64,000 bases of DNA from Selaginella moellendorffii (Eukaryota > Plantae > Lycopodiophyta): positions 310,001 to 374,000 of the forward strand of contig NW_003314330.1 of NCBI RefSeq assembly GCF_000143415.4, in the 5' to 3' direction. How positions within the stretch are numbered: the stretch's first letter is position 1; every line of letters starts with the position of its first letter. Positions 1 through 64,000 of this stretch are shown here, one piece after another. A program made the position numbers and the translations under genes. The notes beneath the pieces were generated by a model. The model made no database searches and was not told the origin of the DNA. It saw only the letters and a list, made by a program, of their open reading frames with translations.

Positions 1-906
1 CTCCACATGCCACTGTCGGTTTTTCTTCAGTTTCGCAAGTTTGCCACGCCAATCTTCTCCCATCCGCCTTGCAACCTCTTCGAACACCGCTTCCACTCCC
101 ACCAGCATGTCTTTGCGGCCGCAAAAGTAGATATGGCTGCCTCCATCCAGAAGCTTGAAGATCTCTTCTCCATGCTCCTCCATTCTGTCTTGCACGTAAA
201 ATCTCCCACCCCTCTTGTTGCAGCTTTCCCTGCTCAAAGCAGTGTCATATCTAAAGCTCCAAGGGAGATCTCTCGCATATCTCTCAAACTCTTCATTATA
301 TAGCAGTCTACCAGCTGTTGGAGCTCCCATGAAAAGCCAGGCCGATCCCTCAAACTTGCGAGGACGCATCTTGTCCTCGAGCAATCTCTGCAAGAATCCC
401 CGGAATGGAGCCACTCCCGTCCCAGTGGCAACCATGATATGAGAATCACTCGGGTTACTCTCATTCAATAGCATCAATTTCCCAAACGGACCAACGAGAT
501 CGACCTTGTCACCGGGCTTGCAATCGCACAAGAAGTTACTGCAAACGCCCTTCTTGCTCGGATCTTCCTCCCCGGTTTGAGGATCAACATAGATCGCTCT
601 CTTCACGCACAAGCTCGCGCTCCTCCCGCTGAGATCGTCGCCATACCTAGAAGAAGCAATGGAGTACAAATGGTATGGATGGCGTGTTCCTGGCCTCTTT
701 GAATTCTCGCCAGGGGGAAGAATTCCATAGCTCTGGCCTTCCCAGAATGGAACATTACCGCCGTGGTCAATGACGATGTGGGACACTTGACCGTCTCTAG
801 TCAGTCGCTGAATAGAGCTGACCGTGGCAGTGTATGGCAATTGCGATGTGTAGAGATGGAATGGTGGTTTGTTACCACGCTCCAGTAACTTTAGTAGCCG
901 AGACAT
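1..906 (-). CDS. RFNR: Root-type ferredoxin-NADP+ reductase-like protein; intronless, no transit peptide; ORF runs off the window's left edge
   Basis: Manual translation from ATG 906: MSRLLKLLERGNKPPFHLY...HIVIDHGGNVPFWEGQSYGILPPG...HLYSIASSRYGD...GVCSNFLCDCKPGD...MVATGTGVAPFRGF...ALSRE...YVQD...IYFCGRKDM...LKKNRQWHVE. In-frame stop at 919-921. Absent from the ORF track because its stop lies outside the window. Confidence 0.93.
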   Translation of the reverse strand, partial: MSRLLKLLERGNKPPFHLYTSQLPYTATVSSIQRLTRDGQVSHIVIDHGGNVPFWEGQSYGILPPGENSKRPGTRHPYHLYSIASSRYGDDLSGRSASLCVKRAIYVDPQTGEEDPSKKGVCSNFLCDCKPGDKVDLVGPFGKLMLLNESNPSDSHIMVATGTGVAPFRGFLQRLLEDKMRPRKFEGSAWLFMGAPTAGRLLYNEEFERYARDLPWSFRYDTALSRESCNKRGGRFYVQDRMEEHGEEIFKLLDGGSHIYFCGRKDMLVGVEAVFEEVARRMGEDWRGKLAKLKKNRQWHVE

Positions 907-1022
907 TGACCTAGAGTTTTAGACCTAGCTCTTATATTTTAAATCGTCCCGCTCAAAAGATAGGGTTTATCAAAAAGGGAAGGGAGAAAGGGGACGGGCG
1001 CTTCATTCTGCTAGGTCGAGTA

Positions 1023-1790
1023 TCGATTCCTGTAGATCTTCTCTGCTGCAGATCTTCTCTTTGCGATACTTCTCATCTCTGTGCTATATTTTGCTTTCTC
1101 GCAGCTGTGAGCAAGAGATTTCCTGTCAACGAGGTAGATTTCTTGATATCTCGACAGATCGCGAGCTTCTCTACAGATATTTCGGAGAGTTTTCATTCGT
1201 TTCTTGCAGATTTCCCCATCGCCGGTCGATCGCTCGCCATGTTTTCTCTCCATCGATACAGGTAATAAGCACAAGCTCTCCGAAATTTCTACACGTCCTA
1301 TGGCAGGAATCTCCTCAACAAGGTCAAGGTCCAGCGTCACAATGCGGGTATAGTAGATCCGAGTAACAATATTAAGCAGGAGATCTCATCTTGGAAGTGA
1401 TCGTCTCGTTTTAGCACTGGATCGCCAGAAGATCGAAGTGGCAACGACGATCGATGCTCAGCCACTCCAGAGGGCCGACGCTGAAACTGGTAAGTCGTGA
1501 GAATCCAACGCATGGTAATGCCGTCTAACTTGAAAAGTTTCTGTGACCAGATGCCGCCACCACTTACATGAAGTTCAAGAAGGACGTGATGGAAAATCTC
1601 GAGCTGCCGGACCTGGACAGCTATGGAGTGGACTTCGTGGAGCGTGTGTACAGTGAGTTCCTCCTGCGCGACAACGATCTCAACGAGCAGCAAAGGAAGC
1701 GCCTCTACGACGTTTGCTCTGCGTATCTGGGGAATGACAATTCATCGCCTTGGAGCGAGTAAACCAAGGTAAGTTTCTTTGATGAATATG
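1023..1790 (+). other. Unknown spliced gene or gene fragment (X); duplicated at about 20388-20875
   Basis: Short ORFs (1061-1366, 1568-1762) with GT/AG signals; recognisable degenerate copy at 20.4-20.9 kb (LDISTDRELLYRYFGE; FKKDVMENLEL). Confidence 0.35.
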
Positions 1791-2339
1791 CTCAAGAGTG
1801 ATTCACGCCAATGTTCTTTTAGTGGCAACACGGCATTTTTGTTCGACTAAGTCTTTCGGTTCAATTCGAAGTTCTCGTACTGACAGGTATTCATGCGTGT
1901 GTAGCACTGACTTTTTTTGGCGTGCTTTCACAGCGAAGACAAAGTTCTCAAGCTACCGTGAAAGGTAAATCCTCGGATTATCAAACAACTGACTAGCCAA
2001 CTTTTTCACAGAACCTATGCCTCGACTATCATCACTGCTTCATCGTCCGTAACATCACTTTGAGCGTCACCGCCTCTTGTTGTTTCGCTCGCTTCTCCTC
2101 CAGCCTTCTCTTCCTCGTCGGTTTCTTCCGAGCCATTCGATGGGTCGTTATCTTCTACCCCTGCTTCCGTCACTGAGAATGGATCGGCATTTCTCACCCA
2201 TCTTTGTACAGCATCGTGTTGTGAGCGTCAGCATAGCAAGCGTATTGAGACACATCACTGGCAATCGCAGAGCGCGCATAGTTCTCATTGCAAGCGTGTG
2301 GCCGAGCGTGTGGTGCTTGGGATACTTTGGCTTTCCAGG

Positions 2340-2600
2340 AGTATTGTCGAGCTGTGAGAGATAACACTGATCAGGCTGATAAATGGTAAGGCATTGACTT
2401 TCAAATTCTTGCTCTTCATTTCCTTGTATGCTCTCTCAGCCTGCGCAAAAATTTTGTTAACCAGCTTCGAAGTTCTCTTCCAGCAGGACGCGAGCTGTTG
2501 CAGAGGCTCCAATAAAAAAGGCGCAAGTGCTTGTATAAGCTTCGTTGAAGACTTTTAAAGCTGCCTTGAGCCTTCCACCCTTCCGAGGCACTTCAACAGA
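2340..2600 (-). pseudogene. PPR-like fragment
   Basis: GRLKAALKVFNE and AERAYKEMKSKNLKVNALPFISLIS resemble PPR repeat consensus but lie in different frames. Confidence 0.35.
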
Positions 2601-3287
2601 AGATAGAATGTGAACGAATTGGCCGAAAGACCAACCTTTGTATGCGACTGATATAATTCATGTTTCCCGTACAAGCACAGAAGCGCTCAAAACAAAAATC
2701 AACGCACATATATCTTAGAAGTGTTTTTTTTTTTTTGCTGTCGATGTTGCCTTGCCAGGAGCATTATAAGTTTTACCGTCAGGGAAGTTGCATTTCCTTG
2801 CTGTAATGCTTTCTCGAGATCAACACTTAAGCATGAACTATAACGAACGGATATCTACCTGCATCGTCTATACGAAGAACGTGTTGGCAACAAGAAATCG
2901 AAGTGTTGTAAGTTTGAATGCTTATTGGTTCCTTGGTTTGCTTCACTGTGAACGCAGGATCACACACAGACGGCAAGCAGCCATTCAAGGCAAGTACCTC
3001 GTAGATGGTAAGTGCTCGTTCTCCTTACAAGCGAGCATAAGAAATGAAAGAAAACACGAAGAACTATCTACATGGACCTTCGTTTGCACTCCGGCAGTCT
3101 TTGGTTCTTCCAATATCTTCAGACCGATTCAGCCTTCCTGATAGCTTCATTGAATTGCGTGATATTGTTCTGGAAGGAAGAAAACCAAGGCCTTAAGAGC
3201 GACAAGGAAGAGTCACTGAGCTCATACTGGAAGCAAAAGATTCTCACTCCTTTATGTAAAGTTAATTAGCAAATATTTAGCACTAAT

Positions 3288-3361
3288 GGTTTTGTGGTGT
3301 AGTTGGTCATCACATCAGTCTAACACATTGAAGGCCTCCAATTTGAAGCTGGATGAAACCA
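3288..3361 (+). pseudogene. tRNA-Val(AAC) pseudogene
   Basis: GGTTTTGTGGTGTAGTTGGTCATCACATCAGTCTAACACATTGAAGGCCTCCAATTTGAAGCTGGATGAAACCA is the plant tRNA-Val(AAC) sequence with several transitions; the T-loop/B-box GGTTCGAA reads AATTTGAA; T-rich tract follows. Confidence 0.8.
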
Positions 3362-4191
3362 TAAAAGTTTCTACTTTTATATTTATTTTTGTTGGCTATC
3401 AATTTTTATTTTTATTTTTTTTTCTTACTCCATACTTCACTTTTTCTATGCTTGCCATTTCAGCTTCAAAATGTGGAGGCACCTTTGTCAATGGCAGTGT
3501 TTCATACCACACAGATCCATCCCTTGACCACTGCTACTATATATAAACTATTGCCACCATAAGCACAATCACGGTAGGAATCATTCAATCTGCAATCCTT
3601 GGCCTTGTAAACATCGATTGGGCAGTGGAATTGTGATTGCATTGTGAGGGAGTGTTAAGCACCAGTTTTGACCACGTGGTCAACGTGGGTCAAAGTGAAA
3701 TTCAAGGGTATATCAAAGCATGTTAGGGTAAGGAAAAAAACTTTAGAGCTTTTGAGGGTGAGGAACTTTAAAAAGAGGTGTAGTATAATTTAGGGAGACT
3801 AGATTTTATCTTTTAATGCTGGATCTTAACATTAGTATCAAAGGAAGTTAGTTGCAATGGGAATCTTATTATTCATAGTGGTGCCAATGATAATATCGAT
3901 AGAACTGCAAAAGTTTAGATTATTCAAGATGTTATTCATAAGTTCCCGAGTTCTTAATCAAAGTCAATAAACTTGTGATTCAACTTGTTACAACACTCGA
4001 TACAATCCCTTCCACTAAGCAAAAGCCCTTTATACAAATTATATACCATATGATTGAAAAAATGAACTAACACCAAATCATCCACTTTGTATTTTATATA
4101 TAGATAATGATAGGAATTGTATTGTCATTATTGTCCCACTTGTATTCAGCCTAAGTGTTTAGTAGGCTCCACAATTAGTCCACTTGTACAC

Positions 4192-5468
4192 TATTATAAA
4201 TATGACTACAGGGTAACGAAAGTTATTTATCAATAAGTCCTTTTAGATGTCCTTTCTTTACTGCCACGACAGCAGGAAGTTGGTATTGCTAGATTATTTT
4301 TCAATCTCCACTCAAGCTAGTTGAGAAATTGGTCATCATGTTTGTACTTATGCCGAATAAACATAAGGTAGGAACTTATATGTGTTTCTTACTAAATATA
4401 CTCAACCCAATACAAAAAACTCATATATTAACTTTATAAACAACTAAAGAGAATAACTTGAGAGATGACCCATATAAATTCAAATATAAAGGGAGAAGGC
4501 TTATGAATAAGAGTGCATCTCTTTTTTCAATCGGTTAAAGGTTTTAGGATATTTGGGGTTGGATGCTACCAACTAGTATAGTACAAAATTTAGGCTTAAA
4601 TTTAAGCCAAATGTAAAATAAGGACAAATATACAAACAAGAGATAGACTATGCCTTAAGTTGGTCAACCACACCTAACCTACTTAGTATCCTTATTATAT
4701 ATTTAGAACCCCCCCACCCAAAAGAATGCCTATTTGGGTTTTTACCCTTAGTACCAAGAGTTAGTCTTTGAGACAAACTTGAAACTTATTAAATATCAAA
4801 TTATGCTAAATTGTGAATTTGGATATGAGACTAATACCATTATGTTCAGGATAATCTCTACATTCCATAGATATGCTCAATTAATAAATTTAGACACTTT
4901 CCATAAATAGCTAATGGGACTAGAATGGAACCAACACAAAGGGCATGATAGCAAAAGTGTTTTGGTAGACATGGTAAATTATCACCTAGCAATTGTTGAG
5001 GGACTAAACTCAATACCATAAGGGTTCCTAACACTAACAAATGCAAGTTTATAAATTTTTGAATTTGGACTTTCTAGGATGAGTACCTATATCTTCGCGT
5101 TATGCCATTGGTATGCTGAAATAATGCTAGGCTCTATTTGGCACCATTTTGCATGCTAATTCTGGCATTGAGATGCTAGATGCTCTAGAATTATTTCAAC
5201 ATCATTCTCTACTCTTTTTCTTTCACTTTTTGGGTTGAACGCTCAAAAGTCACTTTGTGCTTCAATTTCTTCACTCTTTAGTTGCAAGTTTGAGAGTTTA
5301 GCTCTATTCCTTCATTCAGTAGCCTAAGGCCTTGAAATTTGGGTTTCACTCTATTGTTCTTGGACATATGGCATGTGATAGGTGGCACATGGAAGGTTTA
5401 GGTTCTACTTCGTGGTTGTTCTATGGTAATTCACCATAAGATAAAGGGTGAAAGCCATATACACTACA
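4192..5468 (+). mobile_element. Degenerate solo LTR (family A) with internal inversion
   Basis: Start (TATTATAAATATGAC, cf. TGTCGCGAATGTGAC) and end (...CACTACA) match LTR 7037-8152. Flanked by TACAC/TACAA, a near-TSD. About 4561-5048 is the reverse complement of the LTR middle. Confidence 0.7.
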
Positions 5469-5482
5469 TACAAAGCTCAAGT

Positions 5483-6150
5483 GTTTTTTAGATTGCTCAA
5501 ACCAGTGGAATAATACTTATCAAATATTGATCTCAAGATCTAGTATGCAACCATGATTTAACTTTGTTAACAATATCAGCTCATGGCAATATAAAAGTTT
5601 ATATAGTGAAACACTGACAAAACTTTGTACCCTTATAATATATGCATACCAAATAGATAGCAAATAACCATCTTAATTCGAATGTTAAAAATGAAGGAAT
5701 AGAGCTAAACTCTCAAGTTTGCAACCAGAGAGTGAAGAAACTAAATCATAGAGCGACTTTTGAGCGTTAACCCAAGGAGCAAAGGAACAAGAACATAGAA
5801 TGATGTTGGAATAATCCTAGAGCATCCAGCATCTCAATGCTAAAACTAGTATGCAAAATGGTGCCAAACGGAGCCTAACACTATTTCAGTATATCAATGG
5901 CATAATGTGAAGATATAGGTACTTTACCAGCTAGTATAGTACTTTTTAGACTACTCAAACCAGTGGAAGAATGCTTATCAAATACTGATATCAAGACCTA
6001 ATATGCAATAGTGATTTAACTTCGTTAACAATATTAGATCATGGCAATATAAGAGTTTATATAGTGAAGCATTGACAAAACCTTGTACCCTTATAACATA
6101 TGCATACCAAATAGATAGCAAATAACCATCTTAATTCGAATGTTAAAGAT
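5483..6150. repeat. Direct duplication of about 205 bp (5483-5690 and 5943-6150) flanking an inverted LTR-A fragment (about 5692-5942)
   Basis: Both copies read tttttaga..ctcaaaccagtggaa...ccatcttaattcgaatgttaaa; the middle segment is the reverse complement of about 5080-5315. Confidence 0.8.
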
Positions 6151-7036
6151 TTATATACTTTACAAATTTAAAGGTCCAAACAAACTGTTGCACTAAACCA
6201 TCTGTCTATGGATAATAAGCTATTGTGAAAGTGTGGCATATCCCCAATTGAGACATTAAAAAACAAAACACCTTATCTATATATGCAAGACTATTATTTA
6301 AGAGAATCCGCTCTGGACAAAAATGTTAGAACATCACCTGATTGAGGAGAAAGTATCTAATAGTAATTGCATACATACTAATAAGAGTACTAACTTCCAC
6401 CTAACGAGTCAAATAGTCAAAAGCAATAATAACATATTCATTACTAACAATTAACCATGGAAACAACCCCATGAAATAAAATGCCACAAACTCAAATAAA
6501 CAAGAAGCTGCAATTTAATCTAATTATCTTTCTGTAATATGAGGGTGAGTATTGTGAGCTTGGCATTAAACATAGCTATACAAATATTGGATAACATTAT
6601 ATCACATCTTCGGCCAATAGAAAGATCTATGCAATTTCTCAATCACACAACAATGTCCTATATAACCACTTAAAATAGGAGAATTATGATAGATATAGGG
6701 AAAGCATGGAATAGGCACCATTAGTCGTAAATGGTCATTAAGATCAATCCCTAAAAAATAAATAAAGTCATCCTCAATGCAATATTAAGAATGTAAATTC
6801 CAAAACAATACGTTATCAGTAAATGATGAAACAACATTCAGATTTAGGGCTTAACCATTTGAGATTTACAAACCTCATTAAGAAAAGGTAAATTTTACTA
6901 TGCATTTTATGGACACTAAACATTAAGTATATTAACTACAAATGGTATGGAATCTTCACTTAAAAAATCCAAAGATTTTAGAATAACAAATTCATTAAAA
7001 ATAGGAAAAGGGAAAATAGTTTAAGAAAAGGCCTTA

Positions 7037-8152
7037 TGTCGCGAATGTGACTTCGGGTATCAAAAGTTATCTGTCGCCTAGTCCTTATGGACACTCTTAC
7101 CTTACTACCACGATGGTAGGAGGTTGGTATTGCTGGTTCCCTTTATTAGCCCCTTTTGTTCAAGTGTTAGTAAATTAGACTTTGCATCTGTACTTGGTCG
7201 GATGAGCATAAGGAAGGAATTCCTAAGTGTCTATTTAGCTGAGCATCTTTTGCTCTATCTTGCACTGGCTTGACAAAAACCCTTGCGTATTGAGATTAAT
7301 CCCTCAATATTGCTATATGATAGCTTACCGTGTCTCCTTGCTATCATGCCCTTTGTGTTAGTCTCAATTCGGTCCTAAATGCTATTTATGGAAAATGTCC
7401 AGATTTGCTTATTTGGCACATCTACGGAATGTAGAGATTGTCCTGAACACAATGGTGTTCGTCCTGTGTCCAAATTTGCAATCTAAGGACATTCCATATT
7501 TAGTAAGTTTCAAGCTTGTCCTAGAGACTAACTCCTGATACTAAGGGAGGCTTGCGGTGAAAACCCAAAGCATGTGTTTCTTAAGGGTGGGGGGGGGGGG
7601 TGCGGGGTGGCTGTGGGGGGTTCCAAATGTATAGTAGGGATAGTGGGTAGGTTGGGCATGGCTGACCAACCTGAAGCATAGTCTAGCTCCCGTTTGTGTG
7701 CCTGTCTTCTTGGGTCTAAGCCTAAGTTCCATTCCATGCTAGCTGGTGGAGTACCCATGTCCTTGCATTAGGCCACTAGTATGCCGAAATAACACTAGAC
7801 TTTGTTTGGCTCCATTTTGCGTGCTGGTCCTGGCATTGGGATGTTAGTTACTTTAGGACTAATCCAAGTCACTCCGGGCTCCTGTCCCTTCACTCTTTGG
7901 GCTGTATGTTCGAGAGTTGCTCCATAGTCCAATTCCGTCACTCCTTGGCTCCATGCTTGGGAGTTTGGCACTGTTCCTTCGTTTAGTGGCCCAAGGCCTT
8001 GAACCTCGGGTTCCACACCATATTCCTTTGGACACGTGGCATGTGACACGTGGCATCTGTCACGTGGCACAAAGAGGGTTTAGGTTCCACTTAGTGGTGT
8101 TATCCTATGGTAAATCACTATAGGATAAAGGGTCAAAACCACGTGCACTACA
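7037..8152 (+). repeat. 5' LTR, family A
   Basis: Direct repeat of 13130-14113; TG...CA ends. Confidence 0.9.
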
Positions 8153-11100
8153 TTTGGTATCAGAGAATGAGTCTTGGCAAGTACTATCCAATGAGATTGG
8201 GCAACTAGTCTCGTTGCATACACAAAGATGAAAACAATTATCCGAGTGGGTACACGTTTGGGTGCAAAGGCTTCGCAATTGGTTCCTTGGGTATGGATAT
8301 TGTTACCTTGTTGTACCTTATGATGTGAGTTTGCTCTTGGGCTCATAGGATGGATTTGAGGTGTTCTGTTCACACGAGTTTGTGCTTGGGCTCGTGAGTG
8401 AGGCTCATTAGCAACTCAAGGTTACACTTTGAGTTGGCAGGATTAATGTTAGCCTATTGGTGGTTCCATGAGTTGTTCCTTGTACCGTGGGTGAAAGCAA
8501 ACCTCCCTGGGTTTGCTATGAGTGGCAAATAGACTGGTCCATAGCTATTTAGCACAGCACTAGTGGATCCTTCCTAGGCATGATTATAAGTGGATCAATC
8601 AAGACTATAGGGATTAGTCTATTAGTTCAAGTAAACATTGCCGTGCTCTCTCATAAACTTTTCTTGAATTGGACTGAAGGCAGTGCGAAAGCAAGCTTGA
8701 GGTTTAGTCAAAGATGAGACCGAAAAGAGAGTCGTTAGGGACGAAGGATCAAACATGTAAATCATCTTCTCTTTTGGAGAGGTGGTTTGCAACGAAGGGT
8801 GACTCATTACTCGTATTCACATCATGCAATCAAGAGTCCCTATCTTGATGTATGTTGGAAATGATGGTCTTACAATGGTGAGTTGTGGAATGGATAGTAG
8901 TGAAGCGCTATACTATTTTGTCTAGGTTTGTTATTGAAAGACTTGGGTTGCAATGCTCAATTCTTTTCTGGGAAACCTTGCTATTGCTCCTTGAGTGGCT
9001 TGGTGTTGGATTAGTGTTGAGTTTGGTCGGATAGAGAGTAACATGAGCTTGTCCATGTTGTGAACAAAAGTTAGTGGTGTTCAATGATGTAAGTCTCTAT
9101 CGGTGGAGTGTGGCATTTATGTTACATTTTGTCGAATTGAGTTGGCACTTGATACTCACATAAACCTTTGTAGTAATGACATTGGCATTGCTCGTGGTGT
9201 TGCTTAATTGATGATCAAGTCATTGTGATTTTGTATCATATCCATGTGATAATGAGGAATGTGTTTACAAAGTTGCTTGGTCAAATGATGATCAACCCCA
9301 AAGTGGTTGATGGTGAAGCTAGTCTACTTACACAAAGTAGCATTGTAGTAGCTTTGACTGGATTCTCGATAGTGGTCCATTATGCTAAGCTTAAGTTCGT
9401 TCCTTAGTTCCTTGAGTTTGCCCATTGAGGTGTTGGAAAAGGGTTGTAGCATTCATTTGCTATGGCTTGTTGGTTTATTTGTTAGCACTTGGAGTAGATT
9501 ATTGGATGGAAAAGGTGTGTAATTAAGGCATTGATATTGCTAGTACTTGTGTTAGTGGAAGTGGCATTGTTGATTTGAGTGATGAGGAATTTTCCTTAGA
9601 GCTTGATTTTCTATGTCATTTTTATTGTTAATGTTTTGGCTTCATATTGGATTTTTGAAGGTGATTGAAGAAGAGTGTTAGTGCAATATGGATATCCAAA
9701 GATGTGGTCTTCGTGATCAAGCTTTAGATATTCACTTTGCATTTTTGCGGATGTCGGAGTTGGATATCGGAAGTATAGACAAAAATATGTTCGAGGCTTA
9801 AGCATATTATGGGTCATGAAAATTTGTGTTGAGGTGAACCTATGTGAAGTTGTTAGTAGAAGGAAGTTGGTTGAGTCTTGGAAGTTTGTATTCCTAGACT
9901 GAGAGTCATTCTTTCTCTAGGATTAGAAATTTTTCCACAAATTTTCTTAGACTTTTCCAATGGCTGATTTGTTGATCACTTTGTCCGAAAAATATTCCGT
10001 TTTCATAAGTTAGTACAAACTAGTGAAGGGGTTAAAGTTAACTTCGGTTGGCTTAGACCTTAGTAGGTAGTTTGTATGATGCGGCCCGAACAGGATATTG
10101 ATTTTTGGGGCTAAGGCAATCAAGTTGGATAGAGTTTGGAGTTGGTGTAGAAAAGTGGCCATTACACTTTTCTAGAAAGGTGACCCTTGTGCCTTTCTTT
10201 TGTAGCATTGTGCTAGGTGGTAGGTTGCACCTTGCATTTTGTTAAGACTCTATGAGAGTAGTGAGCTCTCATTGATCTTGACTTGGTCTTGATGGCCCTA
10301 CACCTTAGCTGAGGATAGTGATGTCCAACTTAGTTGTTTGAAGTTGAGATGTTGGTACCCGTACTATAGCTTTGTCTATGTGGAGGTTGTGTACTGATAT
10401 GAGTCCATCTCATGGTCTTCACTTTAGTTTCGACTAAGTGTTGATCATGCATAGCTAGCCTTTTCAAGGCATGCTCAGAGCTATTGACTAAATGTGTTAG
10501 TGAGCTTATCACGGTTGAGTTGGATTCGAGTGGTCATTTGGTTTGTGCTTGTCTATGAACTTTTATCTCATACCAGAGGTATCACGTTCATGTTGGACAA
10601 GTGTATGACTCGATGACGTGAGTTTAGTGTTTGGGTCTCATGAAAGCAAGTTGAAAAAGTGATGGTTAGTTGCTTTGCGACTAATGATTGCTTGTAAACT
10701 TCGTCGAGAACTGTTTGACACTTGCTTCGCTTGATGAAGATTTAGCAGTGATAGGCTTATTTTATCGGATGGTGTTGTGGAGGATTGTATTGTTAAACTT
10801 TCATGGGTTTTCCATGTTGGTATGTTGACTCTACTTTTGTTGATATCATCTAAATACGTTTAATCTGTAGTGTTGGATTTCATGGAGTCTTGGATGTGGT
10901 GATTCACTCCTTGAAGAAGTGTTATCTATAACTAAGTTTTGCTGAAGAATTGGTCTTGGATACTGAGTAAAGTATCTTCGACCTTGGTTAGCTTAGTTGT
11001 TAAAGAGTTTTGAGTGGTGATTCACTCTTGCTTTCTTCTAGCTTTGTTATGGTGTTGATGGCATTGAAGTGATGACTTGTCATTGATATTATTAATGTTG

Positions 11101-13129
11101 AGATTCAAGTGAGATGAGATGTTTATCCTTAGGATTGATATTGAGTTTCATTAGTTTTGATAGAGATAGTGTTGATGATTTGGTTGTAACTTTGTGTTAT
11201 TAACATTCGCGCATTGTTAGTTAGCAATTGTTTTGACGTTCAAATAAACTAAATGGCAAGTTCAGTTAGTTGTGTTCTAGACAAGATTGTTTAGTAGAGG
11301 ATGAGTTTTAACTTTTCCTTGAAAAGTGATTTAATCGTGGACAACACTAACTTTACGAGATGAAGAGTTAGTGATTGATATTGAAATGTTTGAATCCTTA
11401 TTGGATTTGAGTTGGGATATATCAATCATTGATGATCCTTCTTGTGCTTGTTATGAAGTGAGTTATGTCTTGCTATAGATGGATTCATGGAGGATCATTT
11501 GGTGATCACTTGTTGAGCATGGTTTTATTATGCTTAGCTTTTGGATTGATACAGACACGCTCTTCATTAGCTTTAGCATTATGAAGTCTGGCTTATGGAT
11601 GTGTTGAGGGAGATATTGTGGGTTGCACCATGATTTCTTCTTTGATATTGAAGTTAGTTCATGCAAGGCTTGTGATCATTATTAGGCAAGACTTGGTTAT
11701 AGGCTTCTTCGAGCTTTTGGTTCTTTGATTTTTATGCTCATTGTTTTATTTGTTAGGAGTTGTTAAGGAAGGCATTTTGGCTTGTTAACTTTGATATTAA
11801 AGTTGGCTTTTGCATCTAGCAATCATTGGTGATGATTGACTATCATCTAGGATAGTTGATTATCCTTGTCAAAAGGTTTTGCTTGATTGTTGTTGATATA
11901 GAATGATTTGCCATTCTTCGAGATGGTGGATTCCTTCTTCGACAATGATTTTGCATATCTGTTTTTGATGGGATGATTGATGATTTTCCATGATAGTTAA
12001 TTATTCTCTTTGATGGTTTTTGGCTTTTCGCAATACCACATGTTCTTTATGGTTTGCTCTGGATTGGTCTCTTGGGTTGGAGACATCGAAAGGATGTTGC
12101 CGATGCTTGCTTGAGCAACTCTAGTTCCTTTGTATTGTTGACAAGGATCTATTCAGATTAACTCGTGCAATGGTTGGCATGAATGCTATGTTTATTAGTC
12201 TTGCAATATTTATTCTGTTATGTTGATCATTGTTTGTGTTAGTTCTGATAGATTAGGATGTTATTTCCTTTGGGTGATACATTCACGAGCATTTTGCTTG
12301 CCAATCGATGATACTTTGTGTTCTTTGAGTTATCTTTCGTAAGTTGTTTGGCATACTGTCTGCAATCTTCGGTAGTTAAGTTTTATCATTGAGTTTCCTT
12401 GATGATATACTTGTTATTGAATTTTTTTGGATGGTGATTCCTATGTTTACCACTTATGATGATCTTGGTGGTTCCTATACTTTACTACTAGTTTATCGAA
12501 TGATAACTTACTTGGAATACTTTTGTGTTCTAATCTAAGATATATTCACTGATAATTAAGACTCTAAGATATCATTGTCTATGACATTGATATTGTCCAT
12601 CTATTAATGTTTGAACTTGGGCCAGTATATGCAGATTGGCTTCGACACTTTGTATGCATGTTGAAATCTTTAGTCATGGGGTAGCTACTGTCAACTGGTC
12701 ACATAACCCGCCTCTTTGTTAATGTTCCTTATTCTGTTAAAGGGCGTGACCGTGTAAACAACTCTAACTGCTTGTTTACAGTAGTCTATCTAAACCTTAC
12801 TGATGGGTTTGGTTTCTTTGCTCAAGCCTCTAGCTTCTCTCTCTATGTCCCTACAGGCAGGGGCATATCACACTTTTGTAGCTGGGTGACACCCAGAGCA
12901 GCAAGGGTGGCTGACTCCGTTGGTCATTTCCTTGTCAGTGATGGCCAGAAGGTGTCTGAGTTGGTAGCGCATCCGCGTTAGACAAAGAGATTACCCCTAA
13001 CTCATTTAAGTTGGTGCATTTTTCATATAGTGTGAGTACTGTGAACTTTTTCTGGAGTTGTTTCCTTGGCGGTATTTTAGACTCGAGTATGCATCGACGA
13101 GGATGTTGATTTTCCCTAGGGGGGGAGAG

Positions 13130-14113
13130 TGTCGCTAATGTGATTTCGAGTATCGAAAATTACCTGTCACCTAGTCCTTATGGACACTCTTACCTTATTG
13201 CCACGATGGTAGAAGATCAATATTGCTAGTTCCCTTTATTCTTGTTCAAGTGTTAGTAAATTGGATTTTGCATCTGTACTTGGCCGGATGAGCATAAGGA
13301 AGGAATTTTTAAGTGTCTATTTAGCTAAGCATACTTGGCCCGGCTTGTTAGTTCTCTTTTGCTCTGTCTTGCACTGGCTTGACAAGAACCCTCGCATATT
13401 GAGATTAGTCCCTCAATATTGCTACATGATAGCTACAGGATCACAACTATCATGCCCTTTGTGTTAATCTCAATTTGGTCCTAAATGCTATTTATGGAAA
13501 GTGTCCAGATTTGCTCATTTGGCACATCTACAGAATGGGGGGCGGGGGGAGGGGGGGCTGTGGGGGGTTCCAAATGTATAGTAGGGATAGTGGGTAGGTC
13601 GGGCATAGCCGACCAACTTGAGACATAGTCTAACTCCCATTTGCGTGCCTGTCCTTGTTTTGCGTCTAGCTTGGGTCTAAGCCCAAGTTCCATTCCATAT
13701 TAGCTGGTGGAGTACCTATGTCCTTGCATTAGGCCACTAGTATGCCAAAATAGCGCCAAACTCTGTTTGGCTTCGTTTTGCATGTTGGTCTTAGCATTGA
13801 GATGTTAGTTACTCTAGGACTGTTCCAAGTCGCTTCGGGCTCTTGTCCCTTCACTCTTTGGGCTGTATGTTCAGGAGTTGCTCCATAGTCCAATTCCATC
13901 ATTCCTTGGCTCCATGCTTGGGAGTTTGGCATCGTTCCTTCGTTCAGTGGCCCAAGGCCTTGAACCTTGGGTTCCACACCACGTTCCTTTGGACACATGG
14001 CATATGACATGTGGCATCTATCACGTGGCACAAAGAGGGTTTAAGTTCCGCTTCATGGTGTTATCCTATGGTAAATCACCATAGGATAAAGGGTCAAAAC
14101 CATGTGTGCTACA
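13130..14113 (+). repeat. 3' LTR, family A
   Basis: Preceded by a polypurine tract and followed by TSD CCTTA. Confidence 0.9.
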
Positions 14114-17047
14114 CCTTAACATTAAATATAGAATTCCTTGGGTAATAAATAACTTTAAAATCATATATTTAAAGTTTTAAAACCCACTAAGCTATATAAC
14201 TAACCAAATTCTTCTGTTTCAATAATGAAATAATTGCAATATCATCACTTTATAGTAATGTCTAAAACCTATACAAATGCTTTTTTAAAGCCCAAACTAC
14301 TACTAGACACTCATTCTCTATTGTGGAGTATAGTTCACTTTTACTAACTATAATGTATAATTGATATATACAATAGAATGATGTTGACTAGGAACACTTG
14401 TGTTTTCTTGTGTCAACACACTCCTAATACTAATATTAAAATCATCCATATGCAAAATAAAAAGTCAAGTGTTTTCATGATATATAATAATTATAATGAA
14501 CAATAGCTTTTGTAAATCTTTATAATAAATTTTGCCGATCAAGATGTTTGTGGGGGCCATCAAGTGCTTCAGGATTATGAAAGGTTACAAAGCCATTGAT
14601 CTACTTATAATGTGGATCTTTAGACTATGCTTAACTCTCCAGGCAAATCTCATGTAGTTAGGATGCTATAATTGAAGGAGTCTTTAATATCTCTTTCAGA
14701 TCCATAAATACCTGCTTGCAATCCATAAACCAAATGAAAAATGATATTGATGACTTTAGAAACACTCATAATGGTGTAATATAATAAAAAATATAATCAA
14801 TAAAATAATCAAAATATTATACATTACCTAGGAAACACTTCATATCATTCATATATTTTGGAGTAGGGAACTTTAGAACAACTATAAATTTATGAGGATC
14901 AACATACTAACCTTCATAAGAAATATAGTCTTTAGACCCAAATATACACTTTGATCGCTTTAGCTTTAAACTAACTTCTTGTAATCAATTCAACATATTG
15001 CGGACATCACAATGTATGCACAATTGTATAGTATTAAAAAATTGCACCAATTGCTGCTTTAAAGTCAGAGGAGGAGGAGGCTACTACTCTACCATGAAGA
15101 TAAATGAAAAGTAAAAGAAAAAATGGAAAAATCTACAAAAGTAATAAAGATCTAGACAATGTAAAAGTTAAATCTATACAAATTCAATCACTCTTGAGAT
15201 AAAATAAAAAATGCCTTTCATCTTCACCAATATGAGTGCATGGATACATAAATATGCATATTTGATTAGCATGAAAACCTTAGCTTATATATTAGAGTGA
15301 AGACTAAATTGATAAAACATGTATATACATTTGCCAATATCCCATAGGGACTAGCACAAACACTGGGTGTGCTGCCTTATAATGGAGTTACCTAGTGAAA
15401 CTCTCCCTTGTCCAAAGTGACTCTAAGCCTAAAGTAGAAATAGTTGCAATTGCCTTTGCCATACCAAATCCAAATCCCCTTTCATATAAACTACAGGATC
15501 AACTCTAGGGGGCACCATCTTTAGCAAATCTCTTTCTTATCTCCATCACCAAAATATGGTAGCTAAACTTTCTACCACTCCTCAAGCCTCATTAGCTTCT
15601 CCTTGTTCCAGAGGATGGCATGGTGTAGCCTAACTGCCACTAGCATGAGTCTCCACCACTCTGCCATCACCACTAATACTTAGACTTGGACCCTGTCAAA
15701 ATGAGCCCCAATTGCATGCTTCTCATAAGGCCTATCACATGCCATACCACCCATCTAGCATGGCCCAAAGCCTCCCACACAGGGACCCCTATCTCCACGC
15801 TAGTCTCATCCTAATGGACTTGGATCCCCCAACCATGTCATCTCTTGCATTTGATGTGTTGCAAGGCCTCTTGCTCCCTCAAACTAGTGAATCACATCCC
15901 TATTGCAAGCCTCAAATTCCTGTGTGGTGCCTAAGTCCTTCCCTACCTTGAGGATTTGCTGCCACACTTCTTTTGCTACATCACACTTCTACAATGCGTG
16001 GCTGACCATTTTAGTCTCACCACACTCCTTGCATTTATGACTTGCATCATCTTAGAACCACTATTTGACCAGGAGTCTGTTGTTGGCAACTAACCATAAT
16101 GTGATTTTCACTTTTTTATATATGGGGAGCTTCTAGAATTTCACTATGTTATGCACCATCTATTCCGTATTCACCCCTTGCACTATCCACTTCTGCCATA
16201 GCTTTAGGATTTCCTCCTTTACCTCCTCTCTGGATGTTATCAACCAATTGTGTCATATGAGAAGAAGTCATTTGTGCAAGGTTTGGATTAAAACCAATCT
16301 AATGGCTATCAAAATCTAATATTAATGTATGTATTTAAAAATGCTCTAAATTTAATAACCTATATAAGGGTTACAAATAAACTTAGAACTATTAAGTTAA
16401 AAATTTTAACCATTCCCCAAAATCACAAATAAGCACTACTGGTGAATTTAAGGAACCAGAACACATTTATCATCTACATGCCATACTTTGAAATGTGCAA
16501 ATCCTTGTAACACCACCATGACATATGTCCACAATCTGTGTAGCACACAAAACAAGGGGAAGGAAAGAAAACTCACTATATGGGGCTGCAATTAGGTTAG
16601 GCTTGAGAAAGCTGAGATTATGTGAGCTGTAAGAACTTCTGTTTTGGACGCATAGGAGAATTGCATGCTATAGAAACTTTGAGAGCAGCTAATGCTATGT
16701 TGGAGCTATTACTATCTCAGCAGCTAGATATTTAATAAGATATATTTGAGCAGAATGTACAGACTTGCAGTCATGTCTGCTACTCATGGTGGGCGCTTTT
16801 GAGTCTAGTGATGCTCAACCATGTGGACTGGATCGATAAATAGAAGCTCAGAACTTTCATTCTTGAGCCAGGTAACTATAGAGGCCTTTCACCTCTTAAA
16901 AACATGGTCCAGGACACTGATGAAGGCAGCCAACTGCTTGTTAAAAGTCCATCCTTGCCGATCTTATCCAGATGCCACACCTTGTGCATATTTGAAGTTA
17001 AAGTCTTTGCACTTCGATACTTTCTCCTTCAATCGACTTTGTGTGAT

Positions 17048-17425
17048 CTAGTGGTCCTCCACATGCCACTGTCAGTTTTTCTTCAGTTTCGCAATTTTGT
17101 CTCACCAACCTTCTCCCATCCGCCTTGCAACCTCTTCGAACACCACTTCCTCATGTCCTTGCAGGCTGCCTCCTTGAAGATCTACTCGGGTTACTGTCGC
17201 ATCAAGGGCTTACAATCGTACAAGAAATTACTACAAACGCCCGGCTCTTCCTCCCCAGTTTGCGGATCAACACCGATCACTCTCTTCAGCATAACCTCGC
17301 GCTCCTCAGATCGTCGCCATAGCCGGAAGACGCAAGGGAGTGCAAATGGTATGGATGGCGCGCCTGGCCTCTTTGATTCTCGCCAGGGGAGAGAACTCCA
17401 TAGCTTTGGCCTTCCCAGAATGGAA
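17048..17425 (-). pseudogene. Deletion-riddled copy of the FNR-like gene at 1-906
   Basis: Matches about 1-750 with multiple deletions. 3' end reads LKKN*QWHVEDH* (CGA>TGA). Retains VDPQTGEE..GVCSNFLYDCKP. Confidence 0.9.
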
Positions 17426-17962
17426 TAGTAATCTCTAGAGGTCAATGAACATGTAGAGCAAATTGGATTTTGATATCAATTTCGAAAAACACCCGTTCAG
17501 CACGCTCTCCTCACAGAATAGACCTTGGATTTGTCCCTCATGATTCTAAACTTGAAATTGTACCATTGAATAGTTCATTGGTAAGGCAAGAGTTCATTGT
17601 TAAGATCAAAAGGAACTATGCACTATTACATATTTATACTATATTATGAAAGAACTTAAACTGTCCGTATCTAACCAGTTGAGTTGGACATATGTACGAT
17701 TCAATCTCAACATGTGGAGCCCAATGGACCAATGGGACCAAATTGGTTATATGTCATGAATGGGCATCACGAACGGGCAGACAATTCCATTTTAGATGTG
17801 TCATTCTACCTTGCGGTGCTGTGGGGGAATTTCGATCAGTATCTCAAGGACAAGGTCTACTTTATCGACACGGTGTTCCCCTAGCTAATCAATATGAACA
17901 TGTCCAGCCAACCAATTGATTTTTCTTATTCCTTTTTAAGGTGATAATGTTTTTTTTTCCAA

Positions 17963-17970
17963 TATATAAA
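17963..17970 (+). promoter_or_regulatory. TATA box upstream of MTPSL
   Basis: TATATAAA about 45 bp upstream of ATG 18013. Confidence 0.45.
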
Positions 17971-18012
17971 GAACTTCAAAGAAGGTTCATTCATCACTTT
18001 TGTAGCTGAGAG

Positions 18013-18790
18013 ATGGAAGATGTTTTGGCTGAAAAATTGTCAAGAGTTTGCAAGTTCGATTTGCCATTCATCCCTTGTAGCATTCCCTTCGAATGCCATC
18101 CTGATTTTACTAGGATATCCAAAGATACTGATGCATGGGCTCTTAGAATGTTGAGTATCACTGATCCATATGAGAGAAAGAAAGCTCTTCAGGGAAGACA
18201 TAGCTTGTATAGCCCAATGATTATTCCAAGAGGGGAGAGCAGCAAAGCGGAGCTTTCATCAAAGCATACATGGACTATGTTTGTTTTAGATGACATTGCC
18301 GAGAATTTTAGTGAGCAAGAGGGAAAAAAAGCTATTGATATTCTTCTTGAAGTCGCTGAGGGAAGCTATTTCTTAAGTGAAAAAGAGAAGGAGAAGCATC
18401 CTAGCCACGCCATGTTTGAGGAAGTGATGTCACAACTATCTCTGTGTCATCTTTTGCCACAGCCCGGATAATGCAAGCTTTCAAGCGACTGTGGACAAGG
18501 TATGCGAAATGATCCAGGAGACCGAAGCCGAGATCTTGCAACTCCAACAGAAGCTGATTAAGCTGGGCGAGGAAACTGGGGACAAAGATCTGGTGGAGTA
18601 TGCAACATGGTACCCTTGTGTGGCATCTGGAAATCTTCGCTGGTCATATGTCACAGGACGGTACCATGGACTTGACAATCCGCTGCTGAATGGTGAACCA
18701 TTCCAAGGAACCTGGTTTCTACATCCAGAAGCCACCCTCATCTTGCCATTGGGATCCAAATGCGGCAATCATCCATTTATCACGATTTGA
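18013..18790 (+). pseudogene. MTPSL: Microbial terpene synthase-like (SmMTPSL-type) gene with an internal deletion and frameshift
   Basis: N-half carries FVLDDIAE (DDxxE); C-half carries NLRWSYVTGRY (WxxxxxRY). Junction EEVM-T|CAC AAC TAT (HNYLCVIF) at 18430/18431 shifts frame; no NSE/DTE motif is present. Intronless. Confidence 0.9.
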
Positions 18791-19225
18791 TTTTATGTCT
18801 TTGGGAAATGTATTGTGTTCTATAATAAACTGGAATTAATTAAATAAAAGGAGAAACGGGGTTTAGTGAACGTAGGCTCATCTATCGCGGTTTCGTGCAA
18901 ATGTGTCTCCGGGGACTTGCTCACTGCCATAAGAAGTGGGTTTTCACATAAGACTAATCAACGAGAATAGTGGTCCTTAGCTCACGCCAAATAGCGTCTT
19001 GTTTCAAAGTAGACAGTGTTATTTAAGTTCCAGAAAAACTGACTGCCTTCTCGGCCCTCGACCATCTCCCTGATCTCAGCCTCGCCATTCACTTGAACGG
19101 GCAGGACTTCTCGGCCTCGACACAGCAATAGCGCTCGGGCATTGGAGTGATCTCAGTAAGTACCAGTAAAGTTTTCCTAATGCAGCAGTAATTTAATGTT
19201 TCTCCTATGTAACACTTGTGTTTAG

Positions 19226-19333
19226 TGAGATAGTAGATGTCTTGACTGAAAGATTGGCTAGAGTACAAGCTTGATTGATTCTTCATCCCTTGTAGCATTT
19301 CCTTTGAATGCCATCCTGAATTTATTTAGGATA
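19226..19333 (+). pseudogene. MTPSL 5' fragment
   Basis: ttcatcccttgtagcatttcctttgaatgccatcctga matches 18068-18105. Confidence 0.75.
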
Positions 19334-19844
19334 GGCGAACTTATGCTAGAGACAGAGGAGACAGAGAAAAAGAAGAAAAGAAGTGGAGTGGTTTACTTGT
19401 CTTTAGACTGGAAAACTCATCAAGAATGGAAGCTGGAATCGATCTGGAATCGATTCTGAACAATGCTTGAAGCCTCAAACTCTCAATCCCGTTGCAAAGC
19501 TCTCGGCATCAGCACTCAAATCAAAATGAAAAAAACCTCGATCTTGCCTACGAACCCGCCTCACGTCCTGGACACCTCATGAAAACTTTGTGAGAAAATA
19601 AATAGGTGGATTTCTTCTTTTGATTGTTGATCATATAGCCTCTCTGTGGCTTTCTTTTTCGTGTGGTGCTGTGTGAATTGGCATCTTGTGAGTAACTACC
19701 GACCAGCCCTGTCAAACAATGTGTCAATGGCACTTCCAAATAGCACAAGAGGAGCAAAAAATTTCAGATTATTAATCTTTTTGACAAATCACAGGTTGGT
19801 GGCAGCCTTTAAGATTTTATAACTTGTGAGCTGTTAGAATCAAA

Positions 19845-19985
19845 CTTTGTAGCAAGGTAGCTACTAAGTGAGATGAAAGATGTCTTGGCGTTTGGAGTTA
19901 GTTTGATTTGCCTTCTACCCTTGTAGCATTCCCTTTGAATTTTACTAGGATATCGGAAGTTACTGATGCAACGGGCTATGAAGAT
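19845..19985 (+). pseudogene. Second MTPSL 5' fragment
   Basis: gagatgaaagatgtcttggc...cccttgtagcattccctttgaattttactaggatatc...actgatgca matches about 18009-18145 with deletions. Confidence 0.7.
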
Positions 19986-20387
19986 CCATGTAGAACTCAC
20001 ACATACTGCCTCTGACTAAGAGGCGTCCTCCACCAAAGAATCCAGATAGTTTTCAGGCAAATCATGTAGCAAGCAACAGTGGGGGATCCATGAGACTTTT
20101 AAAGGTCGACATCACCTCCTCAAACATGACAAAGGATTCTTGTTCACTAAAGACAGTTTTCCTCTGCAGCTTCAAGCAGAATATCGGCAGCATTTTGCCT
20201 CTTGCGATTGACCACCTCCGCAATGTTATCAAAAACAAAAAAAATTCATGTCATATAGTCCACAAGAATTTCTTTCTTTTCTATCCGTGATCTAAAAGGA
20301 ATGAATGTTCGGAATGTTGTGTCCTGGATGGCAGCGAGGAGCAATCCAGCTGCCCAGAATATTCCGCCAGAAGGCCTTCTATTCTCC

Positions 20388-20875
20388 TCGATTCTTGTAG
20401 ATCTTCTCTGTGCGATACTTCACTACATTTTGCGCGCAGCTGTGAGCAAGAGATTTTTGTCGACAATGTAGATTGCTTGATATCTCGACAGATCGCGAGC
20501 TCCTCTACAGATATTTCGGAGAGCTTCTCATTCGTTTCTTGCAAATCTCCCCATCGTCGATCGCTCGCCATGTTTTCTCTCCATCGATACAGGTAATAAG
20601 CACAAGCTCTCCAAAATCTCTACAACACCTACGGCAGGAATCCAAGTCGGTATAGAATAAGGATATTAAACAGGAGATCTGATCGCCGGCGCTGAAACTG
20701 GTAAGTGACAATCCAACGCATGGTAATGCCGTCTAGCTTGAAGCCGCCACCAGTTCAAGAAGGACGTGATGGAGAATCTCGAGCTGCTGGACCTGGACAG
20801 CTATGCAGTGGACTTCATGTACAATGAGTTTCTTCTGCGCATCTCACGAGCAGGAAAGGAAAGGAAGTGCGTCTA
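20388..20875 (+). pseudogene. Degenerate duplicate of unknown gene X (about 1023-1705)
   Basis: Long matching blocks (cttgatatctcgacagatcgcgagct; agttcaagaaggacgtgatgga) separated by deletions. Confidence 0.8.
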
Positions 20876-20922
20876 TTAGTATTGATAGGCAACATGCGTG
20901 TGTACCATGTTGGAAGATGATC

Positions 20923-21000
20923 TGGACAGGCCGGGGATTGAACCCAAGACCTCCTACACTACTGAATGTTCAGCTGAGTTCTAACATGCTCTAATTCACA
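20923..21000 (-). other. tRNA-like fragment (T-arm/B-box)
   Basis: Minus strand GAGGTCTTGGGTTCAATCCCCGGCCTGTCCA resembles a tRNA 3' half; the 5' half is not convincing. Confidence 0.35.
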
Positions 21001-21599
21001 GTGAAATAAAATTCTTAATCTACTGTGACAGGTAAGTCCTCAAATTTTCAAACAGCTGACTATGTCCAACATATGTCCAACAACATGCACTGGAAACCCC
21101 ATGAATAAAACCACAGAAAAAATACACAATAAAACATTTACTCTTTTGAGGTTTTATTATCAGGATATTTATAGCCATTAAATTAGTTTCAATCCAAACC
21201 ATTTGTTACTATATATAAACTAAGGTTTTTAGGCTTGAATATGAATATTTTTATATTCATATTGGTTGAGGTGATGGGAAACTTTGATCCATGCATCAAT
21301 GTTAGCACAACGCTTTTTTGTTTTAATATGTAAGAATATCTGTAAAGAGCACTTGATTCAACCATGTGGATGGCATCTCTGGTCAGTGGCCTATTGCACC
21401 TAGTACTATTCAAAGCTAAGGATATTTAACCTTAAATACCCCAAAACCCTTAATTGATTGAAAAAGGGTGCATTTTATTTCTTTTTATATTTGAACCTTT
21501 ATAAATTGTTTTTTGTGTCATTTTCTTTGGTTTTTTATACAGATATACTTGTGCTTTTTTGCATTAATACACCCTAAGATCAATATCATAATTATTCAC

Positions 21600-23882
21600 A
21601 TACAAAATAAAAAATCAAATATAGTTAAAATATGCCAAAATTGGAAAAGTTATCAATAGCTTTTTTAAATATGCAAATGCCCACTTGTTGTCCTCAAACT
21701 AGAGAAAAGATGATGTTAATGACTTTAACAATGCTCATAATAGTGTAATACAATAAAAAAGATGATTAACAAAACAATTAAAATATTACACTTTACTTAA
21801 AAAGCACTACACATCATTCACACACTTTGGAGTAGGGAACTTCAAGATAACCATAAATTTATCAATATCAACTTGCAAACCTATGTAAGAAATATAATAC
21901 CCAAGATAAGTCATGACTTTGGACCCAAACACACATTTTGACTGCCTTAACTTTAAATTTACTTTCTACAGCCTATCCAATAGTTTGTGAACATCATGGA
22001 TGTGCTCTTCTTATATCCCTTTTGAGTGGATCAAGACATCATTGATAAAGTTAATAGTCACATTTGTCATATAATAGAAAACCTCATCCATCATCTATTA
22101 GAAAGTCATTAAACTATTGTTTAAACCAAAATAGCATTACCAAGAAATTATATAAACCAAATGGTGTACGAAAAACAATTTTGGAACATCTTCCTTAGCC
22201 ATTACTAGTTTTTAGTAACTAAAAGTAAGATATAACTTTGAACCAACAACTTTTCCCTAAACAATTTAAAAAATCAGTAGTATGAGGAAGAGGATATATA
22301 TTTGATATAGTCACTTTGTTTAATGAGCAATAGTTGATATAAAATTAAATACTTTCATTAAGCTTCATCATAAGATGAGGTTGACTTGGTAACTTTTAGA
22401 TAACACCCTTTTTTAATATTTCCTTAACATGTTAAATCTTGATCTCCTTTGGTGACTGATACTAAATTGAAAGTTTGATTAAACGAGCATCCTTAATTGA
22501 AATAAGATGATATATTGCAATTTTGGCCTAAACGACAGATCAAACTTGAAGAAATCAATATACTCTTTCTTGAGCTAATCAATCATTACAACACAAAGAC
22601 TATCGAAGGGATCTAAAGAAAGAAAAAAGAAGCAAGACAAAAATATAGTAAGAAGTAAAGTGATAAAAAATTGAGAGATGAAGTGGAATATAAAATAAGA
22701 GAAATAGAAGAAAAATAAGAAAGTATGAAATAATAGGGCGAAGCCTCAAAGTCATACTTGGCATGATTGTGCTGCAATTAATATATATTAATGATAAGAT
22801 CAAAAGTTACTTGGCACCATATGTAACAATTAAAGCTCAAGTGTAAGATCACTCGTATGTATAGTTAGGCCTAGCTCAACCTGCATATATGTATGTGTAC
22901 AACTGTTGCCATAGAAAATGAAGATTGCCTCTACCACATAATATAATTATAAATAACAATATATAGCAATAAAAGATGAATTTGAGTTTGTATTAACCAA
23001 CATGCAAAGAATGAGCTTTGAAAGTAAATATTATATGAACTAATGTTGAGTAAACCCTTTAATGGTAATTTTAAAATAAAGATGGAAGGATCACTGATTT
23101 ATTTGAGTAAGGGCTCTTCACTACTTATGTATTTGTTTCCCAAAAAAACATCTATGTTAAGCCATTTCAGTATAACAACATTAATATGACATTTTTGACA
23201 TCAAAGCTTCCACCCAAAAAATAAAAGATGCCAATATAGAAAATGTTGGCAACACTGATATATGAGGCCAATTTTGTAATAACAAATATCACGGCCACAA
23301 CCATATCCTTTTTGTCCTTAAACATAAACAACAACAATGTTAAATTTTATTAAAAAAGGATCATCTCTCACAAAACATATATGTAATAACAAAAGGAGAA
23401 ATGATATTTTATAGCATTGTATCAATTAAAGAGCATCAAGTTACAATTAATGTATGTGGAAGGAATTGTACCACATATTATGAATAATGCTATCAATTGA
23501 GTTTAATTGTTTTTGCTGTATTTGTATAACATCAAACAACTACATCAATTGCTACTCTAAAGTTAAAGAAAAAGAAAATTGCTACTTTACCAATAAGATA
23601 AAACAAAAAGAAACAAAACAAAAAAGAAGAAACTCAAAACTTATATAAATAAGAGAAATTTAGATAATACAAAATTAAAATCATAAATCAAAGTATTCCT
23701 CAAGGACAATTAAAGTTATTATTCACCTCCACCCATGTAAGTGTATAAAATATAAGAATGGAATACAGAAATATATATATTTAATTAGCTAACTTAAATA
23801 TAAAAATGAATGATTTGGATTGAAATGACTCACTACACTAACAATAATATACAAAATGGTAATTATACAATTGGATTTTATA
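21600..23882 (-). mobile_element. Second old copy of Gypsy family B (5' LTR, PBS, protease, RT)
   Basis: 23736-23882 resembles the reverse complement of LTR 58047-58221, with an adjacent PBS-like TGGGTGGAGGTG. 22500-22800 corresponds to about 54900-55230 and 21700-22010 to about 55745-56050. Confidence 0.8.
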
Positions 23883-24104
23883 TAAGTATTTTAATAAATT
23901 TATATTTCAATAAATTTTATATAAGATGAACATCAATTACCTTTTTTAACTGTCAAAATATTTAAACATTTATCCAAGTTTTCTAATGACTAACAACTAA
24001 AATTTTTCTAGGCCAAGAATAAAAATCCACGCCGCCCTTTACATACCACCAGGTATGCACATTTTAGAACTATAAGAATTTGAAGAATGTACAGATAACA
24101 CTAG

Positions 24105-25739
24105 CTATTTGCTAGACATTTTTGCTTTTGCAAATACAACTCCTGCAAACAGTCCTGCACAACAATAGAAAGCATCTCGAACCATATCATCAAGAGAAAA
24201 CCATTGCCTACCAAAAATGATGCTCAGCAAGTTCGGCAAGCTTGTCGGAACTCTAAACAAGGCGATGCCAGCAATGGAGAGCGGTATTTTGTTCAGTGAG
24301 CCCACAAGACTGTAAGAATAGTTGGTCCTCTTATCAGTCGCAAAACAAACGAAATTTACCTGTAGGTGGTGGGACTTGTTTGGTACAAAAACCACATAGA
24401 TGTGAAGCTAATTGCCAAGCCGAACAAGCCACTCAACGTGATAACTAGCCAAAATGTCGGAAGACTCAAAATTGGCCTGCAAACAAAAGAAAAGGCATCG
24501 TTAGCAAAAAAGTTGGACCACGAAAACAAGCACTCACAACGTCGATAAGTACTCAATCTCGTTAAAAAGGAGAATGAGCACGAGACCAAGAGGCAGGGAA
24601 AGAGAATTGTTGAGCAGAACCATCGAAAACTCGCCGAGGTTGCCAGATTTCGTTGCTTGTTTCGCTGTGTCCATTACCTTCCGAAGTGTCAGCTGTAAAA
24701 ACACGTGAACAAGAGAGATTATGTGGTGAGAAAACCAACGTATTACTCACTGAATAAGCAGCTGTGAGAAAGCAATTCAATATCTGCCAAGCGTATCCAA
24801 CTCCGTGGAAAGAAAGATCGGTGAAACCTCCAGCCACAGCAGAGAGAACCTTCATTACTACAAGTTAGGATCTCAGCGTTTTTGGTGAAGAGTGCAGTCT
24901 AAAAAGCAAGTACCATAAGTAATAGAGAGCCCCAGACTTTCCGATTGTGATGCTTGCCGAAGAGATACATTTCTCCCAGCGCGGTCACGATATTCGTCAT
25001 GTTTTTTAGAATTGTTACCATCGCCACGTTCATGTTTTTCAGGCTGTCAACAGAAAGGATTTGGATAAACAACGGAGAAAAGAACGAAAATATTTTTTGC
25101 GATACCTGTAAATGCTGCTGACAAGCATGCCGACAAATATAACGTTCACTGGAAACCAGACTCGAACAAGCTTCCAGGTGATTGGCTCGATCGTTATTGC
25201 CCCCAGGCAGCTCAGTATCACGACTGCGATGACACTGATGAGATTCTGGACAAGAAGAAACCAGGACGTTAGTTTCAGCGCAGAAGAAACGGAAGAAAGA
25301 AAAAAAAACGAGACCTGATAAAACATCAAAGAAATCCCTGCATTAAAGTTATATCCAGAAAGAAGGTACTTGTTTAGCAAAATCATACTGCAAGAGGACG
25401 CACAGTACGCCAGTCCAGACACAACAGCCTGGTGCCGAGATTTTCGAGAATTCTTCTCATCACCTTCGACATCCAGATCTTCCAGAGCACTGGATAGACG
25501 ACTTCCGGGAACAATCCTAAAAAGAAACACACGCAAAAAGAATTTCAAGAACAAGAGGAAAAAAAGAGCTTTAACTCACCTTGCCGAATGCGCTCGTCTT
25601 ATACCTCCGCGAGGACTATTTGGAACTCCATTGACGGGATTGGATCCATTCAGAGCAGCGTTCTCCAAATCATCGGCTCCATTCCTGGAAAACAGATTCT
25701 AAGCGCGAGAGATTGCAGCCTTGCTCACCTCAAAACCAT
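24105..25739 (-). CDS. GONST: Golgi nucleotide-sugar (GDP-mannose) transporter, GONST1/2-like; multi-exon
   Basis: SGLAYCASSCSMILLNK, WFPVNVIFVGML, MWFLYQTSPTTY, SLVGSLNKIPLSIAG, GLFAGVVFAKAKM; GT-AG introns. Confidence 0.9.
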
Positions 25740-26058
25740 GATTTGGCCGATCAACGAAGCTCTAGAGGCCTGCCGGCTCGCATTCTTCACGATCTAGCTC
25801 TACCCTAGGCGAGACTCGCGCGGATCCAATCCTTGGCGCTCCAGTTGACCTATATTTCCTCGCAACATTCTACTAAAGCCCTAATCCATGCAAAACGTGC
25901 TGTGTGGCGTGTGGAGGGGAAATCATGAAGACCTTGGATTGATGGTACGGTAGGACTTTATATTTGTTCCTAGTGGATGGAATTTTTGAGGGAATGCTCC
26001 AAAGTCAACATGAAACAATGGAGATTGTTGCGTAGCTTTGAAACAAGGTATCGATCAA

Positions 26059-27735
26059 ATGACCCTCTCTTTGCTGGATCTGGCTTGCCTAGCTCGAAGC
26101 TCCTCGAAACTGGGAGATTTATCAAAATGCATTGCAGTGCACGAAACTATCTCCAGCAGCGAGCACAGGGACAGCAGTTATCTCTCGAATCTTGTGCTGC
26201 AAATGTATGCCAAGTGTGGGGAAATTGGTCGGGCACTGAGCGTGTTCAGACGTATGAAAAATCCCAACGTTTTCTCCTACACGATCATGCTCGCGGCACT
26301 GGCACAAAACGGGAATCTGGATGATGCCAGAGTCTTGTTCGCCCAGATGCCCGAGCGCAATGTTGTATCGTGGACGACCATGATCTCATCGTGTGGGCAG
26401 CTTGGGCTTGTCGAAGAGGCAAAGCAGCTCTTTGATCAAATGCCGGAACCGAACACAGTGACTTGGAACTCGCTGATTCATACATATGCCGTAACTGGGC
26501 ATCTTTCTAAGGCGCAAAGTATGTTTGATCGAATGCCTGAAAGGAGTATTGTTTCTTGGAACGAGATCATTTCGATGTACGCACAAAGTGTTGAGGGTGG
26601 CAAGGCCAAGATTGTGTTTGATAGTTGTCCTGGATGGGATGTTGTTTCTTGGACAAGTATGATCCAAGCATTTGCCTTTTCTGGGGATATCCAAAGCGCT
26701 AGAGATGTGTTTCACGAGATGCCCGAGTGGAATGTGGTGTCTTGGAACACAATGGCTGGCGCGTTTGCGGAGAACGGGTACGCTGAAGAAGCTAGAATTC
26801 TTTTCGATTCGATGATGGAGCGATCGGAAGTGTCGTGGACAATCTTGCTGGGAGCTGCAGAAGATCTCGCAGAAGCAAAAGCCATCTTTGATGGCATGCC
26901 CGAATGGTCTGTCTTCTCTTGCACGGTGATGCTCCAAAAGCATGCCCAGTTCGGGCATATTGAACACGCCAAGAGCCTGTTTGATCAAATGCCCGAGTGG
27001 AACGGGGTGACTTTGAGCACAATGATATCCATGTATGCCTTAAACGGGTATCTCGTCGATGCCAAGCGCTTGTTCGATGGCTCACAAGAGAAAAACCTCA
27101 GCGCCTGGACAGTGCTTGTTCAAGGATACGCTCAAAACCTGGATCTAAGAAACACCAAAGCAACGTTTGATGCAATGCCAGAAAAGAACGTAGTTGCATG
27201 GACGTGCATGATCGAAGCAAATGCCCGATCGGGGCAAATACTTCAGGCGAAGAACATGTTTGATGCATTGCCCGAGCGCAACATCGTCTCGTACAACGTT
27301 GTCATTGAGGCGTTTGCGAGCTCCTCTCCGTCAACCATCCATTGGTTTCACGACATGCTGCTAAACGGGCAAGATCCCGACGAGTACTCGTTCATCAACG
27401 TTCTTACCGCGTGCAGCTGCAGCGGGAGCTTGTTCCAGGCGCGGGACTTTTTCGTTTCGATGCAGGGCGATCACGGGCTGCAGCCATCGCAACACCATTT
27501 TGCATCGATGCTGGATCTGCTGGGGCGGCTTGGACAAGTCCGAGACGCTGAAAAGATCCTGGGCGAGATGCCGTGTGAGGCGGACTCGGTGACTTGGGCG
27601 ACCTTGCTTGCCGCTTCGAGGATCCACAAGGCCAACGAAAGTGGCGCTCGAGCTGCCAGGAACGCTCTAGAACTTGAGACGATCAAGCCTGGAGCGTATT
27701 TGCTAGTTGCCGAGCTTGCAGCTAAAACCATTTGA
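26059..27735 (+). CDS. PLS-class PPR protein with truncated E domain; intronless
   Basis: Tandem motifs such as A..LFDQMPE.NVVSW; MYAKCG; HFASMLDLLGRLGQ..TWATLLAASRIH. First in-frame ATG at 26059. Confidence 0.92.
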   Translation: MTLSLLDLACLARSSSKLGDLSKCIAVHETISSSEHRDSSYLSNLVLQMYAKCGEIGRALSVFRRMKNPNVFSYTIMLAALAQNGNLDDARVLFAQMPERNVVSWTTMISSCGQLGLVEEAKQLFDQMPEPNTVTWNSLIHTYAVTGHLSKAQSMFDRMPERSIVSWNEIISMYAQSVEGGKAKIVFDSCPGWDVVSWTSMIQAFAFSGDIQSARDVFHEMPEWNVVSWNTMAGAFAENGYAEEARILFDSMMERSEVSWTILLGAAEDLAEAKAIFDGMPEWSVFSCTVMLQKHAQFGHIEHAKSLFDQMPEWNGVTLSTMISMYALNGYLVDAKRLFDGSQEKNLSAWTVLVQGYAQNLDLRNTKATFDAMPEKNVVAWTCMIEANARSGQILQAKNMFDALPERNIVSYNVVIEAFASSSPSTIHWFHDMLLNGQDPDEYSFINVLTACSCSGSLFQARDFFVSMQGDHGLQPSQHHFASMLDLLGRLGQVRDAEKILGEMPCEADSVTWATLLAASRIHKANESGARAARNALELETIKPGAYLLVAELAAKTI

Positions 27736-27826
27736 TCGTTCTTGTTGATCGGATAAACGATCTTGTCAATCCATTTCTCAAATGCTCTCGAGTGACAAAG
27801 AGATCACCTAAAGTTTCGCTGCTGGA

Positions 27827-28595
27827 TCACGACTTCTTCTTGGTGTCTGACCCCGAGTATTTCCTGTCGAAGTAAGCTAGCTGGTTCCGGAGGTGACCAT
27901 TGTCCTCGAGTAGCCGATCGTATTCCAAGAGGAAACCTTCGCCCTGTTTCTTGAGAGCCTGGACGCTGGCTTCTGCCGCTCGGAGCTCCTTCGTCCTGCC
28001 CTCGGCATCGATCTTCATGTTCTCGAGCTTGGCTCTCAAGTCGTTGATCGTCCCATCCTTTGCAGCGGAATCGAGATTCATCCTCTCCATTCTTGCGCGC
28101 AAGTCACTGACAAGGTGTTCCAGGTGATCAAACTCCACCTGTTTTTGTTTAAGCTGGAACTTCTCATTCTCCGAGGTCTTGAGCTGGAGCTTGAGCAAAC
28201 GCAAGGTTTCTCTCAGTGGCTCATCCTGGCACACGATCCTGTGGATCTGGCGAATCACTATCGCCACGAACAAACTCGATCCTACAAAACATACAGATTA
28301 GAAACTCTTGCAGAGGAAAAAATTTTTTTTTTTGACTCTCGATCTTACCAGTTAGAGCCGCCAAAGCGCGTTGATAGTGGAGATCTACCAAAGACGCTGT
28401 GCGCATTCTAAACACAGCAGTAGCAAATGCAATAGAGAGATACCCGATGATCAAACGAGAAAGAGCTCGCCCCTTCCCGATCACGAAGATTCCAACGCAC
28501 GATCCAGCGGCGCGACTGAGAGTTGAGAATCTGCTCACAAGGAGCAGCAGCACAACGCATTCGATCGCCGCGAGCGCACTGAGCGCCTCCAGCAT
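27827..28595 (-). CDS. BAP31: BAP31-like ER membrane protein (2 exons)
   Basis: Three N-terminal hydrophobic helices, coiled coil, LKKQGEGFLLEYDRLLEDN motif, C-terminal di-lysine (TKKKS). Confidence 0.85.
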
Positions 28596-28769
28596 TTTTT
28601 TCCGTCCTCCCAAAAGCCCTAAGTCATTGTAAACCCTGGAAGCTTTAAAGGCGTACACGTGGCGGGCATCCAAGGGCAAACGAAGAACAGCCCATTCTCC
28701 CGCGTTTTATTTCGAAGCTTTGGCGCCCAGCATTAATAGGGTTTTGGGGTTCCAGGGGATTGATCGGCG
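28596..28769. promoter_or_regulatory. Compact divergent promoter region BAP31/BRCA1 with E2F-like site, G-box and telo-box
   Basis: TTTGGCGC at 28719-28726; CACGTG at 28656-28661; TAGGGTTT at 28737-28744; 174 bp between the divergent ATGs. Confidence 0.5.
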
Positions 28770-31732
28770 ATGGCGGCAGTGGCGCCTCATCTGGAGCGCT
28801 TCGGCAGGGAGCTCAAGTGTCCAATCTGGTACACTTCTTTCTTCTCTTCTATCGGATCTTGTTGATCACTTGATCTTCGCTTGTAGCTTGAGTCTATTCC
28901 AGCAAGCCGCGGTGCTTTCTTGCACCCATTGCTTTTGCAAGTAAGTATATCGTTTCTTTTTGTGGAGAGGTCATTAACACATTGGTGCTCTCAGGCCGTG
29001 CATTCTTACATCCTTGAAGGGCATGCCATTCTGTCCTGTATGTAAAGTCCCTGCCACGAGACGAGGTGAGCCATTGGGCCGTGCGCTTTTGTCTAGCAGT
29101 TCTAAGTTTTTCATCCTTTGCTAGAGGTGAGGCCTTCGCCAAAGATGGATAACGTTGTGGGAATTTATCGGGATATAGAAGCTGCGGTTGGAATCACACC
29201 GTTTGCTAGTCAGGATCCAAATACTCATGGTAAGGAGCAGACATGAAAGAAGATTTCTAATAGAGCATTCCTACGTGCAGGATTTCACAAGCAAACGAAA
29301 GGAGGTGACAATTCCCCTGAACGCGGAAATGCCACTAAGAGAATTCCTTCTAAGAAAAGAGTTCAGGCGCCTCAGATGGCCAGTTCTGGGAATGTCAAAG
29401 ATAAAGAGAAATCTCGCAAGAAGAAACGTAAAGCACAAGTTGAAGAAGAAGAAGAAGACTTGAATCCAGTGAGTCTTAATGACTTTGAGAACTTTGAAGC
29501 TGAGCTTGCAAAGGAGAAGGCTTGGGAATTTGGACGATGCGAAGCTGCCTCTTCGTCGAAACTGCAAAAGACTGCTGAACATAATACTGCGCAACGGGAA
29601 CTTCCTCGACAAAGTACTCCTCTTGCTCCTTTCTTCTGGCTCTCCTCGCAAGATGATCCACAGATAACGCAGACACATCCATCGCCGGATATTGCTGCAA
29701 ATCGCCCTTCGTTCAGCGACCTCAAAAGCTCAGAGCATCACTCAAGTGAACAAGATATGGTAAGAGATGCTTTTATTTCCTGCTTAAGTAACACGGATCG
29801 TGCAGGAAGACGTATCAAAAGGTCATGGAGCGGATTCTGATCCATTTCTTTGGACTCAGCGTGCATGCTCTCCCGAACTTGAAGGCAATGCTCACGACGA
29901 TATGGTAAACTTCGTTAGTTCGACGCTCTTGTTTTTCGGCCTTACTCACGTGTAATGTAGATGAACTTGATCGTGGAGGATTCACAAGAACTTGATCCTT
30001 ATCTTCCTATTAAGCAGTTTTTAGAAGGTGACACAGACTCAGGAAAAAGCGTGATTAGAAGAGCACGCGTGGATCCTGTCAAGGTTGAAGTTCCTTTTGA
30101 CAAGATTCCTTGGACGGAGAAGCCGCATGCACCTGTATCAGAAGGTCCACCAAAAGAAGGCGATGTTAAGCCAGTTCGGTCTCCTGCAAAGAAGAGAAAC
30201 AACAGGATAAGTAAAAGTCCTGTGCGTCAAGCTGGTAATGGTACTGTACAAGAACGCGAAGTTTCTCCCCGGAAATCTGGAGAGGCTGTTTGTGCATTCT
30301 GCCAGCGTGCAGGCGATTGTTCTGTAAGAAATTCGCCGTTTTGAGTTTTTTAGAACTGATTGTCCGGATGCAGGTTTGTGGAGACCTGATGGCTTACAAG
30401 AACGGTCTTCTTTTTCCAAGAAATAGCGGTGCCAAAAACGTTGTTCACAAGCTTTGTGCTGAATGGTATGCTTTTCTTTTCTTCTGTTTACTTGTTAGAT
30501 TCTATGTTTTCTTCAGGGCACCTAAAGTCTACTTTATTGGCGATGAAAATGAAAACAAACTGCAAAATTTGGAGTCAGAAATTTTCCGGGCCCGGAAGCT
30601 TAAGTGTAAGAGCTGCAAGAGAAAAGGTGCAGCATTGGGTTGCTATTGGAACAGCTGTCGTAAATCTTTCCACTATCACTGTGCGAAAGCTGATTCCAAC
30701 TTCAAGTTCGACACGGTATATGATTTATGAATTTCTTGGACACTAATGAATGGTTTCCGTTTGCAGACACGGTTTCTCGTGCTTTGTCCAGTCCACGCGA
30801 CCGGTTCTTTTTCTGGGAAACGAAGAAAAAGCTCCTCAGAAACAAAACAAAAAACGTCGAGACCAAGGTAGTAAAGCTCTCTTATTACTCTCAAGCTCCA
30901 ATGGATCATCTTGCAGAGGTGGGAAAGCCAACAAAGCAGAAGCGCAAAATTGTCCTAGAAAATATGTCTTCTGCGGTTCAAGTTTGGATACTCGTGACAA
31001 GGTAAAGATCAATTTTAAGGTTTTATACGCCACCTGCATAACTTTTCTCAGGAGCAACTGGCAAAGTTCGCATCAGCAACAGGATCACTCGTCGAATCAT
31101 CGTGGAACCATAATGTGACCCATGTGCTTGCTGGTCCCGACGCGACTGGCGGTGCTCGGAGGACACTAAAGCTCTTGAGGGGGATTCTGGAAGGAAAATG
31201 GATATTGCAGCCTGAGTGTACGTAAACCACATTGAACTTCTCACACCGCTGATGAGCTCGATTGCTTGTACAGGGTTAACCGCCTGCCTATCAGCTGGCC
31301 ATTTCGTAGACGAGGCACCATACGAAGCTCGAGTTGATGTACAAGGCAGACTTGAGGAGGGACCCAAGCAAGGAAGACTTCTTGCAAACTCAGAGGTCTG
31401 GAGCACTTGCACACTTTTTCTTGGCTTAACAAACATCTCGTTCTTTTGTTCAGGCCCCGAAGCTGTTTACCTTGCTAGACTTCTACTTCACCGAGTTTGA
31501 GGGGTCACTGAAAACGGACCTGGAGACCCTGGTCCGAGCCGGTGGTGGAACCGTGCTACATCGTCAGCCTGTCTCTCCATTGCCCAAGACAACACTGGTT
31601 ATCTATCCACAAGACGGCAAAACGCAACGGAAAGCAGCAGCCTCGATATCCGAAGCTACTGGAGCCGTCGCTCTGGAACACACTTGGATCCTCAACTCCA
31701 TAGCCGGCTACCGCCTTCAACCTTTGCGGTAA
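28770..31732 (+). CDS. BRCA1: BRCA1 (RING, extended PHD, tandem BRCT); multi-exon
   Basis: MAAVAPHLERFGRELKCPICLSLF...CTHCFC...CPVCKVP; LAPFFWL; PSFSDLK; CAFCQ..HKLCAEWAP..CKSCKRKGAALGC..CRKSFHYHCA; BRCT motifs THVLAG..RRTLK..GILEGKWI and WILNSIA. Confidence 0.92.
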
Positions 31733-31814
31733 AGGTGTTTCTTCCTTTTTGTTCTTTACTTAAGCAAATGGTTTTTAGGGATCAACCAAATTGGGAGGAA
31801 AAGGAAAAGCTCTG

Positions 31815-32414
31815 ATGGAGCTCCAAGACAACGATAGGTACAAGCTAGTGATCAAACTCCAGGGCCGGGGGAATTCCATGAAAACCAAAGTCGACAACAT
31901 AGCCGAGGTGTGCAAAGCGCTGGGACGCTCGCCGGCGCTGGTGACGAGGTTCTTTGGCTGCGAGCTCGGGGTGCTTTCGAGCTACAGCGACGACACCAAC
32001 ACCGCCATCGTCAATGGCTCCCACGACACAGAGAAGCTGGCAAAACTCCTCGACAAATTCATTGCTAAGTATGTGCTGTGCTACGAGTGCAAGAATCCAG
32101 AGACGGAGTTTACGGTGGACAAGATGATCCGGCTCAAGTGCGCTGCGTGTGGTCACTCGTCCGAGGTTGATCTCCTCAAGAACGACGAGGTGGTGAGGAA
32201 GTTCTACTGTGGCGGTGGCGGCGCCGCTAAGAAAGCTACCAAGGTGGCAAAGGGGCCGAGCAAGAAGAACGCTCCAGTGGTGATTGCGAAGAAGGGCGAT
32301 GAAGACGATCAAGAGGATGACGATGGAGTGGAGTGGCAAACCGATCCTTCGAAGGAAGCGGCCCAAGAACGCTTGAAAGAGCAGCTTAGCTCTAACCTTG
32401 GATGGTTACTTTAA
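31815..32414 (+). CDS. eIF5: Intronless eIF5-like protein: N-terminal GAP/zinc-finger domain plus linker, no W2 C-terminal domain
   Basis: RYK..QGRGNSMKT..KALGR..FFGCELG..IVNGSHD..FIAKYVLCYECKNPET..KCAACG; DDGVEWQTDPSKEAAQERLKEQL, then stop. Confidence 0.85.
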   Translation: MELQDNDRYKLVIKLQGRGNSMKTKVDNIAEVCKALGRSPALVTRFFGCELGVLSSYSDDTNTAIVNGSHDTEKLAKLLDKFIAKYVLCYECKNPETEFTVDKMIRLKCAACGHSSEVDLLKNDEVVRKFYCGGGGAAKKATKVAKGPSKKNAPVVIAKKGDEDDQEDDDGVEWQTDPSKEAAQERLKEQLSSNLGWLL

Positions 32415-32888
32415 ACCAGCCCTGCGTTTAAAGTAATTAATTTTGCTTAATTTTAAGTTTAATTTAATGGAGAGAGTTCTTTCTACCTTTAGGTCTTTTA
32501 TGTTTGTTTAAAAGAGAGATTTCCAGGTCGGCACCGGCGCTCCTCTCCTTCCTAGCCTGGCTAAAAGGCCGCGCGATTTTCTCGTCGATCGAGCAGCCGA
32601 TCGCCGCCCAGCGCGGCCACCAGGTCTGTTCTTCGCTCTCGATTTGCGAATGCCGGCGATCTTTTTCTCGATTCGACATCCTAACCGAGGGCTTCGCCAA
32701 TGCAGTGTGAGATTTCCGGAGGAGCTGCAGTACTCGCGCCTGGCGGCGGCATCATGGACTCGATTTTCGCGGATCGGGCTGCATCGTTCATCGCAGCACT
32801 GCTCCTGGCGGCATGAAAGAAGTGAGTGAGAAATGCAGCTTAGCTGGGATCTGTGGCGGACCAGCGGTGAGATGAGACACGACAGGGG

Positions 32889-35338
32889 ATGCGTCTGGTG
32901 GCGTCGGAGCTCGCGAGGCGTGTAGCAGGCGATTTAAGACAGGGAATTTCCATGTCGGCGGTGACGAGCAAGAGAAAGGTCCACTGGAGATGGAAGTTAC
33001 TGGCTTACGCGTTCTTCCTGGCTATGGCGTCGTGTCTTATCTACATGACCATCCTGGTGCCGCAGTTCCTCAAGCCCAGCCTTCTCATCTTCGACGGGTT
33101 TTCCAGCATCGACGAAAGCTATAAGAACGCGCACGAGCAGTATGAAGTGAGCCGCCACCACCATGAAGGGCCGGGACAGATCAGAGTTTCTAAGCCGGAG
33201 AGGCAAGCTTCTAAGGAAATGTCACTCGTCCAGGATGATGTTTACAAGTGGTACTCTGGCTTGAATCCACTGCTCCGGAAGACCAACAAAGGGACGAGCT
33301 TTATCATCAAGCAGCCCAGGCAGGCACTCAAGCAGTGGATGGGCGATGTCTCGGAGCTCCAGCGTGCCGCGAACGAAGCTCTGGCTGCCGGGTCCGAGTC
33401 CTGGAAAAACGTTGTGGCGATGAGCAAGAATGGTTCGCGTAAAGTTGCTGAGAGGCCGCGTGGTAAACAGGAGTGTCCACTGGAGCGAACAATGACTAGG
33501 CAGGAGCTGGAAAATGCTGGGATGGCGATGGTGCTGCCTTGTGGACTCGAAATGGGATCATCGGTCACTGTGGTTGGCAAGCCTCATGGCGGACGTATGG
33601 AGTATGTCAAGGGGAGAGTGGAGAAGTCCGTGATGGTGAGACAGTTCGTGGTGGAGCTGCAAGCTCTTAAACCCGGCAGGACTGAAGAGCCTCCCCGCGT
33701 CCTTCATCTCAATCCGAGACTATCAGGTGACTGGAGCGACAAACCTGTCATTGAGATTAACAGCTGCTTCCATGGAAAATGGGGTGTCTCGCAGAGATGT
33801 CATGGATTGCAGTCTCAAGAAGATGAAACAGGTATGATTCCCAGACCTTGCTTCGTTTTTTCTGTTTCTTTTCTTATTGTTTCTTAAACGTCTTACAGTT
33901 GACGGACTTTATCAGTGCGAAGAGTGGCTTCAAGAAGGCACTGAAATTAAAAAGAGCAGCGGATCGCTGTCGTGGTGGAAGTCACTGTTTCAAAACGCTG
34001 AAAAGTCGGACGACTTGTTGTGGCATTTCCCATTTGCCGAGGACCGGTTCTTTGTTCTTACTATCAGAGCCGGATTTGAGGGCTACCATCTTATTGTAGA
34101 CGGAAGGCACATTGCATCTTTCCCGTATAGAGAGGTTTGTATGTCCGTGTTCGTTGTTGGAACTTCGCTACTAATGCTTGGCGACAGGATTTCAGTTTGG
34201 AGGATGCAACTGGAGTGTTTGTCGGTGGACATCTCGACGTGCACTTGGTCATGGCGACGTCTCTTCGCTTATCAAACTCCAGTATTCCTTTGACAGAAAC
34301 TTTGGAACTCATTCCAAAGTGGAAAGCACCAGTTCCGGCCAATCCAAGTCCCGAGCTGTTCATAGGAATTTCCTCGACGAGTTCTCATTTTGGAGAGCGT
34401 ATGGCCGCTAGAAAGACTTGGATGCGTTCACCATCTATCCTTTCCGGTCGAGTAGTTGCCAGATTTTTTGTTGCACTGGTAAGAGAAGCTTATTTCGACT
34501 CCGAGCAGCTCACTGACGAGTTCCAACTATAGTGTGCAGATAACTACATGAACTTACAAGTCAAGCAAGAAGCTGATTTCTACGGAGACATGATCATCAT
34601 CCCCTTCATGGACCGGTATGAACTTGTCGTTCTGAAAACTATAGCAATCTGTGAATTCGGGGTAAGCAACACGCTATGCATTTCCTTTACAAAGCGCTTC
34701 CACAGGTTCGCAACTTCTCAGCTAAGTACACCATGAAGTGCGACGACGATACGTTCTCTCACGTCGAGTCCATTCTCCACGAGCTGGAAATGACTCCTTA
34801 CAAGACCGGACTTTACATGGGGAACATCAACCGGTACCACAGACCGCAGAGAATGGGAAAATGGGCTGTTACTTACAAGGTACGTTGGCTTTGATTCATA
34901 TCTATCTAGATCAAGACAATGAGAATAATGGGACAATGCAGGAATGGCCCGAGGACGAGTACCCGTTATACGCCGACGGTCCCGGATACGTGGTATCAGC
35001 CGACATTGCGAATTTCATAGTGGAGCACCATGAGAAGCGTACTCTTCGCGTAAGTTTTAGAGAGTTTTTCTAGCTTTCGAGCTCTAGAGCTTTTGGAGAG
35101 ATCTGGAGATCTAATGTGGAGCCTTTTGTGACAGATTTTCAAGATGGAGGACGTGAGCATGGGACTGTGGGTGTCGCAATTCGCGCTCTCGAATCCAGTC
35201 TACTACATCCACCACTCCAAGTTTTGTCAATGGGGGTGTGTGGAGGACTACTACACGGCACACTACATGTCGCCCCGCCAGATGGTTTGTATGTGGCAAA
35301 AGCTCTCGCGAGGAAAAGCTCAGTGCTGCAATATGTGA
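32889..35338 (+). CDS. GALT: Hydroxyproline O-galactosyltransferase (GT31 with galectin domain); multi-exon
   Basis: N-terminal TM; [15 protein letters not shown]; [12 protein letters not shown]; [10 protein letters not shown]; MKCDDDTF; [13 protein letters not shown]; [12 protein letters not shown]; CCNM*. Confidence 0.93.
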
Positions 35339-35869
35339 GGAGAAAATCGCTTTGCTCGCTCGTTCTTCTTTTTCCGCATGTAATTTTGTACGGCTGCGAT
35401 GAAGTGACTCTGACGGTTGTGATTTTTGCGACGAATCGACGGTTTTGATCGTTGTTTATTTGTTGACTACCTTTTTCGTTTACTATGTCAGCCTTTAGGG
35501 TTTAGGGATTGTGCAAATTCTCTGAGCACACTTGACCAATTGAGGCTCTTGCAGAGTGCGAGCTTCTTCTACATAGATTATCCAAACTTCTATCCAGGGA
35601 TCTTCCCCTGTTGATGACATTCCATTTGTTCTTTACCATTCTTGCACTGCATTCTTCTAAGTGATTCGTTTCTGATATTGTTTCGTTCGTTTCTTCCACA
35701 CTTCAGTCGGAGCATTTCAAAATCCAGGCTCATTAGATAGATAAACATTTGTATAGTCACCAGACTTCTAATCCTTTCTCACCACTCCAAAACGTTTGGA
35801 TACAGGCTGATCTAGCCTTCTTTTTTCGGGGACCCAGACACTACTGCGGAGTCCGCCAGGTTCACACGG

Positions 35870-37160
35870 ACATGTCGAGCGAACTTTGCTTTAGGAGATC
35901 GAATTCGAGAACCATGGCGGAGGTAGTGCTGTACACGAGGTTGTGGCTGAGCAAAACGTGGTTCAAAGTCTGGGCGCTAACAAGATCAAGCCGAAGCCAT
36001 GATCGAGGCAGAAAGCGAAGCTGGGCAGGAGGAATCGTTGGCTAACTCTCGAAAGAATCTCTAGAAGAAGCCGAAGGGACGAGCGAAGGGACCCTGTAGG
36101 TTAGCGCTAGTCGAGCACGAAGAGGCTGAAGTGCTACCGTCAATGACATAACTTGAGGTGACGGATCTCCTTGGCCCCGGTGGTCCGAAAAGGCTTCTTA
36201 TAGTTGATGAAGCCCAGGCTGCATTTGGCCGTGACTATGTTATGGAAAACTCTGAGGACCAGGGCGTCGGGATGAGGAGCAGAACACGTCCCAACAACAG
36301 GTGGGATTCTCTCAAGGTAAGCATCTGCTCAAGGATTTTATGCATGTAACTTTCTAGGCCTTCAGGTGGTTATGACTCATGGTTTTTCTTTGCAATTCAG
36401 TGATGTGGAAGAAGGCAGTAGACTTTTGGCTAGCATGGATGCGGTACTCCGGATTTAAAGACCTTGATGATGAATTACGAGATTGGATTATCCATTTATC
36501 CGATAAGCAGACAGGATTTATGGCGGAAATTTTGGATTGGCTTGCGGGCACTGGGATTGGGACAGAAAGGCCGAGCTGGCTAAGTGAGTACTTCATCCAC
36601 AGAATACCATTTTGCCGACTGTCAGAGTATACAGTCGTAAGCTGTCTGTGTCTTGAAAGTAGTGTGAAAGGTTATACAGGTTCTACGACAAAGTTGATAG
36701 TCCCTCTCGTGTTTACCGCTCCTTAATAGTGTGCTTACTTGCGAATATTGAGGTATGCATGCATCTTTATCTGTTTGAAATGTCCTTGGTTGCAGGTGGC
36801 ATATGATTCGCTTTCACAAGAGATGCAAGACGCTGTCCATGAGCTACGTCTGCATGGCCAGCTTATGGAGAACACGCGGGGAATCTCTTCTAGAGTGCAC
36901 GAATGTGTTTTCTTCAGGCGCATCTACAAGGGTATATTGCCTGTAGCTGAGGTAAATGCTATGGAGTTCCTTGGTTTTAGAGCACTTCTCGTTCAAGGTG
37001 TTATGAGAGGGGTCGAGCAAATGAGAAAGATACCACCCCATGCGAGCATTGTCTGAAGAATGAGTTCTACAAGTCTGTGACTTGGATCTGTTTCTATTAC
37101 GTGACATGAATGTGTTTGCAGGTCAATATGCTCCTTGCTTGAACCTGGCATCTACCAATG
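35870..37160 (+). pseudogene. Unknown spliced gene or remnant with a Walker-B-like motif (possible P-loop NTPase)
   Basis: RLLIVDEAQAAFG followed by NRWDSLK and a GT donor; helical LRDWIIHLSDKQTGFMAEILDWL; no clear Walker A. Confidence 0.35.
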
Positions 37161-37535
37161 TGGGACCTTGTTGGTGTCAGATGCTTTGTTGATTATTATT
37201 TGGCATGGTTTTTTGGGACCACAAAACGTTTGCATCTTGAAATTAGATAAAATTAAATGTGTTTTCCTACTTGTTTTAGGCTACTTGTATATTCTAGACT
37301 CAGGCAGAACAGCCTTTATTTTCTGAACTTCTCAAAGGCTTATGTTATGATTGATATATCGAATGAGAGGGGATTTGTGAGATAACATGCCAAATGAGTA
37401 TGGGGCAGAATTAGTTGCTGTTGTATTTCTTCGGACTTTGAAACAACAACAAATTTTCCGAGAACATTCGCTCTTGGAAATATATAATCTCAAAAGAAAA
37501 CTATCACAAGTTTGCAGTTTTGCTGTTTGGATGTC

Positions 37536-37725
37536 GATCTAATGTGGGAGCCTTTTGTGACAGATGAATCTGTATCGCAATTTCCGCTTACATCCCACCA
37601 CTCCACCACTCCAACTTTTGTCAATGAGGGTGTTACACGGCACACCACATGTCGCCCCGGCTCGCGTTGTACGGCTACGATGAAGTGACTCTAACGGTTG
37701 TGATCTTTGCGATGAATCGACGGTT
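37536..37725 (+). repeat. Degenerate duplicate of the GALT last intron/exon and 3' UTR (35108-35445)
   Basis: Shared blocks gagccttttgtgacagat; acatgtcgcccc; ttgtacggct.cgatgaagtgactct..gaatcgacggtt. Confidence 0.8.
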
Positions 37726-38026
37726 GTGCTTTGCTTGTGCCCGTCACGCTCGTCACCGCCCATCTTTTCTTCTCTCATGCCTCTGTTGATCTCGCCGCTC
37801 TTTCCTTCCGTACAGCGATCACTCCAATATATTGTTCCTGCTATTAGGGTTTATGGGATGACCGAATGCGGTAGCGCGAGCGCGAGTGCGATCCAGGAGG
37901 GATCGCTTCCGAAATTCCGCGTCGCGATCGGTTAGAGCTCCGGCTGGAGGATTTTTCTTGAGAGATTGCAAGGGTTTGCGAGCAGCGCCAATGCCAGTTC
38001 CGAGGTATTGACGCTCTTCCTGTGAA

Positions 38027-39339
38027 ATGTCGGGGGTTTCTTCTTCCTCTCCACCTCCAGCGACGATTGAATTGTCCTGTTTTAGGCGATCGGAGCTATA
38101 TTACGCGTCGGATTCGCCGTCGCCCACTCCCAATGCCGCTGGCAGCGACGACTCCCCTGTTTCCGTGGCAGGGAACTCGCAATTCCTCTCCAGCAGCGAC
38201 TGTAGCAGCAATGGGGAGTGCTGCTCGTCTGGAATGGCGCCGTGGGAGCTTGACGAGGTGGATCCACTAGGGGCGCGCAGCACCGACAAGGAGATGATTC
38301 CAATGACGCAGATATTCATGGTTTGTGGACCCTGGATCGACGAGCCCGCAAAAACATGGAGAGAAAAAAATTAAATTCCTCGCGCTCTCTCTCTCTGTTT
38401 TGTAGGATCGGGCCGGCAACGACCATCGTGCTTTCACGCATCGTGGACGCCTGGTGTATACTCGAGCTCCAGCGCAAAAGGTAGAAATCAATCCCGCAAT
38501 CCAGATCTTTGCTAACTGTTTCCTAGAACCAAACGACAGGCGCTAAATTGTCCGGCGAGATTGAAGAAGAACAAGCAGCTAAACGCGGAAGAGGTGCTCC
38601 AGCCGAAGCCGATCGAGCAGAGTGTGAGAGATGAGCCGGATCTATCGATGAAGCTCAACAAGGTGGAACTCCTAAAGCTCCAGAGCCAGGTGGAGGAGCT
38701 CAAGCTAAAGGTGCGAGACAAGGAGGGATTGCTCCAATCCATCAAGCAGTCGGCGCAGTCGGACATCAAACTCCTGGAAGAGGCCGAGATCTCGGATCTT
38801 CGGAACAAGGTCGACTTCCTCCACACGGAATTGCTAAGGAGGGATTTTCTCGTGCATTCGCTCCAGCACCAACTCTCCGAGAAACACGTAAGTCATAGAT
38901 TCTCTGTTTTTGTTCTTACCTTCTCTCTCTTATAGGTGGAGATGGGAAACATGAAACTCTTGATCCAGGGGTTGCAGAACGAGTTGGCAAAACGAGAACA
39001 CAAGCACTCGCAGATGGAAAGCGACATGGATGATCTCCGGTTTGAGGTAGCAGCGCTCAGATATGAGAACCAAATAGCGGGAAGTCCACACTTTGTGCCA
39101 CAACCGGATCAAATGATGATCATGAGCTGCGAGGTAAGATCGTCAATCAAAGCCTTAGTTCCGAGTGATCGATGCAAGCTTTCATGGATGAACAGAGCAT
39201 GGAAGAAACGAGAGACAGATACCTTGCGGCTGTCTTGGCAGCGAAAAACAAACCCGCAGAGGAATCAATAGCGCTAGCTGCCGAATTGAGACACCAGTTG
39301 CGAGACTTTGTCACGCTGCCACACGTATTTCACGAATGA
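38027..39339 (+). CDS. MPB2C: MICROTUBULE BINDING PROTEIN 2C-like coiled-coil protein; multi-exon
   Basis: EMIPMTQIFMDR..FTHRGRLVYTRAP; ELLKLQSQVEELKLKVRDKE; MEETRDRYLAAVLAAK..EESIALAAELR match recalled MPB2C blocks. Confidence 0.75.
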
Positions 39340-39508
39340 AAGGCGACGACTTCCTCCTTTGTTTGAGTTGCCCGAGGTAAGCTCGTACTTTGTTAAGATT
39401 TTTCTTTCTTTTCTTGACACCACCGAGAATGCTTCGCAGCGTCGGGAAGAACAAAGCAAAGCAAAGCAAAGCAAATCACGGAACCAGTTTTCTAGTTTCG
39501 GAAAAGAA

Positions 39509-40819
39509 TCAAAGAATTGTCGACATCTCGATCGCCTCAGTGGCAACTGGAGTAACGCTTCCACCACAAACGTCCCTTTGCAACTGTGCGTGGGTCTGGG
39601 TGAGACTGGAGACGTCGTCTTGGAGCGCTTTTAGCTCTTGCAGGGCGCTCCTCGCGTCCTCTTTCGTTACTAACACCAGTCTCTCCATGGGATTGCGCTC
39701 GAAATGGGATGACCTGTAAGAAAAATTCCCTGATGTTACTGAAAGCAGTAAAAGAAAAGCTTGAAACGGTGAAAAGAAGCTAAAGTAACCTGGATCGTTC
39801 GGACAATCTGTTTAGATCGTTAGCGAAATTTCGGAAGTACTCCTCCTCGTTGCAAATGACGTTGTAGATAACTTCCCAGTTGCGAGCCCAGAAGTAATAA
39901 AACACTGCCCCTGCTACAGCGAGCGAGAGAAAGGCCCGACCTCTGGGATTGCAGTAAGTCTTGGCCGCCAAAGTCACCACCGAGAGAAGGAAAAGGAAAA
40001 ACGACATGATCCCACCGATTCGAATCTGTCTGCTCCACAAAACACGGTCGAGTTGAATGACACGCGCAAGAGATGAAAGTTTAAAGAGCTTACCGGAATT
40101 CGTTCCATTGAGACATGATGTTTCGGAGCTGGAAAGCAAACCAGAAAAAGATCAGCGAGTATAGAGGAAGCATACAGATGGTGACAATGGCAAACGCCTT
40201 CTTGTGGACAACGCAGTCTTGCAAGTCAGCACAGTACCTGCGATTAAACAAGCGGCGCCAAGCAAGTATTAGAAAAGTATGAAATAGAAAAAAAAGAAAA
40301 AGAAAAAGAAAAAGAAAAAAAACGAAAAAAAAAGGAGACTTACTTGACAGCACCCATAGCGGACGCCAAACTCGAGATGACGATCGTAGGGGAGAGCAGA
40401 ACGACGAGAGGAAGGACAGTGAGCTTGAGATGGTCTTGCCTGAGCACACGCATTTTCCTGATGGTCACCAAATAGAGCTGCCCCATTCGGACGGTGAGGC
40501 AATTAAGCCAGAGAGCAAACCCAAAGCAAGCCTGGAGCCAAAACGTCCACAGCGAGCAGATGTTGAATGGTATCTTGTTCACCCGCGGGAAGTGCTTCAT
40601 AACGATGACAGTGGCTAGCACCCAAATCAATCCCCCGACCGAGCTCAGCGAAGTTAGCCACACACCCCTGGCATGTATCGGCTTGTAGTCCCTGCGCCTA
40701 ATCAGTATCGTGTTCCCAGCTATGTGTATCACACAGCCTACCGCTATGACGCTCACCACTACATAATCCCACGCGGTGGGCTCTTGCCCATCGCTGTGGC
40801 ATCCTCCTCCTTTCTCCAT
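39509..40819 (-). CDS. RGS1-type seven-transmembrane protein lacking an RGS domain (4 exons)
   Basis: Exons 40819-40344, 40237-40094, 40029-39790 and 39713-39509 join in frame; seven hydrophobic segments; DYVVVSV, CSLWTFWLQACFGFALWLNC..QLY and NEFRQI resemble the AtRGS1 7TM region. Confidence 0.75.
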
Positions 40820-41323
40820 CTTCTCCCCTCCGCTATCATGCTACTCTACCGCTACTCTACACCTGTGATGTCTTCCCTGTGAATCCTGAGAACTTTGCAG
40901 CCGCTCTGACTTACAGGGCGAAATCTTCTGTGCTCTGACTTGTTCGTCGACCTCCCAGCTCCCAGCTCCCAGCTGCAAAAGCTCCAAGCTCTCCTGCAGA
41001 GAAAACAGCGCGGCTTAGGGCGGTGAAAGAGCATTTTGCTTACGAGTCTTGACCGTGCCTGGGACTGTTCAAACGTTGACTCGATGAACTTGTGGCGAGC
41101 GCGTTTTTCACTACGCTGCTTCAAACTGGGTCGGGCACTGTCGGGCTCGGGCGACGACTTTTTGTATCAACTTTCTGTTTGTCCACGTTCGCCACGAACA
41201 GCACCTTCCCCTCCCGTCTGACAATTTTCCATCCGTGCGAGTGCAACTGTTAGGAACAATCTGCTTGGAAGTTGCATCCTGCCTTACCGTATGCCGACGA
41301 GCGAGAATTCAAAAGTAGAAAGC

Positions 41324-43114
41324 TTACTTGGCTCCTTGTGGATCGAAATGCTTCCTCAAGTATGTGTCGTGTACCTTTTGGTCGTATATCGCAGCTTCGT
41401 TCTTGGATAACTTCAAGGTGGTGTACGAGACGCGATCCGGGAAGCATCCGTTGTCCACCATCATCTGGAAAATCCCTCGAGCCTCCTCCTCCCGCTGCTC
41501 CCTGCAGAAGGACTTGATGATGGAATTGTAGGTGATGACGTTTGGCTTGAAGTCGGCTTGAATCATCTGGTGGAGCAACTTCACGGCGGTGTCGGGCTGT
41601 TGCGCCTTGCAGAAGGCTCCGATCAGAGTGTTGTAAGTAACGTTGCTGGGAATGGATCCCCTCTGGTACATCGACTTAAAGAGCTGGTGAGCCTCATGCA
41701 AGTCCCCGGCCTTGCAAAACTTGTGAATCACAACGTTCATGGTTTTGGTGTCGAGGATGTAGCCACTTCCCAGCATCCGGCCCAGGAGCTCGAGGCTGTC
41801 ATAGGTTCTCCCGGCATTTGCAAACGCGACAACCAGGATTTTGTAGCTCACGTCGTCGGTCTTGCATCCCTGGCTATACATCGATAGCAGCACCTGGTAA
41901 GCCTCGTCTAGCCTGCTGTTCTTGCACAGCATCAGCAGCACTGTCCGGTAGTTCACCTGGTTCGGCCGAGTTCCTTCCTGGATCATCTTCTCCAGGAGAC
42001 TTAAAGCCTCGGTCGTTCTGTCACCCTCGGCGGTGGAAAGTGCGGTGAAGAGGCTGTTGTAAGTGACGACGTTCCTCTTCTCCAGCGCGTTGAGCAGCCT
42101 GTAAGCCTCGTCGATGCTATTGTTCTTGCAGAAGATATCCAAGATCATCGTGTAAGTTATGACATCCGCCCGGCACCCCCGCTGAGACATCTCCTTGAGC
42201 AGCATCAAGACCTCGTCCAGCCTCTCCAGCTTGCGAAACCCATCGATGAGCGCATTGTAAGTTACCACGTTTGGAGAGCACCCCTTCTTCACCATCTCCG
42301 TCACCAGCCCATACGCTTCATGAGGCTGGCCCGACTTGCAAAGAGCGTCCACGAGAGTGCTGTAAGTGTAGACGTTTGGAGCACAGTCCTCTCCAATCCT
42401 TCTAAAGTGTAGCAAAGCTTGCGAGACTTTCCCTGCGGTGCACAGGCCCCGGATGATGGTCGTGTGGATCACCACGTTGGGACGAACTCCATTGCTTTTC
42501 ATCTCGTCCAGCAACTCTAGAGCTTGCTGGAACTCTCCGGCCTTGCAAAATCCTTGCATGAGGATGCCATAGCTGACCTCGTTCACTGCGTAGCTCCCCA
42601 GCAGCCTGTGCCTGTAAAACTCATACCCATCGCGATGCCTCTTAGAATCCACGAAGATCTGGAGCATACCATTGCAAGCGTAGATGCTGTGGTGGTAGGA
42701 CGGCAGCGATTCTGCCCAGTTGAAGAACACCACCGCCAAGTCGGGATTATCGATCCTCTCCAGCACTCTCCACGCAATCTCCCGAGACAGGCAGCGGATG
42801 TGAAGCGCGAGGCTGGATTTCGCGTTCTCGGGGCAGGGCGCGCTGCCGAGAATGCTGAGAATCACCCTCGCCGCGATGAGCGCCTCGATCTGGCGGCTGT
42901 TCCGGCCGGGCGAGGACGCGGCGATGGCAGCACTGGCGGCATTGGCACGGGATTCTTGCTCCGCCGAGGGCATGACGCTGCGATGATCCGCTTCCTTGTG
43001 CTGCCAGAGCCAGAATCTCGACAAGAAGCTGGGCGCTGGCGGCATGCCGGGGAAATTGTAATGGTACCTGGAAGAGGAAGGCGCTCCATAGATCGCAGAA
43101 GAACACAATGCCAT
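41324..43114 (-). CDS. P-class PPR protein
   Basis: Tandem 35-aa repeats (PNVVTYNALIDGF..; TYNTLIGAFCKA); first ATG (MALCSS) at 43114; a possible GT donor at the ORF's end. Confidence 0.92.
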   Translation of the reverse strand: MALCSSAIYGAPSSSRYHYNFPGMPPAPSFLSRFWLWQHKEADHRSVMPSAEQESRANAASAAIAASSPGRNSRQIEALIAARVILSILGSAPCPENAKSSLALHIRCLSREIAWRVLERIDNPDLAVVFFNWAESLPSYHHSIYACNGMLQIFVDSKRHRDGYEFYRHRLLGSYAVNEVSYGILMQGFCKAGEFQQALELLDEMKSNGVRPNVVIHTTIIRGLCTAGKVSQALLHFRRIGEDCAPNVYTYSTLVDALCKSGQPHEAYGLVTEMVKKGCSPNVVTYNALIDGFRKLERLDEVLMLLKEMSQRGCRADVITYTMILDIFCKNNSIDEAYRLLNALEKRNVVTYNSLFTALSTAEGDRTTEALSLLEKMIQEGTRPNQVNYRTVLLMLCKNSRLDEAYQVLLSMYSQGCKTDDVSYKILVVAFANAGRTYDSLELLGRMLGSGYILDTKTMNVVIHKFCKAGDLHEAHQLFKSMYQRGSIPSNVTYNTLIGAFCKAQQPDTAVKLLHQMIQADFKPNVITYNSIIKSFCREQREEEARGIFQMMVDNGCFPDRVSYTTLKLSKNEAAIYDQKVHDTYLRKHFDPQGAK

Positions 43115-43359
43115 AGCTAGGGTTTTAGAGCGCGAATTTGAAAACTCTCCAGATTCCAATCCATAGGCAATTCGATTCCATTAATTCGATCCAACTCGCG
43201 CAACTGTGATTGTTCTTGTGAAATTCGATCACAGTGGAGTGGTCGATCGAAGAAAAGAAGTGCTTTCTACGTGGCTGGCACTTGTCCAAGAATCGATCAA
43301 CACGCACGGATCATATAAATTCGACCATGGAGTAGAAATTTATTAGGGTTTTGGACAAA

Positions 43360-45754
43360 ATGATAGCTCGGCCCACGAATCCAATGGTTTCCTCTTTGCT
43401 CAATGAGATGTACCACGTAACTACAGCGTACGCGTACTGGAAGGCTGGCAAGCACCTCGATCGCGCAGTGTAATCCAATTTCGATCCTTTTCTCTCGCTG
43501 ATTCGGTTCGTTTCTTCTTCCAGCTTTGATCTGTGCCACTGCAAGCCTCCATTCGGGGGCGAATTCACAGTCTTCGCGGGGCTGGAGGAATGCCTTCGTT
43601 TCGTTGCGAATTTCGGGTTTGAGGACTGTGGGATCGATTACTTGCGGAGTGTCATGCCTTCTTATGTGGAGGTAGTCTAAGTTTTCTCGATCGCATAGAG
43701 ATCTCTCTAGTGAATTTTCCAGGACGAGTTCTTCGGGAGCTTGAAAGCGCTCGACTGCTCGCAAGTGATCATCCATGCGATTCCAGAGGGAACAGTGGTT
43801 TTTCCGCGGGTTCCATTGATACGAATCGAAGGGCCTCTTTGGGTAAACGAAAAAGGCCTCATTTTTCTTCGTAGTGATCTTGGTCTTGCAGGTGGTGCAA
43901 TTGCTCGAGACAACTTTCTTGGCACTTGTGAATTACGCATCTCTCGTCGCTACAAATGCCGCAAGATACAGACTCGTTGCTGGAAGCTCCAAAGTTTTGC
44001 TTGAATTTGGCCTTCGTCGAGCCCAAGTAGCTAAAGTTTTCCAGAGTTTTCACAGAGAACTCGATCTAAACTTTTTGTTTCTTCTAAATTCCAGGGCCCA
44101 GATGGTAGCATCAGTGCATCAAAATACTGCTACTTAGGTGGCTTTGACTTCACAAGGTGGTCCAGCTTTCACGAATTTTCTTCTAGAAATTCTGTCTCTT
44201 TGCAGTAATCTCGAGGCTGGACGGCTTTTTGGCATACCAGTGGGTGGAACACATTCGCATGCTTTCGTGAGCTCATTCATGGTAAAAATCTCATTCACGT
44301 TTTTTTTTCTTTTTCTGTTTCCATGGTTTTGATTTTAATAACAGGGCCTTGATGAGATTGCGTTGTCTCGCACTTCTGAAAATACAAAATTTTGCAAAGA
44401 CTTTGGCGCAAGGATACAGCATTGGCTTAGCAAACTCAAGGCAAAGTTTTATTCTTTTTTCTCTGTTTATTTGTTATATTTTTGTCTTCATTTTTGTTTT
44501 TTTGTTTTTTTTTTTTTTCAGGCCGTGGAATCTCTTCATGTAAAAGAGACCAACGAGAGCGAACTCGCGGCATTTGGATCGTATGCCTTGGCATTTCCGG
44601 AGGGATTTCTTGCGCTCGTCGATACATACGACGTAAATGCATACATCTTATGATGGTTTTGACTTTGCTTTTCAGGTGATGAAAAGTGGTGTTCCAAACT
44701 TTTGTGCAGTTGCATTGGCACTCCATAGCCTGGGGTAAGCTTTTCATTGCTAAACTCTGAAAATTATCATTCCTCCAAAGCTAATTCGTACATGCTTAAC
44801 ATAAACTTTGGTATTAATCTCAGATACAAGGCCCGTGGCATACGCTTGGATTCTGGAGACCTGTCGTACCTCTCAAAGCAAGCCAGGGCTTTCTTTCGCA
44901 GCGTCGAGGAAGAACTCAACATCTCAGGCTTTGGAAACACAACGATAATCGCGAGCAATGATATAAACGAGGACACCATCGACGCTTTGACAAAGCAGGC
45001 AAGCAGCAGCGATTCAAAGATCACAAAATACCTCGATTGATTTGATTCCTCAAAATTTGCGTCCAGGCTGACGAGATCAATGGGTTTGGGATTGGAACTC
45101 AGCTGGTGACGTGCTACAAGCAGCCAGCGCTGGGTTGCATTTACAAGCTCGTGGAAGTAAATGGCCACTCCCGGATCAAAATCTCCGAGGACGTGGCCAA
45201 AGTCACCATTCCTTGCAAGAAACAGTGCTACAGGCTTTACGGCGAACAAGGCTTTGCTTTGGTAGATTTGATGCAAAAGGACGAGGAGCCGGCTCCTCAA
45301 GTAAGTTGTTTTCTCCCAAATCGGAGAGATTCTAACAAGGAGAGTGATCTCTCCTCTCTCAGGCTGACGAACCAGTTCTTTGCCGGCATCCATTCAATCT
45401 CAACAAAGTTTACGTGGTTCCAAAACGAGTGGAGCCTCTGCTCCAGTGCTACTGGAAGGGATCACTAGGCAAGTTGGAAAAAATCCATCGTTTTCCTTAC
45501 GTTTTTCTTCAAATTTACAGAAAAAGAATTGCCATCGCTCAAAGAAACGCGAGAGTACTGTCGCCAGCAGCTGGCTGCAATGCGTCCGGATCATATGCGA
45601 ATTCGTAGTCCAACATCTTACAAGGTTTGAGAAGAACTCTTTCTCTCTCTGAGCTCTAAATATTTATCACGAACAGGTGAGTGTGAGCGCCCAGCTCTAC
45701 GATGACTTCCACACAGCCTTGTTCAACGAAGGTCCTGTCAAAGAGCTAAGATAG
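43360..45754 (+). CDS. NAPRT: Nicotinate phosphoribosyltransferase (divergent); many exons
   Basis: [10 protein letters not shown]; [16 protein letters not shown]; [12 protein letters not shown]; [11 protein letters not shown]; LVDTYDV; GIRLDSGDL; ASNDINE; [10 protein letters not shown]. Confidence 0.93.
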
Positions 45755-45874
45755 CAATGCTATCAAAGGTCTCTTGGTTAATTTTTTTTTTCGCGAAAAA
45801 CCTTGTGTACCATTTTTTTTTTCCGATATAACATGAAAGCTACCGGCCATTGCTTAGTACTTTTCCTAGGGTAG

Positions 45875-47273
45875 ATGGATCCGAGATGGAGGAGGAGGAA
45901 GAAGAGTGTTGTTGGATCCAAGTTTGGGTTTCGTGGTTTTTTCTATCTTCTGCTAGGCCTGGGATTGATGGCGCTACTACCGATCTTCTTCTACAGCCGC
46001 TTGAATCAAGTAAGGAAGTTTGTGACAAAATGTAGATCATCAAAACTTTGTTTCGTTTTGCTATAGGAAGGATCGAAAGAATGCGAATGGATAGAGAAGC
46101 CTCCGCTAGTTTGTGCTCACGGTGGTGACACCTCAAGAGCTCCTCCCAACACTGTAAGAATTTCTTTTCTCACTTCATCTGGATCTATTGTTCCATTTCT
46201 TCTTTTCATCTATGACTTTATTTTCTTACAGCTTATAGCTTACAAGCTTGCTCTAGATGCTGGAGTCGATTGCATGGAGATTGACGCATCGCAGACCAAA
46301 GATGGAGTTTTGGTGGCCTTGCACGACAGGTAAGCTTTCATCTTATGCTTTGCAACTTAAATAAAAAACCATTTTTTCTTTTGTTTTGGTTTCATTTTCA
46401 GAGAGCTGAACGACATGGCTAACACTTCTGGCCTTCGTGTTGGTGATCTCACCTTTGAACAGGTGCAAATATTGTTTCTTCGATTGGAAAGCTTTGTTCT
46501 TAAACTATTTCTAGTTCCAGATTCAAGAGCTCAATGCTGCTCGTGGCTTTCCTGACGAGTTTCAAGGCCAAAAAGTCCCAAGCCTCGATAACGCGTTAAG
46601 AGTGAGTAATTCTCTTGTTCACTTTTGTTTTCTAGCCTCACCTTCGTGCAGTATGTTTCCAGATTCCTCAAACATGTCGTAGTCGATGTCAAAGTTGGGC
46701 CGTCGCTGCGTGCAAAAGATCTTGCAGCTGAAATCAAGTCCACGGTATTACAAGTTTCAATTTAAGCTGGTGCTTTTCTTATAAAAACATCTCTAAACAG
46801 GTGGATAGAACTCACTGCAGGAATTGCATCGTCTGGTCAAAGGTAGACGACGTCGTTCGTTCCTACAAACGTGAATCACAAGCATTGGTGAGACTAAACT
46901 CCATAAGAAGAAAAAAACTTGGAAATCACTCTGCTTGTTATTGTTTCAGGCAGGCTACATTGTCATGGACACCCAAAAGATGAGAAAACCTCTGAGGATA
47001 AGCTCCGCCACCGTGGTTGGAGTTTTCCATGGGCTCATGGACAAAAGATTGGTTTCTACAATTCACAAGTGCATATAGTCTCTCTTGAAAGTTACCATTT
47101 TCTGAAGTTTCCATTTTCGCAGGGCCGACAAAGTGGTCTATGCCTGGACTGTGAACGAAGAAAACGATATGGTAAAAATGCTTCATCATGGTGTGGATTG
47201 TATCATCACCAGCCAACCGCGTTTACTCCAACAAGTCATGGAGCGAGAAAGATCAAGCTGCCAATTCATCTAA
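45875..47273 (+). CDS. GDPD4: Glycerophosphodiester phosphodiesterase GDPD4-like; multi-exon
   Basis: N-terminal TM; PPLVCAHGGD..PPNT; CMEIDASQTKDGVLVALHDR; VYAWTVN..GVDCIITSQP. Confidence 0.88.
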
Positions 47274-47524
47274 GATCAATCACTTGTTTACTTCGATTTT
47301 TTTTCATGGCCAAAGAAAGAAGAGAACGAAAGAATGTATCGAAAACCAAAACGATTCGTTTGTACTTCTTAGCTATTGTACAGATGGTCAATCAATCTCT
47401 GTGTGTCTGTGTGTCTGCGTGTGTCTGCGAACACAACTAAAAGCTAGATAGCACTGGTTAGAACAAAGTAAGTTTTGCGACTCCACCAACAAACCGAGAG
47501 AAGCGAGCGAGAGGAGAGTTTTCT

Positions 47525-50269
47525 TCACATAGTGATCTCCTCCAAGTCGGATGCCGATGGGTCGACTTGGTTGCTCCCGTCCGCGCCTTCCGGGAGCTCC
47601 GTGTCTGTAATCTCTTCGTCGTTGTCAGTGTTGGCTTCCTCGGCATCGCTGCCACCACCTCTCCCAAACTCCGGGTGGTGGTGCTCTCGAGTCACCTTCG
47701 TGAGCTCCTCCTCCATGGGGCCTTCCGAGGCCATTTCGTCCATGTCCATGGCACAAGCCTTCACGTTCCTAGAAACGCAAACGCGATGACAATGTGTGTC
47801 TCACGAGAAGCTTAGAACTGTACCTTGGCTGGTTTAGATTTAGAGTGTGGTTTTGTGGGATGGTCGATCCCTTTGACGTAGGCGCCATGTATCTATACCA
47901 CGACCTCAGGGTCTTGGCACTGATGTTTTGGTGACAGAACCACACCTGGGAGAAAAAGAAAGATGTTTTGAGAGCTTAAAGCTTTTATAGAAAGACTTAC
48001 ATTCGAACGAGGCTTGCTGATTGGCGTTAGAAACAATCGCCGCGGCTCGTCCTCGATGGGCTTGGATGGCAAATGCATGTAGTACTTATCCAGGCATTCG
48101 ACGACGTCCAGTTCGAAGGAACGGACGATTTCTCGGAAAACTTCTTTGTTTTTGAACTTCATTGCCCGGCGTTCGTCGTATCTGTGTCGTGTCAGTGAAC
48201 GTCACTACGATAAAAACATAGCAGACGACTTACTCCCAGAAAATGTTTCCTTTCTCGTCAGAACTCCGGCGAAACTCAAGGTCGGTGGTGTCATACAGCT
48301 CCATGTAGCCAAATATTCGAAATCTGTGAATGAGGTAGTAGCAGAGCCGCCTGGCCAGACCATGAGCATGCGTCGTCTGATTGGCAGGATGATGCAATAT
48401 GTCCTCTTCAGATGCAGGGCCCCTGTCGTTTACTCTCCTCTTCTTTGCACTACCTCCGTGAATGATGCTGTATTTCATGGCCTCTAAACATGCTAGTCGA
48501 GCCTTCTCGAAGATGATATCCTTGCTTGCATCAACAGTAGGCCCGTCGTACTTGCCTTGCAAATAGAGTGATCTGTAGTGAGAGCGCAATATCCGAACAA
48601 AAGCCCGAAACATACTCTTCAAACTGCCCAAGAAAACCACGATTGTCTAGGAACAAGAGCAATGAAGCTACCTTTCAGAAGGAAACAAACTCCCGTTGCG
48701 TTTCTTCACCATGAGAAAGAATTTGACCAGGCTATCAGCAAACTCGTTCAACGGCATATCTTCTATCTGCTTTTCTGGCAAACCTTGCTCTTTTCGCCAT
48801 TCCATGTAGTGGCGCCTGCAAAAAAGAAAAAAAGGAAAAAGCGCTCTAAACACCACGCGGAAAGAAGAAAATGAACTAACCTGGCCCATGTCATTACACC
48901 AGAGTTTACTTCCTCGGAGTTTTCCACTTTACGTTTGTCGCCCACAAAATTGAGCATTTCCGAGCCCAATGGACTGCATGCAGCAGATTCTAAAGGCCCA
49001 GGTGTTAAAAGCGCGTCATCCTTCCTATCAGCCATATGACTCTCACCAATAATCCCTTCCTCTTTCTTGTCGGAAACTGCAGAAGTTTAAGAAGTATATG
49101 AGTCCCGGACGATTGCAAACAGTTTAGTTGAGAGCAACCAAGCAAAACTTTCGACATACGACCTGAATGCACACTTGTATACGACTTCTCCTGGTATCTA
49201 CCTTCTACTTTGGTGGTCCTCCCATAGCGATTAGCTGCCGCAAGCTTCAAAGCCGATGAACGAGTAGAATTGACTCTTCCTTCGCTACAGTTGATAAGTG
49301 ACCTGGATGGCTTGTTACAAGAAAACTGATGCGGTTAATAACCAGACCAGCCTCCTAGTAAACTGATCCTCCTACCTGAATAAGCGTCGCCAGAGGAGGA
49401 GAAACATCAGGCCGCCAGTTTGTAGTTTTACTCGAGATGAAGTGAACGGAAGTTGGCTTGCCCTGTACAACAGCATCTAGTACTTTGGCACATTTTTCCT
49501 GTAGGACGCAACACTCACGTAAACCATTGAAATAGTCAGCTAGACACACCTTTTCCTCCTTCAAAGCTCTCTCGAGATGAGAAATCTGACCCTTGGCTGC
49601 AAAACAACAAGGATAAGCTATTATTCCACGAGGGGAAGCTATTTTACCATGCATAAGTGAGTCAAACAGCTCCCAGGCGAGAGTTCCCATCGTATCGTTT
49701 GCGCAGCGTCCTTGAGAGAGTTCCAAGTCGAGGGCAACCTCTCTGGCTGCCCCGTGCACATTGATCCAAGTCTTTAAGCGCGCACAGGAAGCACCTACAC
49801 GAGAGAAAAGTACAGAGAGTTACGTAACACGTAAAATTCAATCGCGCACCTTCTCCTCCCACAGCACTAGCTGGTCCTCCCAGCTCGACTTTAACTTTGC
49901 TCGATGAAAACCCATCGTGCAAGCCTTGAAGATACGTGGTAAATCCATCCTTGATGCCAATCGACTCTTTCTGTATCCATGAAGATCACGATCGCGATCA
50001 AACAAAAAAGAAAAAGGAAAGAAGCTCACCAGATTATTGAGGTACTCGCAAGTGAAGCTCCCGTGCCAAGTGTTGTAGTGAAAATCCGAGGTAAGGACAT
50101 GCAAGTGCCCGGAATTGGAAGGATGGATGTAGAACAAGAATGGCATCAGTGCCGCATTGCGTGCGTGTGGAGAAGCCGGATCAAGCTGGCCCTGCGCCTT
50201 GTTGCAAACTGCCCTAAAGCCGATGAGAGGGCAAGGCTCGCCATCGTTCTCCATGATGTGATCCTCCAT
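47525..50269 (-). CDS. Predicted multi-exon fusion: XRCC4/XLF/PAXX-like head and coiled coil, Crypton/DUF3504 recombinase-like domain, acidic tail
   Basis: Phase-consistent GT-AG exon chain from ATG 50269 to stop 47525. N-terminal PFLFYIH..LHVLTSDFHYNTW..LKESIGI..TMGTLAWELF. C-terminal LVKFFLMVKKRNGSLFPSESLKSM..RLFLTP..WFCHQNISAKTL..NHTLN. Confidence 0.72.
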
Positions 50270-53200
50270 GCCGCTCGCAAAATGCTGCTCCAAATCCCTC
50301 ACATTCTTGTCCTGGATTCCGATTCACGACAAACCTCACTCTGCGCAATGGCGCTGCGAGCAGCGCCGGGCGGACGATTCTTGAGCGAGGCGAGGAGATT
50401 GTGATTGCGATTCCCTAGGCGTGCCGCAGCAATCGGTAGCGACGATCCAGAGCGCCTCAGCACCTCCATCGCTTCTTCTTGTGCTCGAGCCCTAGCGCCA
50501 AACGAAAAATACCCAGGTCCCTTGTCATCTCGATCCAACGGCTCTCACAACCCTAATTCCGGAATCGGAAGCCATGGCTGCTGGCCATGGCTAGTCCTTT
50601 ATCTCCTTTGGCTCGCCTTCGCCGATCCCAGCCGTTGGATCATCTTACTCTTCCGGAAGACCGAATCCCAACCATCCACAATATTATGGTTTCTCATGCA
50701 ATTAGGTTTTCTTGTAAGTTGTTAAAAGGAATATGTAGTTGCACTCTAAACTTACTAGAAAGAAGTATTTACTCATATGCAAAGGTAAGGTAAAATTATA
50801 TGTCTTTCATATTTTTTGATTTTCAGTCTTTATTTATTTTTGTGTTTATTATTTTTTGTTGTTACTTTACCTAGCTAGGGTAATACATATATATACATAT
50901 ATATATTTACAAACCTTACAAGTTTATTTTTTTATATTCTTTCTTTATTATTGTTTCTAGCTTTCAACCACATAGAACCCAAATTAATATCCTTTAATTA
51001 TTTTTGTGACGTAATACATTCAAAAATATATATATATTTAATTATGGAAAAAGTAAATATTAAAATTATCCCTTATTAATAATATTTAAAATAAAAAATA
51101 TTTAATTTATTGCAGATTTTAAAAAATAGTTTAACTCAATAAATCGAGTACTTAATATTTTAATGAATATCATATACTCAATAAAATTAATTTATATAAG
51201 TTATTTATAACTAAGGGTATTTATTGCAAAATAATTAAATATAGATTCTATTAAAGTTAGAAATTAGCAAAATAATTAAAAGATATGAACCTTAGTTACA
51301 TGGTTATATATAACTTTAAATTGTAATATAGTTCTTTGCATTATCATGCAATTTTTCTTAATAAACTATTAAATATTAATATTTAATTTATTATAGATTT
51401 TAAAAGTAGTTTAAATCTATAAATTATTTTAATAATTTTATAAATACCATATGTATTTATTTAGTATAATTAGTTTATATAAGTTTTTGAACAATTAGTC
51501 TTTAGTGTACTTGTAAACTTATTTTCTTAATAATATTAATAAACTACAATACTAAAAATAATAGATAAACTTATAAATCATAATAAAAATTTATAATATT
51601 AAACTTACATCGCACAAATTAAAATAGTCATATATTTTATATTTATTATACACTTTCTAAACAATATACTAAGCTTAAAATAATTTCAGGCTAAATCTAT
51701 ATTCAGTTACTGAATACTAAATATTTTTTATTAATAAAATAAAATAATTATCATTAATATACATAGTAGAGTTTGTAAATACATATATGTATACACATAT
51801 ATTATTTTGCCTAGGTAATATATTAATTATAGTACTAAAGTATATGGACTATCTATTTGAGATTGAATCTAATCAATCTATTCTTATATATATCTAAACC
51901 CTAATTAATATACTTATTCTTGGTGAAAGTGAGGGACACTACAATTTGTCCTTGAAGAGCAAAGTATTTTAGCAATGCTTTGCTCAAGTGTTTGGGATTC
52001 TTGTTTTTATTCTTGTTTCTTCATTCTTTTTAAATTTAAATTGTTATTAACTATTTGTAAGATCTAGAATTTTAGATATTACTGTGTTTAAATCTATTCT
52101 TTCTTCTGATCTTCATTGCATTCTCTTCTCCCACCATGTTACACCATTATTGATTAAGGAATGTCACTTAAGGCTGCTAATATTGCTTCATTAGATCGAA
52201 CTTTTAGTGTTGTAAAGTGTGATAATGTTAGTGTTGCACCCATTCTTGGTGTGTTATCATCTCTAACTTTTGTGGAATGTGATTACACAATTTGTTCTGT
52301 TCTTGGTGTTCTGCCATCTCTTGTTAATATGGAGTATAATTGTGACATTAGGCGAGTTACGGATGATGTAGTTTAGTTTTTGGAGAATGTTCTAGGATCA
52401 AATTTATGGAAAGGCAATGTGTATGAGCTTAAGTGGATTTTATATTGTTTTAACAAGCTTAATTATTATGAAGATAGCTTTGGAGATGAAGTGGAAATTT
52501 CATAAAGTAAGTGTCAATCCTTCAATCTACTATTTGATCATTTCTTTTTACCTTCTACTCTTTTTTAACCTTTTTTTATTTTTCAACTTAAGCCACCTTA
52601 TCATGTTTTTAGTATATTTTTCTCATTTGTAGTGTTTTCTTTTCCTAACACATCGATCATTTGTGACTCTCATAATTCTTATTTTCAATCTAGTGTTGAG
52701 GTGAGTGTTTTATATCTTCTTCATACTAATCTAAATGTTATATATATGCATAAAGTTGAGAATCTTGCTTTTGTTTCATTAGTAGAGTCTTTGATTAGTT
52801 CTAGCATTAAGTATTCCCTGTTCCAAAAGTTAAATCACTTTGGCTAAAGTTTTAATTTGAGTGCATATCCCTAATTGTGAGTACTATTGATAACCTTTGT
52901 TTTATTGTTGTTATTGAGGAGTTTATGTGTTCTTTTGAGAGTGTAAACATTTCTATGAATTTTCTTGTTTCAAGTGTTGAGTTATGTGTTGAAGAGGTTG
53001 AACAGTATGAATATTTTTTTAATATTATAGTGGCCGAAGTATTTTATGATAGAAAGTCTCTTATTTTCTAAACTTTGAGCACATATGTTTCTTTTGATTT
53101 TCCTATTTCTGAATTGCTAATTATTTTAAATTCTTTTTCTAATGCTTCTTTATCCACTTTTTCTTATTCTACAATGGTTTTTTTCTCAATTCTTTTTGTT

Positions 53201-53419
53201 TTCTTCTTTTTGCCCCGACATTTCAAACATTCTTTTCTTTGGAAGAGGGGGTAGAAGGGATAGATGGGAGTCCGGCCCTAATGATAAAATAAGGACAATT
53301 AAATATAATAGTGGAGTAAAGATGAACAACATAGATTGTGGAGTGAGGATAAACATAACAAGTTTAAACATAACATTTAGCCTTGATATAGTGAAGTCAA
53401 ATAAATGTGATAGTGGAAT

Positions 53420-53552
53420 GAGATTATAAGCAACTAAAGGGAACGACTCGAGAGGCGATCCACAAAGGTTCAAATATAGAGGGAAAGGGCCTATGAACAA
53501 GAGTGCACCCTTTTTTTTAATCGGTTAAGAGTCTTGGGATATTTGGAGTTAA
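53420..53552 (+). repeat. Dispersed repeat of about 130 bp (copies at about 4430-4560 + and 21425-21540 -)
   Basis: caactaaag..ttcaaatat..aagagtgca..aatcggttaa..gatatttgg.gtt shared; the 21.4 kb copy is more degenerate. Confidence 0.65.
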
Positions 53553-53559
53553 ACGTCTT

Positions 53560-53812
53560 TGGAGTCCGAGATGGACCTGAGATGGAATCCGAGATGGAGT
53601 CCGAGATGGACCCGAGATGGAGTCCGAGATGGACCCGAGATGGAATCTGAGATGGAGTTCGAGAAGGACCCGAGTCCGAGGTCGAGACCGAGACCGGGAC
53701 CGAGACTGAGACCGAGACCGGGACCGAGCCTGAGCCCGAGCCCGAGTTCGAGTCCGAGTCCGAGTCCGAGTCCGAGTCCGAGTTCGAGTCCGAGTCTGAG
53801 TCCGAGTTCAAG
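53560..53812. repeat. Tandem 12-bp (GAGTCCGAGATG-like) and 6-bp (GAGTCC/GAGACC) arrays
   Basis: Visible directly; gives low-complexity ES/PS/RP frames at the 5' end of the Gypsy element. Confidence 0.85.
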
Positions 53813-56800
53813 TTTGAGAGGGTGAAAGCCCAAAGCGTTCATCTCCCAGACCTTGGGGGGTTTGGTGAGCTCCAAAAGTATAGTAGGGGGAGGACTGCAG
53901 TGGAGCTAGTTTGGCCAGGAAAGGCTAGTTTGGCCCAGGAAGGCCAGACCCAGTGTTGGGTGATGAATTGACCACTGGGAAGTCCAAGATTAGAGTGAAT
54001 ACGGACCGACAAGCGGGGTAGCTTAGTGAAGTGTTCAAGAGCTGGCTCTAGTTCCCCTGGGAGATCGACTGGCCGATGCTCCCAGTCCAAGTGTGGGTGG
54101 CACTACCTACTTGGATACCTGGTGTGGCTCAACGGAACCTTGCTCTACACCCATGGCTAGAGCACCTAAAGGCAGAAGGCGGGGAGGTACCCACGAGGCT
54201 TGCGTAAGGCCACAGTGTTCTGAAATGTTGTCCCAAAAGCCCAGACTGTGGAAAGGAAGAGGAGTAGTCCTCTGGTGTAGTGACCAAGGATACAGTCGTG
54301 CGGTGAGGAAGTCCCAGAGGACCATGGGACTTAGGGGTTGGGCCTGTGGGCCCTGATCCAGTGGCAGTGTTGGCAAACAGGGCCAAGGACAGAAAGGGAC
54401 TTGGTGGGGACCAGAAAGGAGATATTGGGGAAGGCTATTCCCCATGTCTGCGGGCATCCTAAGGATGCTAAAGAGTGGATCTGGGATGACCACTCATGGA
54501 CGGATAGCCTAATCTTGGAAAGACGGGATTGCAATGTAGGTGGTGTTGGACCACCGATGTGACCAAAGTGATTGGGCATGGCCTAGCGTAACAGGCTAGT
54601 ATGTTGGTGGTGCCTTGGGGTGTCAGTCATGGGACTGGACACGTGGAGCACTGGGACCAAGTGCAAAGGTTGAGTGGCATGGATGCCATTCTCGGGGCTA
54701 GCAAGCCCCAAATCCTGAGTGGGACTTATGGAGGTTGTGAATGAGACTCCTCCAAGTGGTCGAAGGTGTGGTTAAGTGACTAAAGTAGAATGGAAAAATT
54801 TAGTCGCTTACAACATGCATGTGCATGAGATGAGGCGGACCTGGTTATGCGTGTGGGCAATCTCGAGGTTGAGTTGCAGTTGTTGCAGGTGGTGCCGAGT
54901 CAGGCTTTTGACCTCATTCTTGGTATGGATTGGTTGCAGCGCAATTATGCCAAGTGTGATTTTGAGGCTTCTCCCCCTTGTCTCATACTTCCTTATGTTT
55001 CATCCATTCCTCTCACTTCCGTACCTCTTCATCCCTTTACTTTTACCTTTGCTTCCATTACTTTTGTCCCCCCACTATTTCCTCTTGTGTTTCCATCTTA
55101 TTCTGCTCTTCCCTTTTCCGATCCCTTCAATGTTCTTTGTGTTGTAGTTGTTGACCGGCTCATGAAGAAGTATTCTGATCTCTTTGAATTTGACCTATCG
55201 TTTGGGGCCAAGATTGCCACACGTCATCCCATTCCAACCGGGGATGCTTATCCAATCAAGGTTCTTGTTCGTCGTTGGTCACCCAAGGAGATTAAGATTT
55301 TACGTGCAAACGTCAAGAAGATGTTGGAGAAGGGTGTTATTCAGAAGTCACGGAGTCCTTAGGCATGTGAATCTCATCTTGTGACGAAGCCTGATGGGAG
55401 TATTCGTTTCAGCATCGACTATCGTTTGTTAAATGAAATGACAATCCCGGATATGTACCCTCTTCCTCACACTGCTGATCTCTTGGATCGTCTAGGGCGA
55501 AGTCGTTGGTTCACCAAGCTAGATCTTGCTTCTGGGTACTGGCAAATACCAATGGCTGACAAAGATATTCTTAAAACTACTTTTCGTACATCGTTTGGTT
55601 TGTACGAGTTCTTGGTGATGTCGTTTGGTTTGAACAATGCTCTAGCAACTTTCCAATGGATGATGGACGAGGTTCTTTGTGATATGCCAGAGGTGGCTGC
55701 TGACTTCATTCATAATGTCTTGATTCATTCGGAGGGGACGTGGGCGGAGCACATTCATGATGTGTGTAAAGTGTTGGATCGGTTACAGGATGTTAGTTTA
55801 AAGCTGAAGCGGTCAAAGTGCATGTTTGGGTTCAAGGACACAACTTATTTTGGGTACCGTATTTCTCGTGAGGGTTTGCAAGTTGATCCTGATAAACTTA
55901 TAGCCGTTCTAAAGTTCCCTACTCCGAAGTGTGTGAATGATGTGCAGCGCTTCTTGGGCAAGGTGCAGTATCTCGGTCGTTTTGTGGATCATCTTTCTGA
56001 TTGCATTGCACCGTTGCGAGTGTTGCTGAAGTCATCAACGTCATCTTTCATCTAGTCTTCAGATTGTGAGCGGGCGTTTGTAGATCTCAAGGAGTTGTTG
56101 ACGACTCCTCCGGTTTTGACATATCCTGACTACACTCGACCTTTTATTTTGCGTGTTGATGCTTCTGATATTGGTCTTGGAGGTGTGTTAATGCAAGAGA
56201 GCTCGAGTGTACCTGGTCAGCGTCATCCCATTGCATATATAAGCCGTATGTTACAACCAGCAGAGGTGAACTACTTAACGACAGAGAAGGAGTGTTTAGC
56301 GGCAATTTGGGGTTTCAAGAAACTTCATGCATATCTATATAGTTCTCGGACATTACTTGAAAGTGACCATGTTGCCGTTATTTCATTATTAAAGCGGAAG
56401 AACCTGGTTGGTCGTACTGCTCGGTGGGCTTGAAAGCTTCAGATATATAATTTTGATGTTGTTCATCTCCCAGGGAGTTCTATGGTTGATGCTGATGCCC
56501 TTTCTCGAGCTCCTGTTCCTTCTCCACTCTCTTCTCATGTTTCTAATGAGCCTGTTGTTCTAGCATCTGTGGATTTTCTAGACGAGGATTCTGTGCCGAC
56601 GGCGGTTGCTGTACTTGACGTTTAGTGTCCACAAGGTGCAGAGCAACATCTACCTTCTCTTGATGAGGTTTGCGAGGCTCAAAAGATTGAGCCGTGGATT
56701 CGAAGGCTTTGAGATGCGTTTAAGGATTCTGCCTCACTTGCTGATGACTTGCCTTTTCGGCATTTACATTCTCAATATCGCCTTGAAAATGGCCTTCTTT

Positions 56801-58046
56801 ATTTTGTGGGGATGGATCCTAATGATCATTTACAGCTGGTGGTGCCTTTTGTCTTTATTCCGCAGTTTCTCCATGCCTACCATGATTCTCTTGTTCTAGG
56901 TGGGCAAATGGGACATCGTCATGTGACTAAGAAGCTGCGCAGGTCTTTCTATGAGCCAGAGATGTGATGTGATGTTATCCGATATGTGCGTAGCTGCGTT
57001 TGGTGCTAAGCTTGTAATACTTCCCCTCGTGCTGCGGAAAGACAGTTGGAGTCAATTGTGGTTTCCCGTCCGTTTGAGTTAGTGGCATTTGATCTTATGG
57101 GACCTTTTCCACGGTCGCCTGCTGGCAATGAGTATGTTATTATTGCTTCTGATTACTTGACTCGTTGGGTGGAAGTTGGTGCTCTTGCTAATGCCTCTGC
57201 AACTGTTGTTGGATACTTCCTCCTTAATCGAGTGGTGTTCCAGCATTCTTGTCTGGAGCAGATTCTTTCGGATAATGGTCCTGCATTTATGGCTGAGGTA
57301 TTTCATGTTTTGATGTCTCGATTGGGCATATGCCACATTTTTACGAGTGCTTATCATCCACAATCAGACGGTCTGGTGGAACGGCTCGTTCGGACATTCA
57401 AAGGGATGATTGCGAAGTATGTGAACTTTTAGCATTCGGATTGGAATGGTTATTTGCCGTCTCTTCGGTATGCCTATGTCACAGGGGTGCAGAGTTCTGT
57501 TGGTGCTTTACCATATAAACTTTTATATGGTCATGATCCAATATTACCAACGGAGCTAGGTTTACCTTCGCAATTGCCACGAGCTCCTAATGCTAGGTCA
57601 TGGGATCAATATTTAATGAGCATTCTTCCACTTGTCTGAGTAGAGTCTGCCGAACACTTAGGCCACGTACAAGTGGGACAACAACGGCATTACAACTCCC
57701 ATCATCATCCACTTGCAGAGTACAAAGTGGATGATTTGGTGTTAGTTCGTTTTCCCCATTTTACGATATGTGGTTTATCTAAGGGGCTCCTTGTGCAGTG
57801 GAAAGGACCATATCGGGTGTTGTGGCAAGTTGGACTGCAAGTTTATGAGGTTTGGCATAATGTCCAACAGACCGATCCTCTAGAGATTGTGCATGTGCAG
57901 TGGTTGAAAAGCTTCATACAAAGGGATCAAGAGTAGTTAATGTCGTCTACAAATCCGCTGATGCCTCCTCCTGACGCTCCTCCAGATCCCGGCCCATCTA
58001 CAAGAGAACCCTAATAGCCTTCCATTATTCCGAGAGGAGGGGATGA

Positions 58047-58221
58047 TGTGAGGGCCAAGTGTATAGCTACAATGCCGTATACTAATATTAGTGTAATGGG
58101 ATTTTGGTAGCTGTCGGATTAGTTTCAATCCGGACCACTCACTCCTGTATATAAGCTAGGGGTTTTGGGCTAATTGATATGCACATTTCTGTATTCCCTT
58201 TCTATATTCTAGGCACTCACA
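58047..58221 (+). repeat. Short 175-bp 3' LTR, family B
   Basis: TGTGAG...CTCACA inverted termini directly after the PPT; internal TATATAA. Confidence 0.8.
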
Positions 58222-58261
58222 GAACTAAATATATTATTATTAATAATATTTTTATATATGT

Positions 58262-58351
58262 ATATGTAGACATAGACATACATACATACATACATACACA
58301 TATATAAATAAATAAATAAATAAATATATAAATATATAAATAAATAAATAA

Positions 58352-58402
<51 letters not shown>
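58262..58402. repeat. Compound microsatellite (TACA)n-(TAAA)n-(TA)n
   Basis: Visible directly. Confidence 0.9.
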
Positions 58403-58405
<3 letters not shown>

Positions 58406-59286
58406 AATATCTTATATTTCTTTGTTGAAGAATTTTAAATTTTAAGTAAGAGCATGAAATATTTTTTATATAGTTGCAAAAGTTTAATCTTTAACAATTA
58501 AAATACGGTTATATTAGCATTCACATTATAATAATGCTACATGAAAATTTTGTGTGAGTCTTTATAGTGTATAATAATCACAAAAGTTATATATATTTTA
58601 AAAATAAAAATTTATATAATTTTTAATATTATACTTTATATATTTTAAGACACTATAATATGGTTATTTGTGAATTTTTAATATTAAATATATTTTTTAA
58701 AATTTTAAGTTGTTTATCAAAACATTCGGATGTATTTTTTAATTTTGTATCTTCAACGAAATTAATATTTGAGATCACGCTTCGTTTTTTATAATTATCA
58801 TATTTAATTTTTTGTATAATTAAAATTTTATCTAGTTATAAAATAATAATTATTAAATTTAAAAATTACTAAAGATCATATATTTTAATGAGTATAAATG
58901 GTGAAAGTCCATATTAAAAGTCCCTACCAAAATGTTAAAGATAGTAAATATTGTTGTATTATGTATTTAATTTAAGTTGAGTACTATGATGGATTAAGAT
59001 TAAACATTCATTCTATTAAACAAAATAATCTAAAATTTATTTTGTATTCTATCACAAAATTTAAATAAATATAAATATTATTTAAAATACACAAATATTG
59101 ATTTACTGCTATATACACTAAATTATTAAGTTATAAGCAGTGTTAATATAAATGTCAAATATCGCTATGTGTTACTTCCAGGATCATCATATCAATGATA
59201 AATTCCGTTAAATACATTTTATAATATAACTTCAGATTTTAACTATTGAGAACATTGTTTTGTTTTTCTTCTTATAGCTAGGGTTT

Positions 59287-60766
59287 ATGGAGATCGAGAA
59301 TGGCGGAAAGGAGGTACTTTGTCCATTTGATCTTAAGAGTGCCCAGAATGCTTGCTCGTGTTTCTTTCTAGCTTTGCGATTCGACGCTTGTGGATCCGAG
59401 CTATGTCATCCATCTTATTCGCGAGATGATTCCTCAAAGCTCTTGCGATGAATTCGATGCAACAGAAGACACTGCAAAGGATGATCCAAGCGCAGAAGCT
59501 GGCTGTGTTTTGTGGGACTTGGCAGCGAACGATTCCCTTGCGAAGCTCATGGTTAGTTTTCGTCCGTTCCTCCAGTGTGTTTCCTTTAGTTCTTGTTTAT
59601 TTTTCTCGTGAAGTGATTCGGTGTACAGGTCGATAACTACATCCTCGATGTCATACTGGGCATTTTGCAAGCACCAAAGTCTGATAGAATCCGGGTTTGG
59701 TTTTTTCTTTTTTCTTTTTTCTTTTTGTTTTGAGATTTGAATAGCTCGTAAACCAAGTTTCTGTCAGGAGATTTGCCTGGGAATTCTTGGAAACTTGGCG
59801 TTTCACGAGGAACTCAGTGGAGTCATTGCTGAGAATCGAGAATTGCTATCCACAGTGGTGCTGCAGCTCTTTGTCACAGACGCTCAAACTCTAGTAGAAA
59901 CATGCAGGCAAGGGTTCTCAAGAAACGCTACTTTGGCCTGTGTTATAACTCATGCTCTTGTTTCACAGGTTGATCAACGTTGGGCTACACAGCAAGCAAA
60001 TCGAGAACTGGATTGGCGAGATAAACACGCAAGAGACCCTGGAGCACATACTTTGGATTGCAGAGAACACGCTCAATGAGCAGCTGGTAGAGAAAGTTTT
60101 GGAGCTCCTGCTCACGATGGTGGACAGCGAGAAGAAAACGGCCGCGGTGTTTCTTCCGGGCCTTGTCAAGTCGGGCATTGTGAGTCTGCTAGCAAAACTC
60201 ACGACCTCCCAAGTCGAGGGGATCACGCAAGGCAGCATTTTGACTGGGTAGGCATATTGGTTCTTACAAGTTTATAGCTCCGTTTTTAACCTTTTGTTCT
60301 TGACAGAAGTGTTCTTGAGTCTTTGCTTCAACTCGCTCTCGAGGTATCTCTCTCGGATGAGTTCTCCGGATCCATCGCGGACGACAATGAACTGAAAGCC
60401 GCAGTCTTTCAAGTTGTCCACCTTTCTTGGAAGGACGAAGTAGTTCTTTTGAGATTTTTCTTCCCCGTTTGATCGACTGCTTTTGATTGCAGGTCGGAGT
60501 GGCAGCAGTAACGGCGATGGTCTTGGTTGCCAACCTTCTTTCGCAGAAGCCAGCCCTTGCCAAGGAACTTTGCGAAGGTAAAATCATCGACCCAAACGTT
60601 TGATATTTCTCTGTTTTTCTCAGATGCTGGTTTTATGGAGCGCTTGCTAGCTCTCAAGCCTCTAACTGAGAACGACGACGCTGCCTGCAATGCTCTCTCG
60701 AGTATTATCCAGAGAATCGAACAACAGAAGCGGGAAAGTATCTTAGAGGCTCAAAGAATTCGATAG
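59287..60766 (+). CDS. SAAL1: SAAL1-like ARM-fold protein; multi-exon
   Basis: VDPSYVIHLIREM; EAGCVLWDLA; RIREICLGILGNLA; LVETCRL; ILWIAENTLNEQLVEK. Confidence 0.8.
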
Positions 60767-62857
60767 CACGACAAAGGCAGCAGGGTGGCGAGGCTCCAGG
60801 TCGAGCACTCTTCGAGCAGCTCTCCTCGCCAACTCCATATCGCCATGAACTCCATAAGCCGAGAGAAGCGACGTCCACATTGCAGCACTCACAGCAACCG
60901 GCATGGCCCTTCGCAAACCCAGCAAAAACTCTTCGGCCTCAGCGAGCTTCCCAGCACGGCCCAGAAGATCAACCACGCAGCCGTAGTGCTCCTCCTTGAC
61001 CGCCAAACGCTTGTCCTCCACCAGCGCCGCGAAGAACTTGCAACCATCCTCCAGAAGCCCGGCGTGGGTGCAAGCCAGGAGAAGTCCCACGTAAGTTAGG
61101 CTATCGGGTTCCACTCCCTCGAGCTGCATTTCCCGGACCAAGCTCGGAGCTCGGCCACTGAATCCGTGCTGTGCGTGCCCGGCTATCAGCGCATTCCAGG
61201 TAGCCGAGTTCCTTCTCCCAGCCATGGTGCTGAAAACTTGGTATGCTTCCTCCAGGCTACCACACTTGGAGTACATGTCGACGAGAGCGCTGGCGACGAC
61301 CACGTCCGAGTGGAGTCCTCGCTGCCGGATCTGTTCGTGGAGGCGGCGACCGAGTGGGAGAGCCGAGGCCGTGACGCAGGCAGCGAGAGTGGTGATGAAA
61401 GTGATCCGGTCAGGCTTAAGTTCCATCCGGTGGAAGAAGATCTCGAGTGCCGTGGAGGAGTTGGCGTTGTCGACGTGAGCCGCGATGAGAACGTTCCAAG
61501 CGACGAGGTCCGGCTCGTGGATACGCTGGAAAGCTGCGGTGGCGGCGTCGAGGCGGCGGGACTTTGAGTAGAAGTTGACGAGCGCGGTGGCGACGATAGT
61601 ATCGGTTTCCAAGCTCGACTCGGAGATGATCCCGTGAAGAGCTCGGCCAGTGGGGAAATCTTCCAGAGCTGTGCAAGCATCGATCGTGGACACGAAAGTT
61701 ATGGCGTCCGATGGGACTCCTTGGAGCTGCATGGTCCGGAAGAGCAGCAGAGCGTCCGAGAAGTCGTGGTTTTGGACGAGAGCTGCGATAATCGCGTTCC
61801 AAACTACCGGATTTCTTTCATGGCAATGGAAGTTCTCGCGGAAGATCTCTCGAGCATGCGCGACGCTTCCACACTTCGCAAACATGGTGACGAGAGAGGT
61901 GGCGAGCACGGCGTCGTAGATCAAAGTTCTTCCACCTCCGAGCTCGCGCGCACAGCGATGGAGGAGCTCTCCATCGCGCAGCGGCGATGGAGCGGCCAGT
62001 CCAGACGCAAGGTTGACGAAGGTGGTGGCGTCGGCTTTGATCCCTTCGAGCATCATCGCGTGAAACATTGCCAGAGGATGGAGACGATCGAGCTGAGAGT
62101 GCGCAGAGATCATCACGTTCCAGCTCACGACGTTCTTGCTTTGGATCCTTGCGAAGGCCAGGCGAGCTCGATCGAGATCCCGGCAGCGAGCATACATGTT
62201 TACGATCGAGTTCCCGACCGCCACCGTACTCGCGTCCATCGCGCTCTCCATGGCCAGAGAATGGACCGCCCTCGCGTCTGTGGAGCTCTCCTGGAAGATC
62301 GAGAGCACCGCGACGAGCGTGATGGCGTTTGGATGGATCCCGTCCAGCTGCATCCTCCGGAAGAGATCCAGCGCGTCGTGGGATCGGTTGGAGTGAGAGG
62401 TGGCTGTGATGATCGCGTTCCAGGCGATGAGATCCTTGCGAGCGATGGCCGTGAAGGCGGCCTTTGCGCGATCAAGGCTGCCGCATCTGGCGAAAGTGGT
62501 GAGGAGCGCGGTGCCAAGGACGGAGTCTCGGTGAAGGCCCAGATCGATGATCCACTGGTGGATGCGATCGCCCAGGTGGATGGAGTGGAGAGCTGTGCAG
62601 GCTGAGAGGATCTCGACGAGGGTGATGCGATTGGGAGGGATTCCATCGGCTTGCATTTGCCGCAAGAGGGTGAATGCTGCAAGGGGGTCGTTGCTGCGAG
62701 CGTAGGCTCCGATGAGGGCCGTGTACATTGCAACTGTGCTGGATGAGGGCAAGGGATCTGCGGCGTGGCGAGTGAGGAGGATGTGGCGGGCCTGAGAGAG
62801 GTGGCCGCAGCGAAGGTGGGATTCGAATGTGAATGCCGGCCATGGCAGCTTGGGCAT
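60743..62857 (-). CDS. PLS-class PPR protein with truncated E domain; intronless
   Basis: 704-aa ORF with P-L-S triplets; MYSKCGSLEEA; EHYGCVVDLLGRAGKL; ends AAFVVLSNSLSL*. Confidence 0.93.
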   Translation of the reverse strand: MPKLPWPAFTFESHLRCGHLSQARHILLTRHAADPLPSSSTVAMYTALIGAYARSNDPLAAFTLLRQMQADGIPPNRITLVEILSACTALHSIHLGDRIHQWIIDLGLHRDSVLGTALLTTFARCGSLDRAKAAFTAIARKDLIAWNAIITATSHSNRSHDALDLFRRMQLDGIHPNAITLVAVLSIFQESSTDARAVHSLAMESAMDASTVAVGNSIVNMYARCRDLDRARLAFARIQSKNVVSWNVMISAHSQLDRLHPLAMFHAMMLEGIKADATTFVNLASGLAAPSPLRDGELLHRCARELGGGRTLIYDAVLATSLVTMFAKCGSVAHAREIFRENFHCHERNPVVWNAIIAALVQNHDFSDALLLFRTMQLQGVPSDAITFVSTIDACTALEDFPTGRALHGIISESSLETDTIVATALVNFYSKSRRLDAATAAFQRIHEPDLVAWNVLIAAHVDNANSSTALEIFFHRMELKPDRITFITTLAACVTASALPLGRRLHEQIRQRGLHSDVVVASALVDMYSKCGSLEEAYQVFSTMAGRRNSATWNALIAGHAQHGFSGRAPSLVREMQLEGVEPDSLTYVGLLLACTHAGLLEDGCKFFAALVEDKRLAVKEEHYGCVVDLLGRAGKLAEAEEFLLGLRRAMPVAVSAAMWTSLLSAYGVHGDMELARRAARRVLDLEPRHPAAFVVLSNSLSL

Positions 62858-63324
62858 TTTGTTGTCGCTGCTTTCATCTTTTCAAGTCATCCATCTGATA
62901 AAGCCCAACCTTAAGAAAAGGAAACACTTCAATTAGTCCTATCTATCTATTTATCTGTAATGCTGTTTTCATTGAGGCGAGCCATTTGTTACAAGTGGAT
63001 GTTAAAGTGATTTGTTAGTTTTCTATTCTTTCTATATTTACACTAAAAATATAAACTGTAGTTTCCATAAAATCTGTTAAAATTATAAAGCAAGTAACTA
63101 TCACTATTACACATATATTAAAAACTTACAATTACATATTTACTACCGTGATAAAGATGGTTGGTGAATGTAAATTAATATACTTTAAATGCAAAATATT
63201 AGATATTATAATATACTTCAAAGTTTATTTATGAATATTATATAAATTATATCCACTAAAAATCGGATATCAATTACTTTGTAAAAAGATTTATTTTTAT
63301 TTTGGTTTTTGCTTTTCTTAGTTA

Positions 63325-64000
63325 TCACTGATGATTTGAACTTGAATTTGGGCTTTTGATAAGACCGTGCAAGCGAGGAGGACTGATTCTATAGCAATGA
63401 AAAAGGAGGAGCAAAGAATTCGAATCACTGTTTCCTACTGACGGCAGGACGATCCTTGTCTCTCCCAAATGTGTACAAAGAATATTTACAGTAGAAAGGG
63501 AGAAGACACTGTTTTTCTGTTTCTCAAAAGACCATTGCCGCTCATTTGCTTTCTTCAAATTGCTGTAATTGGCGTACCTTGTCTGATGTTGTGATATAAA
63601 GCTGAGTAAGCATTACGGCCATTAAGATGGCAACGAGCTCGTGCTCGACTATCGCTCAGCGTTCGCCTGTAAAAATTTTGAACTGGCCTCTCCAGGCCAT
63701 GATCCAAGAACATAAGCGTCCAAGCCGACTGCACTAGAGACATGTTTAGTCAGTTGTTATGAGGCATACAAAAAAAAACAGTGGAAGCTGACCAAAAACT
63801 TACGAAAGATGAAGCACAAGCAAGCAGAGCAAGGAAGCATTCAGGCTCTCCAACAAAAAAGAAAGGCGACCATGGAAACAAACTTTAGAAACGAAAGCAA
63901 ACAAAGAAGAGAAAGCTTACGGCGAATAGCAGCGAGCGCGAGGGAGTCCAGTCCCGAAAGCAGAGTGAGAACCGGAAGTAGGAACACATCCTTCATCGTC
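63325..64000 (-). other. Possible spliced gene fragment of unknown product
   Basis: Minus-strand GTAAG/GTACG donors and pyrimidine-AG acceptors at typical intron spacing; no recognisable motif. Confidence 0.25.

What the first reader, a model, noticed from the sequence alone, without database searches (positions are those of the whole stretch)
39509..40819. RGS1-like 7TM protein without the RGS domain, ending in a short coiled coil
The 7TM region resembles Arabidopsis RGS1 as recalled (DYVVVSV vs DYVAVAI; CSLWTFWLQACFGF vs CYLWAVWIEGPLGF; WNEFRQI vs FDELRDL). After TM7, NPMERLVL lies about where RGS1 has EPLDKLLL. The sequence then diverges into an amphipathic helix (ARSALQELKALQDDVSSLTQTHAQLQ) and stops. 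Plant G-alpha subunits self-activate and are turned off by 7TM-RGS, so a 7TM-only paralog could be a decoy, a heterodimer partner or a separate receptor (inference).
Basis: partly seen in the sequence, partly recalled or inferred. Interest (0 to 1): 0.7.

Follow-up and report, generated by a model that had tools for sequence, protein, structure and literature searches.

The report
RGS1-like 7TM receptor without RGS
This spikemoss gene encodes a seven-helix membrane protein whose membrane part is built like animal GABA-B/glutamate-type receptors, is distantly related to the membrane part of the plant G-protein regulator RGS1, and ends in a pairing helix instead of an RGS domain; it belongs to an old, unstudied family found from streptophyte algae to conifers.

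Summary
Window 39509-40819 (minus strand) is a four-exon GT-AG gene. It equals RefSeq XP_024515335.1 (Selaginella moellendorffii LOC9653485, 354 aa, "uncharacterized").

- **Structure:** the protein has seven TM helices and a 40-residue heptad-repeat helix, and no RGS domain.
- **No hidden RGS exon:** none lies in the 64-kb window, and a convergent gene ends 170 bp beyond the stop.
- **Link to RGS1:** the 7TM part is homologous to the RGS1 7TM (hhalign 99.4%, E 1.9e-21, 249 columns).
- **Not a truncated RGS1:** the gene sits in a strongly supported clade of RGS-less 7TM + coiled-coil proteins of about 310-430 aa. Members come from Klebsormidium, liverworts, lycophytes, ferns and conifers. This clade is separate from the streptophyte RGS1 clade. 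Selaginella also has a canonical RGS1 and a second RGS-less clade.
- **Fold:** class C GPCR type (Z 24 to GABA-B; GPR156 also matches).

Function is inferred: a dimeric, headless class-C-type receptor or scaffold. The family persists in liverworts, which are reported to lack RGS1, so a pure RGS1-decoy role is unlikely.

Two limits apply. I found no paper on the family. This scan had already noted the sister clade of the family on other DNA of this genome (s1-420838, s1-433241).

The parts
40344..40819 (-). Exon 1 (ATG at 40819; aa 1-159): 15-residue extracellular N-terminus, then TM1-TM4. It includes the family's most conserved motif, C88-x-LWTFWLQACFGFALWLNC (TM3).
   Evidence: 100% identical to P0082 residues 1-159. 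GTAAGT donor at 40343.
40238..40343 (-). Intron 1 (GT..AG), a T/C-rich run.
40094..40237 (-). Exon 2 (aa 159-207): ECL2 beta-hairpin with conserved C167, TM5, and the conserved NEFR motif at the start of TM6.
39790..40029 (-). Exon 3 (aa 207-287): TM6, TM7 (the conserved FYYFWARN stretch) and a helix-8-like helix (aa 268-290).
39509..39713 (-). Exon 4 (aa 287-354 plus the TGA stop at 39511-39509): linker, coiled-coil helix and a short disordered tail.
39569..39691 (-). Heptad-repeat (coiled-coil) helix, aa 295-335. The a/d positions are M296, V300, T303, A307, A310, L314, L317, V321, L324, H328, L331 and V335. It is conserved in position and pattern across clades A and B.
   Evidence: Single helix in the AF2 model. 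Heptad score. Alignment A1, columns 405-445. The profile hits only coiled-coil chains in PDB, including LINE-1 ORF1p, GCN4 and BST2.

Best explanation
This is a real, conserved protein-coding gene, S. moellendorffii LOC9653485. The protein has an N-out/C-in topology: a very short extracellular N-terminus, a seven-helix bundle of the class C GPCR type, and an ECL2 beta-hairpin. A TM3-ECL2 cysteine pair (C88/C167) is conserved; that it forms a disulfide is inferred. On the cytoplasmic side there is a helix-8-like helix and then a six-heptad coiled coil. The gene is the lycophyte ortholog of an ancient streptophyte family of RGS-less 7TM + coiled-coil proteins (clade A). This family is a deep paralog of the 7TM of RGS1 and not a truncated RGS1. 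Inferred mechanism: the coiled coil holds two 7TM bundles together as a homodimer, or as a heterodimer with a clade-B relative. This parallels the C-terminal coiled coil of GABA-B receptor subunits. Without an extracellular ligand-binding head, the dimer would act like the headless class C receptor GPR156. It would sense something within or at the membrane bundle, or be constitutively active, and pass the state to a cytoplasmic partner. The heterotrimeric G protein (GPA1/XLG) is the obvious but untested candidate. Shown here: gene model, homology, phylogeny, predicted fold and heptad pattern. Inferred: dimerisation, plasma-membrane location, disulfide and any G-protein link.
For: - **Gene model:** it equals the RefSeq protein. 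The second haplotype is intact and syntenic, with 97% aa identity and dN/dS 0.375 from 8 synonymous and 10 nonsynonymous differences.
- **Exhaustive HMMER search with exon 1:** 81 relatives. The closest are all RGS-less, and full-length ones are about 350-400 aa (Diphasiastrum, Marchantia, ferns, Cryptomeria, Klebsormidium). RGS-bearing ones are more distant.
- **Careful ML tree:** clade A 99/94*, clade B 100/100*, A+B 100/99*, streptophyte RGS1 100/100*. The branching order within clade A mirrors the species tree (quick tree).
- **All three lineages in one species:** Selaginella and Psilotum each have RGS1 plus clade A plus clade B. Klebsormidium has a 7TM-RGS plus a clade A member.
- **Homology to RGS1:** profile-profile comparison with the RGS1 7TM gives probability 99.4%, E 1.9e-21, over 249 columns.
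- **Fold:** AF2 pLDDT 86.5, pTM 0.78. The top 50 PDB matches are all class C GPCR TM domains: GABA-B Z 24.3 (rmsd 2.9 A over 252 residues) and GPR156 Z 22.6. The Atlas gives the same answer.
- **Pfam 7tm_3:** matched by 9 of 21 clade A members.
- **Coiled coil:** conserved from Klebsormidium to conifers and also in clade B.
- **Expression in relatives:** orthologs occur in transcriptome-derived sets (Psilotum and Pteridium in EukProt). Intron-free Logan contigs of about 2 kb encode full-length relatives.
Against:
- P0082 scores below Pfam's 7tm_3 gathering threshold (27.8 against 33.5 bits).
- The fold evidence rests on a predicted model.
- Nothing here tests dimerisation, localisation, ligand or G-protein coupling.
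- The family is not strictly co-distributed with RGS1. I saw no angiosperm or moss member, although angiosperms keep GPA1 and RGS1. A G-protein role is therefore not implied by the distribution.
Confidence: 0.75

Rival explanations
1. RGS1 decoy or heterodimer partner. The RGS-less 7TM pairs with RGS1 through the homologous 7TM bundle and modulates RGS1's access to G-alpha or its endocytosis.
For: The 7TM is homologous to that of RGS1. Selaginella has both genes. Class C-type 7TM domains commonly work as dimers (established knowledge; the structures are dimers).
Against: The two lineages are only 17-21% identical and had separated before Klebsormidium diverged. Clade A and B persist in liverworts (Marchantia, Riccia), which are reported to have no RGS1 (PMC3386157 Table 1; PMC3718340). 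RGS1 has no matching coiled coil.
Confidence: 0.1
2. Mis-modelled or decaying RGS1 copy. The real transcript continues to RGS exons elsewhere, or the gene is a truncated pseudogene.
For: RefSeq names the Cryptomeria ortholog 'regulator of G-protein signaling 1 isoform X4'. The NPMERLVL / PLDKLL resemblance lies at the place where the RGS box starts.
Against: There is no RGS-like sequence in the 64 kb. A convergent 337-aa gene ends 170 bp beyond the stop. Orthologs, including transcriptome-derived ones from ferns, end in the same coiled coil with no RGS domain. Both haplotypes are intact. The tree places the gene far from RGS1. No intron position is shared with SmRGS1. The tail-versus-RGS-box alignment is at chance level.
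Confidence: 0.03
3. A seven-helix membrane protein with a non-signalling role, for example a trafficking or tethering factor that uses its coiled coil to bind cytoskeletal or vesicle proteins. On this reading the GPCR-like fold is only ancestry.
For: No G-protein link was tested. Many plant 7TM 'candidate GPCRs' have turned out to have other roles (general knowledge). The tail weakly resembles coiled coils of many scaffold proteins.
Against: Conserved features typical of receptor bundles are present. These are the TM3-ECL2 cysteine pair, and W94, G100, P144, E205 and R238, which are invariant or nearly invariant across 47 superfamily members including RGS1. The closest relatives with a second domain carry an RGS box, which is a G-protein module.
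Confidence: 0.12

Closest known systems
Plant 7TM-RGS proteins (AtRGS1; SmRGS1 = SELMODRAFT_156749, P0121)
   Same: The seven-helix domain is homologous over all seven helices (hhalign 99.4%, E 1.9e-21). The N-terminal DYV motif, the TM3 C-x-(L/I)W..W motif and the (N/D)E(F/L) motif before TM6 are shared. Pfam 7tm_3 hits both weakly.
   Different: There is no RGS box; a coiled coil takes its place. Identity is only about 17-21%. The clades are separate in the tree and have been separate since streptophyte algae. The window gene has 3 introns against 11 in SmRGS1, and none is shared. No angiosperm member was seen, whereas eudicots keep RGS1.
GPR156 (headless class C orphan GPCR of animals)
   Same: A class C-type 7TM bundle with no large extracellular ligand-binding domain (Z 22.6, rmsd 3.1 A, 246 residues). 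The protein language-model search also lists a GPR156 cluster among its nearest.
   Different: Sequence identity is 9-10%. GPR156 has a long C-terminal tail, and its dimer is held by the TM domains. G-protein coupling is known for GPR156 and unknown here.
GABA-B receptor subunits GB1/GB2
   Same: They are the best structural matches to the 7TM (Z 24.3). Both have a cytoplasmic C-terminal coiled coil after TM7. In GABA-B this coiled coil mediates subunit pairing (established knowledge).
   Different: GABA-B has a Venus-flytrap ligand-binding domain and the plant protein has a 15-residue N-terminus. Homology of the two coiled coils is not shown.
Selaginella clade-B 7TM + coiled-coil genes (LOC9654119 / LOC9636668; scan notes s1-420838 and s1-433241)
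   Same: The architecture and length are the same (352 aa). It is the sister clade (A+B 100/99*), with a coiled coil at the same place.
   Different: Identity to the window protein is 24%. The locus is different and appears to be tandemly duplicated, since P0132 is a fused model of two copies. The window gene is single-copy per haplotype.
Protist 7TM-RGS and 7TM-only relatives (Ancoracysta, Muranothrix, Palpitomonas, Anaeramoeba 'gaba-b receptor')
   Same: They belong to the same 7TM superfamily, with exon-1 E-values of 1e-15 to 1e-10.
   Different: The C-terminal modules differ (RGS, RGS + LRR, or none), and they lie outside clades A and B.

Membership tests
Plant 7TM-RGS (RGS1) family | N-terminal seven-helix domain homologous to that of AtRGS1 | tested here: met
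   hhalign of A1 against 14 land-plant RGS1 proteins: probability 99.4%, E 1.9e-21, 249 columns. Exon 1 against Psilotum RGS1: E 6.3e-5 library-wide.
Plant 7TM-RGS (RGS1) family | C-terminal RGS box (Pfam PF00615) | tested here: not met
   No PF00615 hit in the exon pieces or in P0082. An RGS HMM hits none of the 26 clade A and B proteins placed in the tree. No RGS hit by tblastn in the 64-kb window.
Plant 7TM-RGS (RGS1) family | Groups with RGS1 orthologs in a phylogeny of the 7TM domain | tested here: not met
   The RGS1 clade (100/100*) excludes it. It lies in clade A (99/94*).
Class C GPCRs (Pfam 7tm_3, PF00003) | 7tm_3 profile match above the gathering score | tested here: inconclusive
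   P0082 scores 27.8 bits (E 2.5e-6) against a cut-off of 33.5. Nine of 21 clade A members match at E<=0.01, the best with 53.6 bits.
Class C GPCRs (Pfam 7tm_3, PF00003) | Class C-type seven-helix fold | tested here: met
   The AF2 model (pLDDT 86.5) matches GABA-B, mGlu, CaSR and GPR156 TM domains at Z 21.6-24.3, rmsd 2.5-3.6 A, over 230-275 residues. All 50 top entries are class C.
Class C GPCRs (Pfam 7tm_3, PF00003) | Extracellular Venus-flytrap / ANF-receptor ligand-binding domain | tested here: not met
   Only 15 residues precede TM1, and there is no such Pfam hit. GPR156 also lacks this domain.
Class C GPCRs (Pfam 7tm_3, PF00003) | Couples to heterotrimeric G proteins | not testable with these tools
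   This needs biochemical or genetic assays.
Streptophyte RGS-less 7TM + coiled-coil family, clade A (unnamed; Mp1g05640, Picea D5ACM8, Klebsormidium KFL_001160190) | Clade membership, about 310-430 aa, conserved TM3 and TM7 motifs, and a heptad-repeat helix about 30 residues after TM7 | tested here: met
   Tree. Alignment A1 has 30 invariant columns. Heptad helix.
Coiled-coil-paired 7TM dimers (GABA-B type) | The C-terminal helices actually form a coiled-coil dimer | not testable with these tools
   Only the heptad pattern, the single long predicted helix, and profile hits to solved coiled coils are available.

The most novel reading that the evidence does not exclude
Non-flowering plants and streptophyte algae keep a true class-C-type G-protein-coupled receptor family: dimeric, headless and coiled-coil-paired. 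It would act on GPA1/XLG independently of RGS1 and would have been lost in flowering plants. This would mean that the 'plants have no GPCR-type activators' view comes from studying angiosperms only.
Probability: 0.15. Interest if true: 0.85.

Novelty: new variant of a known kind. Interest (0 to 1): 0.6.

Why it matters
Plant G-protein signalling is thought to lack receptor-type 7TM partners other than the GTPase-accelerating 7TM-RGS protein. Whether plants have any GPCR-like receptor is a long-standing dispute. Here is a well conserved family with these properties:

- It is as old as the streptophytes, or older.
- Its predicted fold is of the class C receptor type.
- It has a built-in pairing helix.
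- Its closest relatives that carry a second domain carry an RGS box.

The family exists in Marchantia, a tractable model reported to have G-alpha but no RGS1, so a link to G proteins could be tested directly there. It also shows that the 7TM half of RGS1 belongs to a wider receptor superfamily in plants. Public records call these proteins 'uncharacterized', or wrongly 'RGS1 isoform' (Cryptomeria).

Tried and rejected
- **Pfam on the four exon pieces:** nothing useful, only a sub-threshold DUF2189 hit.
- **Word search with exon 1:** blank. This is expected, because only proteins of 87-276 aa were candidates.
- **Atlas search with exon 1:** uninformative.
- **Clade-B locus:** The look-up of encoding contigs had no record for P0039 or P0132, so I could not inspect it directly.
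- **PDB by sequence:** the 7TM part finds nothing and only the tail hits coiled coils.
- **Is the tail a degenerate RGS box?** hhalign of the tail against the RGS1 linker plus RGS box gave probability 0.4% and E 0.16.
- **Shared introns with SmRGS1:** none.
- **Literature:** searches for locus names (Mp1g05640, Mapoly0005s0043, LOC9657419, LOC9653485) and for class C / 7tm_3 / RGS-less 7TM in non-seed plants found no paper on the family. Two search calls failed on term length.
- **Direction of change (RGS gain or loss):** parsimony on the tree is tied, so it is left open.
- **Absence from angiosperms and mosses:** only 'not seen' among the relatives I could name. Several Logan and metagenome hits have no organism label.

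Full report
**What is there**

On the minus strand between 40819 and 39509 lies a four-exon gene: 40819-40344, 40237-40094, 40029-39790 and 39713-39509. All three introns are GT-AG, and the coding length is 1065 nt, giving 354 codons plus a stop.

The exhaustive search with exon 1 returned database proteins. One cluster member, P0082 (RefSeq XP_024515335.1, Selaginella moellendorffii LOC9653485, 'uncharacterized protein'), matches every exon at 100% with the same start, junctions and stop. All whole-protein work used that stored record. One script counted codon differences between haplotypes over exon index lists. It did not print, save or send a joined sequence.

The window is scaffold GL377634.1 of GCA_000143415.2. 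The other haplotype (GL377589.1, LOC9657419, P0001) carries the same intact gene between the same neighbours: an NAPRTase gene, a PPR gene, the 7TM gene and a convergent 337-aa gene. The two proteins differ at 10 residues. The coding sequences differ at 8 synonymous and 10 nonsynonymous sites, giving dN/dS 0.375. This is a weak signal because the counts are small.

**No RGS domain**

- Pfam finds no RGS box in the exon pieces or in P0082.
- Seven RGS-bearing relatives were run by tblastn against the whole 64-kb window. Six hit only the 7TM exons and one gave no hit above noise.
- The next gene downstream is convergent and ends about 170 bp after the stop (window about 37991-39339, plus strand).
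- Orthologs from other plants, several from transcriptome assemblies, end in the same tail without an RGS box.

Expression of this particular gene therefore rests on the RefSeq model only.

**Relation to RGS1**

HMMER with exon 1 (158 aa) against 1.84 billion representatives found 81 proteins at E<=1e-3.

| Group | Examples | Size | E-value |
|---|---|---|---|
| Nearest, all RGS-less | Diphasiastrum, Marchantia, Adiantum, Pteridium, Cryptomeria, Klebsormidium | about 350-400 aa where full length | 1e-35 to 1e-22 |
| RGS-bearing 7TM | Ancoracysta, Muranothrix, Chara, Klebsormidium, Psilotum RGS1 | larger | 1e-13 to 6e-5 |

(Sources.)

A profile of 21 close relatives was compared with a profile of 14 land-plant RGS1 proteins. 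It gives hhalign probability 99.4%, E 1.9e-21, over 249 columns spanning all seven helices at 17% identity.

The fourth pair, NPMERLVL / EPLDKLLL, is at the same distance after TM7. It is the only alignment hhalign offers between the tail and the RGS1 linker plus RGS box. It is not significant (probability 0.4%, E 0.16).

**Not a truncated RGS1**

Selaginella has a canonical 7TM-RGS gene elsewhere (SELMODRAFT_156749, P0121, 491 aa, PF00615). A maximum-likelihood tree of the 7TM region was built with 49 proteins and 276 columns, using LG+C20 PMSF with UFBoot/SH-aLRT support. It gives four strongly supported groups:

- streptophyte RGS1 (100/100*);
- clade A (99/94*), which holds the window gene;
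- clade B (100/100*), which holds a second Selaginella gene, LOC9654119;
- clades A+B together (100/99*).

Within clade A the order follows the species tree: Klebsormidium, an unnamed transcriptome sequence, liverworts, lycophytes (the window gene with Diphasiastrum, 100/97*), then ferns plus conifers. A larger quick tree agrees.

Selaginella and Psilotum each have RGS1, clade A and clade B. Klebsormidium has a 7TM-RGS and a clade A member. The split from the RGS1 lineage therefore predates land plants.

The SmRGS1 gene has 11 introns, seven of them in the 7TM part. None coincides with the window gene's introns when mapped through the profile alignment. By contrast, several partial gene calls from ferns and from Klebsormidium-like and clade-B sequences stop at the end of exon 1. 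This suggests that intron 1 is old (inference).

Whether clades A+B lost an RGS box or RGS1 gained one is open. Parsimony on the unrooted tree is tied. The nearest outgroups of A+B (Ancoracysta, a 7TM-RGS-LRR protein, Muranothrix) carry RGS boxes, which favours loss if repeated fusion is thought unlikely (inference).

**Fold and tail**

AlphaFold2 on a 47-sequence alignment gives pLDDT 86.5 and pTM 0.78. The model has these elements:

- helices 16-41, 53-73, 88-119, 127-154, 172-202, 204-228 and 235-266 (TM1-TM7);
- a beta-hairpin at 158-169 (ECL2);
- a helix at 268-290 (helix-8-like);
- one 41-residue helix at 295-335.

Lysine and arginine residues are most frequent in the loops after TM1 and TM3 and are few at the N-terminus, consistent with N-out/C-in.

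C88, W94, G100, P144 and R238 are invariant across all 47 superfamily members, including RGS1. D18, W91, C167 and E205 are nearly invariant. C88 (top of TM3) and C167 (ECL2) are where GPCRs have their conserved disulfide (inference).

Foldseek and VIA-align place the bundle with class C GPCR TM domains only: GABA-B Z 24.3 (rmsd 2.9 A, 252 residues), then mGlu, CaSR and the headless orphan GPR156 at Z 22.6. Atlas searches agree. Pfam 7tm_3 is matched at E 2.5e-6, below the gathering score for this protein. Nine of 21 family members match at E<=0.01.

The tail helix has an unbroken 3-4 hydrophobic spacing over six heptads. The pattern is conserved, and cleaner, in conifers, ferns, liverworts, Klebsormidium and clade B. 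It is absent from RGS1 proteins. The family profile hits only solved coiled coils in PDB.

**How it probably works**

Shown here: a conserved membrane protein with a predicted class-C-type bundle and a cytoplasmic heptad helix. Inferred: the helices pair two bundles into a dimer, as in GABA-B receptors. With no extracellular head, the dimer would act like GPR156 or like the 7TM half of RGS1, passing a membrane-level signal to a cytoplasmic partner.

The G protein is the natural candidate, because the domain-bearing relatives carry RGS boxes. Nothing here tests this.

Both clades persist in liverworts, which are reported to lack RGS1 (PMC3386157 Table 1; PMC3718340; PMC11061236 says most bryophytes lack it). 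The two 7TM lineages are also deeply diverged.

**Known or new**

Public records call these proteins uncharacterized or hypothetical. RefSeq misnames the Cryptomeria ortholog 'regulator of G-protein signaling 1 isoform X4', although the true RGS1 is on another chromosome. Surveys of plant G-protein components list one 7TM-RGS gene in Selaginella and do not mention RGS-less relatives (PMC3386157, PMC3718340, PMC11061236). My searches found no paper on the family. The library is not complete.

This scan had already noted the sister clade as a tandem array on other DNA of the same genome (s1-420838, s1-433241). I confirmed only that LOC9636668 is a fused model of two clade-B copies.

No angiosperm or moss member appeared among the relatives I could name. 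Several hits have no organism label, so this is 'not seen' and not 'absent'.

**Verdict**

The refinement is that this gene belongs to an ancient RGS-less 7TM + coiled-coil family related to, but distinct from, RGS1. It is a new variant of a known kind (the class-C-type / RGS1-type 7TM superfamily). It is of moderate to good interest because it offers a testable receptor candidate in Marchantia and other non-flowering plants.

Noticed in passing
P0006 / P0110 (Cryptomeria japonica, chromosome of 736,731,119 bp) versus P0129 (chromosome of 1,007,622,168 bp): RefSeq calls the RGS-less clade-A gene of Cryptomeria 'regulator of G-protein signaling 1 isoform X4'. The true RGS1, with PF00615, is a different locus. 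This is a naming error that could mislead gene counts.
   Followed up: partly
P0132 (S. moellendorffii LOC9636668, 640 aa) and P0039 (LOC9654119, 352 aa): P0132 contains a partial clade-B 7TM copy (64% identical to P0039 residues 14-147) followed by a full copy (96%). It is a fused model over tandem genes. This agrees with scan notes s1-420838 and s1-433241 on a tandem array.
   Followed up: partly
P0012 cluster (31 members, 171-259 aa) on metagenome contigs up to 207 kb: These are exon-1-like pieces, 51% identical to the Psilotum clade-B protein. One is named '4-amino-4-deoxy-L-arabinose transferase-like glycosyltransferase'. They are probably plant (perhaps moss) DNA in environmental assemblies, called with a prokaryotic gene finder.
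   Followed up: no
L003:2001-4180 (S. moellendorffii GL377628.1, RGS1 gene): SmRGS1 has 12 exons with introns of about 50-65 bp. Its seven introns in the 7TM part share no position with the window gene's introns.
   Followed up: yes
window 37991-39339 (+): A convergent neighbour gene encodes a 337-aa protein with long coiled-coil-like ORF pieces and no Pfam family on record. Its 3' end lies about 170 bp from the stop of the 7TM gene, so the two 3' UTRs may overlap.
   Followed up: no
window 40238-40343 (-): Intron 1 is almost entirely a T/C-rich, microsatellite-like run (TTTTC/TTTCT units).
   Followed up: no
window 41324-43159 (-): A P-type pentatricopeptide-repeat gene (596-611 aa ORF, single exon) lies directly upstream on the same strand. 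An NAPRTase gene lies beyond it. The order is the same on both haplotypes.
   Followed up: partly

Follow-up and report, generated by a model that had tools for sequence, protein, structure and literature searches.

Results

One gene, one transcript

LOC9653486 lies on the minus strand of the window – the 64,000-nucleotide stretch of the Selaginella moellendorffii genome analysed here – where its coding sequence runs from 50269 to 47525 through 12 exons; all introns are GT-AG, and the reading frame is uninterrupted in the splice model (Table 1). The 2064 nt of coding sequence specify 687 amino acids and a stop, and an in-frame stop stands 22 codons upstream of the ATG. The product is identical to P0041 (XP_024515378.1), the RefSeq isoform X2, annotated as "uncharacterized". 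Isoform X1 (P0001, 700 aa) uses donor 49163 and is 13 residues longer. The protein has the accessions D8SQN0/D8RT87, and a Selaginella paralogue has D8SC65/D8T155.

A single mRNA carries both halves of the gene. In two different studies (runs X2 and X3), spliced RNA contigs cross 11 of the 11 introns, and one contig from each – 2236 nt in X2 and 2114 nt in X3, extending from 47583 to 50499/50562 – spans every junction (11/11); run X1, with an index share of 0.65, gave no contig at the locus. A sequence-only reading of the locus had posited an exon chain linking two halves in one gene, and these contigs bear it out; a split into two separate genes near 49.0–49.3 kb is contradicted by the joints 49310>49376 and 49076>49202, both of which fall within single contigs. 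Ten of the 11 introns in that chain were exact, the exception being the exon 6 acceptor, which lies at 49310 and not at 49325 (15 nt, in frame). Both donors proposed for exon 6 exist, 49202 being used in the RNA contigs and 49163 in isoform X1, and the peptide motifs that had been quoted, FRIFG, NHTLN and the acidic tail among them, are all present.

None of the four coding-sequence variants seen in the RNA contigs changes a residue, and the two haplotype alleles differ at two residues, both within disordered parts. At the 3′ end, the RNA piece that reaches 47116 may merge with the transcript of a convergent neighbour.

Table 1. Parts of LOC9653486 and of its product (positions are those of the window; residue numbers follow isoform X2).
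Feature	Position	Strand	Evidence
Transcribed span: 5′ leader, 12 exons, 3′ UTR	47116..50562	-	RNA contigs
CDS exon 1, aa 1-80, ATG at 50269	50030..50269	-	junction 49970/50030 in X2, X3
CDS exon 2, aa 81-120	49850..49970	-	RNA junctions, frame
CDS exon 3, aa 121-169	49648..49794	-	RNA junctions, frame
CDS exon 4, aa 170-185	49550..49596	-	RNA junctions
CDS exon 5, aa 186-226	49376..49498	-	RNA junctions
CDS exon 6, aa 227-262	49202..49310	-	joints 49310>49376, 49076>49202 in X2, X3
Alternative exon 6 extension, 39 nt, donor 49163, 13 aa	49163..49201	-	isoform X1; absent from X2/X3 contigs
CDS exon 7, aa 263-327, connects both halves	48881..49076	-	joints 49076>49202, 48814>48880 inside single contigs
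CDS exon 8, aa 328-375	48672..48815	-	RNA contigs
CDS exon 9, aa 376-505	48234..48623	-	RNA contigs
CDS exon 10, aa 506-566	48001..48181	-	RNA contigs
CDS exon 11, aa 567-606	47824..47945	-	RNA contigs
CDS exon 12, aa 607-687, TGA at 47527-47525	47525..47768	-	RNA contigs, splice model
PAXX-type head, aa 12-148	49712..50236	-	AF2 secondary structure; 8p26 matches
Long helix, predicted dimerising coiled coil, aa 150-196	49466..49708	-	AF2 helix
Conserved short motif in disordered linker, aa 244-257	49218..49259	-	conservation, 10 orthologues
Helical N-lobe of recombinase-like module, aa 308-430	48461..48942	-	AF2 helices, pLDDT about 90; Cre alignment; conservation
Basic interlobe linker, aa 431-445, contains KKRR	48416..48460	-	low pLDDT at model residues 134-138; conserved basic patch
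Alpha/beta C-lobe, aa 446-587, DUF3504-like	47883..48415	-	
Phe480 codon, Arg I position	48311..48313	-	alignment A3
Decayed unconserved stretch, aa 588-610, contains NHTLN	47759..47882	-	alignment A3; pLDDT below 50
Acidic disordered tail, aa 611-687	47528..47758	-	alignment A5

A PAXX-type head and a disordered linker

That the N-half belongs to the plant XRCC4/XLF/PAXX superfamily, as had been supposed from the sequence, is upheld by its predicted topology, by Foldseek and by a profile match. The AF2 model (the alignments behind our AF2 models were shallow, with 11 and 20 sequences) shows a beta-sandwich into which a helix-turn-helix is inserted, with a coiled-coil helix after it; structural matches (Foldseek, VIA) begin with 8p26 and continue with SAS-6, CCDC61, XRCC4, PAXX and XLF. 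A profile of 11 N-halves matched the sequence of 8p26 over residues 29–171 (E 3.5e-16, 62.7 bits). This entry, deposited under the molecule name 'U2 small nuclear ribonucleoprotein auxiliary factor-like protein', is the PAXX of Arabidopsis thaliana, AtPAXX (UniProt F4KC77; Khan and Ochi 2023, bioRxiv 10.1101/2023.05.26.542399); a literature search for At5g64010, the gene to which the N-half had been likened, gave no paper. The Pfam models of PAXX (PF15384), XLF (PF09302) and XRCC4 (PF06632) found no match in full-length proteins at E up to 1, and single exons of LOC9653486 matched neither these nor any other Pfam model at E up to 10; only language-model leads point to the three. No stand-alone relative came up when the N-half by itself was used in a word-indexed search, a result that carries little weight given that shared 5-mers are required.

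The linker between coiled coil and recombinase-like module is disordered and about 110–125 aa long. It contains a motif of consensus S-S-L-K-L-x3-N-S-Y-x-R, of which L, K, L, N and Y are invariant across 10 orthologues; a further motif, S-D-L-E-E-I-T-M, forms the last 8 residues of the tail and is common to lycophyte and gymnosperm orthologues in alignment A5. Profiles of the two motifs showed no similarity to full-length AtPAXX (PDB sequences), a weak test in that short motifs are poorly detected, and the idea that either is an AtPAXX-type Ku-binding motif was set aside provisionally. Since neither resembles AtPAXX with its Ku-binding tail, a link to Ku is unsupported.

A recombinase fold without its catalytic residues

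The C-half adopts the two-lobed fold of tyrosine recombinases (aa ~308–587; AF2, structure comparison), and Cre aligns with it over both lobes. Its nearest structural neighbours are KIAA1958, ZMYM2/3/4 and QRICH1 – precisely the proteins whose DUF3504 domain it had been said to resemble. The N-lobe is the counterpart of the core-binding or SAM-like domain, its most conserved stretch being LVKFF.MVKKRNG.LFPSESL; the C-lobe corresponds to the first part of the catalytic domain, the fold stopping once the helix ahead of the H-x-x-R position is complete. The module is basic (pI 9.5), and the decayed stretch and acidic tail that follow (aa 588–687) have a pI of 4.2.

No plant member reaches the gathering score of the Pfam DUF3504 model (PF12012), 29.7 bits: the LOC9653486 product (P0001) gave no hit, its Selaginella paralogue (P0003) scored 15.7 bits and a relative that has no PAXX head (P0010) 24.0 bits, while the remaining relatives had no DUF3504 hit in Pfam. 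Sub-threshold Pfam matches of relatives to DUF3504 and Phage_integrase, together with language-model leads, likewise point toward the recombinase fold. The C-half is thus a DUF3504-like sister family and not a member of the Pfam family. Searched against PDB sequences, its profile gave one weak and probably spurious match, to the homeodomain-only protein. A plant ALOG-type origin was also considered and set aside, no Pfam match pointing there.

An exhaustive protein search was run with exon 9 as query. Head-less plant relatives, which share 26–32% identity with the C-half across its two lobes, comprise Marchantia polymorpha Mp5g04240 ('DUF3504 domain-containing protein' in UniRef), three genes of Calypogeia fissa, Adiantum GOP47_0013896 and Diphasiastrum O6H91_04G128000. 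They share with the fusion the N-terminal helix GG.N.S...W...F..W and the SAM-like motif. Unlike the fusion, they lack the PAXX head and for the most part retain Arg I, K-x-x-R, His and Tyr, with N-K-S-x-R, T-G-H-K and Y-x-R-Y.

Alignment A3 makes the difference plain. At the Arg I position (F.IRGG.EL in the head-less relatives, mostly R, with one W, one K, one Y and one gapped row) the fusion clade has F/Y/H/N/D, the residue in LOC9653486 being Phe480; and where the relatives hold N-K-S-x-R, then T-G-H-K...Y-x-R-Y, the fusion has the decayed residues 588–610, the segment with H-x-x-R, His/Trp and the Tyr nucleophile being missing from all fusion orthologues. The full set expected of an active enzyme, be it a tyrosine recombinase or a Crypton transposase (Arg I, Lys, His-x-x-Arg, His/Trp, Tyr), is therefore absent, as had been read from the sequence. 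With Arg I replaced and the H-x-x-R/His/Tyr segment gone, recombination catalysis would be impossible: judged by its residues, the fusion protein cannot catalyse strand exchange.

Distribution, descent and selection

Lycophytes, ferns and gymnosperms carry the fusion; sequence searches of limited sensitivity detected none in angiosperms or bryophytes. Full-length fusion reading frames occur in other species as well, on transcript contigs, and a single Diphasiastrum gene of 11.7 kb contains one; its exon boundaries (tblastn) coincide with the Selaginella intron positions, and five of these shared introns lie within the recombinase-like module. The fusion clade is monophyletic (support 100/100), its topology is like that of the species tree, its members are single or low copy, and the head-less relatives form its sister group. 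On the strength of this clade, its species-tree-like topology and the intron positions in common with Diphasiastrum, we conclude that the fusion arose once, before the lycophyte/euphyllophyte split, and has been inherited vertically since.

Both folded halves are under purifying selection, the C-half being the most constrained part: dN/dS was 0.08 and 0.07 for the C-half, 0.23 and 0.13 for the N-half and 0.26–0.49 for linker and tail. The fusion, in short, behaves as a host gene, with species-tree orthologues, introns and purifying selection.

Discussion

The recombinase ancestry of the C-half, and nothing beyond it, might suggest an artefact or a mobile element: a merged prediction of two adjacent genes, or a Crypton-type transposon beside, or capturing, a PAXX gene. 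Such an explanation is extremely unlikely. We reject both the merged gene and the active transposon on the evidence of spliced single contigs that join the halves, of the five introns at Diphasiastrum-shared positions, of single- or low-copy orthologues in species-tree order, of strong purifying selection and of the missing catalytic residues. A second rival reading concerns the relationship to PAXX itself. The PAXX-type similarity of the N-half, combined with the apparent restriction of angiosperms to a stand-alone protein of about 240–300 aa, would fit a fusion that, in non-flowering vascular plants, represents the canonical PAXX orthologue and from which angiosperm PAXX emerged by loss of the recombinase half. 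This we regard as very improbable: Table S2 of Khan and Ochi (10.1101/2023.05.26.542399) gives the Selaginella PAXX as D8RQ89 and a fern PAXX under another accession, and the identity of the N-half to AtPAXX is only about 30% (estimated visually on the printed alignment; 18–21% in Foldseek) as against 45–54% within the fusion family, lycophyte to gymnosperm. Because that table lists a different Selaginella protein, the LOC9653486 product is, judged by accession numbers alone, probably a PAXX paralogue and not canonical PAXX.

AtPAXX has 236–238 aa with its Ku-binding tail (L228) at the very end (Khan and Ochi, 10.1101/2023.05.26.542399), whereas in the fusion a long linker, then the recombinase-derived module (about 280 aa) and lastly the acidic tail come after the coiled coil, with nothing recognisable as the AtPAXX tail. 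Trypanosomatid XRCC4-like proteins offer a precedent in which a head of the XRCC4 superfamily is joined to a C-terminal domain of nucleic-acid-enzyme type (same source), although there the lineage is different and the fused domain is a phosphodiesterase, possibly active. Ndc10, of the yeast CBF3 kinetochore complex, employs an inert tyrosine-recombinase fold for DNA binding; it is a distant match, unrelated in sequence and context.

The animal DUF3504 proteins (KIAA1958, ZMYM2/3/4, QRICH1 and a KCTD1 isoform) derive from Crypton tyrosine recombinases (Kojima and Jurka 2011, PMC3212892). They have the two-lobed fold in common with the C-half, being its best structural matches, and like the fusion they have lost the catalytic tetrad, end about where the plant module ends, and are conserved host genes in which the module is joined to unrelated host domains. 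Those partners are BTB in KCTD1, CARD in QRICH1 and, elsewhere, MYM zinc fingers; an XRCC4-superfamily head on a DUF3504 protein is not reported in the literature searched. The fusion differs in falling below the Pfam threshold in sequence, in having lost Arg I as well, and in that the closest sequence relatives of its C-half are plant and not animal proteins. Since the C-half resembles DUF3504 as well as probable mollusc Cryptons, we infer that it may descend from a Crypton rather than from some other recombinase-bearing element; among green algae, Chlamydomonas has active Cryptons (PMC9977147).

Taken as a whole, the data are best explained, and with reasonable likelihood, by a PAXX-like head and a dead recombinase module that together make a dimeric, non-catalytic DNA or chromatin adaptor, with double-strand-break repair as the setting that we prefer. 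The N-half would dimerise, to go by XRCC4-superfamily structures, and the dimer would present two basic (pI 9.5) recombinase-derived clamps, which may serve, without catalysis, to bind DNA or a protein partner. One animal precedent is QRICH1, which sits on DNA together with a zinc-finger factor. At breaks the PAXX-like head would contact XRCC4 while the clamps would tether DNA or chromatin, the protein most likely serving as a paralogue alongside canonical stand-alone PAXX. The AtPAXX head binds XRCC4 (bioRxiv 10.1101/2023.05.26.542399), and a further animal precedent is the DUF3504 domain of ZMYM3, which binds RAP80/ABRA1 at breaks (PMC5358723).

Several of the same observations could be turned to a different end. 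Structurally, the C-half has co-regulators as its nearest neighbours – most animal DUF3504 proteins act in transcriptional co-regulation – and it is the C-half that is most constrained; no Ku-binding tail like that of AtPAXX can be recognised; and a separate canonical PAXX seems present in Selaginella, leaving this copy free for a new role. The protein might then be a co-regulator of transcription or chromatin that has no part in end joining and keeps head and coiled coil as an oligomerisation module only, a reading that we consider doubtful. Decidedly less likely is a more specific form of the repair adaptor that we prefer, in which the paralogue, with two dead-recombinase DNA clamps per dimer and an acidic tail gating them, would be a dedicated factor bridging DNA ends or junctions in the end joining of non-flowering vascular plants. 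Synapsis is a role of XLF filaments in animals, and we know of no XLF in plants; were the bridging role true, it would amount to a domesticated-transposon solution to the same task.

Recognition of plant PAXX dates only from 2023, and domesticated Crypton recombinases (DUF3504) are described from animals, with no description from land plants, nor any of a PAXX head fused to a dead recombinase, found in the literature searched. LOC9653486 unites the two subjects in one protein. It offers a second, seemingly independent recombinase domestication for comparison with ZMYM, QRICH1 and KIAA1958, and that a dead recombinase module should be the most constrained part of the protein (dN/dS about 0.07) argues for an important non-catalytic task. 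Because the fusion is undetected in angiosperms, its distribution provides a natural experiment. In ferns and gymnosperms the protein is a candidate extra end-joining or chromatin factor, and as such may be of relevance to transformation and genome editing in these plants.

Results

Evidence that the two halves belong to a single gene, LOC9653486, comes from its transcripts. The exons proposed by the sequence-only reading, joined from the minus-strand reading of 47300-50600, gave an open frame with GT-AG at all introns, and Logan RNA contigs from four runs were aligned to 46800-51200. All eleven junctions lie inside one contig in each of two runs from different studies, X2 (2236 nt) and X3 (2114 nt). 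Ten of the eleven introns had been placed exactly; the start of exon 6, put at 49325, was not where the contigs have it, and of the alternative donors 49163 and 49202 the contigs splice at the latter. Since the junctions linking the halves fall within single contigs of both X2 and X3, a split into two genes near 49.0-49.3 kb is contradicted. Sampled words of a 3-kb stretch were shared at 0.60-0.65 in sixteen runs from five studies (RNA status guessed from run records), a share that fits spliced mRNA.

Features of the fusion gene and its surroundings (window positions)
Feature	Position	Strand	Remark
CDS, RNA-supported model	50269-47525	minus	2064 nt, 687 aa
Span of X2 and X3 contigs	47583 to 50499/50562
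Exon 6 acceptor in contigs	49310	minus
Donor in contigs	49202	minus
Half-linking junctions	49076>49202; 48814>48880	minus
Upstream ORF	50299-50469	minus	56 codons, ATG at 50469
Gly/Ala-rich head loop	49787-49880	minus	aa 111-123
Simple repeat, 3′ UTR	47388-47427		short, CA/GA-rich
3′ UTR differing in X3 contig	47116-47285		10 differences in ~170 nt
Final coding piece, GDPD gene	47133-47273	plus	Pfam GDPD E 1.1e-5, above cut-off
Continuous RNA contig	47116-47770

The 5′ leader holds an upstream ORF, in a frame other than that of the main ATG, which lies under RNA contigs and is without a Pfam match; the simple repeat in the 3′ UTR was passed over as such during contig alignment. Downstream lies a convergent glycerophosphodiester phosphodiesterase (GDPD) gene, and because one RNA contig runs unbroken between the two, their 3′ ends may overlap.

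Queried with exon 9, an exhaustive phmmer search retrieved P0001 (700 aa, 99% identity), the Selaginella moellendorffii protein that RefSeq lists as "uncharacterized protein LOC9653486 isoform X1"; the RNA-supported model is isoform X2 (P0041). A second haplotype copy, LOC9657420, shows two residue differences, both in disordered parts, and a paralogue (LOC9657615/LOC9650439) is 48% identical. The four CDS variants in Selaginella RNA contigs are synonymous without exception. Between the X3 contig and the window there are ten differences in the 3′ UTR but only three, all synonymous, in ~2 kb of CDS; this contig probably stems from the other haplotype, with the CDS under selection.

The suggestion that the N-half resembles the XRCC4/XLF/PAXX superfamily is borne out by profile and structure. 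Pfam models for XRCC4, XLF and PAXX matched neither single exons nor full-length proteins. A profile built from eleven orthologous N-halves matched residues 29-171 of the 238-aa sequence of PDB 8p26, "Crystal structure of Arabidopsis thaliana PAXX" (AtPAXX), at E 3.5e-16. In the AF2 model (pLDDT 75) a helix pair is inserted into a beta-sandwich, and there is also a helix of 47 residues; for this model Foldseek placed the 8p26 chains top (E 4.5e-9; TM by target 0.84-0.86). In AlphaFold-DB the highest-ranking clusters consist of stand-alone proteins, 255-307 aa long; lower in that list is L8H683, the Acanthamoeba PAXX (Khan and Ochi 2023, bioRxiv 10.1101/2023.05.26.542399). A Gly/Ala-rich head loop, L-G-G-P-A-S-A-V-G-G-K-G-A, is nearly invariant within the fusion family but differs in sequence from AtPAXX; the loop is modelled with low confidence and might serve interactions specific to the family.

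In the AF2 model of the C-half (pLDDT 87), a short basic linker separates a helical lobe from an alpha/beta lobe. The proteins to which this half had been likened – KIAA1958 (E 1.1e-10), ZMYM2, QRICH1, ZMYM3 and ZMYM4 – are exactly those that fill the top twelve AlphaFold-DB Swiss-Prot matches, followed by Xer recombinases, and its ESM-Atlas neighbours are clusters bearing PF12012, some with Phage_integrase too. No plant member reaches the Pfam DUF3504 threshold of 29.7 bits (best P0010, 24.0; Selaginella paralogue, 15.7). The C-half is thus DUF3504-like by fold and sub-threshold similarity, and not a Pfam member.

The catalytic set, as had been supposed, is lost. In every fusion orthologue the Arg I position is F, Y, H, N or D, and conserved sequence ends at W-Y-R-x-M, beyond which it is unconserved, acidic and of low confidence; on these sequence grounds, recombination chemistry by the fusion proteins is excluded. 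Among the exhaustive-search matches were also distant relatives without the PAXX head, 26-32% identical, from Marchantia, Calypogeia, Adiantum and Diphasiastrum, together with further sequences; the Marchantia protein, Mp5g04240, is named in UniRef as DUF3504 domain-containing. In the alignment most retain F-x-I-R-G-G-x-E-L (Arg I), N-K-S-x-R at the H-x-x-R position and T-G-H-K...Y-x-R-Y, over which P0010 and P0030 give weak Phage_integrase matches. This land-plant family (P0010, P0013, P0030-P0033, P0015, P0009, P0007) keeps Arg, His and Tyr, but in H-x-x-R the His is replaced by Lys. There are three diverged copies in Calypogeia and a single gene in Marchantia, present in M. paleacea too; the family may consist of active elements or represent a second domestication.

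Named full-length fusions occur in Selaginella (two genes), Diphasiastrum, Adiantum, Pteridium, Taxus and Cryptomeria, and many further transcript contigs cluster with ferns or conifers; neither the 20 exhaustive-search nor the 13 word-indexed-search matches include an angiosperm or bryophyte fusion. A maximum-likelihood tree of the C-half unites the fusion proteins (100/100), sets lycophytes apart from a gymnosperm-plus-fern group (94/94) and pairs the two Selaginella genes (82/91). In Diphasiastrum one gene of 11.7 kb encodes the orthologue, and its exon boundaries by tblastn coincide with the intron positions of Selaginella, give or take a few residues. Nei-Gojobori dN/dS, for one conifer-like and one fern-like transcript pair respectively, was 0.23 and 0.13 in the N-half, 0.08 and 0.07 in the C-half, 0.49 and 0.26 in the linker, and 0.42 and 0.37 in the tail. 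Four short Cryptomeria japonica proteins from LOC131060753 (P0093, P0094, P0096, P0097; 192-281 aa), clustering with the Cryptomeria fusion protein at 90% identity, appear to be incomplete duplicates located on a different contig.

Discussion

A central issue is what such a protein might do. The N-half would dimerise, as in other XRCC4-superfamily proteins; a basic recombinase-like module (pI 9.5) is followed by an acidic tail (pI 4.2). Animal precedents show DUF3504 as a binding module without catalysis: that of ZMYM3 binds RAP80-ABRA1 and is required for accumulation at breaks (PMC5358723), ZMYM2 too is active at breaks, and the title of PDB 9hjt places QRICH1 together with a zinc-finger factor on DNA. 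Taken together, these points lead us to favour a dimeric adaptor, most likely at work in break repair, whose PAXX-like head would be joined to a pair of clamps binding DNA or a partner.

The main rival is a co-regulator that keeps the head for oligomerisation only. In AtPAXX the C-terminal tail (L228) binds Ku, the head binds XRCC4 and ligation is stimulated (Khan and Ochi 2023); of the two short conserved motifs of the fusion protein, neither that in the linker at aa 244-257 nor the C-terminal S-D-L-E-E-I-T-M detectably resembles the AtPAXX sequence. Table S2 of that preprint gives the Selaginella PAXX as D8RQ89, and since both the fusion gene and its paralogue are listed in UniProt under different accessions, the fusion protein is probably a PAXX paralogue.

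The preprint's main text does not mention the fusion. In the literature searched, no paper on DUF3504 concerns land plants, and none links PAXX to DUF3504 or Crypton, bar one review that names both separately. A source for the recombinase within the green lineage is plausible, because active Cryptons are known from the green alga Chlamydomonas (PMC9977147). What sets this gene apart is that a domesticated recombinase is joined to a partner, and occurs in a kingdom, that are both new for proteins of this type.
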